Positions 1 to 46,560 of a stretch of 46,560 nucleotides of DNA are shown here, piece after piece. Made by a program: the position numbers and the translations under genes. The DNA comes from Octopus bimaculoides (lineage: Eukaryota): positions 12,123,886-12,170,445 of the forward strand of contig NC_068997.1 of assembly GCF_001194135.2 (NCBI RefSeq). Reading direction: 5' to 3'. Numbering within the stretch: the first letter of the stretch is position 1; each line of letters starts with the position of its first letter. Under the pieces are notes generated by a model that ran no database searches, was not told where the DNA came from, and saw only the letters and a list, made by a program, of their open reading frames with translations.

Positions 1-39
1 GTGATTACGACAGTAGTAGTAGTAGTAGTAGTACTAGTT

Positions 40-95
<56 letters not shown>

Positions 96-240
96 GGTGG
101 TGGTGGTGGTGGTGGCATCAGTAGTATATGTAGTATTAGTATTAGCGACAGAACATTTAGTTGTCGTGGTGATAGTAGTAAAGTAGAAGTGGTAGTGGTC
201 AGCAGTGATAGTAGTCGTTGTAGTGGTAGTAGTTATATAC
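1..240. repeat. (GTA)n/(GTG)n compound microsatellite
   Basis: Directly visible trinucleotide runs; explains the poly-Val ORF 1..186. Confidence 0.95.
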
Positions 241-364
241 GAAGCAGACCTGTTGACATTGGAAAATTATTACAGAAAGCTAGAGAAGAATATAAAAAAT
301 GAAATTACTTTTAGAAATTTTTTTTTTCTATCAGAAACCGTCACAACTGTAACGATTCACACAT

Positions 365-366
<2 letters not shown>

Positions 367-440
<74 letters not shown>
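367..440. repeat. (GT)n microsatellite, one of many TA/CA/GT tracts in the window
   Basis: Perfect GT run. Confidence 0.95.
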
Positions 441-444
<4 letters not shown>

Positions 445-908
445 TAGTTACTACGTCAGAACACCAGACACAGGAAAATGACATTGACAAAACGATTTAA
501 AGAAGTGAATCACACATAAATATAAAGCAATATGATTTCTTTTTGGTAAAAAAAATAAATCAATTTCCAAGGTCAAATTATTCACGCACCCCAATTATGG
601 TACAGATTGATCCAGAGGTCTGACCGTGCATAGAGGACACACACACAGACAACGTATTATATATACATATACACACACATACATATACATATATACACAT
701 ATAAGCATACATATACACATACCTGTTAAAGTCTGTCATACCGACCATGATGAAATACCACAAGGTATTTAATCCTTTATATTGAACACTCAATATTTCA
801 TCGATTCAATAAGACATATTCCATATATTCAATAAGATAGTCAATACTTTATTTCATTGTACCATCCATTTTTATTTTATATTATATATTGTATATTATA
901 TTATATAT

Positions 909-1264
909 NNNNNNNNNNNNNNNNNNNNNNNNNNNNNNNNNNNNNNNNNNNNNNNNNNNNNNNNNNNNNNNNNNNNNNNNNNNNNNNNNNNNNNNNNNNN
1001 NNNNNNNNNNNNNNNNNNNNNNNNNNNNNNNNNNNNNNNNNNNNNNNNNNNNNNNNNNNNNNNNNNNNNNNNNNNNNNNNNNNNNNNNNNNNNNNNNNNN
1101 NNNNNNNNNNNNNNNNNNNNNNNNNNNNNNNNNNNNNNNNNNNNNNNNNNNNNNNNNNNNNNNNNNNNNNNNNNNNNNNNNNNNNNNNNNNNNNNNNNNN
1201 NNNNNNNNNNNNNNNNNNNNNNNNNNNNNNNNNNNNNNNNNNNNNNNNNNNNNNNNNNNNNNNN
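909..1264. other. Assembly gap (other large gaps: 4684-5090, 14091-14956, 16561-16956, 26654-26813, 32952-33510, 34401-34786)
   Basis: N runs, mostly bordered by microsatellites. Confidence 1.
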
Positions 1265-1269
1265 ATAAC

Positions 1270-1530
1270 ATTATATGCATACTTGTTACTAATTCAAATA
1301 TGCTTGAGATGTATTCGATCCCGTATAAAAGCCATTCACAGTATTTTTGCCATTAAGAAAATAGGTGCAAACAAACCGAGTCAGTTCGCAGCGTTCCTTA
1401 ACCAAACTGGTGAATGCACGCATTTCAGAGTGGTTGTCTTCTCTTCAGCACCAGAAACTGGAAAAGCAGACACTGCGAAGTGAGGAGAGTAGTAGGTTTC
1501 TTTTAATACATTCCTATCTTTAAAATGCTT
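1270..1530 (-). mobile_element. HHR-bearing ~225-245 nt repeat unit (family B), copy 1; retrozyme or PLE-pLTR-like
   Basis: Reverse complement aligns by eye with 2004-2282 through shared blocks ttcgcag.gtctgc, ctggt.ctgaaga, gttt.cacctat, caaaaatac, tcgaa and caagcatatttgaa. Confidence 0.75.
1407..1454 (-). ncRNA. Type I hammerhead ribozyme motif, intact core
   Basis: Minus strand reads CUGGUG-CUGAAGA-GAAGACAACCACUCU-GAAA-UGCGUGCA-UU-CACCAG. Stem I is a perfect 6 bp, stem III is A-U plus UGC/GCA, and the cleavage triplet is AUU. Stem II is weak (AGA/UCU, 3 bp). Confidence 0.75.
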
Positions 1531-1840
1531 GGCTTAGTGGTTAGGGCATTGAGCTCACGATCATGAAGTCTTGGGTTCGATTCCTGGCAACACGCTGTTT
1601 CCTTCGCTAAGACACTTTATTTCACGTTGCTCCAGTACAATTAGCTTGCAAAAATAATTAGTACTTGTAATTCAAAGGGTCAGCCTCATCACATTCTGTG
1701 TCATGCTGAATCTCCTTGAGAACTATGTTAAGTGTACACATGTGTGTGGAGTACTCAGCCATTCACACGTTAATTACACGGAGTGAGTTCCAGTATTCAC
1801 GTCATAGTACAATCACTGGTTGCGTTAGTTACCGACTCAA
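1531..1840 (+). mobile_element. tRNA-derived SINE, family C
   Basis: A-box-like ggcttagtggttagg and B-box gggttcgattcc, then a body containing aagacactttatttcacgttgctccag. Confidence 0.85.
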
Positions 1841-1919
1841 CGCAAACAAAATGCAGGACGAAAGCATTAAGCATTGATGTATATAAATGCTAATTTGTTA
1901 CTAGTCCAAATACGTTTGA

Positions 1920-2282
1920 GGTATTTACACCTATCCGTGTACAGCGAGAAATAATCTCCACGATAAAAATACAGTAAATGGTTGACTGGTTCGAATATTG
2001 CCTAAGCGGATTCCAACTGGTAATAGGGACTTATCTCTTTCTCTTGTCAGTTCGCAGAGTCTGCTTTTTCCTTTTTCTGGTACTGAAGACAAGCTATCCA
2101 CTCCCAAACTTATGCATCGCCCTCTCCGGTTTGTGGAAAGGCTGTGAAATCACAGGGTGTGTTTACACCTATCTCTCTACAGCGAGAATTTTTTTTTCCA
2201 TGACAAAAATACCACATGTAGCTTTCTCATAGGTTCGAACATACCCCAAGCATATTTGAAATGCTCACAACTTTGCATTTAT
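1920..2282 (+). mobile_element. HHR-bearing repeat unit (family B), copy 2: ~1.4 head-to-tail units with a degenerate HHR at 2077-2124
   Basis: tttacacctatc....tacagcgagaa......tcca.ga.aaaaatac occurs at ~1924 and ~2162 (period ~238). Between them lies ctggta-CUGAAGA-...-CAAA (GAAA mutated). Confidence 0.7.
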
Positions 2283-2308
2283 ATACATCACTGATTAGAA
2301 CTTTATAC

Positions 2309-2343
<35 letters not shown>

Positions 2344-2566
2344 CACACACACATACACATATACATACATATATATATATAAATTACTAAGGTGGCTTAT
2401 TCGCAATTTACAACCAAACGGTACAAGTACACTTGTCACTATAGTGACTCAGGGTGTAGGTCAGTACCAGCATTGCTAGAAATAAGAGTCAAAACAACCC
2501 TTAGTTACGGGCAAGCACTTATGTAATGACTGATAAGGGAGAGAAGTTCCCTACAGCAAGCGAGAC

Positions 2567-2619
2567 AGAGGCAGATCATCGATGAATTCGGATTTGATTA
2601 ATCCTCATCAGTGACTCTC
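2567..2619 (-). ncRNA. Type I hammerhead ribozyme motif with one core substitution (A15.1 to U)
   Basis: Minus strand reads GAGAGUCA-CUGAUGA-GGAUU-AAUCA-AAUCC-GAA-U-UCA-UCGA-UGA-UC-UGCCUCU. Stem II is 5 bp, stem III 3 bp with a UCGA loop, stem I 6 of 7 bp, triplet AUC. Confidence 0.75.
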
Positions 2620-3074
2620 ACCCGGTTGTCGAGGGTTAAAGCTAACACATCTTTTCAGTTTATAGAGAAAACCGTAGGAATCTGAGGCTGATTCCATGCA
2701 CATATATATTGTCTACATGCATGCATATATTTGGATGAACGTTCTCAGATGCATAAACCGTTATTGGTGCTTGTAATATGTACATAACATTGTATAAAAT
2801 AAAATTGTTTCTACGCGTTTTTTTATAGAAAATAGAACTGAGATTAGCAATACGAGAATCATACTTTACCTAAAACGGCCACCATCTTACTTCACCAACC
2901 AACCGACTTGAATACATCTAACAGATTCTAGCATCATAAGTAAATTAATTATCATCCACAAAATTCATCACGTATCTTTCATTAGCTTTTAAGCAATCGT
3001 AGATTGGATATTAATTATCTAAATTCTAGCAATGATTGATAAAATATACTTCTTCGGTTATAAAATAATTGGGT

Positions 3075-3075
3075 T

Positions 3076-3119
<44 letters not shown>

Positions 3120-3170
3120 TATAGATAGATAGATAGATAGATAGACAAACAGACAGACAGTCAGATAGAT
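3075..3170. repeat. (GATA)n/(GACA)n tetranucleotide tract (others at ~12795, ~16416, ~42121, ~44277)
   Basis: Visible tandem GATA. Confidence 0.95.
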
Positions 3171-3775
3171 ATTTTGCATGCATTTTAGGACATTCTTTTA
3201 AATATGCAGAAAGGTTTCAACGTCATACAGTCAAACCATTGATATATTTTCTAAAGTTCTGAGTCGTATTACCAAATATAAATAAACAGTTGAGGTATAC
3301 TCGCGAATGAAATGAGACGGTGTCTGTCTCCGTGTGAATGGGGATTCTTTAAATAGATAATAGTGAAAACAAAATATGTCGGTAACGGTGTCAAAGAAAA
3401 TTTCTTCTTTTACTCAGCAAAGCTTTTGAATAAACGGTAGATTGATAGATAGATAGATAATGGTGTATGTGAACATATATAAATAGATACACACACGCAC
3501 ACACACAAACACACACACATTCCGATCTCGTAAACACATACATACACCCACACATATACATGCCTATCACATTGTCAGCAAATTCTATATATAACGTATA
3601 TATGTGCATGTACGTACGTATGTATGTATGTAACCATGTATGTATGTATATATATATATATATATATATAAACAATATATGAGTATATGCATATATATGT
3701 ACATGTATGTATATACGTTCATCTACATGTACATATAGATACATAACTGGGTACATGACGTGGCANNNNNNNNNN

Positions 3776-3806
<31 letters not shown>

Positions 3807-4369
3807 AATATATGAGTATATGCATATATATGTACATGTATGTATATACGTTCATCTACATGTACATATAGATACATAACTGGGTACATGACGTGGCAAA
3901 AGAACAAGGACAAAATGGTAAACAAGGTGCAACAAACAAGCATGCCACATAGAAACATATATACGTATTTATATGTATATATATATATATATATGCATGT
4001 ATGTATATATTGGTATATATTTATGTATGTTCCCTTGTATACATATATATATATTGATGGACATACGAATGCATGTATGTATATGCTCACACACACTGAC
4101 ATATGGACACACGCATTCACATGCATGCCAATTCTTGTGTGCGTGTATGTGTATGCGTGTGTGTCTGAGGGTGTGTGTGTGTGTGTATGTTGCATAATTT
4201 GCGGTAAATGTGCATTTTTTTTTTCGAATTACAAAAATTGTTAATTAGACGAACACGACGATACGATCTGGAATGTATGTTAACGGCAAAACGCCAAACA
4301 AAATCGTGATGATATGCCTGTTGATATACGTAATAGTGATTATGATGATAATATGCAATCATAATCATC

Positions 4370-4378
4370 TTGTTGTTG

Positions 4379-4437
<59 letters not shown>

Positions 4438-4440
4438 GTC
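4370..4440. repeat. (TTG)n/(TTA)n microsatellite
   Basis: Visible trinucleotide run. Confidence 0.95.
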
Positions 4441-5154
4441 TGCTGTTTCATTAACATCATTATTATCATAATGCTAATAATGTTGATGATAACGAAGAGA
4501 AAGAGGAGGGGGAAGAGGACGGCAAACGACGCCGACAGCAATTGATCGTTGTAATTGCACGTACCAATAGCGATATATTTATTTACCGACATTATTTTTC
4601 ATTGCATTTTTCTTCCATACTTAACATTTCCCTCTTGTTTATACTTTTCTTTACCTATTCCTAAAAGAAAGCATAAATAGATANNNNNNNNNNNNNNNNN
4701 NNNNNNNNNNNNNNNNNNNNNNNNNNNNNNNNNNNNNNNNNNNNNNNNNNNNNNNNNNNNNNNNNNNNNNNNNNNNNNNNNNNNNNNNNNNNNNNNNNNN
4801 NNNNNNNNNNNNNNNNNNNNNNNNNNNNNNNNNNNNNNNNNNNNNNNNNNNNNNNNNNNNNNNNNNNNNNNNNNNNNNNNNNNNNNNNNNNNNNNNNNNN
4901 NNNNNNNNNNNNNNNNNNNNNNNNNNNNNNNNNNNNNNNNNNNNNNNNNNNNNNNNNNNNNNNNNNNNNNNNNNNNNNNNNNNNNNNNNNNNNNNNNNNN
5001 NNNNNNNNNNNNNNNNNNNNNNNNNNNNNNNNNNNNNNNNNNNNNNNNNNNNNNNNNNNNNNNNNNNNNNNNNNNNNNNNNNNNNNNNNNTATATATATA
5101 TATATATATGTGTGTGTTCATACATATATATACTTATATATGTGTATATATACA

Positions 5155-5186
<32 letters not shown>

Positions 5187-5426
5187 CATATAGATTCATA
5201 TTAGACAAGAGATGTAGTCAATTAGAAGCTATTAATGATATTTTTAAAAATCTTACTTTCTGTAAAAGTTTCCAGTTTTATTTTCCTGTCTCTTGCGATG
5301 AATGCATCTGAACCATGTTAATTATTCAAACTGCTGCTCATATGAATATTACATAAACACACGCACTTAAATTCATGCACACATAAATGTCTATATATAG
5401 GTAATTATCTATACACACACATACCC

Positions 5427-5461
<35 letters not shown>

Positions 5462-5705
5462 CATACATATATGTGTGGGTGTGGGTGTGGGTGTGTTTGT
5501 ATGTGTGTAGTTGAGGACATAATATATATATAAGCAACATATGTGTCCCGTATACCGGTTTAGAATCTCTTAACTTTACTTTTCTTCAGTTACTAAGTAT
5601 ATGAATGCAAGAACCTTCACAAATAAGAATTACTGACAAAGTTTCAAAGTTTAATGTTTAGATCAGAAAGCTGATGTTTTAAACAGTTCTTCAATTTTAA
5701 GTGTT

Positions 5706-5777
5706 TTCTGCTATAGCCTCGCGCTGACCAAAACCTTGTGAGTGCAATTGGTAGACGGAAACTGAAAGAAGCCTGTC

Positions 5778-5811
<34 letters not shown>

Positions 5812-6012
5812 NNNNNNNNNNACAAAGTCTCCGCACCATCACTTGACAAACGATGTTGCTGTGTTTACGTCTCCGTATCTTAGCGGTTCGGTCACAAAGA
5901 CCGATAGGATAAGTTCTAGGCTTACAAAGAATAAGTCTTGAGATCGATTTTTTTCGACTAAAAGCGGTGCACCAACATGGCAGCAGTCAAATGACACAAA
6001 CAAATAAAAGAA
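5706..6012 (+). mobile_element. tRNA-derived SINE family B, 5'-truncated, with central microsatellite and tail
   Basis: ggtagacggaaactgaaagaagcc, then (TA)/(TG), then a tail that matches the reverse complement of 44668-44870. Confidence 0.85.
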
Positions 6013-6308
6013 TTCGTAACTGAAGAGTGATTTCAAATAGTCTCTATCATCGCATAAAACTTTACTTAAATTGTGACGGGATACACACGCGCGCAAGCAC
6101 AGTCTGGTATTTAAATTAATGATATTTATTTAGTATAAATTTCCCAACAATCAAGTACCCATTTTTCTTATGAAAGCAAACTTTTGACATGCAGTCATAC
6201 CTTCCGACTGAAAAACTTCGCAAGATACGTTATCGACCAGAAACCCGAGACATCAGTGTGGAATTCTAACTGAAATAATAACTGATTCATATACACATTT
6301 AGACACAT

Positions 6309-6455
6309 GTGTGGTAAGAAGCTTGCTACTCAACTACATGGATCCGGGTTCAGTCCCACTGCGTGGTACCTTGGGCAAGTGTCTTTTGTTATAGCCTCGG
6401 GCCGACCAAAGCCTTCTGAGTGAATTTGGTAGACGGAAACTGAAAGAAGCCCGTC

Positions 6456-6487
<32 letters not shown>
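6309..6487 (+). mobile_element. SINE family B head ending in (TA)n
   Basis: gtgtggtaagaagcttgc...gggttcagtcccactgcgtgg...gacggaaactgaaagaagcccgtcgtata. Confidence 0.9.
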
Positions 6488-6489
<2 letters not shown>

Positions 6490-7018
6490 TATTTTATACA
6501 TGTCTAGACTACTCTTTTACCTACGGACTTCGAAGCCCTATGATGGAAGATTGTATGTTTTTAATATATTGGGCTTCCAGACTTCTTCTGTAGGCCAAGT
6601 TTTTCTTAAAAAAAATTCCCTCTTCCTTTTCATTATTTTGGACGATTTTGTATTAACGCTGATGAAGCTTCGTATTCTAGTTCGAATGTCGTATGAAGAC
6701 GAAAAAATATTATTTCCGCAATTCTTTGCAGGCACTGATTGGCATTGGAAGCAGAAACGGCCGTAAGAATTGTTATGTCACATAAATGTCATGTCATGTG
6801 TTGTATTAAATAATAAGCTTTAGATGTGGTCCATTTTTTTTTGTTTATTGATCTAAAGTTTTCTTCATTTTCTGATTATTTATACACGCGTATACTTAAA
6901 TATTTTCTGATTATTTATACACGTGTATACTTAAATATAAATGCACGCGCACAAGAAACAATAGTTTATGCATACAAACAACGTCATATGAGTTCTTAAG
7001 CTGACATATATATACATA

Positions 7019-7232
7019 TACGAGGGATGCTGAAAAGTTCCACGCGTTAAGGGTATCGCGAAAGGCCTGGCTGGAGGCCCCACCTTCTGAGTTCTTTTAC
7101 AAGGCTTAGAAAAACTGAAGGGCCGCGGCAATAAGCGTGTGAATGTGAGAGGGGAATATTCAATAAAATCATAATTAACTGATCCTCCTGTATTTATTTT
7201 TACCCAAAGCCAGAAACTTTTAAGCACCGTCT
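7019..7232 (+). mobile_element. Internally deleted mariner (Tc1/mariner) element
   Basis: TA followed by CGAGGGATGCTGAAAAGTTC at the left; degenerate inverse (gaaacttttaagcacc) at the right. 7103-7160 encodes GLEKLKGRGNKRVNVRGEY, which resembles the mariner transposase C-terminus. Confidence 0.75.
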
Positions 7233-7491
7233 GATGTGAGTGCACGCGTCTTTGATATATACCAATATCTGACTCTGCAAATTTAGACACTCATACACAG
7301 ACAAACACATACTGAGAATCTGATGTGTATACATATATAGTTACTCATCCATACACACAAGTATACACATGTATATACACGCATATGTATTCATTTGGAT
7401 TTATGTGTTCCCATATGCGTTCCCGTATATGACATATAGACATCTACACATGCTCAATTACACATACGCAAACATATCTATATATATATAC

Positions 7492-7533
<42 letters not shown>

Positions 7534-7543
7534 NNNNNNNNNN

Positions 7544-7628
<85 letters not shown>

Positions 7629-8276
7629 CACATATATCTCTCAAGAGCTACTTAGGTAATATATGTATAATGTAGTTTTCTGCAAATCTGCTTTAATAGC
7701 AATGTATTTGCGCATAAACGTACATATATTGTAGAAAAATATCTTCTTAGATACATATACTCATGCATATGATTTCATATATTCGTATTTCTTTTGTCTT
7801 GTGTATATCTGCGTAGGTATATTTATTGTATGCTTCGATGAAATGGTTGAAATCCTATTATCTAGCTACTTACGTTCCGCTAATTCAAGTATTAATACAA
7901 CGTGTTTCCACTAGCTTTGCTTGTACATTCACTAGTTATCTGAATAATGGTGTCTTCTGTCATTTATTCAATCCAATAAAGTTTCATATAAAAGCTACTC
8001 GTCTCCGACAATAAGTTTTGGTTGTGTAATTTACTTTATGTAACTAATTATCACCTTATGCTAAGGAATCATACGTAATGATATAACTAAATATCTTTTA
8101 AATAATCTCTTATGGTTTGTTTTGTTTTACATATGAGTATGTTGTCTGCTTGTCAAAAGACAAAATTGAACAACCAGAACGAGAGGAGGAGACATGTTGA
8201 ATACAGCGCCGCTCAAGAAAAGTCACACGATGAGTGACCAATGAACTTTGACAAAGAAACTAAAACAATAATAATA

Positions 8277-8644
<368 letters not shown>

Positions 8645-8645
8645 A

Positions 8646-8818
8646 TTTCAAATATTTGCGTCAAGATCAGCTTAGGGAAGGTGGAGGAGAATCGATTACA
8701 TTGACCCTAGTGCTCAATTGGTACTTAATTTATCGACTCCGAAATGATGAAAGGCAAAGTCGACCTCGGTGGAATTTAAACTCAGAACGTAGCGACGGAC
8801 GAAATATCTCTAAGCATT
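8646..8818 (-). mobile_element. SINE family A, 5'-truncated
   Basis: Matches the other copies up to ...gaaatatctctaagcatt and then stops. Confidence 0.88.
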
Positions 8819-8819
8819 A

Positions 8820-9900
8820 CTGGGTAACATAGCTAAGTGGAATACACGTCTCCTTCTACACCATAGTAATGGAATTAGCCAATCTAACAACATCAACATC
8901 ACACGGGGCATCTTTCAAGGTAACTCCATCTCCCTATTACTCTTTTGCATGGCATTGATCACACTTTCAAACGAACTAATACCAGGTATGGGTTCAAAGT
9001 GTATAATATTATAGTAAACCATCTGTTTTATATGGACGATCTGAAACTGCTTGCTAGAAATGACGAAGAGCTAGTAGAGTTGTTAACAATTGTGAAAGAG
9101 TTCAACAATGACATAGAGATAGATTTTGGCTTTGATAAGTGTGCTAAAGCAACTTTTGTAGGAAACAAGCTCAAACAAACAGCTTCCGTTAAATTAGATA
9201 TCGACACTATCATAAAGGAGCTTGACCCACAAGAAAGTTGTAAATACCTGGACATAAACGAAGGATATTGTATACAACATGCTACTATGAAGGGAAAATA
9301 AGAAAGGAATATTACAGGCGAGTAAGATTCATACTAAAAACTGAAGTCAACTCCAAAAATCGCATCGATGTCATTAACACCCTGGCACTTCCAGTAATCC
9401 AATATAGTTTTAACATCATTAACTGCAATCTTACAGAGCTCCAACGCCTGGATAGGAAGGCAAGAAAACTACTAACATCTAAGAACATGCACCATTCAAA
9501 AGCAGACGTTGATCGTCTGTACCTACCTTGATGTAATGGGGAAAGAGGAATGATGAAGGCAGAACTGTGCTATAAGACCTCCATAAAATCAATGAACAAG
9601 TACTTATCTAGTACAGAGGACTGGATGCTGCGGCTTGTGTGCAAACACGAAGCAGCATAAACTCACATTCTATTGTCAAGGAAACTTTCAAATTCGCGAG
9701 GGAACTTGGCATTAACCCTGAAATAGTTGAAGAACCTGAAACCACTGCTACAAAACAAGCAAAACGGATCGAACAGACTTCAAAACACGTGCAGAAACAA
9801 ATTGAGGAGCGGTGGAGCCAGAAGCCTTTTCATGGACAGTGTAGATCGAGCAACAACTCATCAGAGGCCGAGAAGCTAGGGACTGAAAGTAGAGACTGTG
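8820..9900 (+). mobile_element. Decayed R4/Dong-clade non-LTR retrotransposon, C-terminal half of RT and thumb
   Basis: Frameshifted translation gives RGIFQGNSISP, NHLFYMDDLKLLA, FGFDKCAKA, KYL, RKEYYRRVR, ALPVIQYSF, HHSKADVDRLYLP*..GRG, WSQKPFHGQ and GLKVET, motifs typical of R4/Dong RT. Confidence 0.9.
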
Positions 9901-10079
9901 TAAGACAGTTCGGTATTCTCTCTAAATGCACAGAAACCGTTTTAAAGGCTTCATACTTTGTTGTTATTGGATTAGCGAAACAATTATGAGAACGGAACCA
10001 AGGGATAAACCCCGTTTTTCCCAGGAATTACCAGGTACGTGAGCTAGTAAATTGCATATCTTATTTGGACCACCATGAG

Positions 10080-10621
10080 TGGTAGTTAAGTTCTGATCTT
10101 TGCAGATCATTAAGCGTCTTTTGAGGCCTCCGTTAGATTTGTAGACCTCGTAGCATACACTGCATTCAAAGGTGTGCACAGGTATATAGGCAGAGCAGTT
10201 GGTGGGGGTTCACTTTTCTCAGATCCGCAAATGAGATTTGAGCCCAGAAAGGCATGATCTGTCACGAGTTGTGCACGCAAAAAGATCACTGAGATTCACC
10301 TTCTCGATCGCAATATTCTTCTTTAAATCTCTCTTGAGTCATACATGTATCATCCTGGCCTCCTCAAAGGCTTTCACTCCACTCCACACTTTTGTTCGCC
10401 ATCCAACTCGATCGGAGCAAGGATTTCTATGGCCTTTGGATTCACTCTAAATGTCTTCACGGTAGTCCTTATGCTCTTCTTAAACTTCGTTTTAGGTTTA
10501 CATTGATTGCGTTTCCCCTCTGCAAGCTCGCCATAAAACAACTGTTTGGATGTGCGTTCATCCGCCCATTCGAACGATATGGCCAGACTTTCTCATTTGA
10601 TTTTTCAGAATCATTGATTTA
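10080..10621 (-). mobile_element. Decayed RTE-clade LINE 3' coding end with two C2H2-like zinc fingers
   Basis: Minus translation: MILKNQMRKSGHIVRM, KQLFYGELAEGKRNQCKPK, DRVGWRTKVWSGVKAFEEAR, FACTTRDRSCLSGLKSHLR, then FECSVCYEVYKSNGGLKR. Confidence 0.8.
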
Positions 10622-10820
10622 ATAGAAGTAATGCCTGCAGACACAAAGACATCTGTGTCTGGAGTTAAAAAACAAAAAGCCCCATTTAATGTTTAAAATG
10701 CAGTGAAGGCATTTTTGGTGGAATCGTTTTAACAATTTGAAATGTCTTTCCTAACATGTCCATGTTTCAGACGAACACAACAGAGATGGTAAGACAAACG
10801 ATTTGTAAAGAACCAATTTT

Positions 10821-10970
10821 GTTCTGAGTTCGAATGCCGCCGACGTCAAATTTGCCTTTCATACTTTCAGGGTCGATAAAGTAAGTACTGGTTGATCACT
10901 GGGGTCGATGTAATCGATTCATCCTCTTCCCAAAATTGCAGCCCTTATGGCAAAATTTGAAACCATTATT
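10821..10970 (+). mobile_element. SINE family A, 5'-truncated
   Basis: gttctgagttcgaatgccgccg...gggtcgatgtaatcga...caaaatttgaaaccattatt. Confidence 0.85.
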
Positions 10971-11814
10971 AATGAACGTCTTAAACAATTTCTGTTATAT
11001 AACGTGATTAATTTGAAGACATTTTCTATTTTGATTTGTTTCATTTTTATTTGTTGCTTTTTTATGGTTCAAATATTTTAATGAAGATTCTATGTATAAT
11101 TATATAAACATTCTTAGTGGATATTGCCAGTTCATATCGATATCAATTAATTATAAACTTTGTTAATTCTAGAATTCTTTAATTAGCAATAATCTAGCGT
11201 ACTTTAATTAAAAATATGTTTAGTAACTTTATTTGTGATTTTGCTGGGGTTTTGCAGATATAACTAAATAATTTTAGTATTTTACGATGTTGATTGTTTG
11301 TATGTTTGTTGTTTACTATTTTCCTACATGACATCAAAAAGTAACATGAATTAAATAAATTATTTCAGGAAATTATATTTGGATGCAATCCACAAAATAC
11401 AAAAATCACAGTGAACAAAAATCCAGCTAGAAATAATTATACAATATTGAACACTGAATATTAGTTAAAATTTAATAGTACCTCGGATTAATTTCTCTTA
11501 ATATTTTATTCTCTATAACAAGTTTTATTCTTATATAATATTGCACATCAACCGACTAGTGGTTTTCTTTTCGTTAGTAAAACGGTAATAACGAAGAGAT
11601 CGAATAATATCGAAAAATATACCTAGACTTATCTCCAGGAGTAGCCACAATGTTAAAAAAGTAATAATATTATCTGACTAATCATCTCACCACATGTGAC
11701 TAATTATGTATTTTATATATTTTTAAGTTAACCTCATTAAAAGCGAAACCAAACTTTGTTGCAGATGTTTGCTTTGTAGTTTTCTTGTAAATGAGGTCAG
11801 GTCTTTGAAAGCAT

Positions 11815-11933
11815 TCTTATTATTATTATAATTATTGTTGTTGTTCTTCTTCTTCTTCTTGGTATTATTATTATGTTGTTTTTTCTTCTTTCTTCAAATT
11901 TTCTATTCTTATTATTATCATTATTATTATTAT

Positions 11934-11971
<38 letters not shown>

Positions 11972-11972
11972 A

Positions 11973-12022
<50 letters not shown>
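11815..12022. repeat. Compound (TTA)/(TTC)/(AGT)n microsatellite
   Basis: Visible trinucleotide runs. Confidence 0.9.
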
Positions 12023-12023
12023 A

Positions 12024-12240
12024 GGCGGTGAGCTGGCTGAATTGTTAGCACACCGGACAAAATGCTTAATGGTATTTCGTCTGCCGCTACGTTCTGAGTT
12101 CAAATTCCGCCGAGGTCAACTTTGCCTTTCATCCTTTCGGGGTCGATAAATTAAGTACCGGTCAAGTATAAGGGTCGATGTAATCGACTTTCCCCCTCCC
12201 CACAATTTCCAGGCCTTGTGCTTATAGTACAAAGGATTAT
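12024..12240 (+). mobile_element. SINE family A, full length
   Basis: ggcggtgagctggctgaattgttagcac; B-box gagttcaaattcc; tail ggccttgtgcttatagtacaaaggatt. Confidence 0.93.
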
Positions 12241-12306
12241 AATAATAATAATAATAATAATTATTATAATTATTATTATTATTATTATTGTTACTATTCT
12301 TATTTA

Positions 12307-12520
12307 GGCGGTGAGCTGGCCGAAATGTTAGCACACCTGATAACATGCTTTGCAGTATTTTTTCCCGCCTTTTCATTTTTAGTTCAAATTCCGCAGAAGT
12401 CGACTATACCTTTCATCCTTTCGGATTTGATAAATTAAGTACCATTTGAGATCAGAGGTTAATGTAATCCACCAACCACAACTCCCACAAAATTTCAGTT
12501 TTATTCTAAAGAGCAAACAT
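12307..12520 (+). mobile_element. SINE family A, diverged tandem copy
   Basis: ggcggtgagctggccgaaatgttagcac...agttcaaattccgc...taaattaagtacc. Confidence 0.85.
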
Positions 12521-12545
12521 TTGACTTACCTTGTTGTTTTAATAC

Positions 12546-12660
12546 GCGCAGGGATAGCTGTGTTGTAAGAAGCTTGCTTCCCAACCACATAGTTCTGGAT
12601 TCAGTCCCACTGCATTACACCTTGGACAGGTGCCTTCTACTCTAGCCTCGGGCCGGTCGA
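12546..12660 (+). mobile_element. SINE family B head, 3'-truncated into (TA)n
   Basis: gcgcagg...gctgtgttgtaagaagcttgc...ttcagtcccactgc...tagcctcgggccg. Confidence 0.85.
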
Positions 12661-12838
12661 ATATATATATATATATATATATATATATCAAAATTGCTGG
12701 CCTTGTATATACATTTGAACCCACTATACAGTCTATTATATTCTGTGGTGTACATTATGTCTGTATGCGTATATGAAAATGTGTATAAGCATATTGATAG
12801 ATAGATAGGTAGATAGATAGATAGATAGATAGATAGAT

Positions 12839-13060
12839 ATTTCATTATTGCCCACAGGGGGCTAAACATAGAGTGGACAGACAAAGGGATTAAGTTGATT
12901 ATATCGACCCCAGTGCGTAACTGGTACTTGTTTAATCGACCACGAAAGGATGAAAGGCAAAGTCGACCTCGGTGGAATTTGAACTCAGATCGTAATTGCA
13001 GACGAAATACCGCTAAGCATTTCGCCCGGCGCGCTAACGATTCTGCCAGTTCGCCGCCTT
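12839..13060 (-). mobile_element. SINE family A with an alternative tail (ccctttgtctgtcc...ccccctgtgggcaata)
   Basis: Head and body as in the other copies; tail shared only with 45250-45480; abuts (GATA)n. Confidence 0.92.
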
Positions 13061-14956
13061 TAGATAGACAAGTATTACTTTGTATAGTGTTCCATTATTG
13101 GTGGGATGAAAAAGAAAGAGAAAAATGTACATAGAATTCAAATGAGAGCTACAAAGTTTCACACCATGTCGAACGAGCTCGTATAGAGTAGCATTGTACT
13201 ATCAAATATTCATTTGGGATGGAATACAAGGCTGCTCTCTGAGAAAAAGCGAGAAAGATCGAGAAAGAACGAGAAAATAAAAAGATGGGAAAAAATGTGA
13301 ATAAAAAAGTAAGCGAGATTTAAAAGAGCATGAAAGGACATAAGAGATGTGCCTCTTTGACTCGTTAGAATGGGAATTAACAATGATTCGTGCGGTTAAA
13401 TAAAAGAGGTAAGATTAAAGTTTATATGTGTGTGTATATGTGTATGTGTATGTGTATATTACTATGTATTATATTGTCTATGGAGGAATAAACATTCTGA
13501 ATAAACGCAATATTTATTGGATTGAATTGAACTGAAATATTCCAAAGAATCATCAAGCGGATATGGCAGCTACAATTCTGCGCTGGTCGCTCGTCTATGC
13601 AATAGTTCCCATGTTGGCGCGTAATTGGTATTTTTGATAATGATGCTAGTGATGTCAAACAGTACTAGCATCACTTTTTTTTTATTTGCAAATAAAGGTA
13701 ATGATTACTCGAGTAGTAGTTGTAGCAGAGTGGTGGTGGGGGTGTCGGTAACAGTGAGATATCTGAAAGAAATAGTGCTTACAGATGTAACGGAGATGTT
13801 ATTTTTCTTTTTTGTTTTGGAGTTGTTGGTTTGGGGTTTTTCTTTCTATTTTTTTTTCTTTCAGTATCAAACACGTTATATTCTTTATGGATCATTTAAG
13901 AAAACGGTCTCCGAATCCAAGGCTGAGGAATTATAGGAATTACAGAGAGATTTTTTTTTCTTGGTTTCTTCTAAAGACTGGAAAATATTTGTGATGCTTT
14001 GATACTGTAATATTCTCAAAGATATTCTGCATTTTTATTTGATTTGATTTCCTATGATTTTTCGGTAAATATCACCAGATTTTCCTTCAGNNNNNNNNNN
14101 NNNNNNNNNNNNNNNNNNNNNNNNNNNNNNNNNNNNNNNNNNNNNNNNNNNNNNNNNNNNNNNNNNNNNNNNNNNNNNNNNNNNNNNNNNNNNNNNNNNN
14201 NNNNNNNNNNNNNNNNNNNNNNNNNNNNNNNNNNNNNNNNNNNNNNNNNNNNNNNNNNNNNNNNNNNNNNNNNNNNNNNNNNNNNNNNNNNNNNNNNNNN
14301 NNNNNNNNNNNNNNNNNNNNNNNNNNNNNNNNNNNNNNNNNNNNNNNNNNNNNNNNNNNNNNNNNNNNNNNNNNNNNNNNNNNNNNNNNNNNNNNNNNNN
14401 NNNNNNNNNNNNNNNNNNNNNNNNNNNNNNNNNNNNNNNNNNNNNNNNNNNNNNNNNNNNNNNNNNNNNNNNNNNNNNNNNNNNNNNNNNNNNNNNNNNN
14501 NNNNNNNNNNNNNNNNNNNNNNNNNNNNNNNNNNNNNNNNNNNNNNNNNNNNNNNNNNNNNNNNNNNNNNNNNNNNNNNNNNNNNNNNNNNNNNNNNNNN
14601 NNNNNNNNNNNNNNNNNNNNNNNNNNNNNNNNNNNNNNNNNNNNNNNNNNNNNNNNNNNNNNNNNNNNNNNNNNNNNNNNNNNNNNNNNNNNNNNNNNNN
14701 NNNNNNNNNNNNNNNNNNNNNNNNNNNNNNNNNNNNNNNNNNNNNNNNNNNNNNNNNNNNNNNNNNNNNNNNNNNNNNNNNNNNNNNNNNNNNNNNNNNN
14801 NNNNNNNNNNNNNNNNNNNNNNNNNNNNNNNNNNNNNNNNNNNNNNNNNNNNNNNNNNNNNNNNNNNNNNNNNNNNNNNNNNNNNNNNNNNNNNNNNNNN
14901 NNNNNNNNNNNNNNNNNNNNNNNNNNNNNNNNNNNNNNNNNNNNNNNNNNNNNNNN

Positions 14957-15026
14957 GAAGAAGAAGAAGAAGAAGAAGAAGAAGAAGAAGAAGAAGAAGA
15001 AGAAGAAGAAGAAGAAGAAGAAGAAG

Positions 15027-15057
<31 letters not shown>
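14957..15057. repeat. (GAA)n tract running into a gap
   Basis: Perfect GAA run. Confidence 0.95.
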
Positions 15058-15206
15058 CGATGAAATTAATCCTAGCTTTTGAGACGTATAATATTTTATC
15101 GAGCCTGAAAGGATCAAAGATAAAGTTCGCCATATTGGGATTTATGCACTGAACGCAAATGGCCTAACTAAATAGCACAAAACCTCTTTGGATAATAATA
15201 ATAATA

Positions 15207-15260
<54 letters not shown>

Positions 15261-15299
15261 GTGATAACTTTCAACGAACTGGCAAGGAGTCCGAAATCA

Positions 15300-16190
15300 A
15301 CATCTGAATGTTGCTGGAGGAGAAATACAAAATTAATTCCTCTATAGTTTGCCCAGCAAAATACAAAGCTTTTTCATCTATCCTCTGCCATAGACTAGTT
15401 ACTCACCTGAATACACAGTAACATATTAACAGGCGTGGAAATGATGTTAAGAAAGTATAAACGGCTGTATAAATATAGCTAGTGGTGATCAGAGTTATTA
15501 TAGAAATCTGGAAAATGATGACAACAAAATTTAGTATTGCAGAGATTGGTTAACGAAAAGAAATTGATAGTATACCGCACTCTTGAATCTTGAAGATGTG
15601 CTACACAAAGGAAGCTCAATATTAAGAACATATATCAACCGTATTATGACGAAACAGAAAATAGCCATTTCACTGCAAAGCAATGAGAATATTTATACCA
15701 GCCCCATATCCATTAGTATCTTGCAGTGAGATTCCTTGTCTTTCCACTCTTTTGTTGAATATAAAGAAGTGATAATATACAGCTGGAGTTGTTCATAGAT
15801 GTAGCCACAACTTAAAAATGAATAATGAGTATGAGATTAGAGAAATGAACAAAAGCCGCTATAAGACGTGTCGAATAAACTAAAAGTTGAACTTTAAATT
15901 AGATGAAATTAGAGGTAATCATAAAATTAGGAAAAAGGAAATGGAAAACGAAAATAGGTGGAACGATGATAATGATATATATAAATTTATAAGTAGACAA
16001 AAGAAGTGACAAGAAGAAGCGACTAGAAACATCTCGGAGTAATTAATAACGATCGAGATCAAGAGGTCAAGGTGAATCAATATGTATAGAAAGAGAGTCA
16101 TGCGTCCGTAACTTCAACAAGAAAAAGAATATGAAGATTGCAGGAAGTTGGTCTTGACTAACTTTCAAACAGTTCCAGAGACATGCTGTC
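15300..16190 (+). mobile_element. Highly decayed R4/Dong-clade RT fragment (not captured by the ORF track)
   Basis: Collinear motifs across stops and frameshifts: YKAFSSILCHRL (~15361), SIAEIG*RKEIDSIPHS*IL (DSIPHS at 15566; compare AWIDYKKAFDSVPHSWIL), Q*DSLS (15724), LFID, NFKLDEIR and KHLGV (16027). Confidence 0.72.
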
Positions 16191-16415
16191 ATTGATCCGG
16201 TTACTGTTAAGTAGCGAAAATTGTTTTGTCATCTCAGTAAATAATTTTTTTTAAATGAACGCAACATATTTGTGCTTGCGTGATCAGATATATATATATA
16301 TAGTATGGCTCTTCAGAGATGTGATAGCGTTTTTACATTTTCAACACAAATAACTTGGAGCAATGCTTGACAAATACAACTCCAAAGTGTGAATAATATG
16401 CGTATGTATGTGTAC

Positions 16416-16485
<70 letters not shown>

Positions 16486-18074
16486 ATGAATAGATAATAC
16501 GGATGTTTATGCATACATACATACGTGCACACATATGTATAACACACACACACACACACCNNNNNNNNNNNNNNNNNNNNNNNNNNNNNNNNNNNNNNNN
16601 NNNNNNNNNNNNNNNNNNNNNNNNNNNNNNNNNNNNNNNNNNNNNNNNNNNNNNNNNNNNNNNNNNNNNNNNNNNNNNNNNNNNNNNNNNNNNNNNNNNN
16701 NNNNNNNNNNNNNNNNNNNNNNNNNNNNNNNNNNNNNNNNNNNNNNNNNNNNNNNNNNNNNNNNNNNNNNNNNNNNNNNNNNNNNNNNNNNNNNNNNNNN
16801 NNNNNNNNNNNNNNNNNNNNNNNNNNNNNNNNNNNNNNNNNNNNNNNNNNNNNNNNNNNNNNNNNNNNNNNNNNNNNNNNNNNNNNNNNNNNNNNNNNNN
16901 NNNNNNNNNNNNNNNNNNNNNNNNNNNNNNNNNNNNNNNNNNNNNNNNNNNNNNNAAGTTATTGCTTTGGTTCCGAAAAGAGTAATTTTTGAAGCATACA
17001 TGACGAAAGTGAAAATGTGAATATAGTTGCGACATCTTATTCACGCTTATTGAAAATGAAATTTTAAAATATATTGTGCCGTATATGCACATTCATCAGA
17101 AAATATATAATATATTTCCTTTTGATAGATTTTTCAATTTATCAAGTGACACGATGTCTATGGAACTGGAAAATTAAAACATCGACATTTCAAAACTCGA
17201 AAATAGTTTTAATCAATAATCTCCATTAATCACCAGCCTTTGTTAGAGGGATAGAAAGCCTCAACGTGGTCGCAGGATCTGTTAGAAATACTAACTTAAT
17301 CTCCTCGAAATCGTAAACAAAAGGAAATGTGTATTACATATTGTACTCCGATAGAGTTAACTCATTCACTCGACACATTAGTCTCTTTTTCGTGTCTGGT
17401 AACCATCAACGGAGTGGATTTGGCCTTTAAACGCTATGTTGGTCATGTAACACTGTATAAAAGCCGTGATTCACTTGCTAAGACACAAAATAGAGCCCAT
17501 TTCGAACGGTAATGCCGTTGCAGACACGCACACACTGCATCCACATACATTCTAGACAATATTCAGAAAAAAGGCCATTCAAATGCGAACGGCATAAAGT
17601 CATTCACAGGTCAATCACAAGTGAAATAGATTTTATCTTAAGCTTGTTCGATTAGGATTTACCTGAAACTTAACTCAATAATAGCAATGAGAAGTTTCTT
17701 CGTAATGATTAAATACAATAGACACACATTAATCCATAAGAGGGAGTATTCACAAATAAATTGCGTAACACGATTATGTATATCAAGCATATCTCTAACT
17801 AGATGAAGGACCTCAACCAATAAAAATATCAAGCACGTACGTAAATGTGTAGAGTTTGTCACTTTTAAGTGCCAGCAATCTGATTTACATCCATTCCATA
17901 TTTGGTACTTTGTTTCGTACCCACTTCTCCATAGACATCAACTAGAAACCATTTGAATGAAACACTGCATGAATGAAATGGACACAGTAAAGAGAATATA
18001 TGCTGCGTGCATGAAACTAGCATTGAAGAATGAAGGAACTACTACAAGAATGAAATAATTACATTAATAAAAAA

Positions 18075-18140
18075 GCAAATTTCGTCGCTATTGAATTATA
18101 TGCACAGATCTGCATATAATTCAATAGCGACTAAATTTGC
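18075..18140. repeat. Near-perfect hairpin, 30-bp arms, 1 mismatch, 6-nt loop
   Basis: gcaaattt-c-gtcgctattgaattatatgca CAGATC tgcatataattcaatagcgac-t-aaatttgc. Confidence 0.95.
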
Positions 18141-19749
18141 TCTTTTTAATTATCATAACTTTTATTGGATACTGCTTTAATTAAGTTTGATATCTTTTCT
18201 ATCTTTTAGGCCAAACTATTTTGTGCTAAAATAGTTTGCTCATTGATAGACTTTGGTATGCAAAAATTACTGTAGATTTTATGTAAGAAGGAATTTCGGT
18301 TTGAATACCTCTCGGAAATATTGTAGACATGCAATATCGAAGGTAAATTAAAAAGTGTTTTCTGTAAAATCTTCAGAAATTTAGTAATTCTGTTATAAAG
18401 TGGATCCTCATCCACTTGTATGTTACTGACAGCACTGTACTCTTCTTGCCGTTACTATTATGTTGTGATGGTATTCCGTGTCTTATCTTTGACTCGTCTA
18501 TTATGCTATCACTGATAGCTCCGCAAGACAATGACCTTGAAACGTCTACCTTGACGGTAACTCGAACTCGTATATATCACATAACTGACATTGACTCCAA
18601 CTGAGAACTCTTACAACGACTCTACTACTACTGACCTCCTACATCGACTGACTGCCTGACTTTAGAGTGGCTGACCCATACCACTTTGTCACGTGAGAAG
18701 GGGAGTACTATTTTCACTACAAGTTCCAGAAAGTGGATAATATTGTAGAAAGAGCAAGATGTTAATTGATTTTAAATGAAAACTGTACAATTTTAAATGG
18801 AGACCATCCATTTATTCAAAAACGATACAAACTTGTAACATCAAACAAAAACAAAAAAGAAAATAGTCTAGATGTATATGTATGTACATTTACTTGCATA
18901 AGCGTATATACAACTCTGTCTAAAGATGGTGAGCAAGCGGAACCAAGAGCTAAATTCCATTCTTCAGTGTTCGTGCTATTCTGAGAAAGTGACTTTTCGT
19001 TCTCTTATTCTTGTTATCCTAGCTGTCAGAAACACATAGCAGATAAATCTATTTCTTACTTAGGAACCAATCACATTGTCATGGTGCTATGTCTTTTAAC
19101 TTCATCCGGAATATAGTCTGCCTCAGAATTTAAATGTGCAAAATCTTAAATCATTATACTTCATCGTTTAGAGAACCTCCAGCAGATTACTGGGGATTCT
19201 CTTTATTTATAGAGAAGCAGATAAGCACTTATAGTTTCTAGATATATTGAAACCCTCCTTTGAAATTTTCACTACGTTATACATAGGGAAATAATTATAT
19301 TTCATGCGGAGCTTTAATATTATTTTCATTTGTAACTTGGCACCAGCTTAGTTCCCGGTGATAAACCTGTAATTAGTTTCATGTATCCACGATTTCGATA
19401 TGAATTATTGTCAACTTATTCATTCAAGACATTAGCTTCCTTTTGGTTTCTACTAAGCATCTTGTGAGAGGGCTTTAAACACTCTGTTAGTCACAGACAT
19501 ATTGTGCGCTCACAAGGATAAAATAAAATTTTATTTAATAAATACATTCTCAGACGAAATCATATTCAACAAAATGACATCAAAGGTTATTTCCCGTTTA
19601 TCGTTTAAGCATATGTAACAAAGAAAATAAAACATTTTGATTCACCCGACCGCCAGTTTTGAAGATAACCAAACCAAAATAATGGGTCTGAGCCACTCAC
19701 CCAATGAGTATTTCTGCCAAAGTTGGTGAAAATCTGTTCACGCCGGGGG

Positions 19750-19940
19750 AAGCACTTAGCGACATTTCTCCCGCCTTGACATTTTGGGTTCAAATTCCGC
19801 CGAGGTTAACTTTACCTTTCATTTTTTTGGGGGGGGGGGACTCAATGAAATAAGTACCAGTTTAGTACTTGGGTCGATGTAATTGACTTAACCACTTCCT
19901 CGAGTTTGCTGGCCTTTTGCTAAAATTTGAAGCCAATATT
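19750..19940 (+). mobile_element. SINE family A, 5'-truncated
   Basis: Starts at gcacttagcgacatttc; then gggttcaaattccgccgagg...gctggcctt...aaaatttgaagcc. Confidence 0.85.
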
Positions 19941-20565
19941 AGAAGCATCAATCTGCTGCAATTTCAACAGAGAATGTAAAGTTAAGTCCTTAAATATACC
20001 TCAAGATATTTTGTCATTGCTGTACTAGCTGTGCCTCGAAACGCTACATTTATAATTCCTTTAATAGCAATTCCTAAACTTTATCATGTTTTTAGAAGAT
20101 ATTAACCGATTTAATTGATACTACTAGATCATAGAAGCTAATTTTCTCAGTCCCGGGAGAATGTGCACAAAATTGTGGTTGGCAGTGTTAGAACTCAGAA
20201 ATAAAGAGACGCAACTAAAGACTACAATTTAGTTAATCTATCATTTTAAGTTTGTGTCACGTAACACACTATCCTAAGCAATAATAATAACAATAAATTT
20301 AGTTTATGACAAGTCTACTGTTTCTTTTGGATTATTTTACAAGGAAGACTGGTATGAATGGACAAGACTAGATTTATTGTAGGCAATATATAAAATCTTT
20401 CCTATTTCCACAAAAGATACTTACACACACATACACACAACACATACATACACACACACACACACACACACGTTCGCGTGCACACACAGACATAGAAATA
20501 CAAGCAGGAAGACATATATTTGTATTCCCACACGTAATTCATATAATTCATATAATCACACACAC

Positions 20566-20676
<111 letters not shown>

Positions 20677-21017
20677 AATGCATGTGTGTGTACGTGCATG
20701 TGTGTATGTATGTGTGTGTGTGATTGCACATGCAAACATATACACGGAAACTAAAGAAAAAAACGATACAAACCTATAAAAATAAATGACAAAATATATG
20801 GATATAAAATCAACACTATCCTTTGATGTTTCATGACATTGTTTCATGATCTCTAAGTGACTTCAAAGCATCTTTTCTGACAAGGTATTGACTCAACAGA
20901 AACTGCTCTGAAGAGTTGGTGCTGCCCAAGGGTTTATAGCTGAAATGGCGAAACCGGGTCGAAACCTCGTGAAAGAACCAACATCGTAAATGGAACACTC
21001 GGAGTATGAAATATCAA

Positions 21018-21074
21018 CAACAAAAGCAAAAGCAAACAACAACAACAACGACAACGACAATAATAATAATAATA

Positions 21075-21124
<50 letters not shown>

Positions 21125-21187
21125 AATGATAATAATGATAATAATAATCCAAACGGACAACAATAATAACAATAATAATAACAATGG

Positions 21188-21282
<95 letters not shown>

Positions 21283-21380
21283 GTAATAATAATTCAAACG
21301 GACAACAATAATAGCAATAATAATAATAATAATAATAATGGGAATAATAATAATAATAATAGTAATAATAATGATGATTA
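21018..21380. repeat. Compound (AAC)/(ATG)/(AAT)n tract with two embedded atYcaaacggacaa motifs
   Basis: Visible; motifs at 21147-21160 and 21292-21305. Confidence 0.95.
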
Positions 21381-21384
21381 TTTT

Positions 21385-21977
21385 TAACGGACAAGAAATT
21401 AGCAAATAATAGAGCAGACATAACGATTATAGATAAGGAAAAGCCAAGTGGCTTACTTATCGACCGATCATGCCTGTTTGATTCCAAGATCGTAAAGAAA
21501 GAGGAAGAAAAACAAAAAAATATAAAATCCCTTAGAATTTGTAATGGGAAGAATTTGGAGCCTGCGAACAATAGAGGTCGTCCCTACAATAACTAGTGCT
21601 TTGGGAACAGTAAACCAAGATATAGACAAGTAACTGAAGCAAGGTGAAAAGAAGAACCAGTATAGCTCCTACAGAAAGTTTGTCTCTTAGGAGCAGCAAG
21701 TATCATGGGGAGGGTTCGAAGCACTTAAAAGACTACTGAACACTTGTTGATACCTAAGGTTACAGGTAGTAACTCGCTATCCACATATTTCCCACCAGGA
21801 GTAAGACCGGACCTGAGCCAAACCAAAATAATAATGAACAATCTGGTGTGTTTATTTTAATGACCTGCCAATATATACAATGAGTTTCTCTACCCTAGGT
21901 ATTGGGAAGGCACTCGGTAAGAAACAGAAACAAAATTGAAAGAGTAAAAGCGCGATAATAATAATAATAATAATAAT
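21385..21977 (+). mobile_element. 5'-truncated R4/Dong element: restriction-like endonuclease C-terminus, 3' UTR and (ATA)n end
   Basis: From 21387: TDKKLANNRADITIIDKEKPSGLLID...KEEEK / IWSLRTIEVVPTITSALGTV / LLQKVCLLGAASIMGRV, stop at 21728. About 225 nt of UTR follows, then (ATA)n from 21955. Confidence 0.85.
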
Positions 21978-22229
21978 TGCTTTGGTTTCTTTGATTGATC
22001 ACACGCGATCTCACATAAAACAGATGCTAAATATATATAGGTCAATATATGTCAGATAGACAAAACAGTTATGTAAAGACATGGGCGATTGGTAAATATG
22101 TTATACAATGAATGTTTCGAGATTTAAAGAAGACAGGGAATAAATATTGAGTGAATTTTTTTTTTAAATCTCGAAAGTTCTCCGGTTTAGCTGATTTAAA
22201 GTATTCTCTGCATTTTGATAATCACTTTC

Positions 22230-23000
22230 CTGCGTGACTGTTGATCCCGTAAGGTTTCCTCGAGAATGGCGCTCCTCACTCGCTTTTGGTGTTCTGTCCC
22301 CGTTCACTTTTCTTTATCAGTGTCGTCTTCCATTTTTTACTTGGCAGTTTACCATTTTATTGCCCTTTTTTCTATCAGCTACTACTCATCACTGGACGAT
22401 AAGGTACTGCTGCTAAAATGGGACATCTTACCATCGTTCGCTCTTGAGCCCCAAAAGCGGAGCTGGTTTTCTGGTCACCTGCGATATTTAGTATGGGTGA
22501 CAATGCTATTTGAATCACTGCTTTAGACTTGTAACCGGTGATGCTCTGAAGACTTCTCTTCTGTTTCTCCTTATCTTCATCGTAAAAAGCTCTTAAGTGG
22601 TTGAGACTACCACAGCTATAAAAACTCGGTTTTCTGCTGTCTGCTCTTCGTTCTTGTTCCCTCAACTGAGTATTTCTCCGGTAGGATTCTAGATTTTGAG
22701 GTTCAGAAGAACATATAAACATTTACATCCATGGTGGCCTCTTTTGACATTTCATTCTTGGTCACTTGCGCAATTATCATCCGTCTATTCTAGTTCTAGA
22801 AAGGAAGCAAAGAGCCGCGGATCAAGTTCGCTTTCCCTTTCCCCAACTGCTATCTTTGTGCTACTCAACTCCCATCAACTAGACCACACGTCTATGTCTG
22901 TCTCCGTGTCTCACACTTGGTCTTCAATCGCGACCGAAGGATTTCCTATTCTCTTTGTACAAAATGCTTGCCCTAACACTTATCAGGGTTGCCTTTAAGG
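22230..23000 (-). pseudogene. Possible decayed retroelement ORF1/gag-like segment
   Basis: ORF 22375..22722 contains FYSCGSLNHLRAFY, a CX2CX4HX4C knuckle with both outer Cys altered. The region is more GC-rich than its flanks. Confidence 0.3.
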
Positions 23001-23835
23001 ACATAGATAAAACTCACCTACCATGATGGAGACACAGAGACTGTAGTCTTCTCATTGCCCACTTCTGAATATATTTTCAGGCAAGGAGATGAAGTTTTTA
23101 CAATTTTATTTTTCACAGCTCTGTTTGGTCTCTACTTAAAATCAAAACTTCGCTGTTGTCGGTACATTTCTCAGTGGTGACATCTGCTTTTATATATGAG
23201 TAACATTGTCATCGTTGTCATTACTGCTGTTGTCACGAAGAAACTTTTCTAAACCACTATAACTGATAATGTAAACAAAATTAAAATTGTTGCCTTTTTC
23301 TTTATTTTCTCCGTTTGATAACAATTGTGTTCACTTGCGTGCAATCTTGTTAGTTTGTTTCATGTCGTACAAATTTCTTTTTTTGGATATTAAATTTTGA
23401 TGGCCTATGCTTTCCAACGTATTTTGGTTACATTATCATTATTTTTTTCTTTGCCTTTCTTTATTTTGTTCATGTTTTGAATTTGTTTGTGTGTATTTGC
23501 AGTATGCTTTCATGTGTGTTTTGAAAGAGCATTCTCATGCATTACTCTTTTTTTTTTCCTATTAATTCTATTGCAGCTCCTCTTGAGATAAAGACATGAG
23601 GAATATTGAAAATGTGAAATCAAAATAAAATGTCGCCTGCAAGACAAGACTTCCGTCTCTCCCAGCTATTTGTAGAGACGGCCCGACGTTACGAAATTAT
23701 CCGTTACAAAACAACCATTTGTTCAACGAGTAAAAGCTTCGTAGTAAACTAAACTGCTTTTGTATTGTCTCGTATGCTAGTGTACGTGTAACAACTACAA
23801 TGAGGAGGAGGAGGAGAAGAAGGAGGAAGGGGAGG

Positions 23836-24033
23836 ATAATTATTTCTACTATAGGCACAAGGCCTGGAATTTGAGGGAGGGGACTAGTCGATTGCATCGA
23901 CTCCAGTGTTTCACTGGTACTTAATTTATCGACTCCCGAAAGGATGAAAAGCAAAGTCGACCTCGGTGGAATTTGAACTCAGAAAGTAGCGACGAGTGAA
24001 ATACCGCTAAGCATTTCGTCCACCGTGATAACG

Positions 24034-24034
<1 letters not shown>
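23836..24034 (-). mobile_element. SINE family A
   Basis: tttctactataggcacaaggcctgg...gaactcagaaagtagcgacg...gctaagcatttcgtcc; followed by (AAT)n at 24034-24124. Confidence 0.92.
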
Positions 24035-24070
<36 letters not shown>

Positions 24071-24073
24071 TAA

Positions 24074-24115
<42 letters not shown>

Positions 24116-24123
24116 TAATAATA

Positions 24124-24298
24124 AATCTTTCTATTAAAGGCACAAAGCCTGAAATTTAGGAGAATGGGGCTTGCCGATTACATGGATCCAATGCATTACT
24201 GGTACTTATTGCATCGACCTCCGAAAGGATGATAGGCAAAATCGACCTCAGCGGACTTTGAACTCAGAACGTAAGAACGGACGAAATGCCGCTTAGCA
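24124..24298 (-). mobile_element. SINE family A, 5'-truncated
   Basis: Ends at ...gaaatgccgcttagca. Confidence 0.88.
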
Positions 24299-24969
24299 AC
24301 ACGCCGCTGAGTCACAAAGAACAATAAATATATGATACTGTGGGATTTTGCAATCCAATGTAACTCCGTAATCGATACTCGGTGACTAGATATGGTTGTG
24401 GTAGACAAAGGGGAAAAGGAAACCAATGATGAAGTAACAATGTCCTGATGCAGTACCAGACAGTGGCTCTCGTGGTTTCTGATCTTAACCATCTGGAAGT
24501 ATTATCACGTACGTTGTTTTGTCTTGGTATAAAAGATGGCTACAGATTTGTTTGTCAGTCCCTTGACTAAGCAGTTGAGCATGTCCCTTAGTGACTGACG
24601 ATATGAGCATCTCTGATCACCAGCAGAAGTAGTGGGGGATCATCATAGTTAAGTGTTGATAGGGATTCTTTGAGGTTTCAATAATTCACCTCTCGAAACA
24701 TGGGTGTTCTGTTCATCATCCTTAAACAAACCTTATTCAGGGACCTTTTGAGTCGGATGGGCTACTCGACCTGAAAAAAATTCTAAGTGGCTCCCACCTA
24801 CTAGGTCATGCGCTGCTTATCTTGATATTAGATCACCATGCAGTGCACATATGATTGTGTTGCATGGGCCTGGTGTGCCCTTATCAGACGGGTAGTCATG
24901 TTGGGTATATTGGACTTCATATGTTTGTACTCCAGTATCACTTTGATGGAATGTGTTGTTCTTTCACTC
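24299..24969 (+). mobile_element. R4/Dong RLE fragment followed by ~540 nt of non-coding sequence (putative 3' UTR) ending at (AAG)n
   Basis: 24311-24425 translates to VTKNNKYMILWDFAIQCNSVIDTR*LDMVVVDKGEKET (RLE motif WDFxIQxDxxIxxRRPDIVVVDK). That the downstream non-coding part belongs to the same element is inferred. Confidence 0.7.
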
Positions 24970-25070
24970 AAGAAGAAGAAGAAGAAGAAGAAGAAGAAGA
25001 AGAAGAAGAAGAAGAAGAAGAAGAAGAAGAAGAAGAAGAAGAAGAAGAAGAAGAAGAAGAAGAAGAAGAA
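24970..25070. repeat. Perfect (AAG)n tract
   Basis: Visible. Confidence 0.97.
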
Positions 25071-25861
25071 TGATATAGTGCCTGTTATTTTTAATTTTTT
25101 TAATGCTGTGAGCATCAAAAGAATCTAATTAGGAGTACACACGTGCTTTGGAAAAGACAATATTAGGTTAATGACTAATATAATTTCCATCGGTTTTGGC
25201 AAATACGAGAGAGAACAGTTTTTATTTCCAGTCATTTTAAGCCTACTCAACGAAACAGACTTTACTGCACTTACTAAAATAGTTAAAAGTGAATTACTAA
25301 GTAAATGTACACAATGGTGTGAAAAAATTCAAAAAGATTTATTCAAAAAGATTTATTCAAAAACGCAAAAAGCTTTATTTAGGTTAATTAGTCGGTTAAT
25401 TAATCCAAATGGATGGCGGTGGCGCCATTCATTTGGGAAAAAATAAGCCATTAGTTAAGTATTGCTATTTAGATTTGTAATGTTCTTACATTAAATAGGT
25501 TAAAAGTAAAGTGACTATTGTATTCAGTCGCAAGCAGCCTCTCCGTCTAATTAACTTGAATGAAGTTTTTTGTTTAAATGTCTCGCAGCTTTCACTTGAT
25601 TACTGTTAAAGTACTGAGTTTGAAATAGTGACGTGCATTTAAGAAGTACGCTTTTTGCAAGCATGGGATACAGGTTTCAATCTCAGTGCACGGCACTTCT
25701 GTCAAATGTTTCCTACAATATCTTATCGGATGACCAATCGTTGTGAGTGGAATTCGGTCGGCTGAAATTGTGCAGAGGTTTGTCGTACACACGTAAACAT
25801 ACGCATGTGCACACACATGTATATATACATCTTCAAAATGTAACAACATGTAAATCCTTGC

Positions 25862-26040
25862 TGATTTCTCTTTCCTCCGTCTTTCTTTTCTATTGGTCTT
25901 TCCTCTGTTTCTGAAGAGGAGCGTTCGCTCGAAACGTTAAACCATCTTTCTTTCCTTCCCTGAGCGTCTGCTAATACTTTACATGTACCACGTACTTGCG
26001 TTATTGTTTTTTTGTGTGTTTGTTCTTCGTTTTGGGGGAT
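25862..26040 (+). mobile_element. HHR-bearing short repeat (family A), copy 1
   Basis: Shares an identical 42-nt block (25952-25993 = 39941-39982) and a pyrimidine-rich leader with 39853-40045; ends at (TA)n. Confidence 0.85.
25907..25942 (+). ncRNA. Minimal type I hammerhead ribozyme
   Basis: GUUU-CUGAAGA-G-GAGC-GUUC-GCUC-GAAA-CG-UU-AAAC. Stem I 4 bp, stem II 4 bp, palindromic ACGU stem III; predicted cleavage after 25938. Confidence 0.82.
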
Positions 26041-26048
26041 TTATATAC

Positions 26049-26108
<60 letters not shown>

Positions 26109-26191
26109 ATATATATATAAGAATGTCGATGCAAACCAGAAAAAACTGAACTCTAAATATGAATAAATGTGTATTTTTATAAATATTTAGC

Positions 26192-26605
26192 AGTAGTAAC
26201 CGAGTAACCGAGGTCCAAGAGTTTCGTGCGTTGACACTTATTAAAACGGTCACAAGTCTTCGACCTGTGAGTTTGTACAACTTGTGTTAGATATATTTCC
26301 CTCACGATTGTTCTAGATCAAATTCTAAAAATCATAAACATGTTACGTGGATAACGCAAATAGTTTGCCTGTTATGTCGTTCAATAAGTAAATACATAGA
26401 TAAATAGATAAATAAGTACAGAAATAAAGAGAGAAAAAAAGAAAGAAACCTTGTGCGTGTCATTACACACGCGCTCGCACCCTCACGCACCCTCACGCAC
26501 ATATACCAAAAACACGCAACAAAATTCGAACATACACATACACCAGACAGAGTGTATATATATGCGGATATATGCATACATGGACACGCTCGCACGCTTA
26601 TACAT

Positions 26606-26640
<35 letters not shown>

Positions 26641-27223
26641 CACACACACACATNNNNNNNNNNNNNNNNNNNNNNNNNNNNNNNNNNNNNNNNNNNNNNN
26701 NNNNNNNNNNNNNNNNNNNNNNNNNNNNNNNNNNNNNNNNNNNNNNNNNNNNNNNNNNNNNNNNNNNNNNNNNNNNNNNNNNNNNNNNNNNNNNNNNNNN
26801 NNNNNNNNNNNNNTATATATATATCCACATACATATGCGTTTCGGTATGTGGATGTGTGCGTGAGTACATATACGTATATATGTATATAATATATATATA
26901 TGTATGTGTAAATGTGCGTATATACTTGTAACAAGACAGAGAAAGAAAGAAAAAGGCAAAGACTTTTTATTTTATATTGTACTTTATTTCACATTTATAT
27001 TTATTTTATTCTGTATTTCTTTACTTTCGTCTACTTACCGTGTGTATGTGCACACACACACGCACACACACACACACACACACACCCACATATGTATATA
27101 TATGCGTAGGAGCATGTATATTTATGTATATATGTATGTGTAAATGTACGTGTGTATATGAACATATACGTATGTATATGTACGTATATGTGTTTATGTG
27201 TCTGTGTATGAGTATATGTATGA

Positions 27224-27279
<56 letters not shown>

Positions 27280-27591
27280 TTATATGTATGTGTGTGTGTG
27301 TGTGTGTGTGTACGTGCGTGCGTGCGTGCGTGCGGTGACACGCACAAGGTTTCTTTCTTTTTTCTCTCTTTGTCTTTATTTATTTATTTAACGACGTATT
27401 TGCTCATGAACGGGTAAACTATTTGCATTATCCACGTGACATTCCCGTGATTTTAAAATTTGATCTAGAACAATCGAGACGGGAATATATTTGTCACCAG
27501 CTGTATAAACTCTGAGGTCTTCGACCTGTGACTATTTTGGTAACTGTCAATATACGAAACTCTCGGATTTTGAGTCACTGTTACCTCTACT
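26192..27591. repeat. Long diverged inverted repeat (arms 26192-26462 and 27336-27591) around a microsatellite-rich core
   Basis: Perfect inverted blocks include cgattgttctagatcaaatt (26305-26324 vs 27457-27476) and gaaagaaaccttgtgcgtgtca (26441-26462 vs 27336-27357). Confidence 0.88.
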
Positions 27592-28062
27592 ATATATATG
27601 AATATATATATNNNNNNNNNNGTTTGTGTGTGTGAGTGAACGTAAGTATGTCTGCGTGCGTTTAGGTCGATGTTTTGGCGATGGACCTTGGCGAAGGATA
27701 CGAATATTGATTGGAAAACCGAAATGAAGTTGTTACGAACAGGAAATCTCTTGTGATATATATTCTGATATTTTGTGTCATTCCAGCCTTCATAAAACAA
27801 TGGACAAATTAATGTTCCTTTGGGAAGGTGCAACAAACGACGTTATTTGTCACAAATCTGATATAAATATAAAAACATCATAAATTCTCTCATGACCAAA
27901 TTATGAAGTCAATTTTCTGTGTTCGAATTAATTAATTAACAGTAGAATACTTGGTACGATACACTCATTTGTCTGTAGTTCAGCGATGAAAAAACTCGGT
28001 TGGCAGCATCAGTAATAACCTCATTGGTATTTTTTTAATTGTAGTGTCATTGATATTAACAA

Positions 28063-28270
28063 GGCGGCGATCTGACAGAATCGTTAGAGCACTGGGTAAA
28101 ACGCCTAGCGATATTTCGTTCGCTTTTACGTTCTGAGTTCAAATTCCGCTCTGGTCGACTTTCATCATCGGGGTCGATAAAATATGTACCAGTTCAGCAC
28201 TAGGATCAATGTCATCGACATTCTCCCACCCCTGAAATTGCTGGCCTTGAGTTAAAATTTGAAACCAGTA
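28063..28270 (+). mobile_element. SINE family A (partial second copy at 28375-28435)
   Basis: ggcggcgatctgacagaatcgttag...gttctgagttcaaattccgc...gctggccttgagttaaaatttgaaacc. Confidence 0.88.
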
Positions 28271-30114
28271 TCGTTGAAGTTAGTACCCCATTCAAATATC
28301 ATGAAAATTAAGATTTCACTCTTATATTTGGGACATTATCAAAGCCAGCAATATCAAAGATAGAAAGCTGGTAGCAAAATGCTTAGCGGCATTTCGTCCA
28401 ACTTTATGTTCTGTATTCAAATTCCGCCGAGGTCCATTTTAATTAAGGAACTGTTTTCTCAACATTTATGCTGAGAAATATAGTTTTCTTATGAAATTTA
28501 TGGACATCTTTGTTGTTAGCATCATGAGATATATAAAACCAAACTAACGACTTATAGCGCCAGTATATTTCTTATATTGATTATATGAAATACACTGGCA
28601 AAAAAGACAAATTTGAACTGTATGAAATGACATATTAAAGAGAAGAGGTAGGAGGCATTTAGTCTTTCGCACAACAACTTCTATATCCGTTACCGTACGC
28701 AAATGAAGAAATGATGAGCTCATTTCGCCAGCTCAGAACGTTATTTCGAAAGTACCTTTAATTGGTCGTTCGACTGTCAAGAAATAACAGCTAAAATTTC
28801 TTTAAATATTTATCCTATTGATTTAAAAAAATAGAGGGTACTTCAGATACATCGTTTACATGTTTTTCTGAGAAATAGTAAGTAGGATGATTATATCGGC
28901 TGGATCTTCTTTAATCATAGGCATGTTCTATCAATGTTAAGTCTTGCTTAACAACGAAAGTCTTCGTTTAGAAGAGAATAAAATGCTGTGCATTCCATAC
29001 CTTTCTCTTGTGGTCAGCAACTTATCTCAAACATTATAGCGCCTCCGACTATCTGTTAACGTTCTGTTTACAAACGAAGACAAGTTTTTAGGAGACGAGT
29101 TCAAATGATTGATTCGAAACTATATATATTTTTGATACATATATTATCAATACTTGGCTTCAATCAGCCAAGTATTGATAATATCAGGGTTGAAAGTACA
29201 ACTTTGATATTTGCAGGGTTATACTTTCCTTCATTATTGGTCACTAATCTTGCTTGCAAAAAGAAAAAAATAATAATAAATACGTGTTTAAGAAGTACCA
29301 TATTTACCAATATACAAGTTTTGTCTCTTTTAAGAAACTACGGTTAGTGTCGACGAAATATAGGAAAAATTCAATCGATAAACAAAATCTGGCCATCTTC
29401 CATATCTACAACTGAGCATTATTTAAATAATCGATCCGTGATTAATAAACGTCATGGCCTTATGACATCAAGATATAATTTAGTTATGAAATTACCGAAA
29501 ATATTCGATAGTGAATAGAAATGTTCCTGTTTGTAAAGATACACAATTTAGATGAAAATATATATATTGAAAAAAAAAAACGAGGACTAATATTTGGCGG
29601 ATAATGGCTGTCAACATGAACAGAAATATGTATGTTATGACTTATGGGAGAATATATATGATTATGTACCGTTACATGAATATTTATGTTAGATTATATT
29701 CTTTACGATAATCATAATGTCAGTGTTAATTTAATATATTTTCCATATGTCACTTGTGACCTATAAGAAATGCAGACAATGTTTAAATTTCATATGTCAA
29801 GCGAATAGCATAGAAAAATTAGGTTCTCAAAAAATTCCCTGTAAACGAAAACGGAAAAATCACTATCATTATTTTGCAAATGGTACTTCACAAATGATTC
29901 TTCACAAATTGCATGAAGAAAATTAAGCGTTACGTTAATTTATTGTTTTGCTTTGTCCTGTGTATATATAAACATACATGGTTACATACATACATATATG
30001 TGTGGGGGGGGGAGAAAGAGAAAGAGAGCGAGAACGGAAAAACTGTTAATGTGTGTACGTGTGTGTGTGAGTAGGGAATCAATTATTAGTGTGCGCGTGT
30101 GTGTGTGTGTGTGT

Positions 30115-30145
<31 letters not shown>

Positions 30146-30289
30146 GTGTGTGTGTGTGTGTCTGTGCGTGTGTGCTGTAACTGAAATAATATGACAATAT
30201 GAAATGTTAGCAAAATGTCTAGGTACACTTTAATAATACCTTTCAATTTACCGTCACATTTAACACACATTATGTTCTGCTTTACTTTC

Positions 30290-30323
<34 letters not shown>

Positions 30324-30834
30324 TATATATATATGTGGGGGGGGGGTATGTGTGTATTGAAAGAGAGAAAAGGAGAAAGAGAGAGAGAGAGCTCCCAGAA
30401 AGCTATAAGTTGTTGCTCAAGCACTCACCTCTCAGTATTTTGGTTTCCAAGTCAGAAAGCTGATGATGAATTTTTTTTATTCCTTGATTCCTTGTCATGT
30501 GACTTTTGTTTTTGAGAGAAAAACAAAATTCACATCTTGAAATGTCATATAGCATCAACCACGTGTTAGTCAAAGACCATCCCAAGATACATGGTTCCTT
30601 CTACTTTCGTTTCTCTTTCCAATCTCTGTCTTCTTCTTTCTCTCCCCTCCTCCCTTCCTTCCTGTTTTCTCTTTCTCCTCTTCTAAACAAAACAAAACAA
30701 CATCCACTTTTCGAACTGTTTAGAAGAGTGAAGAAAATGTCTGTGCATCATATCTAAGGAGTTCCATTGAACGGACGGAAGCGCTAATAAAGAACTATCC
30801 CAAATTTTGACTGCCTCCTTCAATATACATATAT

Positions 30835-31643
30835 ATAATAGTGTAGAAACAATTTACGTATTTATACACAAAACAGGTGACCTTTAACAGGACACCTTAC
30901 ATGCTAGAAAGGGCAGTTAAAGCTCAAACCACGAATAAGAACTATTTCAAAGGGAATGAATTAAAAAATATTTTTGTAGTTATTCTCAGACTCGAGTTTC
31001 TGTATCAATGTGCAAAATAAATTAATTTGCTATCCGTACTTCTTCAGTGAGGGTGCTAAAATTAATGCCTATTTATGCAGCAGACAGCACCGAAGACACA
31101 CGTGCTACATACTTATACATTATAATTTTCAAATCCACTGCGCAAGCACAGTTATATTCGGTACCGAATGGTAATAAAGAATTAAAACTGCAAAAATATT
31201 TTTTATTTTCATTCCCTTTGAAATGCTCTTATTCGTGGTTTGGGCTTTAACTGCCCTTTCAGAGTTTCGAAGCCTTTCTGGTACGCAGTTTTAATTTTTT
31301 ATTATTATTTGCTGCCGAATGTAACTGCGCTTGCGCAGTGGATTTGAAAATTATAATGTATAAGTATGTAGCACGTATATTTTCGGTGCTATTTGCCGCA
31401 CAAATATGCTTTAAATATAGCGCCCTCACTGAAGAACTACGGATGGCAAATTAATTTATTTTGCATATTGATACAGAAACTCGAGCATTGAGGGTAATTA
31501 CAATTTTTTTTTTAATTTCATTTTCTTTGAAATTGCCTCTTATTCGTGGTTTCGGCTTTAACTTCCCATTCTAGCATGTAAGGTGTCCGATTAAAAGTCA
31601 CCTCTTACATGTAGAAATACGTAAATTGTTTGTGCACTATTAT
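30835..31643. repeat. Nested inverted-repeat (foldback/MITE-like) structure
   Basis: Arms 30835-31191 and 31285-31643 are inverted copies; 31192-31260 is a further inverted copy of 30907-30976. Confidence 0.9.
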
Positions 31644-31768
31644 TTACACTATCTGCATGTCCGCTCAGGAACTAGTGCATGCAAAAATTTCATATACAAA
31701 TGCACAATCACCACGCCACAATACGCATACACAGTAGCCTCCGAAAACCAATTTAAGGTCCGTTAACG

Positions 31769-31955
31769 TTCCAAATTTTGGCACAAAGTCCGGAGGGTGT
31801 TAATCGATTACATTTACTCTAGTGCTTAACTGGTACGTATCTTGTCGTCCCCGAATGGATGAGAAGCAAAGTTGACACCGTCGGGGTTTGACAGCGAAAT
31901 GCAAAAAGCCGGAATAACGCTAAACATTCTGTCCAACGCGGCAGCGCGCCACCTT
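31769..31955 (-). mobile_element. SINE family A, diverged
   Basis: ttccaaattttggcacaaag...aactggtac...gcaaagttgacacc...cgccacctt. Confidence 0.75.
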
Positions 31956-32196
31956 AGCATACACAAAATTATGTGATCACGTTTGCCACTGGCTATGCAT
32001 AAATATTTTGTTATTAGATATATTTTTCCCCCATTTTTCCCATGTTTACGAAGGTGACCAAGACATCACAGTTCAGACACCGACAACACTTATTAAAAGT
32101 CATTAACAACGGAGGACAAATTCACCCGAGGCAACCAGAGAACCCCAACTGTCAGAATTTTAGATAATTCTGTAAATATATATATATATATATATA

Positions 32197-32358
32197 GTGA
32201 GAATTTGAAAAGAAAACCAAAGACGAAAACGGGTATGTTAACAACAAACAGATGTATTAGTTTAACAATTGGGAAGTGAGAAAGTGTTGTACGTTTCGAG
32301 CCTACGCTCTTCGACAGAAAGGAACACAGAAATTAAACAGGGAGAGAAAATAGGAAAA
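32197..32358 (-). mobile_element. HHR-bearing short repeat related to family A; degenerate HHR at 32286-32321
   Basis: Minus strand reads CCUUU-CUGUCGA-A-GAGC-GUAG-GCUC-GAAA-CG-UA-CAAC, with an A6U change and a broken stem I. Same stem II arms as 25919-25930; ends at (TA)n. Confidence 0.72.
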
Positions 32359-33510
32359 GGTTTAGTGACTAGCGATCTATCATGGCGAAGTGTGAAAGTA
32401 GCAGTGAAAGATTGGGCGTTTACCTTTAGAAGACGGGAAAACGTTGCCAGCAGGCGGCTACGAGGAGTCGAATCCCATATCCATTAGATACCGGCTGCGT
32501 ATTGTAACCATTCAGCCAATGGTTATAAAATGTTCTCACATTTGAAAAGCTATTATATCACATTGAAATTGACGGTAATTGTTATCAGGGTCCGTTTAGC
32601 TATATTGAGTTCAAAATTTACTTTCTTGTTTGTAATATATATATATATATATACACACAGATATTAAATGAAATAGAGAAATAAAACTGACAAACAAAAA
32701 TTTATTTACATTATAGTATAATACATATAATATATATATATATACTATATATATACTATATATATATATACTATATAAAAATATAATATAACATAACAAT
32801 TTTTTTAAAAAGCACATATAAAGCCAACAATTTGTCTCTACTTACGTCAGTAGTGAATTTATAAAAAAAATTCTATCTATTTATACAAGCCTCTTCGAGG
32901 ACTTGGTTAAAAAAAAATACGTAATTCCATGTAAGGACTGCCACATTGCAANNNNNNNNNNNNNNNNNNNNNNNNNNNNNNNNNNNNNNNNNNNNNNNNN
33001 NNNNNNNNNNNNNNNNNNNNNNNNNNNNNNNNNNNNNNNNNNNNNNNNNNNNNNNNNNNNNNNNNNNNNNNNNNNNNNNNNNNNNNNNNNNNNNNNNNNN
33101 NNNNNNNNNNNNNNNNNNNNNNNNNNNNNNNNNNNNNNNNNNNNNNNNNNNNNNNNNNNNNNNNNNNNNNNNNNNNNNNNNNNNNNNNNNNNNNNNNNNN
33201 NNNNNNNNNNNNNNNNNNNNNNNNNNNNNNNNNNNNNNNNNNNNNNNNNNNNNNNNNNNNNNNNNNNNNNNNNNNNNNNNNNNNNNNNNNNNNNNNNNNN
33301 NNNNNNNNNNNNNNNNNNNNNNNNNNNNNNNNNNNNNNNNNNNNNNNNNNNNNNNNNNNNNNNNNNNNNNNNNNNNNNNNNNNNNNNNNNNNNNNNNNNN
33401 NNNNNNNNNNNNNNNNNNNNNNNNNNNNNNNNNNNNNNNNNNNNNNNNNNNNNNNNNNNNNNNNNNNNNNNNNNNNNNNNNNNNNNNNNNNNNNNNNNNN
33501 NNNNNNNNNN

Positions 33511-33545
<35 letters not shown>

Positions 33546-33569
33546 CGTACATACATACATACTAGATAT

Positions 33570-33820
33570 GTATCGCGCGACCAAGTGACCGACCAGGCCA
33601 TCAGATGTTGTTACACGTCGCTGGTCACAATGCCTACATTATTTTAGTCTTCAAATGAAACCACCGTGCTTGGCTAGGTGAACAGTTCGACATTTCCCCC
33701 AGATTGAAAGGGGTCTGGATCAACGTGAAATTAATTGTTTTTGCTCAAGAACACAACGCGCTGCCGAATCATGGAATCGAAACCACGATCGAGCGATAGT
33801 GAGTGTAACAACCTAACTAA
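33570..33820 (-). mobile_element. SINE with a family C-like tRNA head and a different 3' half
   Basis: Reverse complement of 33725-33820 matches 1533-1640 (ttcgattcc, tttcacgttg.tccag); 33570-33690 is unrelated to 1640-1840. Confidence 0.7.
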
Positions 33821-34039
33821 TATATATCTTGTCCATAACAAAGAAATGAGTCTCTCAAGAGATATAATTCAAATTACCAATGCGATATACTTTCAATATC
33901 AGTAACTTCTCTTTGCAGCCCTGTAAAAAACTAATTTGTTTCCTAATAATAAACGATTACTATTAGCTATATATCGATATATATATATATATATATATGT
34001 ATGTATTTATGCATGTCTGCCCGTCTGTCTTAATGTTTG

Positions 34040-34067
34040 TATGTATGTATTTATGCATGTATGCATG

Positions 34068-34101
<34 letters not shown>

Positions 34102-34190
34102 TGTATGTATGTATGTATGTATGTATGTATGTATGTATGTATGCATGTATGCGATGTATGAATGCATGTATGTGTGTGTGAATGAAGGTA
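34040..34190. repeat. (TATG)n tract
   Basis: Visible tetranucleotide run. Confidence 0.95.
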
Positions 34191-34368
34191 TGTATGTAAT
34201 ATATTCTTTCTCGTTCTCTTTCTTAATCTTCCCAGATTTTTTCTACTTTTCAGGAAGAGGACACCAACTTCGAAACTATGAAGGACACGATTTTCCTGTC
34301 AGTTTAGCTTTAACAACTGTTTTTTATTTGACATTACACACCCGCGCACACCATATACATATATACAC

Positions 34369-34400
<32 letters not shown>

Positions 34401-35789
34401 NNNNNNNNNNNNNNNNNNNNNNNNNNNNNNNNNNNNNNNNNNNNNNNNNNNNNNNNNNNNNNNNNNNNNNNNNNNNNNNNNNNNNNNNNNNNNNNNNNNN
34501 NNNNNNNNNNNNNNNNNNNNNNNNNNNNNNNNNNNNNNNNNNNNNNNNNNNNNNNNNNNNNNNNNNNNNNNNNNNNNNNNNNNNNNNNNNNNNNNNNNNN
34601 NNNNNNNNNNNNNNNNNNNNNNNNNNNNNNNNNNNNNNNNNNNNNNNNNNNNNNNNNNNNNNNNNNNNNNNNNNNNNNNNNNNNNNNNNNNNNNNNNNNN
34701 NNNNNNNNNNNNNNNNNNNNNNNNNNNNNNNNNNNNNNNNNNNNNNNNNNNNNNNNNNNNNNNNNNNNNNNNNNNNNNNNNNNNNNATATATATATATAT
34801 ATATATATACAAACACACATATACAATACGAAAGTGAAGTAGAGTGTATAAAGTAAAATGTGAGATGCATTTACATTAGAGACGCAAGTTTTATTGGCAT
34901 TGATCAATGAGTAGAGACGCACGGTATGAAGTAGTATGGAACATCATTTTAGCCATAAATAAAACATAATCATGTTCCAGCAATGCTGAAACCAAATTTT
35001 CTTTGTGGAAGAATAAAGACACTTGTGTATTTGGCTAAAATAAAGTATTATTGGTGCTACTGTGTATAACATAATATTAGCCACTAGAAATTTTAAGTGT
35101 CAGGTTTTAGATAATTTGCATAATTACTTGTGTCTTATCATAGCTGGCAGGCAATTACAATACTTACTGTTATAACAGCCATTTTTTTTTTCTGCTAATC
35201 AATCTTTACCGCACGGTTATTAGACTTTCACTCCAAATCGAATACGTATAATTAGGCAATCTCGTGTGTGTATATACTAAGGTCTGTCATAGAATTTAAT
35301 ACATGTACAAATTTCACCACAGAAAAATGAAGTTTTATTTAAAATGTAAAAGCACGAAGAGAAACGTTTATAGCACTTTAGCATATAAATCGGATAAAAT
35401 TGGTCGACCATAAAAAGACTGTATCATTTATTCATAGCGTTCATATTGATGGGTTATTATGTTTTGTATCATGGTAACTTTGCACCTATTTTCGCATCAG
35501 TGGATCATGTCTCCTTAATTTTCATATTTTTATATAGTTCGTGAGTTAGTTGGTCCGTCGTTGTCGACGATGACCTAGGACATGTTTCCATATAACATCA
35601 TATAACGGAAGTCGATTTAGCTGAATTACTTAGAGAAATATTTAGTTACGAACTTTTAAGTTCTGGTTTCAAATCTTGGATTGGTCGACTTAACATTGCA
35701 TTCATTATATTAAGAAAAAAACATACCACATAGGCATTTTGATATAATGAACCATACTCCTATAAATTTGAGTCTTTGGACCTATATTG

Positions 35790-35975
35790 GCTTCAAATTT
35801 TGGCATAAAGCCAGCAATTTCGAAGAAGGTCTAAGTCGATTACATCGACCCCAAAGCTCGACTGGTACTTGTTTTATTGACCACGAAAGGACGAAAGGCA
35901 AAGTGGACCTCGGCGAAATCGTAACTCATAATATAAAGACGGACGAAATACCGGTAAGATTTTTTCCCGGCGTGG
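35790..35975 (-). mobile_element. SINE family A
   Basis: ttcaaattttggcataaagccagcaatttc...gacggacgaaataccgg; possible diverged TSD tttggacctatatt / tttaggccgatatt. Confidence 0.85.
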
Positions 35976-36498
35976 CTTTAGGCCGATATTAAAAATAAAT
36001 TTATATCGTGTTGTTTAGTTTCTGCTCATATAAATCAGATATATATCTAAATGTATTTTTAGGCCTTATAGATTTCGATTTCATTCAAGCTTAATGTGTA
36101 ATCGGACCTTATTATCCAAAGGGTCCTCTTTATAAGATGGTAGGACGTGATTTAAGCGATGTTAGGTGCTAGTTCTATCTTGTAGATAAACAACGTAGAG
36201 TTTCCTTTTGACTCATTTTTAGTTAGTGCCAAGATACTTCTCATAGATTCTCTGGGATACATCATGAGTGATGGGAGTTCAGACAGTTCGACCTGAGTTG
36301 ACCAAGTCCTAGCTTGCATCAAATCATTGGTTATTCTCTTTATTCAAAGCAATCTTGTGCAATGGATTCTCTACAGTTACGGTGGTGGAACGTATGCCCT
36401 AAACCTCTAAGCCCAGACAGAACATCACAGAGTGAACACGCTATAAAACCTGGCAGCCTACTTCAACTGGCTCGCAACATTCACACCAACCTTTATTA

Positions 36499-36712
36499 AG
36501 GTGGAGAGCAGGCACAAATGTTAAAGAGCCGGACAAAATGCTTCGTGGAATTCCGTTCGTTTTCATGTTCTCATTCCAAATTCCGACAAGGGCAGTTTTG
36601 TCTCTCATCCTTTCGGAGTCCTTAAAATAAGTACCAGGTGAACAGTGGGGTCGATGTGATCGACTTAACACTTTACCCGAAATTTCTGGCCTCGTGCCAA
36701 AATTTGAAGCCT
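36499..36712 (+). mobile_element. SINE family A, diverged
   Basis: ggtggagagcaggcac...ccggacaaaatgctt...aagtaccagg...ggcctcgtgccaaaatttgaagcc. Confidence 0.82.
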
Positions 36713-36856
36713 GTATTTACATCATGTTTATATAACTGCCATAATATTATCACAGCTTTGGTATTAAGAAAACATAACTGATATAATTGTTCTGGTGCAT
36801 AATTTGCAAATATACGTCTTCATGCGATATTACCATAATACCGTGATCATCTATAT

Positions 36857-37131
36857 CAGGGGTTTTCAAACTGTGGTCCGCAGACCACAGGGGGTCCGTA
36901 GACACCAAAAACTTTTTATGGGCAATTTGATTTTATATATGTTTTTTAATCGAAATCTTTTAATTGACAATAAACCTATTTGTTAAATACTGTTAAATAA
37001 ATAAATGTAAAAATATATGTTATTTTAAGCAAATATTTATGTATAAATTTCATAAGCGTTTATAAGGGGGTCCCTAAGGTAAAGCCTGAAATATAAAGGG
37101 GTCCGCAAGTCAAAAAGTTTGAAAACCCCTG
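36857..37131. mobile_element. hAT-superfamily MITE, 275 bp
   Basis: Perfect 16-bp TIRs CAGGGGTTTTCAAACT; perfect 8-bp TSD ATCTATAT at 36849-36856 and 37132-37139. Confidence 0.95.
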
Positions 37132-37818
37132 ATCTATATGACTTGTATGGAATTGAAAGAATTCTTAATTTTTGTTTACAAAACCAAAGCTTTTGTCTTC
37201 AATATAAACAAATATTGCAATAATGGCTGCTACATAAGTTTTTCGACACATACTATCGTGTATCCGTTTTGTTACAAATATATTTTAAATCATTACTTAA
37301 TTAACCGTATGACTGATGAACATGCTATAGCTTTAAACCATAACCTTCATTAAGAATGCATCCATCAATTAACGGATATAAAAGGCTTTGATCGATGTCT
37401 TCCGTATCCTTTGTAATCAGATTTCTTCTCTTGTGTCCAACGGCAAAATATCCTATTAAAACCTGCGAAATCCTCTTAAGTTTTCCATTAGTTTTCATAC
37501 TTATTGACACAGTGATGAAAATATTCTTTAACCCACCGGTTTCTTCTGATAATTAATTTATTAAGGTGTAACTAACTTGATGGAACGGATTTCTCTCGAA
37601 GATTATTGGCTACGGCTGAATACATACCCATAAGTGGGTGCGAAAATTAATAATGTTTTCAATAACAATCAATATCGAGCCACAGATTCGCTTCTCCCCA
37701 AATTTTACATTCTACGGCGCTAATATACAGACTAAATACATTTTTCATTATAAATTTTCATTATAATGCATTAGAATTGTTTCTGGGGTTACTGTCGTTG
37801 TGTTTTGTCCCGGGAAAA

Positions 37819-38010
37819 ATTCTTTTTTCTACTCTAGGCACAAGGCTCGAAATTTTAGATCGACTCCAGTACGCAACTGGTACTTAATTTATCGACTCCG
37901 AAAGGATGAAAGGCAAAGTCGACTTCGGCGGAATTTGAACTCAGAACGTAAAGACAAACGAAATACCGCTAAGCATTTAGCCCGGCGTGCTAACATTTCT
38001 GCCAGTTCCC
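37819..38010 (-). mobile_element. SINE family A
   Basis: ctactctaggcacaaggc...gaatttgaactcagaacgt...gctaagcatttagcccggcgtgctaac. Confidence 0.9.
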
Positions 38011-38174
38011 GGTCAAATGCATTCCAGACGTCTTATAGATTTCGGATATCCAGGACTATGACATAAATTTATTTATAATATGATATAATTTGGCTGTCGA
38101 GCGTTAATACATAATTTATATAATATTGTATAATTTGCATACAATAGTCTGTCAACCAGTCTGTCAAATTCACT

Positions 38175-38295
38175 TCTAAGGCAGTGATAAGCCCGAGGCT
38201 ATATTATAAGACACTGGCTCAAAGTAGTGCGTAATTGGATTGAAAACGAAACAACATGGCTGCAAAGCAATCTTCTTAACCACACAGCTATGTCT
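38175..38295 (-). mobile_element. SINE family B head, degraded
   Basis: gcccgaggctata...aagacact...cttcttaaccacacagc. Confidence 0.65.
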
Positions 38296-38794
38296 ATTTA
38301 TGTGTGCGTGTGTGTGTGTGTCTGTGTGTGTGTGAAAGAGAGAGAGAGTGTGTGCGTATGTGTATGTGTGTATGTGTGTGCGTGTGTGCGTGTGTTCGTG
38401 TGTATTTGTATACATAGTGTATATCAGTAAATCTAACCAATCGTTGATGAATATTCTTTCGAGACATCGTGTAATAACTCGATTGACTGATAACTGGCGA
38501 ATGACGAAATGAAAAATTTATTATCTGTATTTAGCTCGTAATACTAGAAATTAGATCAACTAAACAATCGTCCTCTGTTTTCTGTCTTTATACGACGTTT
38601 ATATATCGAAATGAGAAACTGATACGAGTCTTGATTCTACTCCAAGCAGACTAAATTTGTAAGCCTCGAATTAGTTTTTCTATCTTAATCGTTGTCCACC
38701 GACTGAATTTCTATCATATTTACGCAATTATTATCGTATAACCTTAACAGATAATGACAATATCAGAGCATGTATATTAATTACATCGAGGAAA

Positions 38795-39195
38795 GGCAAC
38801 GAGCTAGCAGAAACGTTGTCTGACTTTACGTTCTGAGTTCAAATTCCGCCGAGGTCGACTTTGCCTTTCATCCTTTCGGGGGTCGATGAATTGAGTACCA
38901 GTTGCGCACTGTGATCGATCTAATCGATTGGCCCCCTTCGCAAAAATTTCGGGCCTTGTGCCTAGATCAGAAAAGCTTATTCAAGGCAGCGAGCTGGCAG
39001 AAACGTTAGCACGCCGGGCGAAATTCTTAACGATATTTCAATGGTCGCTACGTTCTGAGTTCAAATTCCGCCGAGGTCAACTATGCCTTTCATCCTTTCG
39101 GAGTTGATAAATTGAGCACCAGTTGCGTACTGGGATCGATTTAATCGACTGGCCCCTCTCCCCAAATTTCGGACCTTGTGCCTAGAGTAGAAAAG
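38795..39195 (+). mobile_element. Head-to-tail SINE-A dimer (38795-38981 and 38985-39195) inside one 19-bp TSD
   Basis: attaattacatcgaggaaa at 38776-38794 and 39196-39214. Confidence 0.93.
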
Positions 39196-39852
39196 ATTAA
39201 TTACATCGAGGAAATCTTATGTAATCACCGTCACGCATATTTATACACACATACATAGTTTCAGTGACTGTTTCAGCTCTGAAAAATTCTTATATAACAG
39301 ATTTGAAGCAAACTGGTGATAGACTGCGTTGGCATGACGTATCGTTTTTTTTTGTTTTTTGTTTTTTAGGTGACATAAAGAATACAGAGAAATTGCCGTA
39401 GAGAGTGGAATATCAATAAATTTCAATAGAGGTTTTCTGCGAGTAAAAGTTGACAGGAAGGAAATATTTAGAAAAACAGCAGAGTTTTACATCCTCTGTT
39501 TTTATATTTTCCTGCAAGTAACTTTAACTTTAAAAAAGGACTCTGTCCAAACCGTAGGATATTCCATTCTCTGCGGTAATTTTACTCTACTCTATTCGAA
39601 AATTTCTTATACTGAGTTTGTTTTTTTTTAACATTAAATACGTAAACAGCAAAAGAAGTATAACGTCTGCTATCTCCTAGCAGGTATTAAGAATTTAGAC
39701 AAGTTATCATGTCGTCATGTTATTACATGCATTAAAATGCATTGACGCGTAGAAAAGGAAATAAAATATTCGCGTCTCTTTATCCACCAGGCAAATACAT
39801 TGGGATAAAACAAACAGATACAATCACACACACACACATATCATTGGCGGTT

Positions 39853-40045
39853 TTTCTCTCCGTCTTCCTTTTCTCTTGGACTTTCCTCTGTCTCCTGTTT
39901 CTGACGAAGAGCTTTACTCGAAACGTAAAACTACCTTCCTTTCCTTCCCTGAGCGTCTGCTAATACTTTACATGTACCACGTCCTCACCTTTTTGTTGTT
40001 TTTTCTTGTGTTTTTTCTTCGTTTATTTTTTGGGATTCATTACAT
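39853..40045 (+). mobile_element. HHR-bearing short repeat (family A), copy 2
   Basis: Homologous to 25862-26040; ends at a TA-rich run. Confidence 0.85.
39897..39931 (+). ncRNA. Minimal type I hammerhead ribozyme
   Basis: GUUU-CUGACGA-A-GAG-CUUUA-CUC-GAAA-CG-UA-AAAC; GUA triplet, predicted cleavage after 39927. Confidence 0.8.
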
Positions 40046-40242
40046 ATATATAATTTTTCATAGAAAACAATGTAATCGTTACCAATATAGCAAGAGATTT
40101 CACCACAAAAAAGTCTAAATTAGACTCCTTAGTGATCGTTCTCCTTGTTTATATATATCCAAAGTTTTAAATTTAAATTTAAGAGAGAGATTTGACGCTA
40201 ATATCCATTATTATTGTAATTTATTTCTATATATATATATAT

Positions 40243-40400
40243 ATACCACGGGCTTCCCTAAGTCTCTGTCAACCAAATTCATTCACAAGGCTTTGGTTAG
40301 TCAGGGGCTATAGTAAAAAACGCTTACCCATGGTACCACTCAGTGGGAATGGACCTGGAACTATATGGCTGGGAAACAAGATTTTACCACACAGCCACGC
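40243..40400 (-). mobile_element. SINE family B head
   Basis: cacaaggctttgg...ggctatagt...ttaccacacagccacgcc. Confidence 0.8.
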
Positions 40401-40997
40401 CTTGTTTTTAAATAAGTGTTTTTTCCAGGAGATTAGAACACATCAATGAAAACCCACAATAAATTTCCCGGATTTTGTATTTTATACTATAAGGAATTTC
40501 CAGATTATCTAGTACCTATTTATCGCAGACAGCCAAACAGGAGTTTGTAGACTTATGTACACTGAAATCCTCTTACTGTGATTTGACCCCCTCTTTCTGT
40601 AATTTGATATTCTAACGCAATATCAACTCAATTTTTCGCCACTAATATTTATACACCTCTACCACGGCAACTAATATCGACAATACAACAAAACAACTAC
40701 AACAAGTGGCTAAAATGTTCAAAAGATTCGCACGTTTGCATAAAGGAAATTAAATATTTGATGTGAAAACAGTGTAAAACTGTTACCGACATTGAGGCAT
40801 AAACCAACATTGAATTGAAGCACGAAAATATTTGTTTTTATTTATTTTTGTTTTGACATTTTGCCTTGATTATGGGACATTTGCCACTGCGCTTCAAGGT
40901 AGATTAAGCATCAACATATTAGAAATATCCAAATTATTAAATTAAATTCTAATTCTATACTAATACCCTACACCACAATATATTGGTTACACATTTT

Positions 40998-41297
40998 TGA
41001 CGGACGATATGCTTAGCAGCATTTCGTCCGTCATGCTAACGATTACGCCAGCTCGCCGATTTCTCTCCTGCACCACAATTTATTGCTTTCAAAGTTTGGC
41101 ATAAGGTCAGCAGGTTTGAGGAGGAGATAAGTCGATTACATCGACCCCCAGTGCTCGACTAGTAATCATTTTATCGACCCTGAAAGGATGAAAAGCAAAG
41201 TCGACGTCGGCGAAATTTGAAATAAGAACGTAAGGACGGATAGAATGCTGGAAAGCATTTTACCTGGTGTTCTAACGATTCTTCCAGCTCGCCGCCT
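40998..41297 (-). mobile_element. SINE-A head fragment (40998-41058) plus a full copy (41085-41297) with a diverged 19-bp TSD
   Basis: tcctgcaccacaatttatt (41066-41084) vs tcctacatcacagtatatt (41298-41316), 15 of 19 identical. Confidence 0.85.
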
Positions 41298-42118
41298 TCC
41301 TACATCACAGTATATTCAAGACTAATGACAGAGCCCTTGTGTGGCGACTCATGCTGCTAAAAATAATAGCTAAATCTTCCTCATATGCTATTCTTGAAAA
41401 GGAAGAGAGACACACTGGACAATTTAATTAAAAAGGAGATTCGGTTGCGGTTAGAAAGATGTTTGCCAATTACGGGTGTACCTAGAAATAAACACCAGCA
41501 GTAAGAACCAATTGCGCCACCTGTACTTACACAGTTCAATTAAGTGTCTAAAATCAAGAATATCAGATGGAAATAATAAATTTCAAAATGTTCAGTAGTT
41601 TAGTAGAAAAAAAGGGCAATTCTCTATTAGCCTCGTTTGGTCTTTCCAGCTGTAATTCCATCCCTGCTTGTTACAAGTTCAACCATCTATGCATCTGCTA
41701 TTTTCCTATTGACTCTTTCCGTTGAGTTCTTTGACCATTCTGACACTCGCCGCCCATTCCATTTGATACCCTTATCTAAACATATACTGCTTTTCATCTT
41801 CATCTGCCTTCTTTTCTTCTATTTTTCTTCCTTTTGTTTTCTTTTATTTTCTTTGTTTATACGTTCCTGTCTCCTCTATCTCTTTTTATTTTTCTTCGTT
41901 TGGTTTCTCTTCTTTTTCCTTTTTCTCATTTTCTCTCCATTCTTATAGCAAAGACAGGGGTATTGCATTTACAAATGCGAATTAAAATATTTCTTCGGTC
42001 GTCACTTGTCCGATGACCCTCTTCATGCACATTGGAACTCAGAGAAGCAAGACTCGACCATTATTTTTCCTTACTGTGTCATCGAGTACTATGCATTCAG
42101 GTGGCCTACACAAAGCGT

Positions 42119-42190
<72 letters not shown>

Positions 42191-42261
42191 GAAAAAAACA
42201 TGTAAATTTATGTATATATACATATATTTATATGTTTATATATATATATATATATATATAT

Positions 42262-42490
42262 TACCTTTTGTCTTTTACTTGTTTCAGTCATTAGACTGTG
42301 GCCATGCTGGAGCACCACATTGAAGAACTTTTAGTCGAATGAATCGTCCGCAATGCTTTTATTTTAAAGCCTGGTAGTTACTCTATCATTCCATTTCACC
42401 AAACCTCTAAGTTACAGAGGCATAAACATACCCACACCGGTTGTCAAGCGTGGTGTGAGACACACACACACATACATACACATATATGTA
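42262..42490 (-). mobile_element. SINE family B tail fragment
   Basis: cttttacttgtttcagtca...ccatgctggagcacc...ccggttgtcaagcg; matches 44668-44860. Confidence 0.8.
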
Positions 42491-43412
42491 TATAGAGAGA
42501 TGGGAGTGAGGGAAATAGCTCTAGATCTCTGCAGGCCATTCTAGGATTTGGGAAAAAGATAAATATAAAGTAGAATTTTGCAAAAGAGTCTACCAGAATG
42601 ATAAACACGAGAAATAAGTGAAACATTATCTCCTGGGACAGAATAAAAGTCCTGACATGGAATTCGTTACAATGAAAGAAAGAAAGTGAATGGAATAGAA
42701 TATATGTAAATTGAAAGAAAAATTTGGAAGTTAATAGAGAGATTGCTTTAAAGAAAAATGAACAGGGGAATGGAAAGAAAGACGAGTAACAAATAAAGGA
42801 AATATACCAATTGATCCTATTCTATTGAAAATTGCAATCTGTAAGTCTCTTTTAATAAGAGTCGGAGAGAAAAGTGTCAGAAAGCCTATTCAGATCCTCA
42901 TAGATGAAGCATTTTCATATTGGCTGAGACTTAAGTGCATTTCTGAAGTCAATTCTAGTTTGCTTTTGAAGAAAAACAGATCCTGAAAGTTTTGCTGAAA
43001 TTTCTTTCCGAAAATCTTGTTTTCTTTTTAGTATTACTATTGGTATAATCACGCTTTTTGTTTTCTTCGTTTCTATTAGAGGAGATTCGAAAAACGAGGC
43101 ATGGCAAAGTGAGGCGAGACGAGGTGAGGAGAAGCAATGGCGGTGTTATCTTTAAACGTTTTCTTGTATGAAATCTACTTTTATCGAATTCGGTTAAATT
43201 GTGTTGCGTTGAGTTGCTGATATTATTTCGTTGCCTTCATTGCAACTGCTGCAGCTTTATTTTGTTTTATAGTTTTATTCTATTATTTACTGATTTATTT
43301 ATTTATTTATTTATTATTTCCGCCGTTCTTATTGATGTCTTTGTTTCCAACGCTGTTTTTGCTGTACTTGGCTCAGTCGTGGTTAATACCTTCACTGACA
43401 ATATTGTAATAT

Positions 43413-43413
43413 G

Positions 43414-43467
<54 letters not shown>

Positions 43468-43730
43468 CGGTGGTCGGCGGTGGTCGGTGGATGGTGGTCG
43501 GTGGATGGTGGTAGTAGTAGTAGCAATAGGATTGTTGTGGAGTGGTGGTGGTGGTGGTGGTGGTGGTAGTCGTGGTGGTGATAATGGTGGTGGTGGTGGT
43601 GATAGTAGTCGTGGTTGTGAAATAGTGGTAGTGGTGGTGGTGGTTATAGTAGTAGTGGTGCTGATGGTTATAGTAGTAGTAGTGATGGTGGTGGTTATTG
43701 TAGTAGTAGTAGTAGTAGTAGTAGTAGTAA
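43413..43730. repeat. Compound (GTA)/(GTG)n microsatellite
   Basis: Visible; explains the ORFs at 43199-43882. Confidence 0.95.
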
Positions 43731-44274
43731 AAGGACAAGGCAATAGCAATAAAATAAAGCGTGTGATATAAGATTAGATTAGGTGGACGTGTGATCGAGA
43801 AATAGGATGAGGTTTTGTTATATCGATGTTCCGGTGGATAAAAATCAATTAACAGATACATACTGTATATGTCACGGACCAAAATAATCGAAAGTAAAAT
43901 TCATCAAACTTGAGAGATAATAACAAAGAAACCGAAATTTTCGATGTCGTTTGGTCAATGTAGATGCTTGTTACGAGATCTAAAACACGTTTTGTCCATA
44001 AAGTTTAGAACGACTTTAAATATTACTATTTCGAATCAGGGATCGCCAGATTCAGAATTGAGTTTCTTCAACTGCTTGTCGCACCAACTTCTACAATGAT
44101 TAATCATGTTTAGTACAGTGTGAAAATTGTACCATTGACAACATAGTCTGTTTGTATTTTTCTTTCGTTTTGTAATTGGAATAGTTTTATGTTTTTTTAT
44201 CTATTTATTTCAATACATACAGATGTGTGTGTGTACATATATACGCGTATATTTATACACATACACACATGCAC

Positions 44275-44311
<37 letters not shown>

Positions 44312-44312
44312 C

Positions 44313-44352
<40 letters not shown>

Positions 44353-44667
44353 TGGAAGGAAGGCGAACCGACATACACACGCAAACAGGCAGGCAGGCAG
44401 GCAGGCAGACAGGCAGACAGACTATTACGGCGTGCATGATATATTAATTAATCATTCAAAAACACATTAAGTTAGTTAACGTTGATTTCACTTAAAGCAC
44501 TTATTTGGTGTTAAAATTGCTGTCGCACCAACTACAACATAGTCACTGACTCGATTCCTCTACATTCACGTTCAAATAGCGTCAGTGATCAGGTCGTGTG
44601 TGTGTGTGTGTCTGTTTATGCAGTTCTTGACTTATTTCATTCGTTAATTTGTGTCACTCACACATAT

Positions 44668-45071
44668 ACTCTTTTACTCTTTTACTTGTTTCAGTCAATT
44701 GACTGCGCCATGCTGGAACACCGCCTTTAGTCGAGCAAATCGACCCCAGGACTTATTCTTTGTAAGCCTAATACTTATTTTATCGGTTCTTTTGCCTAAC
44801 CGTTAAGCTACGGGGACCTAAACAAACCAGCATCGGTTGTCAAGCGATGTTGGGGGAACAAACACAGACACACAAACACACATATACATATATATACATA
44901 TATATACGACGTACATCTTTCAGTTTCCGTCTACCAAATCCACTTATAAGGCTTTGGTCGGCCCTGAGGCTATAGAAGAAGACACTTGACCAAGATGCCA
45001 CGCAGTGGGACTGAAACCAGAACTATGTGGCTGGTAAGCAAGCTACTTACCACGCAGCCACTCCTTCGCCT
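44668..45071 (-). mobile_element. Full-length SINE family B (tRNA head, central CA/TA tract, tail ending in taaaagag repeats)
   Basis: Minus strand reads aggcgaaggagtggctgcgtggtaagtagcttgc...ctggtttcagtcccactgcgtgg...; tail matches 5822-6012. Confidence 0.92.
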
Positions 45072-45249
45072 ATATTTATAATCATTTAATAATTAGATAT
45101 AATTGAATATTTACTGGCTGATATTTGTCGATTGTATATCCTCTCCATCTTCTTATTTGCTTCATAGATATACAACGGATTTCTTTCGGTTTCCATCTAA
45201 CAAATTCTATCACCAGGCTTTTGTCAGTCCGGGGCATTAGTAGAGGCCT

Positions 45250-45480
45250 CTTATTTCGTTACTGCCCACAGGGGGCTACACACAGAGGGGACAAACAAGG
45301 ACAGACAAAGGGATTAAGTCGGTTACATCCCACTCCAGTGCGTAACTGGTACTTTATTTATCGGCCCCGAAAGGATGAAAAGCAAAGTCGACCTCGGCGG
45401 AATTTGAACTCAGAACGTAACGGCAGACGAAATACTGCTAAGCATTTCGCCCGGCACGCTAACGTTTCTGCCAGCTCCCC
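45250..45480 (-). mobile_element. SINE family A with the alternative tail
   Basis: Same tail as 12839-13060. Confidence 0.92.
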
Positions 45481-45884
45481 ACACTATTACGCCTATACAT
45501 CAGATAATACCGCAGTTCTAGTTTCCATGTTTACAACAAGTTTTCTTTAAGATAATAAAATTAGCCAGATGAGAAAAACCGTGGTTAGACGAAAAAATAA
45601 CATTAATGAAATTATTTTTATACATTCATACACGTCATTTATAAAAGATATTTAAATATATTAGAATGCTGTTTATATTGTGTTGCATGAATATTTAATG
45701 ATAATTTATTCATTATTTATTAAATATAATTTGCAGTTTACAAGTATAACTTGCGATTACTGAAAATTTATTTTACAAAAATATATAATTGGTTTACTTT
45801 GGTTCCAAATATTCAAATTTCATTAGTAGGACGGCATTGGAGTGGATGGGAGATAACCTTAAACACACAAAAAGTCGAACTTGA

Positions 45885-45945
<61 letters not shown>

Positions 45946-46257
45946 ATTAAATATTCAAATTAATATTCATATAAGTAGTAGTAGTAGTATCAGCGTTGAA
46001 TATGAATAATCGATAACAACAACAATAATATTAGTGGCCAGCAAGCAATAACAGCGTTAAATTGCTATACAATAAAAATTATAATTATAATACAGGTTAC
46101 ACGAAGTACCAGCTTGCGAGATATAAGAGTTAAAAACCTCAAATAAGCCACCAATCATACTGAAAAACAAAACGGACCAGCAGAAATCGGGCAAAGGAGC
46201 AAAAAGCTCTTAAGGTAATTGATATACTCCTCCTCCACAGGAGTTACCTCAATCAAT

Positions 46258-46317
<60 letters not shown>

Positions 46318-46318
<1 letters not shown>

Positions 46319-46495
46319 CATCGAAAAATACCTTAAGAATGAGAACCCACGCTCGAAATTTCCCCAAGACACCTGAAGAAGGCTGGAGGGTATACCAGCC
46401 GAAACGTTGTATTAACAACAAGCAAGATGAGGACAAATATGCGTCAAATGTATATAATTCCTCATCTCTTAAATATAGAACTGTATTATATAAAT
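46318..46495 (+). mobile_element. HHR-bearing terminal repeat (family D), Penelope pLTR-like, between (AAT)n and (TA)/(CA)n
   Basis: Short unique segment between two microsatellites that carries an HHR motif. The PLE assignment is inferred from the known HHR-PLE association. Confidence 0.6.
46368..46413 (+). ncRNA. Minimal type I hammerhead ribozyme
   Basis: GACAC-CUGAAGA-A-GGCUGG-AGGGUAUA-CCAGCC-GAAA-CG-UU-GUAUU. Stem II is a perfect 6 bp; stem I has one mismatch; predicted cleavage after 46408. Confidence 0.82.
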
Positions 46496-46513
46496 ATATA
46501 CATACACACACAA

Positions 46514-46560
<47 letters not shown>

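What the first reader, a model, noticed from the sequence alone, without database searches (positions are those of the whole stretch)
1270..2282. Retrozyme-like ~225-245 nt hammerhead unit, present as a partial tandem and as an inverted copy
Seen: 1270-1530 (minus) and 2004-2282 (plus) are homologous along their length and each contains an HHR motif. The plus copy is preceded by a partial extra unit (1920-2010, period ~238), and the minus copy appears to start and end on similar aagcat(a)ttt sequence. Established: metazoan non-LTR retrozymes (newt satellite 2, Schistosoma SM-alpha, cricket pDo500, mollusc and cnidarian examples) are ~170-400 nt tandem monomers with one type I HHR that yield circular RNAs. 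Inference: this is a decayed member of an octopus retrozyme family, or a Penelope-type pLTR family. I do not know of one described from octopus.
Basis: partly seen in the sequence, partly recalled or inferred. Interest (0 to 1): 0.85.

Follow-up and report, generated by a model that had tools for sequence, protein, structure and literature searches.

The report
Decayed hammerhead-bearing Penelope-type repeat complex
This is an old, mutated cluster of copies of a roughly 240-base mobile repeat that once carried a self-cutting hammerhead RNA motif, arranged as Penelope-like retroelements usually insert; it is an ordinary dead relic of a known kind of element.

Summary
The repeat structure is real. 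rc(1266-1514) and 2020-2304 are homologous (70-75% identity). 1921-2019 is a partial upstream copy with a period of 238-244. An assembly gap cuts off the minus copy.

Only the minus copy has a full hammerhead core: helix I of 6 bp, CUGAAGA, GAAA, a palindromic helix III and a UU cleavage site. A compact descriptor found no such motif in 1500 simulated windows. Its helix II is defective (G.U, A×C, A-U, G-C). The plus copy is dead (GAAA changed to CAAA, helix I lost). Rfam reports no hammerhead here, but it also misses three clear Penelope-type minimal hammerheads elsewhere in the window.

The layout matches the published Penelope-like-element insertion pattern: a partial tandem, an adjacent inverted 5'-truncated copy, a tail at the outer ends only, and a microsatellite flank. 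No RT/GIY-YIG ORF adjoins the locus.

The best reading is a decayed Penelope-mobilised short unit, either a pLTR or a retrozyme-like element. The two cannot be told apart without the genome. There is no HHR-to-HHR tandem, and no outside copies could be retrieved. I rate it a new member of a known kind, of low to moderate interest. The organism was not verified.

The parts
1266..1517 (-). Full unit, minus orientation. It comprises a 3' tail (1266-1292, cut by the assembly gap at 1265), the C segment (1293-1360) and the 5' region plus A-B segment (1361-1517).
   Evidence: BLASTN and global alignments to 2020-2304 give 69-75% identity.
1402..1461 (-). Hammerhead-like type I motif. Outer helix I is CCA/UGG (1459-1461 with 1402-1404). 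Helix I is CUGGUG (1449-1454) paired with CACCAG (1407-1412). The core box CUGAAGA is at 1442-1448. The helix II region GAAGACAACCACUCU is at 1427-1441. GAAA is at 1423-1426. Helix III AUGCGUGCAU is at 1414-1423. H17 is the U at 1413, so predicted cleavage lies between 1413 and 1412.
   Evidence: It is the only site in the window with helix I >=4 bp and helix III >=3 bp. A compact descriptor found none in 1500 simulated windows. Helix II is imperfect. No Rfam hammerhead model hits it.
1518..1530 (-). Short remnant of the unit's C-end (AAGCATTTTAAAG) directly upstream of the unit's 5' region. This is the same C-end to 5'-region adjacency seen in the plus arm. It overlaps the SINE junction.
   Evidence: plus direct comparison with AAGCATATTTGAA at 1293-1305 and 2248-2260.
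1529..1847 (+). tRNA-derived SINE inserted into the complex. It is not part of the unit. The A box TGGCTTAGTGG is at 1530-1540 and the B box GGTTCGATTCC is at 1574-1584, 44 nt start to start. A possible target-site duplication, AAAATGC, lies at 1522-1528 and 1848-1854.
   Evidence: The region gives a tRNA-like match in Rfam. A partial relative lies at 33715-33788. The exact ends are inferred.
1861..1925 (-). Inverted, 5'-truncated fragment consisting of the unit's C-end plus tail. It abuts the plus arm head-to-head, with an overlap of at most 5 nt at 1921-1925.
   Evidence: The inverted repeat I1 pairs 1861-1924 with 2241-2304 (64 nt, 77%). BLAST E is 1.8e-8. It is 75% identical to the plus tail and 82% to the minus-copy tail.
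1921..2019 (+). Partial (5'-truncated) upstream unit, C'. It corresponds to 2159-2263 and lacks both the ribozyme region and most of the tail.
   Evidence: Direct repeats D3, D9 and D4 have spacings of 238, 240 and 244. Identity is 72% over 99 nt.
2020..2263 (+). Full unit, plus orientation (244 nt, GC about 0.39).
2077..2117 (+). Dead hammerhead relic. CUGGUA (2077-2082) and CUGAAGA (2083-2089) are retained. The GAAA box reads CAAA (2105-2108). The 3' strand of helix I and helix III are lost.
   Evidence: Alignment with the minus copy and coordinates.
2264..2304 (+). 41-nt terminal tail, CTCACAACTTTGCATTTATATACATCACTGATTAGAACTTT. It is present at the 3' end of all three 3'-bearing copies and absent from the internal tandem junction at 2019/2020.
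2305..2380 (.). (CA)n(TA)n microsatellite directly flanking the right end of the complex.

Best explanation
The locus is one old, now inert insertion complex of a short (~240 nt plus a 41-nt tail), low-GC retroelement unit. The unit carried a type I hammerhead ribozyme on its sense strand and was copied by Penelope-like-element (PLE) machinery. It is either a PLE pseudo-LTR/3'-end unit or a non-autonomous retrozyme-like derivative.

Inferred mechanism when the element was alive:
1. A more-than-unit (tandem or circular) RNA was transcribed.
2. The hammerhead, alone or as a dimer through its self-complementary helix III, cut after the UU preceding CACCAG.
3. A PLE RT/GIY-YIG enzyme supplied in trans reverse-transcribed the RNA at a nicked, microsatellite-rich target.
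4. 5' truncation and template switching produced the observed pattern: a 5'-truncated upstream copy, a full copy, a terminal tail and an adjacent inverted 5'-truncated copy.

Shown directly: the copies, their order and orientation, the tail, the motif and its defects, the later SINE insertion, and the roughly 25-30% divergence between copies.

Inferred: that the motif ever cleaved, the involvement of a PLE enzyme, and that the complex formed in one or a few events.
For: Copies and architecture:
- All partial copies keep the 3' end relative to the hammerhead strand. This is 5' truncation, as expected for reverse transcription.
- In both arms the unit's 5' region (ATAGGRA...) is preceded within 0-6 nt by the unit's C-end (AAGCNNNTT...AA). 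The template was therefore longer than one unit.
- The tail is at the outer ends only. It is 41 nt, and the published figure is 30-40 bp (PMC8557442).
- That paper also describes the partial tandem, the inverted 5'-truncated copy adjoining the upstream repeat, and microsatellite targets such as (CA)n and (TA)n.
- Cervera & de la Pena 2014 report paired hammerheads about 100-700 bp apart on opposite strands as typical of truncated PLEs (PMC4209133). Here the two ribozyme regions lie about 630 bp apart on opposite strands.

The motif:
- It has helix I of 6 nt, a helix II region of 4 positions and a palindromic helix III. This is the 'canonical metazoan type I' layout described.
- It was unique in the window, and none appeared in 1500 simulations with a compact descriptor.
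- The G at 10.1 survives in the minus copy and the C at 11.1 survives in the plus copy. An ancestral G10.1-C11.1 pair is therefore possible.

Context:
- The same window holds three unmistakable PLE-type minimal hammerheads, against 0.015 expected. HHR-bearing PLE relics are therefore common in this genome.
- GC of 0.38-0.40 and a 238-244 nt period fit the published retrozyme range.
- Pairwise K2P distances of 0.2-0.5 are similar for all pairs of copies. This fits formation at about the same time.
Against: - Helix II is poor, and the A×C mismatch at 10.2/11.2 is shared by both copies. It may be ancestral.
- The minimum-free-energy fold uses AGAG/CUCU, which sequesters G8 and A9 of the core.
- No Rfam hammerhead model matches at E<=10. 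This is weak evidence, because Rfam also misses the window's PLE minimal hammerheads.
- Only two copies cover the ribozyme region, and one lacks its 3' half. No covariation test is possible.
- This motif has a helix III and no bulged nucleotide before 10.1. That differs from typical PLE minimal hammerheads, including the three elsewhere in the window.
- No RT or GIY-YIG ORF adjoins the locus.
- There are no other copies in the window, and none could be retrieved from any accessible collection.
- The window is microsatellite-rich throughout, so the (CA)n flank carries little weight.
- The compact descriptor was chosen after the motif had been seen.
Confidence: 0.62

Rival explanations
1. Non-LTR retrozyme in the strict sense. 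On this reading the locus is a remnant of a tandem array of ~240-nt monomers, each with its own type I hammerhead. The array would have been expressed as circular RNA, and the locus has since been reduced and rearranged. This is the narrower version of the best explanation and the first reader's preferred one.
For: The unit period of 238-244 nt and GC of 0.38-0.40 lie within the published ranges of 150-450 bp and below 45-50%. The hammerhead has the canonical 6/4 layout with a helix III, unlike PLE minimal motifs. The C-end to 5'-region adjacency in both arms implies a tandem or circular template. No protein-coding part is attached.
Against: No two ribozymes lie in tandem, because each arm has only 1.05-1.4 units. 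The tail and the inverted 5'-truncated fragment are PLE insertion features, not array features. Linear and circular folds are not more stable than shuffles, with z from -0.4 to -1.35. Published retrozyme circRNAs are described as highly self-paired. Copy number and expression are untested. A 2026 preprint argues that retrozymes are PLE pLTR derivatives anyway, so the distinction may be one of degree.
Confidence: 0.3
2. An unrelated repeat, such as a MITE or foldback DNA transposon with ~64-bp terminal inverted repeats at 1861-2304, or a local satellite with an inversion. On this reading the hammerhead-like motif in one copy is a coincidence.
For: 1861-1924 and 2241-2304 form 64-nt inverted termini at 77%. 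Helix II is defective in both copies, and the full motif exists in only one copy. With a loose descriptor the chance expectation is 0.05 per window. Rfam is silent. The folds are unremarkable.
Against: The compact descriptor found none in 1500 simulated windows. A TIR element does not explain the direct partial copy C' at 1921-2019. It also does not explain why the inverted termini are simply the unit's own 3' end plus tail, or why every partial copy is 5'-truncated relative to the hammerhead strand. No target-site duplication can be defined, because the flanks are a SINE-disrupted copy and a microsatellite. No transposase is nearby.
Confidence: 0.2
3. Two independent, 5'-truncated 3' ends of an autonomous Penelope-like element, that is, ordinary pLTR fragments that landed head-to-head. 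On this reading they are not a short non-autonomous unit.
For: Most PLE hammerheads are reported as single dispersed motifs from truncated PLEs, sometimes paired on opposite strands. PLEs show heavy 5' truncation. PLEs are abundant in octopus genomes and expanded at about JC 0.2, which is comparable with the divergence seen here.
Against: Both arms show the same junction, with the C-end immediately before the unit's 5' region. This indicates a fixed ~240-nt period rather than arbitrary truncation points within a 3-4 kb element. The evidence in the minus arm is only about 13 nt and overlaps a SINE junction. No RT/EN remnant is detectable next to either arm.
Confidence: 0.3

Closest known systems
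Penelope-like element insertion units: pLTR plus inverted 5'-truncated copy plus tail (Evgen'ev & Arkhipova; Craig et al. 2021, PMC8557442)
   Same: A partial tandem forms a pseudo-LTR. An inverted 5'-truncated copy abuts the upstream repeat. A terminal extension of about 30-40 bp is present at the ends only. A microsatellite lies at the boundary. A hammerhead sits on the sense strand in the repeated 3' part. The complex coincides with an assembly gap, as that paper warns for such structures.
   Different: There is no RT/GIY-YIG ORF between or beside the repeats. The full unit is only about 285 nt including the tail. The hammerhead has a helix III and lacks the extra nucleotide before 10.1 and the long helix II typical of metazoan PLE minimal hammerheads.
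Metazoan non-LTR retrozymes: coral, mussel, axolotl, newt satellite 2 and Schistosoma Sm-alpha-type repeats (Cervera & de la Pena 2020, PMC7229834)
   Same: The monomer size (238-244 nt), low GC, lack of coding capacity, type I hammerhead with a 6-bp helix I and 4-position helix II, a short palindromic helix III compatible with dimeric action, and a more-than-unit template.
   Different: There is no array with one ribozyme per monomer. Only one near-intact ribozyme is present, and it has a mismatched helix II. The predicted circular fold is not unusually stable. There is no evidence of expression or circles. The tail and the inverted fragment are not described retrozyme features.
PLE minimal hammerheads (Cervera & de la Pena 2014, PMC4209133; Lunse et al. 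2017)
   Same: The core boxes, the palindromic 15.x/16.x region, occurrence as dispersed or oppositely oriented pairs, and probable dependence on dimerisation. Three textbook examples lie in the same window (25911, 39901, 46373).
   Different: The motif at 1402-1461 has a real helix III (3-4 bp), no bulge between A9 and 10.1, and G.U rather than G-C at 10.1/11.1. Its host repeat shows no sequence similarity to the min-HHR repeats in the window.

Membership tests
Hammerhead ribozyme, type I | Conserved core: CUGANGA, GAAA and a UH cleavage site in the right order | tested here: met
   Met in the minus copy at 1413-1448. Not met in the plus copy, where GAAA reads CAAA at 2105-2108.
Hammerhead ribozyme, type I | Helix I closing the motif (about 6 bp in canonical metazoan motifs) | tested here: met
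   CUGGUG (1449-1454) pairs with CACCAG (1407-1412). This can be extended by CCA/UGG across an internal loop. Helix I is lost in the plus copy.
Hammerhead ribozyme, type I | Helix II of about 4 bp closed by the conserved G10.1-C11.1 pair | tested here: not met
   The four positions are G.U, A×C, A-U and G-C in the minus copy, and C×C, A×C, A-U and G-C in the plus copy. G10.1 and C11.1 each survive in one copy, so an ancestral pair is possible but unproven.
Hammerhead ribozyme, type I | Short helix III with a palindromic sequence | tested here: met
   AUGCGUGCAU forms 3-4 bp within one strand. Two strands could pair over all 10 positions with two G.U pairs (read directly from the sequence).
Hammerhead ribozyme, type I | Match to a curated covariance model (Rfam hammerhead families) | tested here: not met
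   No hammerhead hit at gathering score or at E<=10 on 1.4 kb or on 91 nt. As a calibration, Rfam also misses the three PLE minimal hammerheads in this window.
Hammerhead ribozyme, type I | Self-cleavage activity | not testable with these tools
   This needs in vitro transcription of monomer and dimer constructs.
Metazoan non-LTR retrozyme | Tandem repeats (dimer or larger) of 150-450 bp, each monomer with its own type I hammerhead | tested here: not met
   The period of 238-244 nt is in range. Only 1.4 units (plus arm) and about 1.05 units (minus arm) are present, and the partial copies lack the ribozyme region. The gap 909-1264 could hide more units.
Metazoan non-LTR retrozyme | Low GC content (below 45-50%) and no coding capacity | tested here: met
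   GC is 0.38-0.40. The unit has only short ORFs, and one of them tested found no homologues.
Metazoan non-LTR retrozyme | Stable, highly self-paired monomer RNA | tested here: not met
   Linear folds give z of -1.25 and -1.35. Circular monomer folds give z of -0.42 and -0.62. These are decayed copies, so the test is weak.
Metazoan non-LTR retrozyme | Many genomic copies, and expression as linear and circular RNA | not testable with these tools
   There are no other copies in the 46.5-kb window. No host genome or RNA-seq is accessible. Exact-pattern scans of other collections gave nothing relevant.
Penelope-like element (insertion unit) | Single ORF with RT and GIY-YIG endonuclease between the repeats | tested here: not met
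   Six-frame translation of 2380-3765 is full of stop codons and has no RT-like stretch. The left side is a gap and microsatellites. The only RT in the window (about 8.7-9.3 kb) is an RVT_1 fragment with LINE-type motifs.
Penelope-like element (insertion unit) | Partial tandem forming a pseudo-LTR | tested here: met
   1921-2019 lies directly upstream of the full unit 2020-2263 and is homologous to 2159-2263.
Penelope-like element (insertion unit) | Inverted 5'-truncated copy adjacent to the upstream repeat | tested here: met
   1861-1925 (minus strand; unit 3' end plus tail) abuts 1921 head-to-head.
Penelope-like element (insertion unit) | 30-40 bp tail at an end of the insertion | tested here: met
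   The 41-nt tail at 2264-2304 recurs in 1861-1901 and 1266-1292. It is absent from the internal junction at 2019/2020.
Penelope-like element (insertion unit) | Hammerhead of the PLE minimal type in the repeat (bulge before 10.1, long helix II, no helix III) | tested here: not met
   A hammerhead-like motif is present but has the canonical layout with a helix III. True minimal types occur elsewhere in the window.
MITE / TIR DNA transposon | Terminal inverted repeats flanked by a fixed-length target-site duplication | tested here: inconclusive
   Inverted termini of 64 nt at 77% are present. No duplication can be read, because the left flank is another copy split by a SINE and the right flank is (CA)n.

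The most novel reading that the evidence does not exclude
It would carry a canonical, helix-III-bearing type I ribozyme and coexist with PLE minimal-hammerhead families. Its insertions would still show the full PLE signature of tail, inverted copy and partial tandem. That would be locus-level evidence that PLE machinery mobilises retrozymes.
Probability: 0.25. Interest if true: 0.45.

Novelty: new member of a known kind. Interest (0 to 1): 0.3.

Why it matters
If a genome-wide search confirmed the family, it would add a lineage (reportedly a cephalopod) to the animals known to carry hammerhead-bearing short retroelements. It would also give a clear example in which a retrozyme-sized unit shows the structural marks of Penelope-type integration. 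[quoted passage not shown] As it stands, the locus is a single, roughly 25-30% diverged, inactive relic. It has no evident effect on the host and teaches little beyond annotation: this stretch should be masked as a PLE/retrozyme-type repeat interrupted by a SINE.

Tried and rejected
- **Rfam.** I ran the gathering scan on the whole window, then an E<=10 scan on 1265-2700 and on 1385-1475. There was no hammerhead hit. The best hits were low-complexity or tRNA-like noise. I then showed that Rfam is equally blind to three clear PLE minimal hammerheads, so I do not treat its silence as decisive.
- **Thermodynamic folding.** Folding of the motif and of whole units, linear and circular, is not better than shuffles. 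The minimum-free-energy fold of the 60-nt motif keeps helices I and III but shifts helix II to AGAG/CUCU.
- **More copies inside the window.** BLASTN with word size 7 found none.
- **More copies outside the window.**
  - Exact-pattern scans of the metagenome, viral and prokaryote genome collections found nothing relevant.
  - The one hit, L001, is a 36-nt chance match in a 57% GC contig.
  - A protein-database search with the 72-aa ORF that overlaps the minus copy found no candidates.
  - Exact-protein look-ups of the 84-aa ORF in the plus copy and of the RT ORF were not on record.
- **PLE ORF next to the locus.** None was found. The RT fragment at about 8.7-9.3 kb is RVT_1 with LINE-type motifs, and its relatives are unnamed and only about 55% identical. 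This did not identify the organism.
- **tRNA-like pol III promoter inside the unit (Sm-alpha style).** A GGTTCGAA block is conserved in all three C segments. It does not complete the B-box consensus, and there is no A box at tRNA spacing. I rejected this from direct reading of the sequence.
- **Simple palindromic segmental duplication.** Rejected. Read outward from the centre, the two arms start with different parts of the unit: C-end plus tail on one side and C' on the other.
- **PLE-style bulged helix II.** Re-parsing helix II with a bulged nucleotide gives worse pairing.
Full report
**What is in the sequence**

The window is a draft, gap-rich assembly with GC 0.35 and dense microsatellites (11 runs of N; 133 tandem-repeat rows). 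The finding lies directly after a 356-N gap (909-1264), which cuts the leftmost copy.

- BLASTN aligns 1361-1489 with 2041-2172 in inverted orientation (72%, E 1.7e-12). It also aligns 1272-1321 with 2232-2281 (76%).
- Global alignments give 75% identity for the 5' and central part and 69% for the 3' part.
- The partial extra unit is also real. 1921-2019 matches 2159-2263 at 72%, with block spacings of 238, 240 and 244 nt.
- No other copy exists in the remaining ~44 kb.

**Full anatomy**

I call the unit's parts: 5' region, A-B (which holds the ribozyme), C, C-end, and tail. From left to right the locus reads as follows.

| Coordinates | Strand | Content |
|---|---|---|
| 909-1264 | . | Assembly gap |
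| 1266-1517 | - | Full unit; its tail (1266-1292) runs into the gap |
| 1518-1530 | - | 13-nt C-end remnant |
| 1529-1847 | + | tRNA-derived SINE |
| 1861-1925 | - | 64-nt fragment: C-end plus tail |
| 1921-2019 | + | Partial unit C' |
| 2020-2263 | + | Full unit |
| 2264-2304 | + | 41-nt tail |
| 2305-2380 | . | (CA)n(TA)n microsatellite |

- The SINE has an A box TGGCTTAGTGG at 1530-1540 and a B box GGTTCGATTCC at 1574-1584. The boxes are 44 nt apart, as in a tRNA. A possible target-site duplication, AAAATGC, lies at 1522-1528 and 1848-1854.
- The 64-nt fragment is 77% complementary to 2241-2304 and is in direct orientation with 1272-1320.
- The SINE is a later insertion into the complex.

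Three regularities stand out.
- Every partial copy keeps the 3' end of the unit in the orientation in which the hammerhead is sense. All of them are therefore 5'-truncated.
- In both arms the unit's 5' region (ATAGGRA...) is preceded within 0-6 nt by the unit's own C-end. This is AAGCGGATTCCAA in the plus arm and AAGCATTTTAAAG in the minus arm. The copied template was therefore longer than one unit, either tandem or circular. The minus-arm evidence is short and overlaps the SINE junction.
- The tail follows the C-end at the three outer 3' ends but not at the internal tandem junction at 2019/2020.

All pairwise distances among the pieces are similar (K2P 0.2-0.5). The pieces could date from one event or from one period.

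**The hammerhead claim**

My descriptor required CUGANGA, GAAA, an A15.1-U16.1-closed helix III of at least 3 bp, UH, and a helix I of at least 4 bp. It found exactly one site in the window, on the minus strand:

CCA GUUU CUGGUG | CUGAAGA | GAAG ACAACCA CUCU | GAAA | UGCGUGCA U | U^ | CACCAG UU UGG

This occupies 1461 down to 1402, with predicted cleavage after the U at 1413.

- Helix I has 6 bp, followed by an internal loop and 3 more pairs.
- Helix III (AUGCGUGCAU) pairs over 3-4 bp within one strand. Between two strands it is fully self-complementary, with two G.U pairs. This is the property linked to dimeric action in metazoan type I hammerheads (PMC4209133).
- Chance expectation is 0.05 sites per window when helices II and III may span up to 60 nt.
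- With natural, compact sizes it was 0 in 1500 simulated windows. I chose the compact limits after seeing the motif, so the true significance lies between these two figures.

The weaknesses are real.
- Helix II reads G.U, A×C, A-U, G-C.
- The A×C mismatch is shared by the plus copy, so it may be ancestral.
- G10.1 survives only in the minus copy and C11.1 only in the plus copy. An ancestral G-C closing pair is therefore possible but unproven.
- The unconstrained fold keeps helices I and III but shifts helix II to AGAG/CUCU, which would tie up G8 and A9.
- The plus copy keeps CUGGUA-CUGAAGA. It has CAAA in place of GAAA and has lost helix III and the 3' strand of helix I. It is dead.
- Rfam reports no hammerhead at gathering score or at E<=10, even on 91 nt.

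**Calibration of the Rfam result and context in the window**

A plain core search (CTGANGA-N8-38-GAAA) gave 7 sites against 2.5 expected. Three of them, all on the plus strand, are textbook PLE minimal hammerheads:
- 25911: CUGAAGA-G-GAGC-GUUC-GCUC-GAAA-CG-UU|AAAC
- 39901: CUGACGA-A-GAG-CUUUA-CUC-GAAA-CG-UA|AAAC
- 46373: CUGAAGA-A-GGCUGG-AGGGUAUA-CCAGCC-GAAA-CG-UU

Each has the extra nucleotide before 10.1, a G10.1-C11.1 pair and the palindromic CG. The expectation is 0.015 per window, and no simulation out of 1000 had three. The first two lie in one ~200-bp repeat family (25871-26057 and 39853-40052, 81% identical).

Rfam misses these as well. Its silence at 1402-1461 is therefore weak evidence. 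This genome clearly carries many hammerhead-bearing PLE relics. None of them is similar in sequence to the unit studied here.

**What it most likely is**

The layout matches the published description of Penelope-like-element insertions point by point (PMC8557442):
- heavy 5' truncation
- partial tandems forming a pseudo-LTR
- a 30-40-bp tail at an end of the insertion unit
- a bias for microsatellites such as (CA)n and (TA)n
- resulting assembly problems

Cervera and de la Pena also report hammerhead pairs about 100-700 bp apart on opposite strands as typical of truncated PLEs. Here the two ribozyme regions are about 630 bp apart, or about 310 bp without the SINE.

No RT/GIY-YIG ORF adjoins the locus. 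The only RT in the window, at about 8.7-9.3 kb, is an RVT_1 fragment with LINE-type motifs (GIFQGNSISLLLF, FYMDD).

My conclusion is that a short hammerhead-bearing unit was copied by PLE-type machinery supplied in trans, from a more-than-unit template, and has been decaying ever since. With only this window I cannot decide whether to call the unit a solo or truncated pLTR or a non-LTR retrozyme. A 2026 preprint argues that the second derives from the first.

Points in favour of the strict retrozyme label:
- the 238-244 nt period
- GC of 0.38-0.40
- no coding capacity
- the canonical 6/4 hammerhead layout with a helix III

Points against it:
- no tandem pair of ribozymes
- folds no more stable than shuffles
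- the PLE-specific tail and inverted copy

**Rivals**

A MITE or foldback element bounded by the 64-nt inverted termini (1861-2304), with a coincidental hammerhead-like motif, cannot be excluded, because no target-site duplication can be read. It does not explain three things:
- the direct partial copy C'
- the fact that the 'termini' are just the unit's 3' end plus tail
- the consistent 5' truncation relative to the ribozyme strand

A simple palindromic duplication is excluded, because the two arms begin with different parts of the unit.

**Limits**

- No copy from outside the window could be obtained. Pattern scans, a protein-database search with a unit ORF and exact-protein look-ups all failed or gave a chance match.
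- The organism was not verified.
- The searchable literature shows PLEs among the most abundant ancient repeats of octopus genomes, with an expansion at about JC 0.2. This is compatible with the divergence seen here.
- I found no paper describing octopus hammerheads or retrozymes.

**Verdict**

The repeats are fully confirmed, and the hammerhead is confirmed in one copy only and is imperfect there. This is a new member of a known kind, inactive, and of low to moderate interest.

Noticed in passing
window 25911-25946, 39901-39935 and 46373-46412 (+ strand): Three textbook Penelope-type minimal hammerhead motifs. Each has a bulged nucleotide before 10.1, a G10.1-C11.1-closed helix II of 3-6 bp, GAAACGU, and no helix III. 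Three were observed against 0.015 expected per window. Rfam does not detect them. The first two sit in one ~200-bp repeat family (25871-26057 and 39853-40052, 81% identical).
   Followed up: partly
window 1529-1847 (+ strand): A tRNA-derived SINE is inserted into the repeat complex. The A box is at 1530-1540 and the B box at 1574-1584, with tRNA spacing. A possible 7-bp target-site duplication, AAAATGC, flanks it. Its only relative in the window is a 74-nt match at 33715-33788.
   Followed up: partly
window about 8690-9301 (+ strand), with further degenerate ORF pieces up to about 10000: A degenerate LINE-type reverse transcriptase fragment (Pfam RVT_1; motifs GIFQGNSISLLLF and FYMDD) broken by frameshifts and stop codons. 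Its closest database relatives are only about 55% identical and carry no name.
   Followed up: partly
window 39000-39199 and at least 15 other places (e.g. 8275-8470, 8692-8818, 12044-12239, 23837-24033, 45317-45468): An abundant SINE-like repeat family of about 150-200 bp on both strands at 70-87% identity. Copies often lie next to trinucleotide microsatellites.
   Followed up: no
window 3643-3898: A 133-bp unit is repeated twice at 99% identity across a 10-N gap (3766-3775). This looks like an unresolved scaffold overlap rather than a biological tandem repeat.
   Followed up: no
window 26183-26643 and 27170-27597: An inverted pair of ~460-bp, microsatellite-rich segments at 71% identity. They flank the gap at 26654-26813.
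   Followed up: no
L001 2121-2156 (metagenome contig Ga0058704_10006584): This was the only hit of the exact-pattern scans. It is a 36-nt match in a 57% GC contig with no further similarity to the window, so I treat it as chance.
   Followed up: yes
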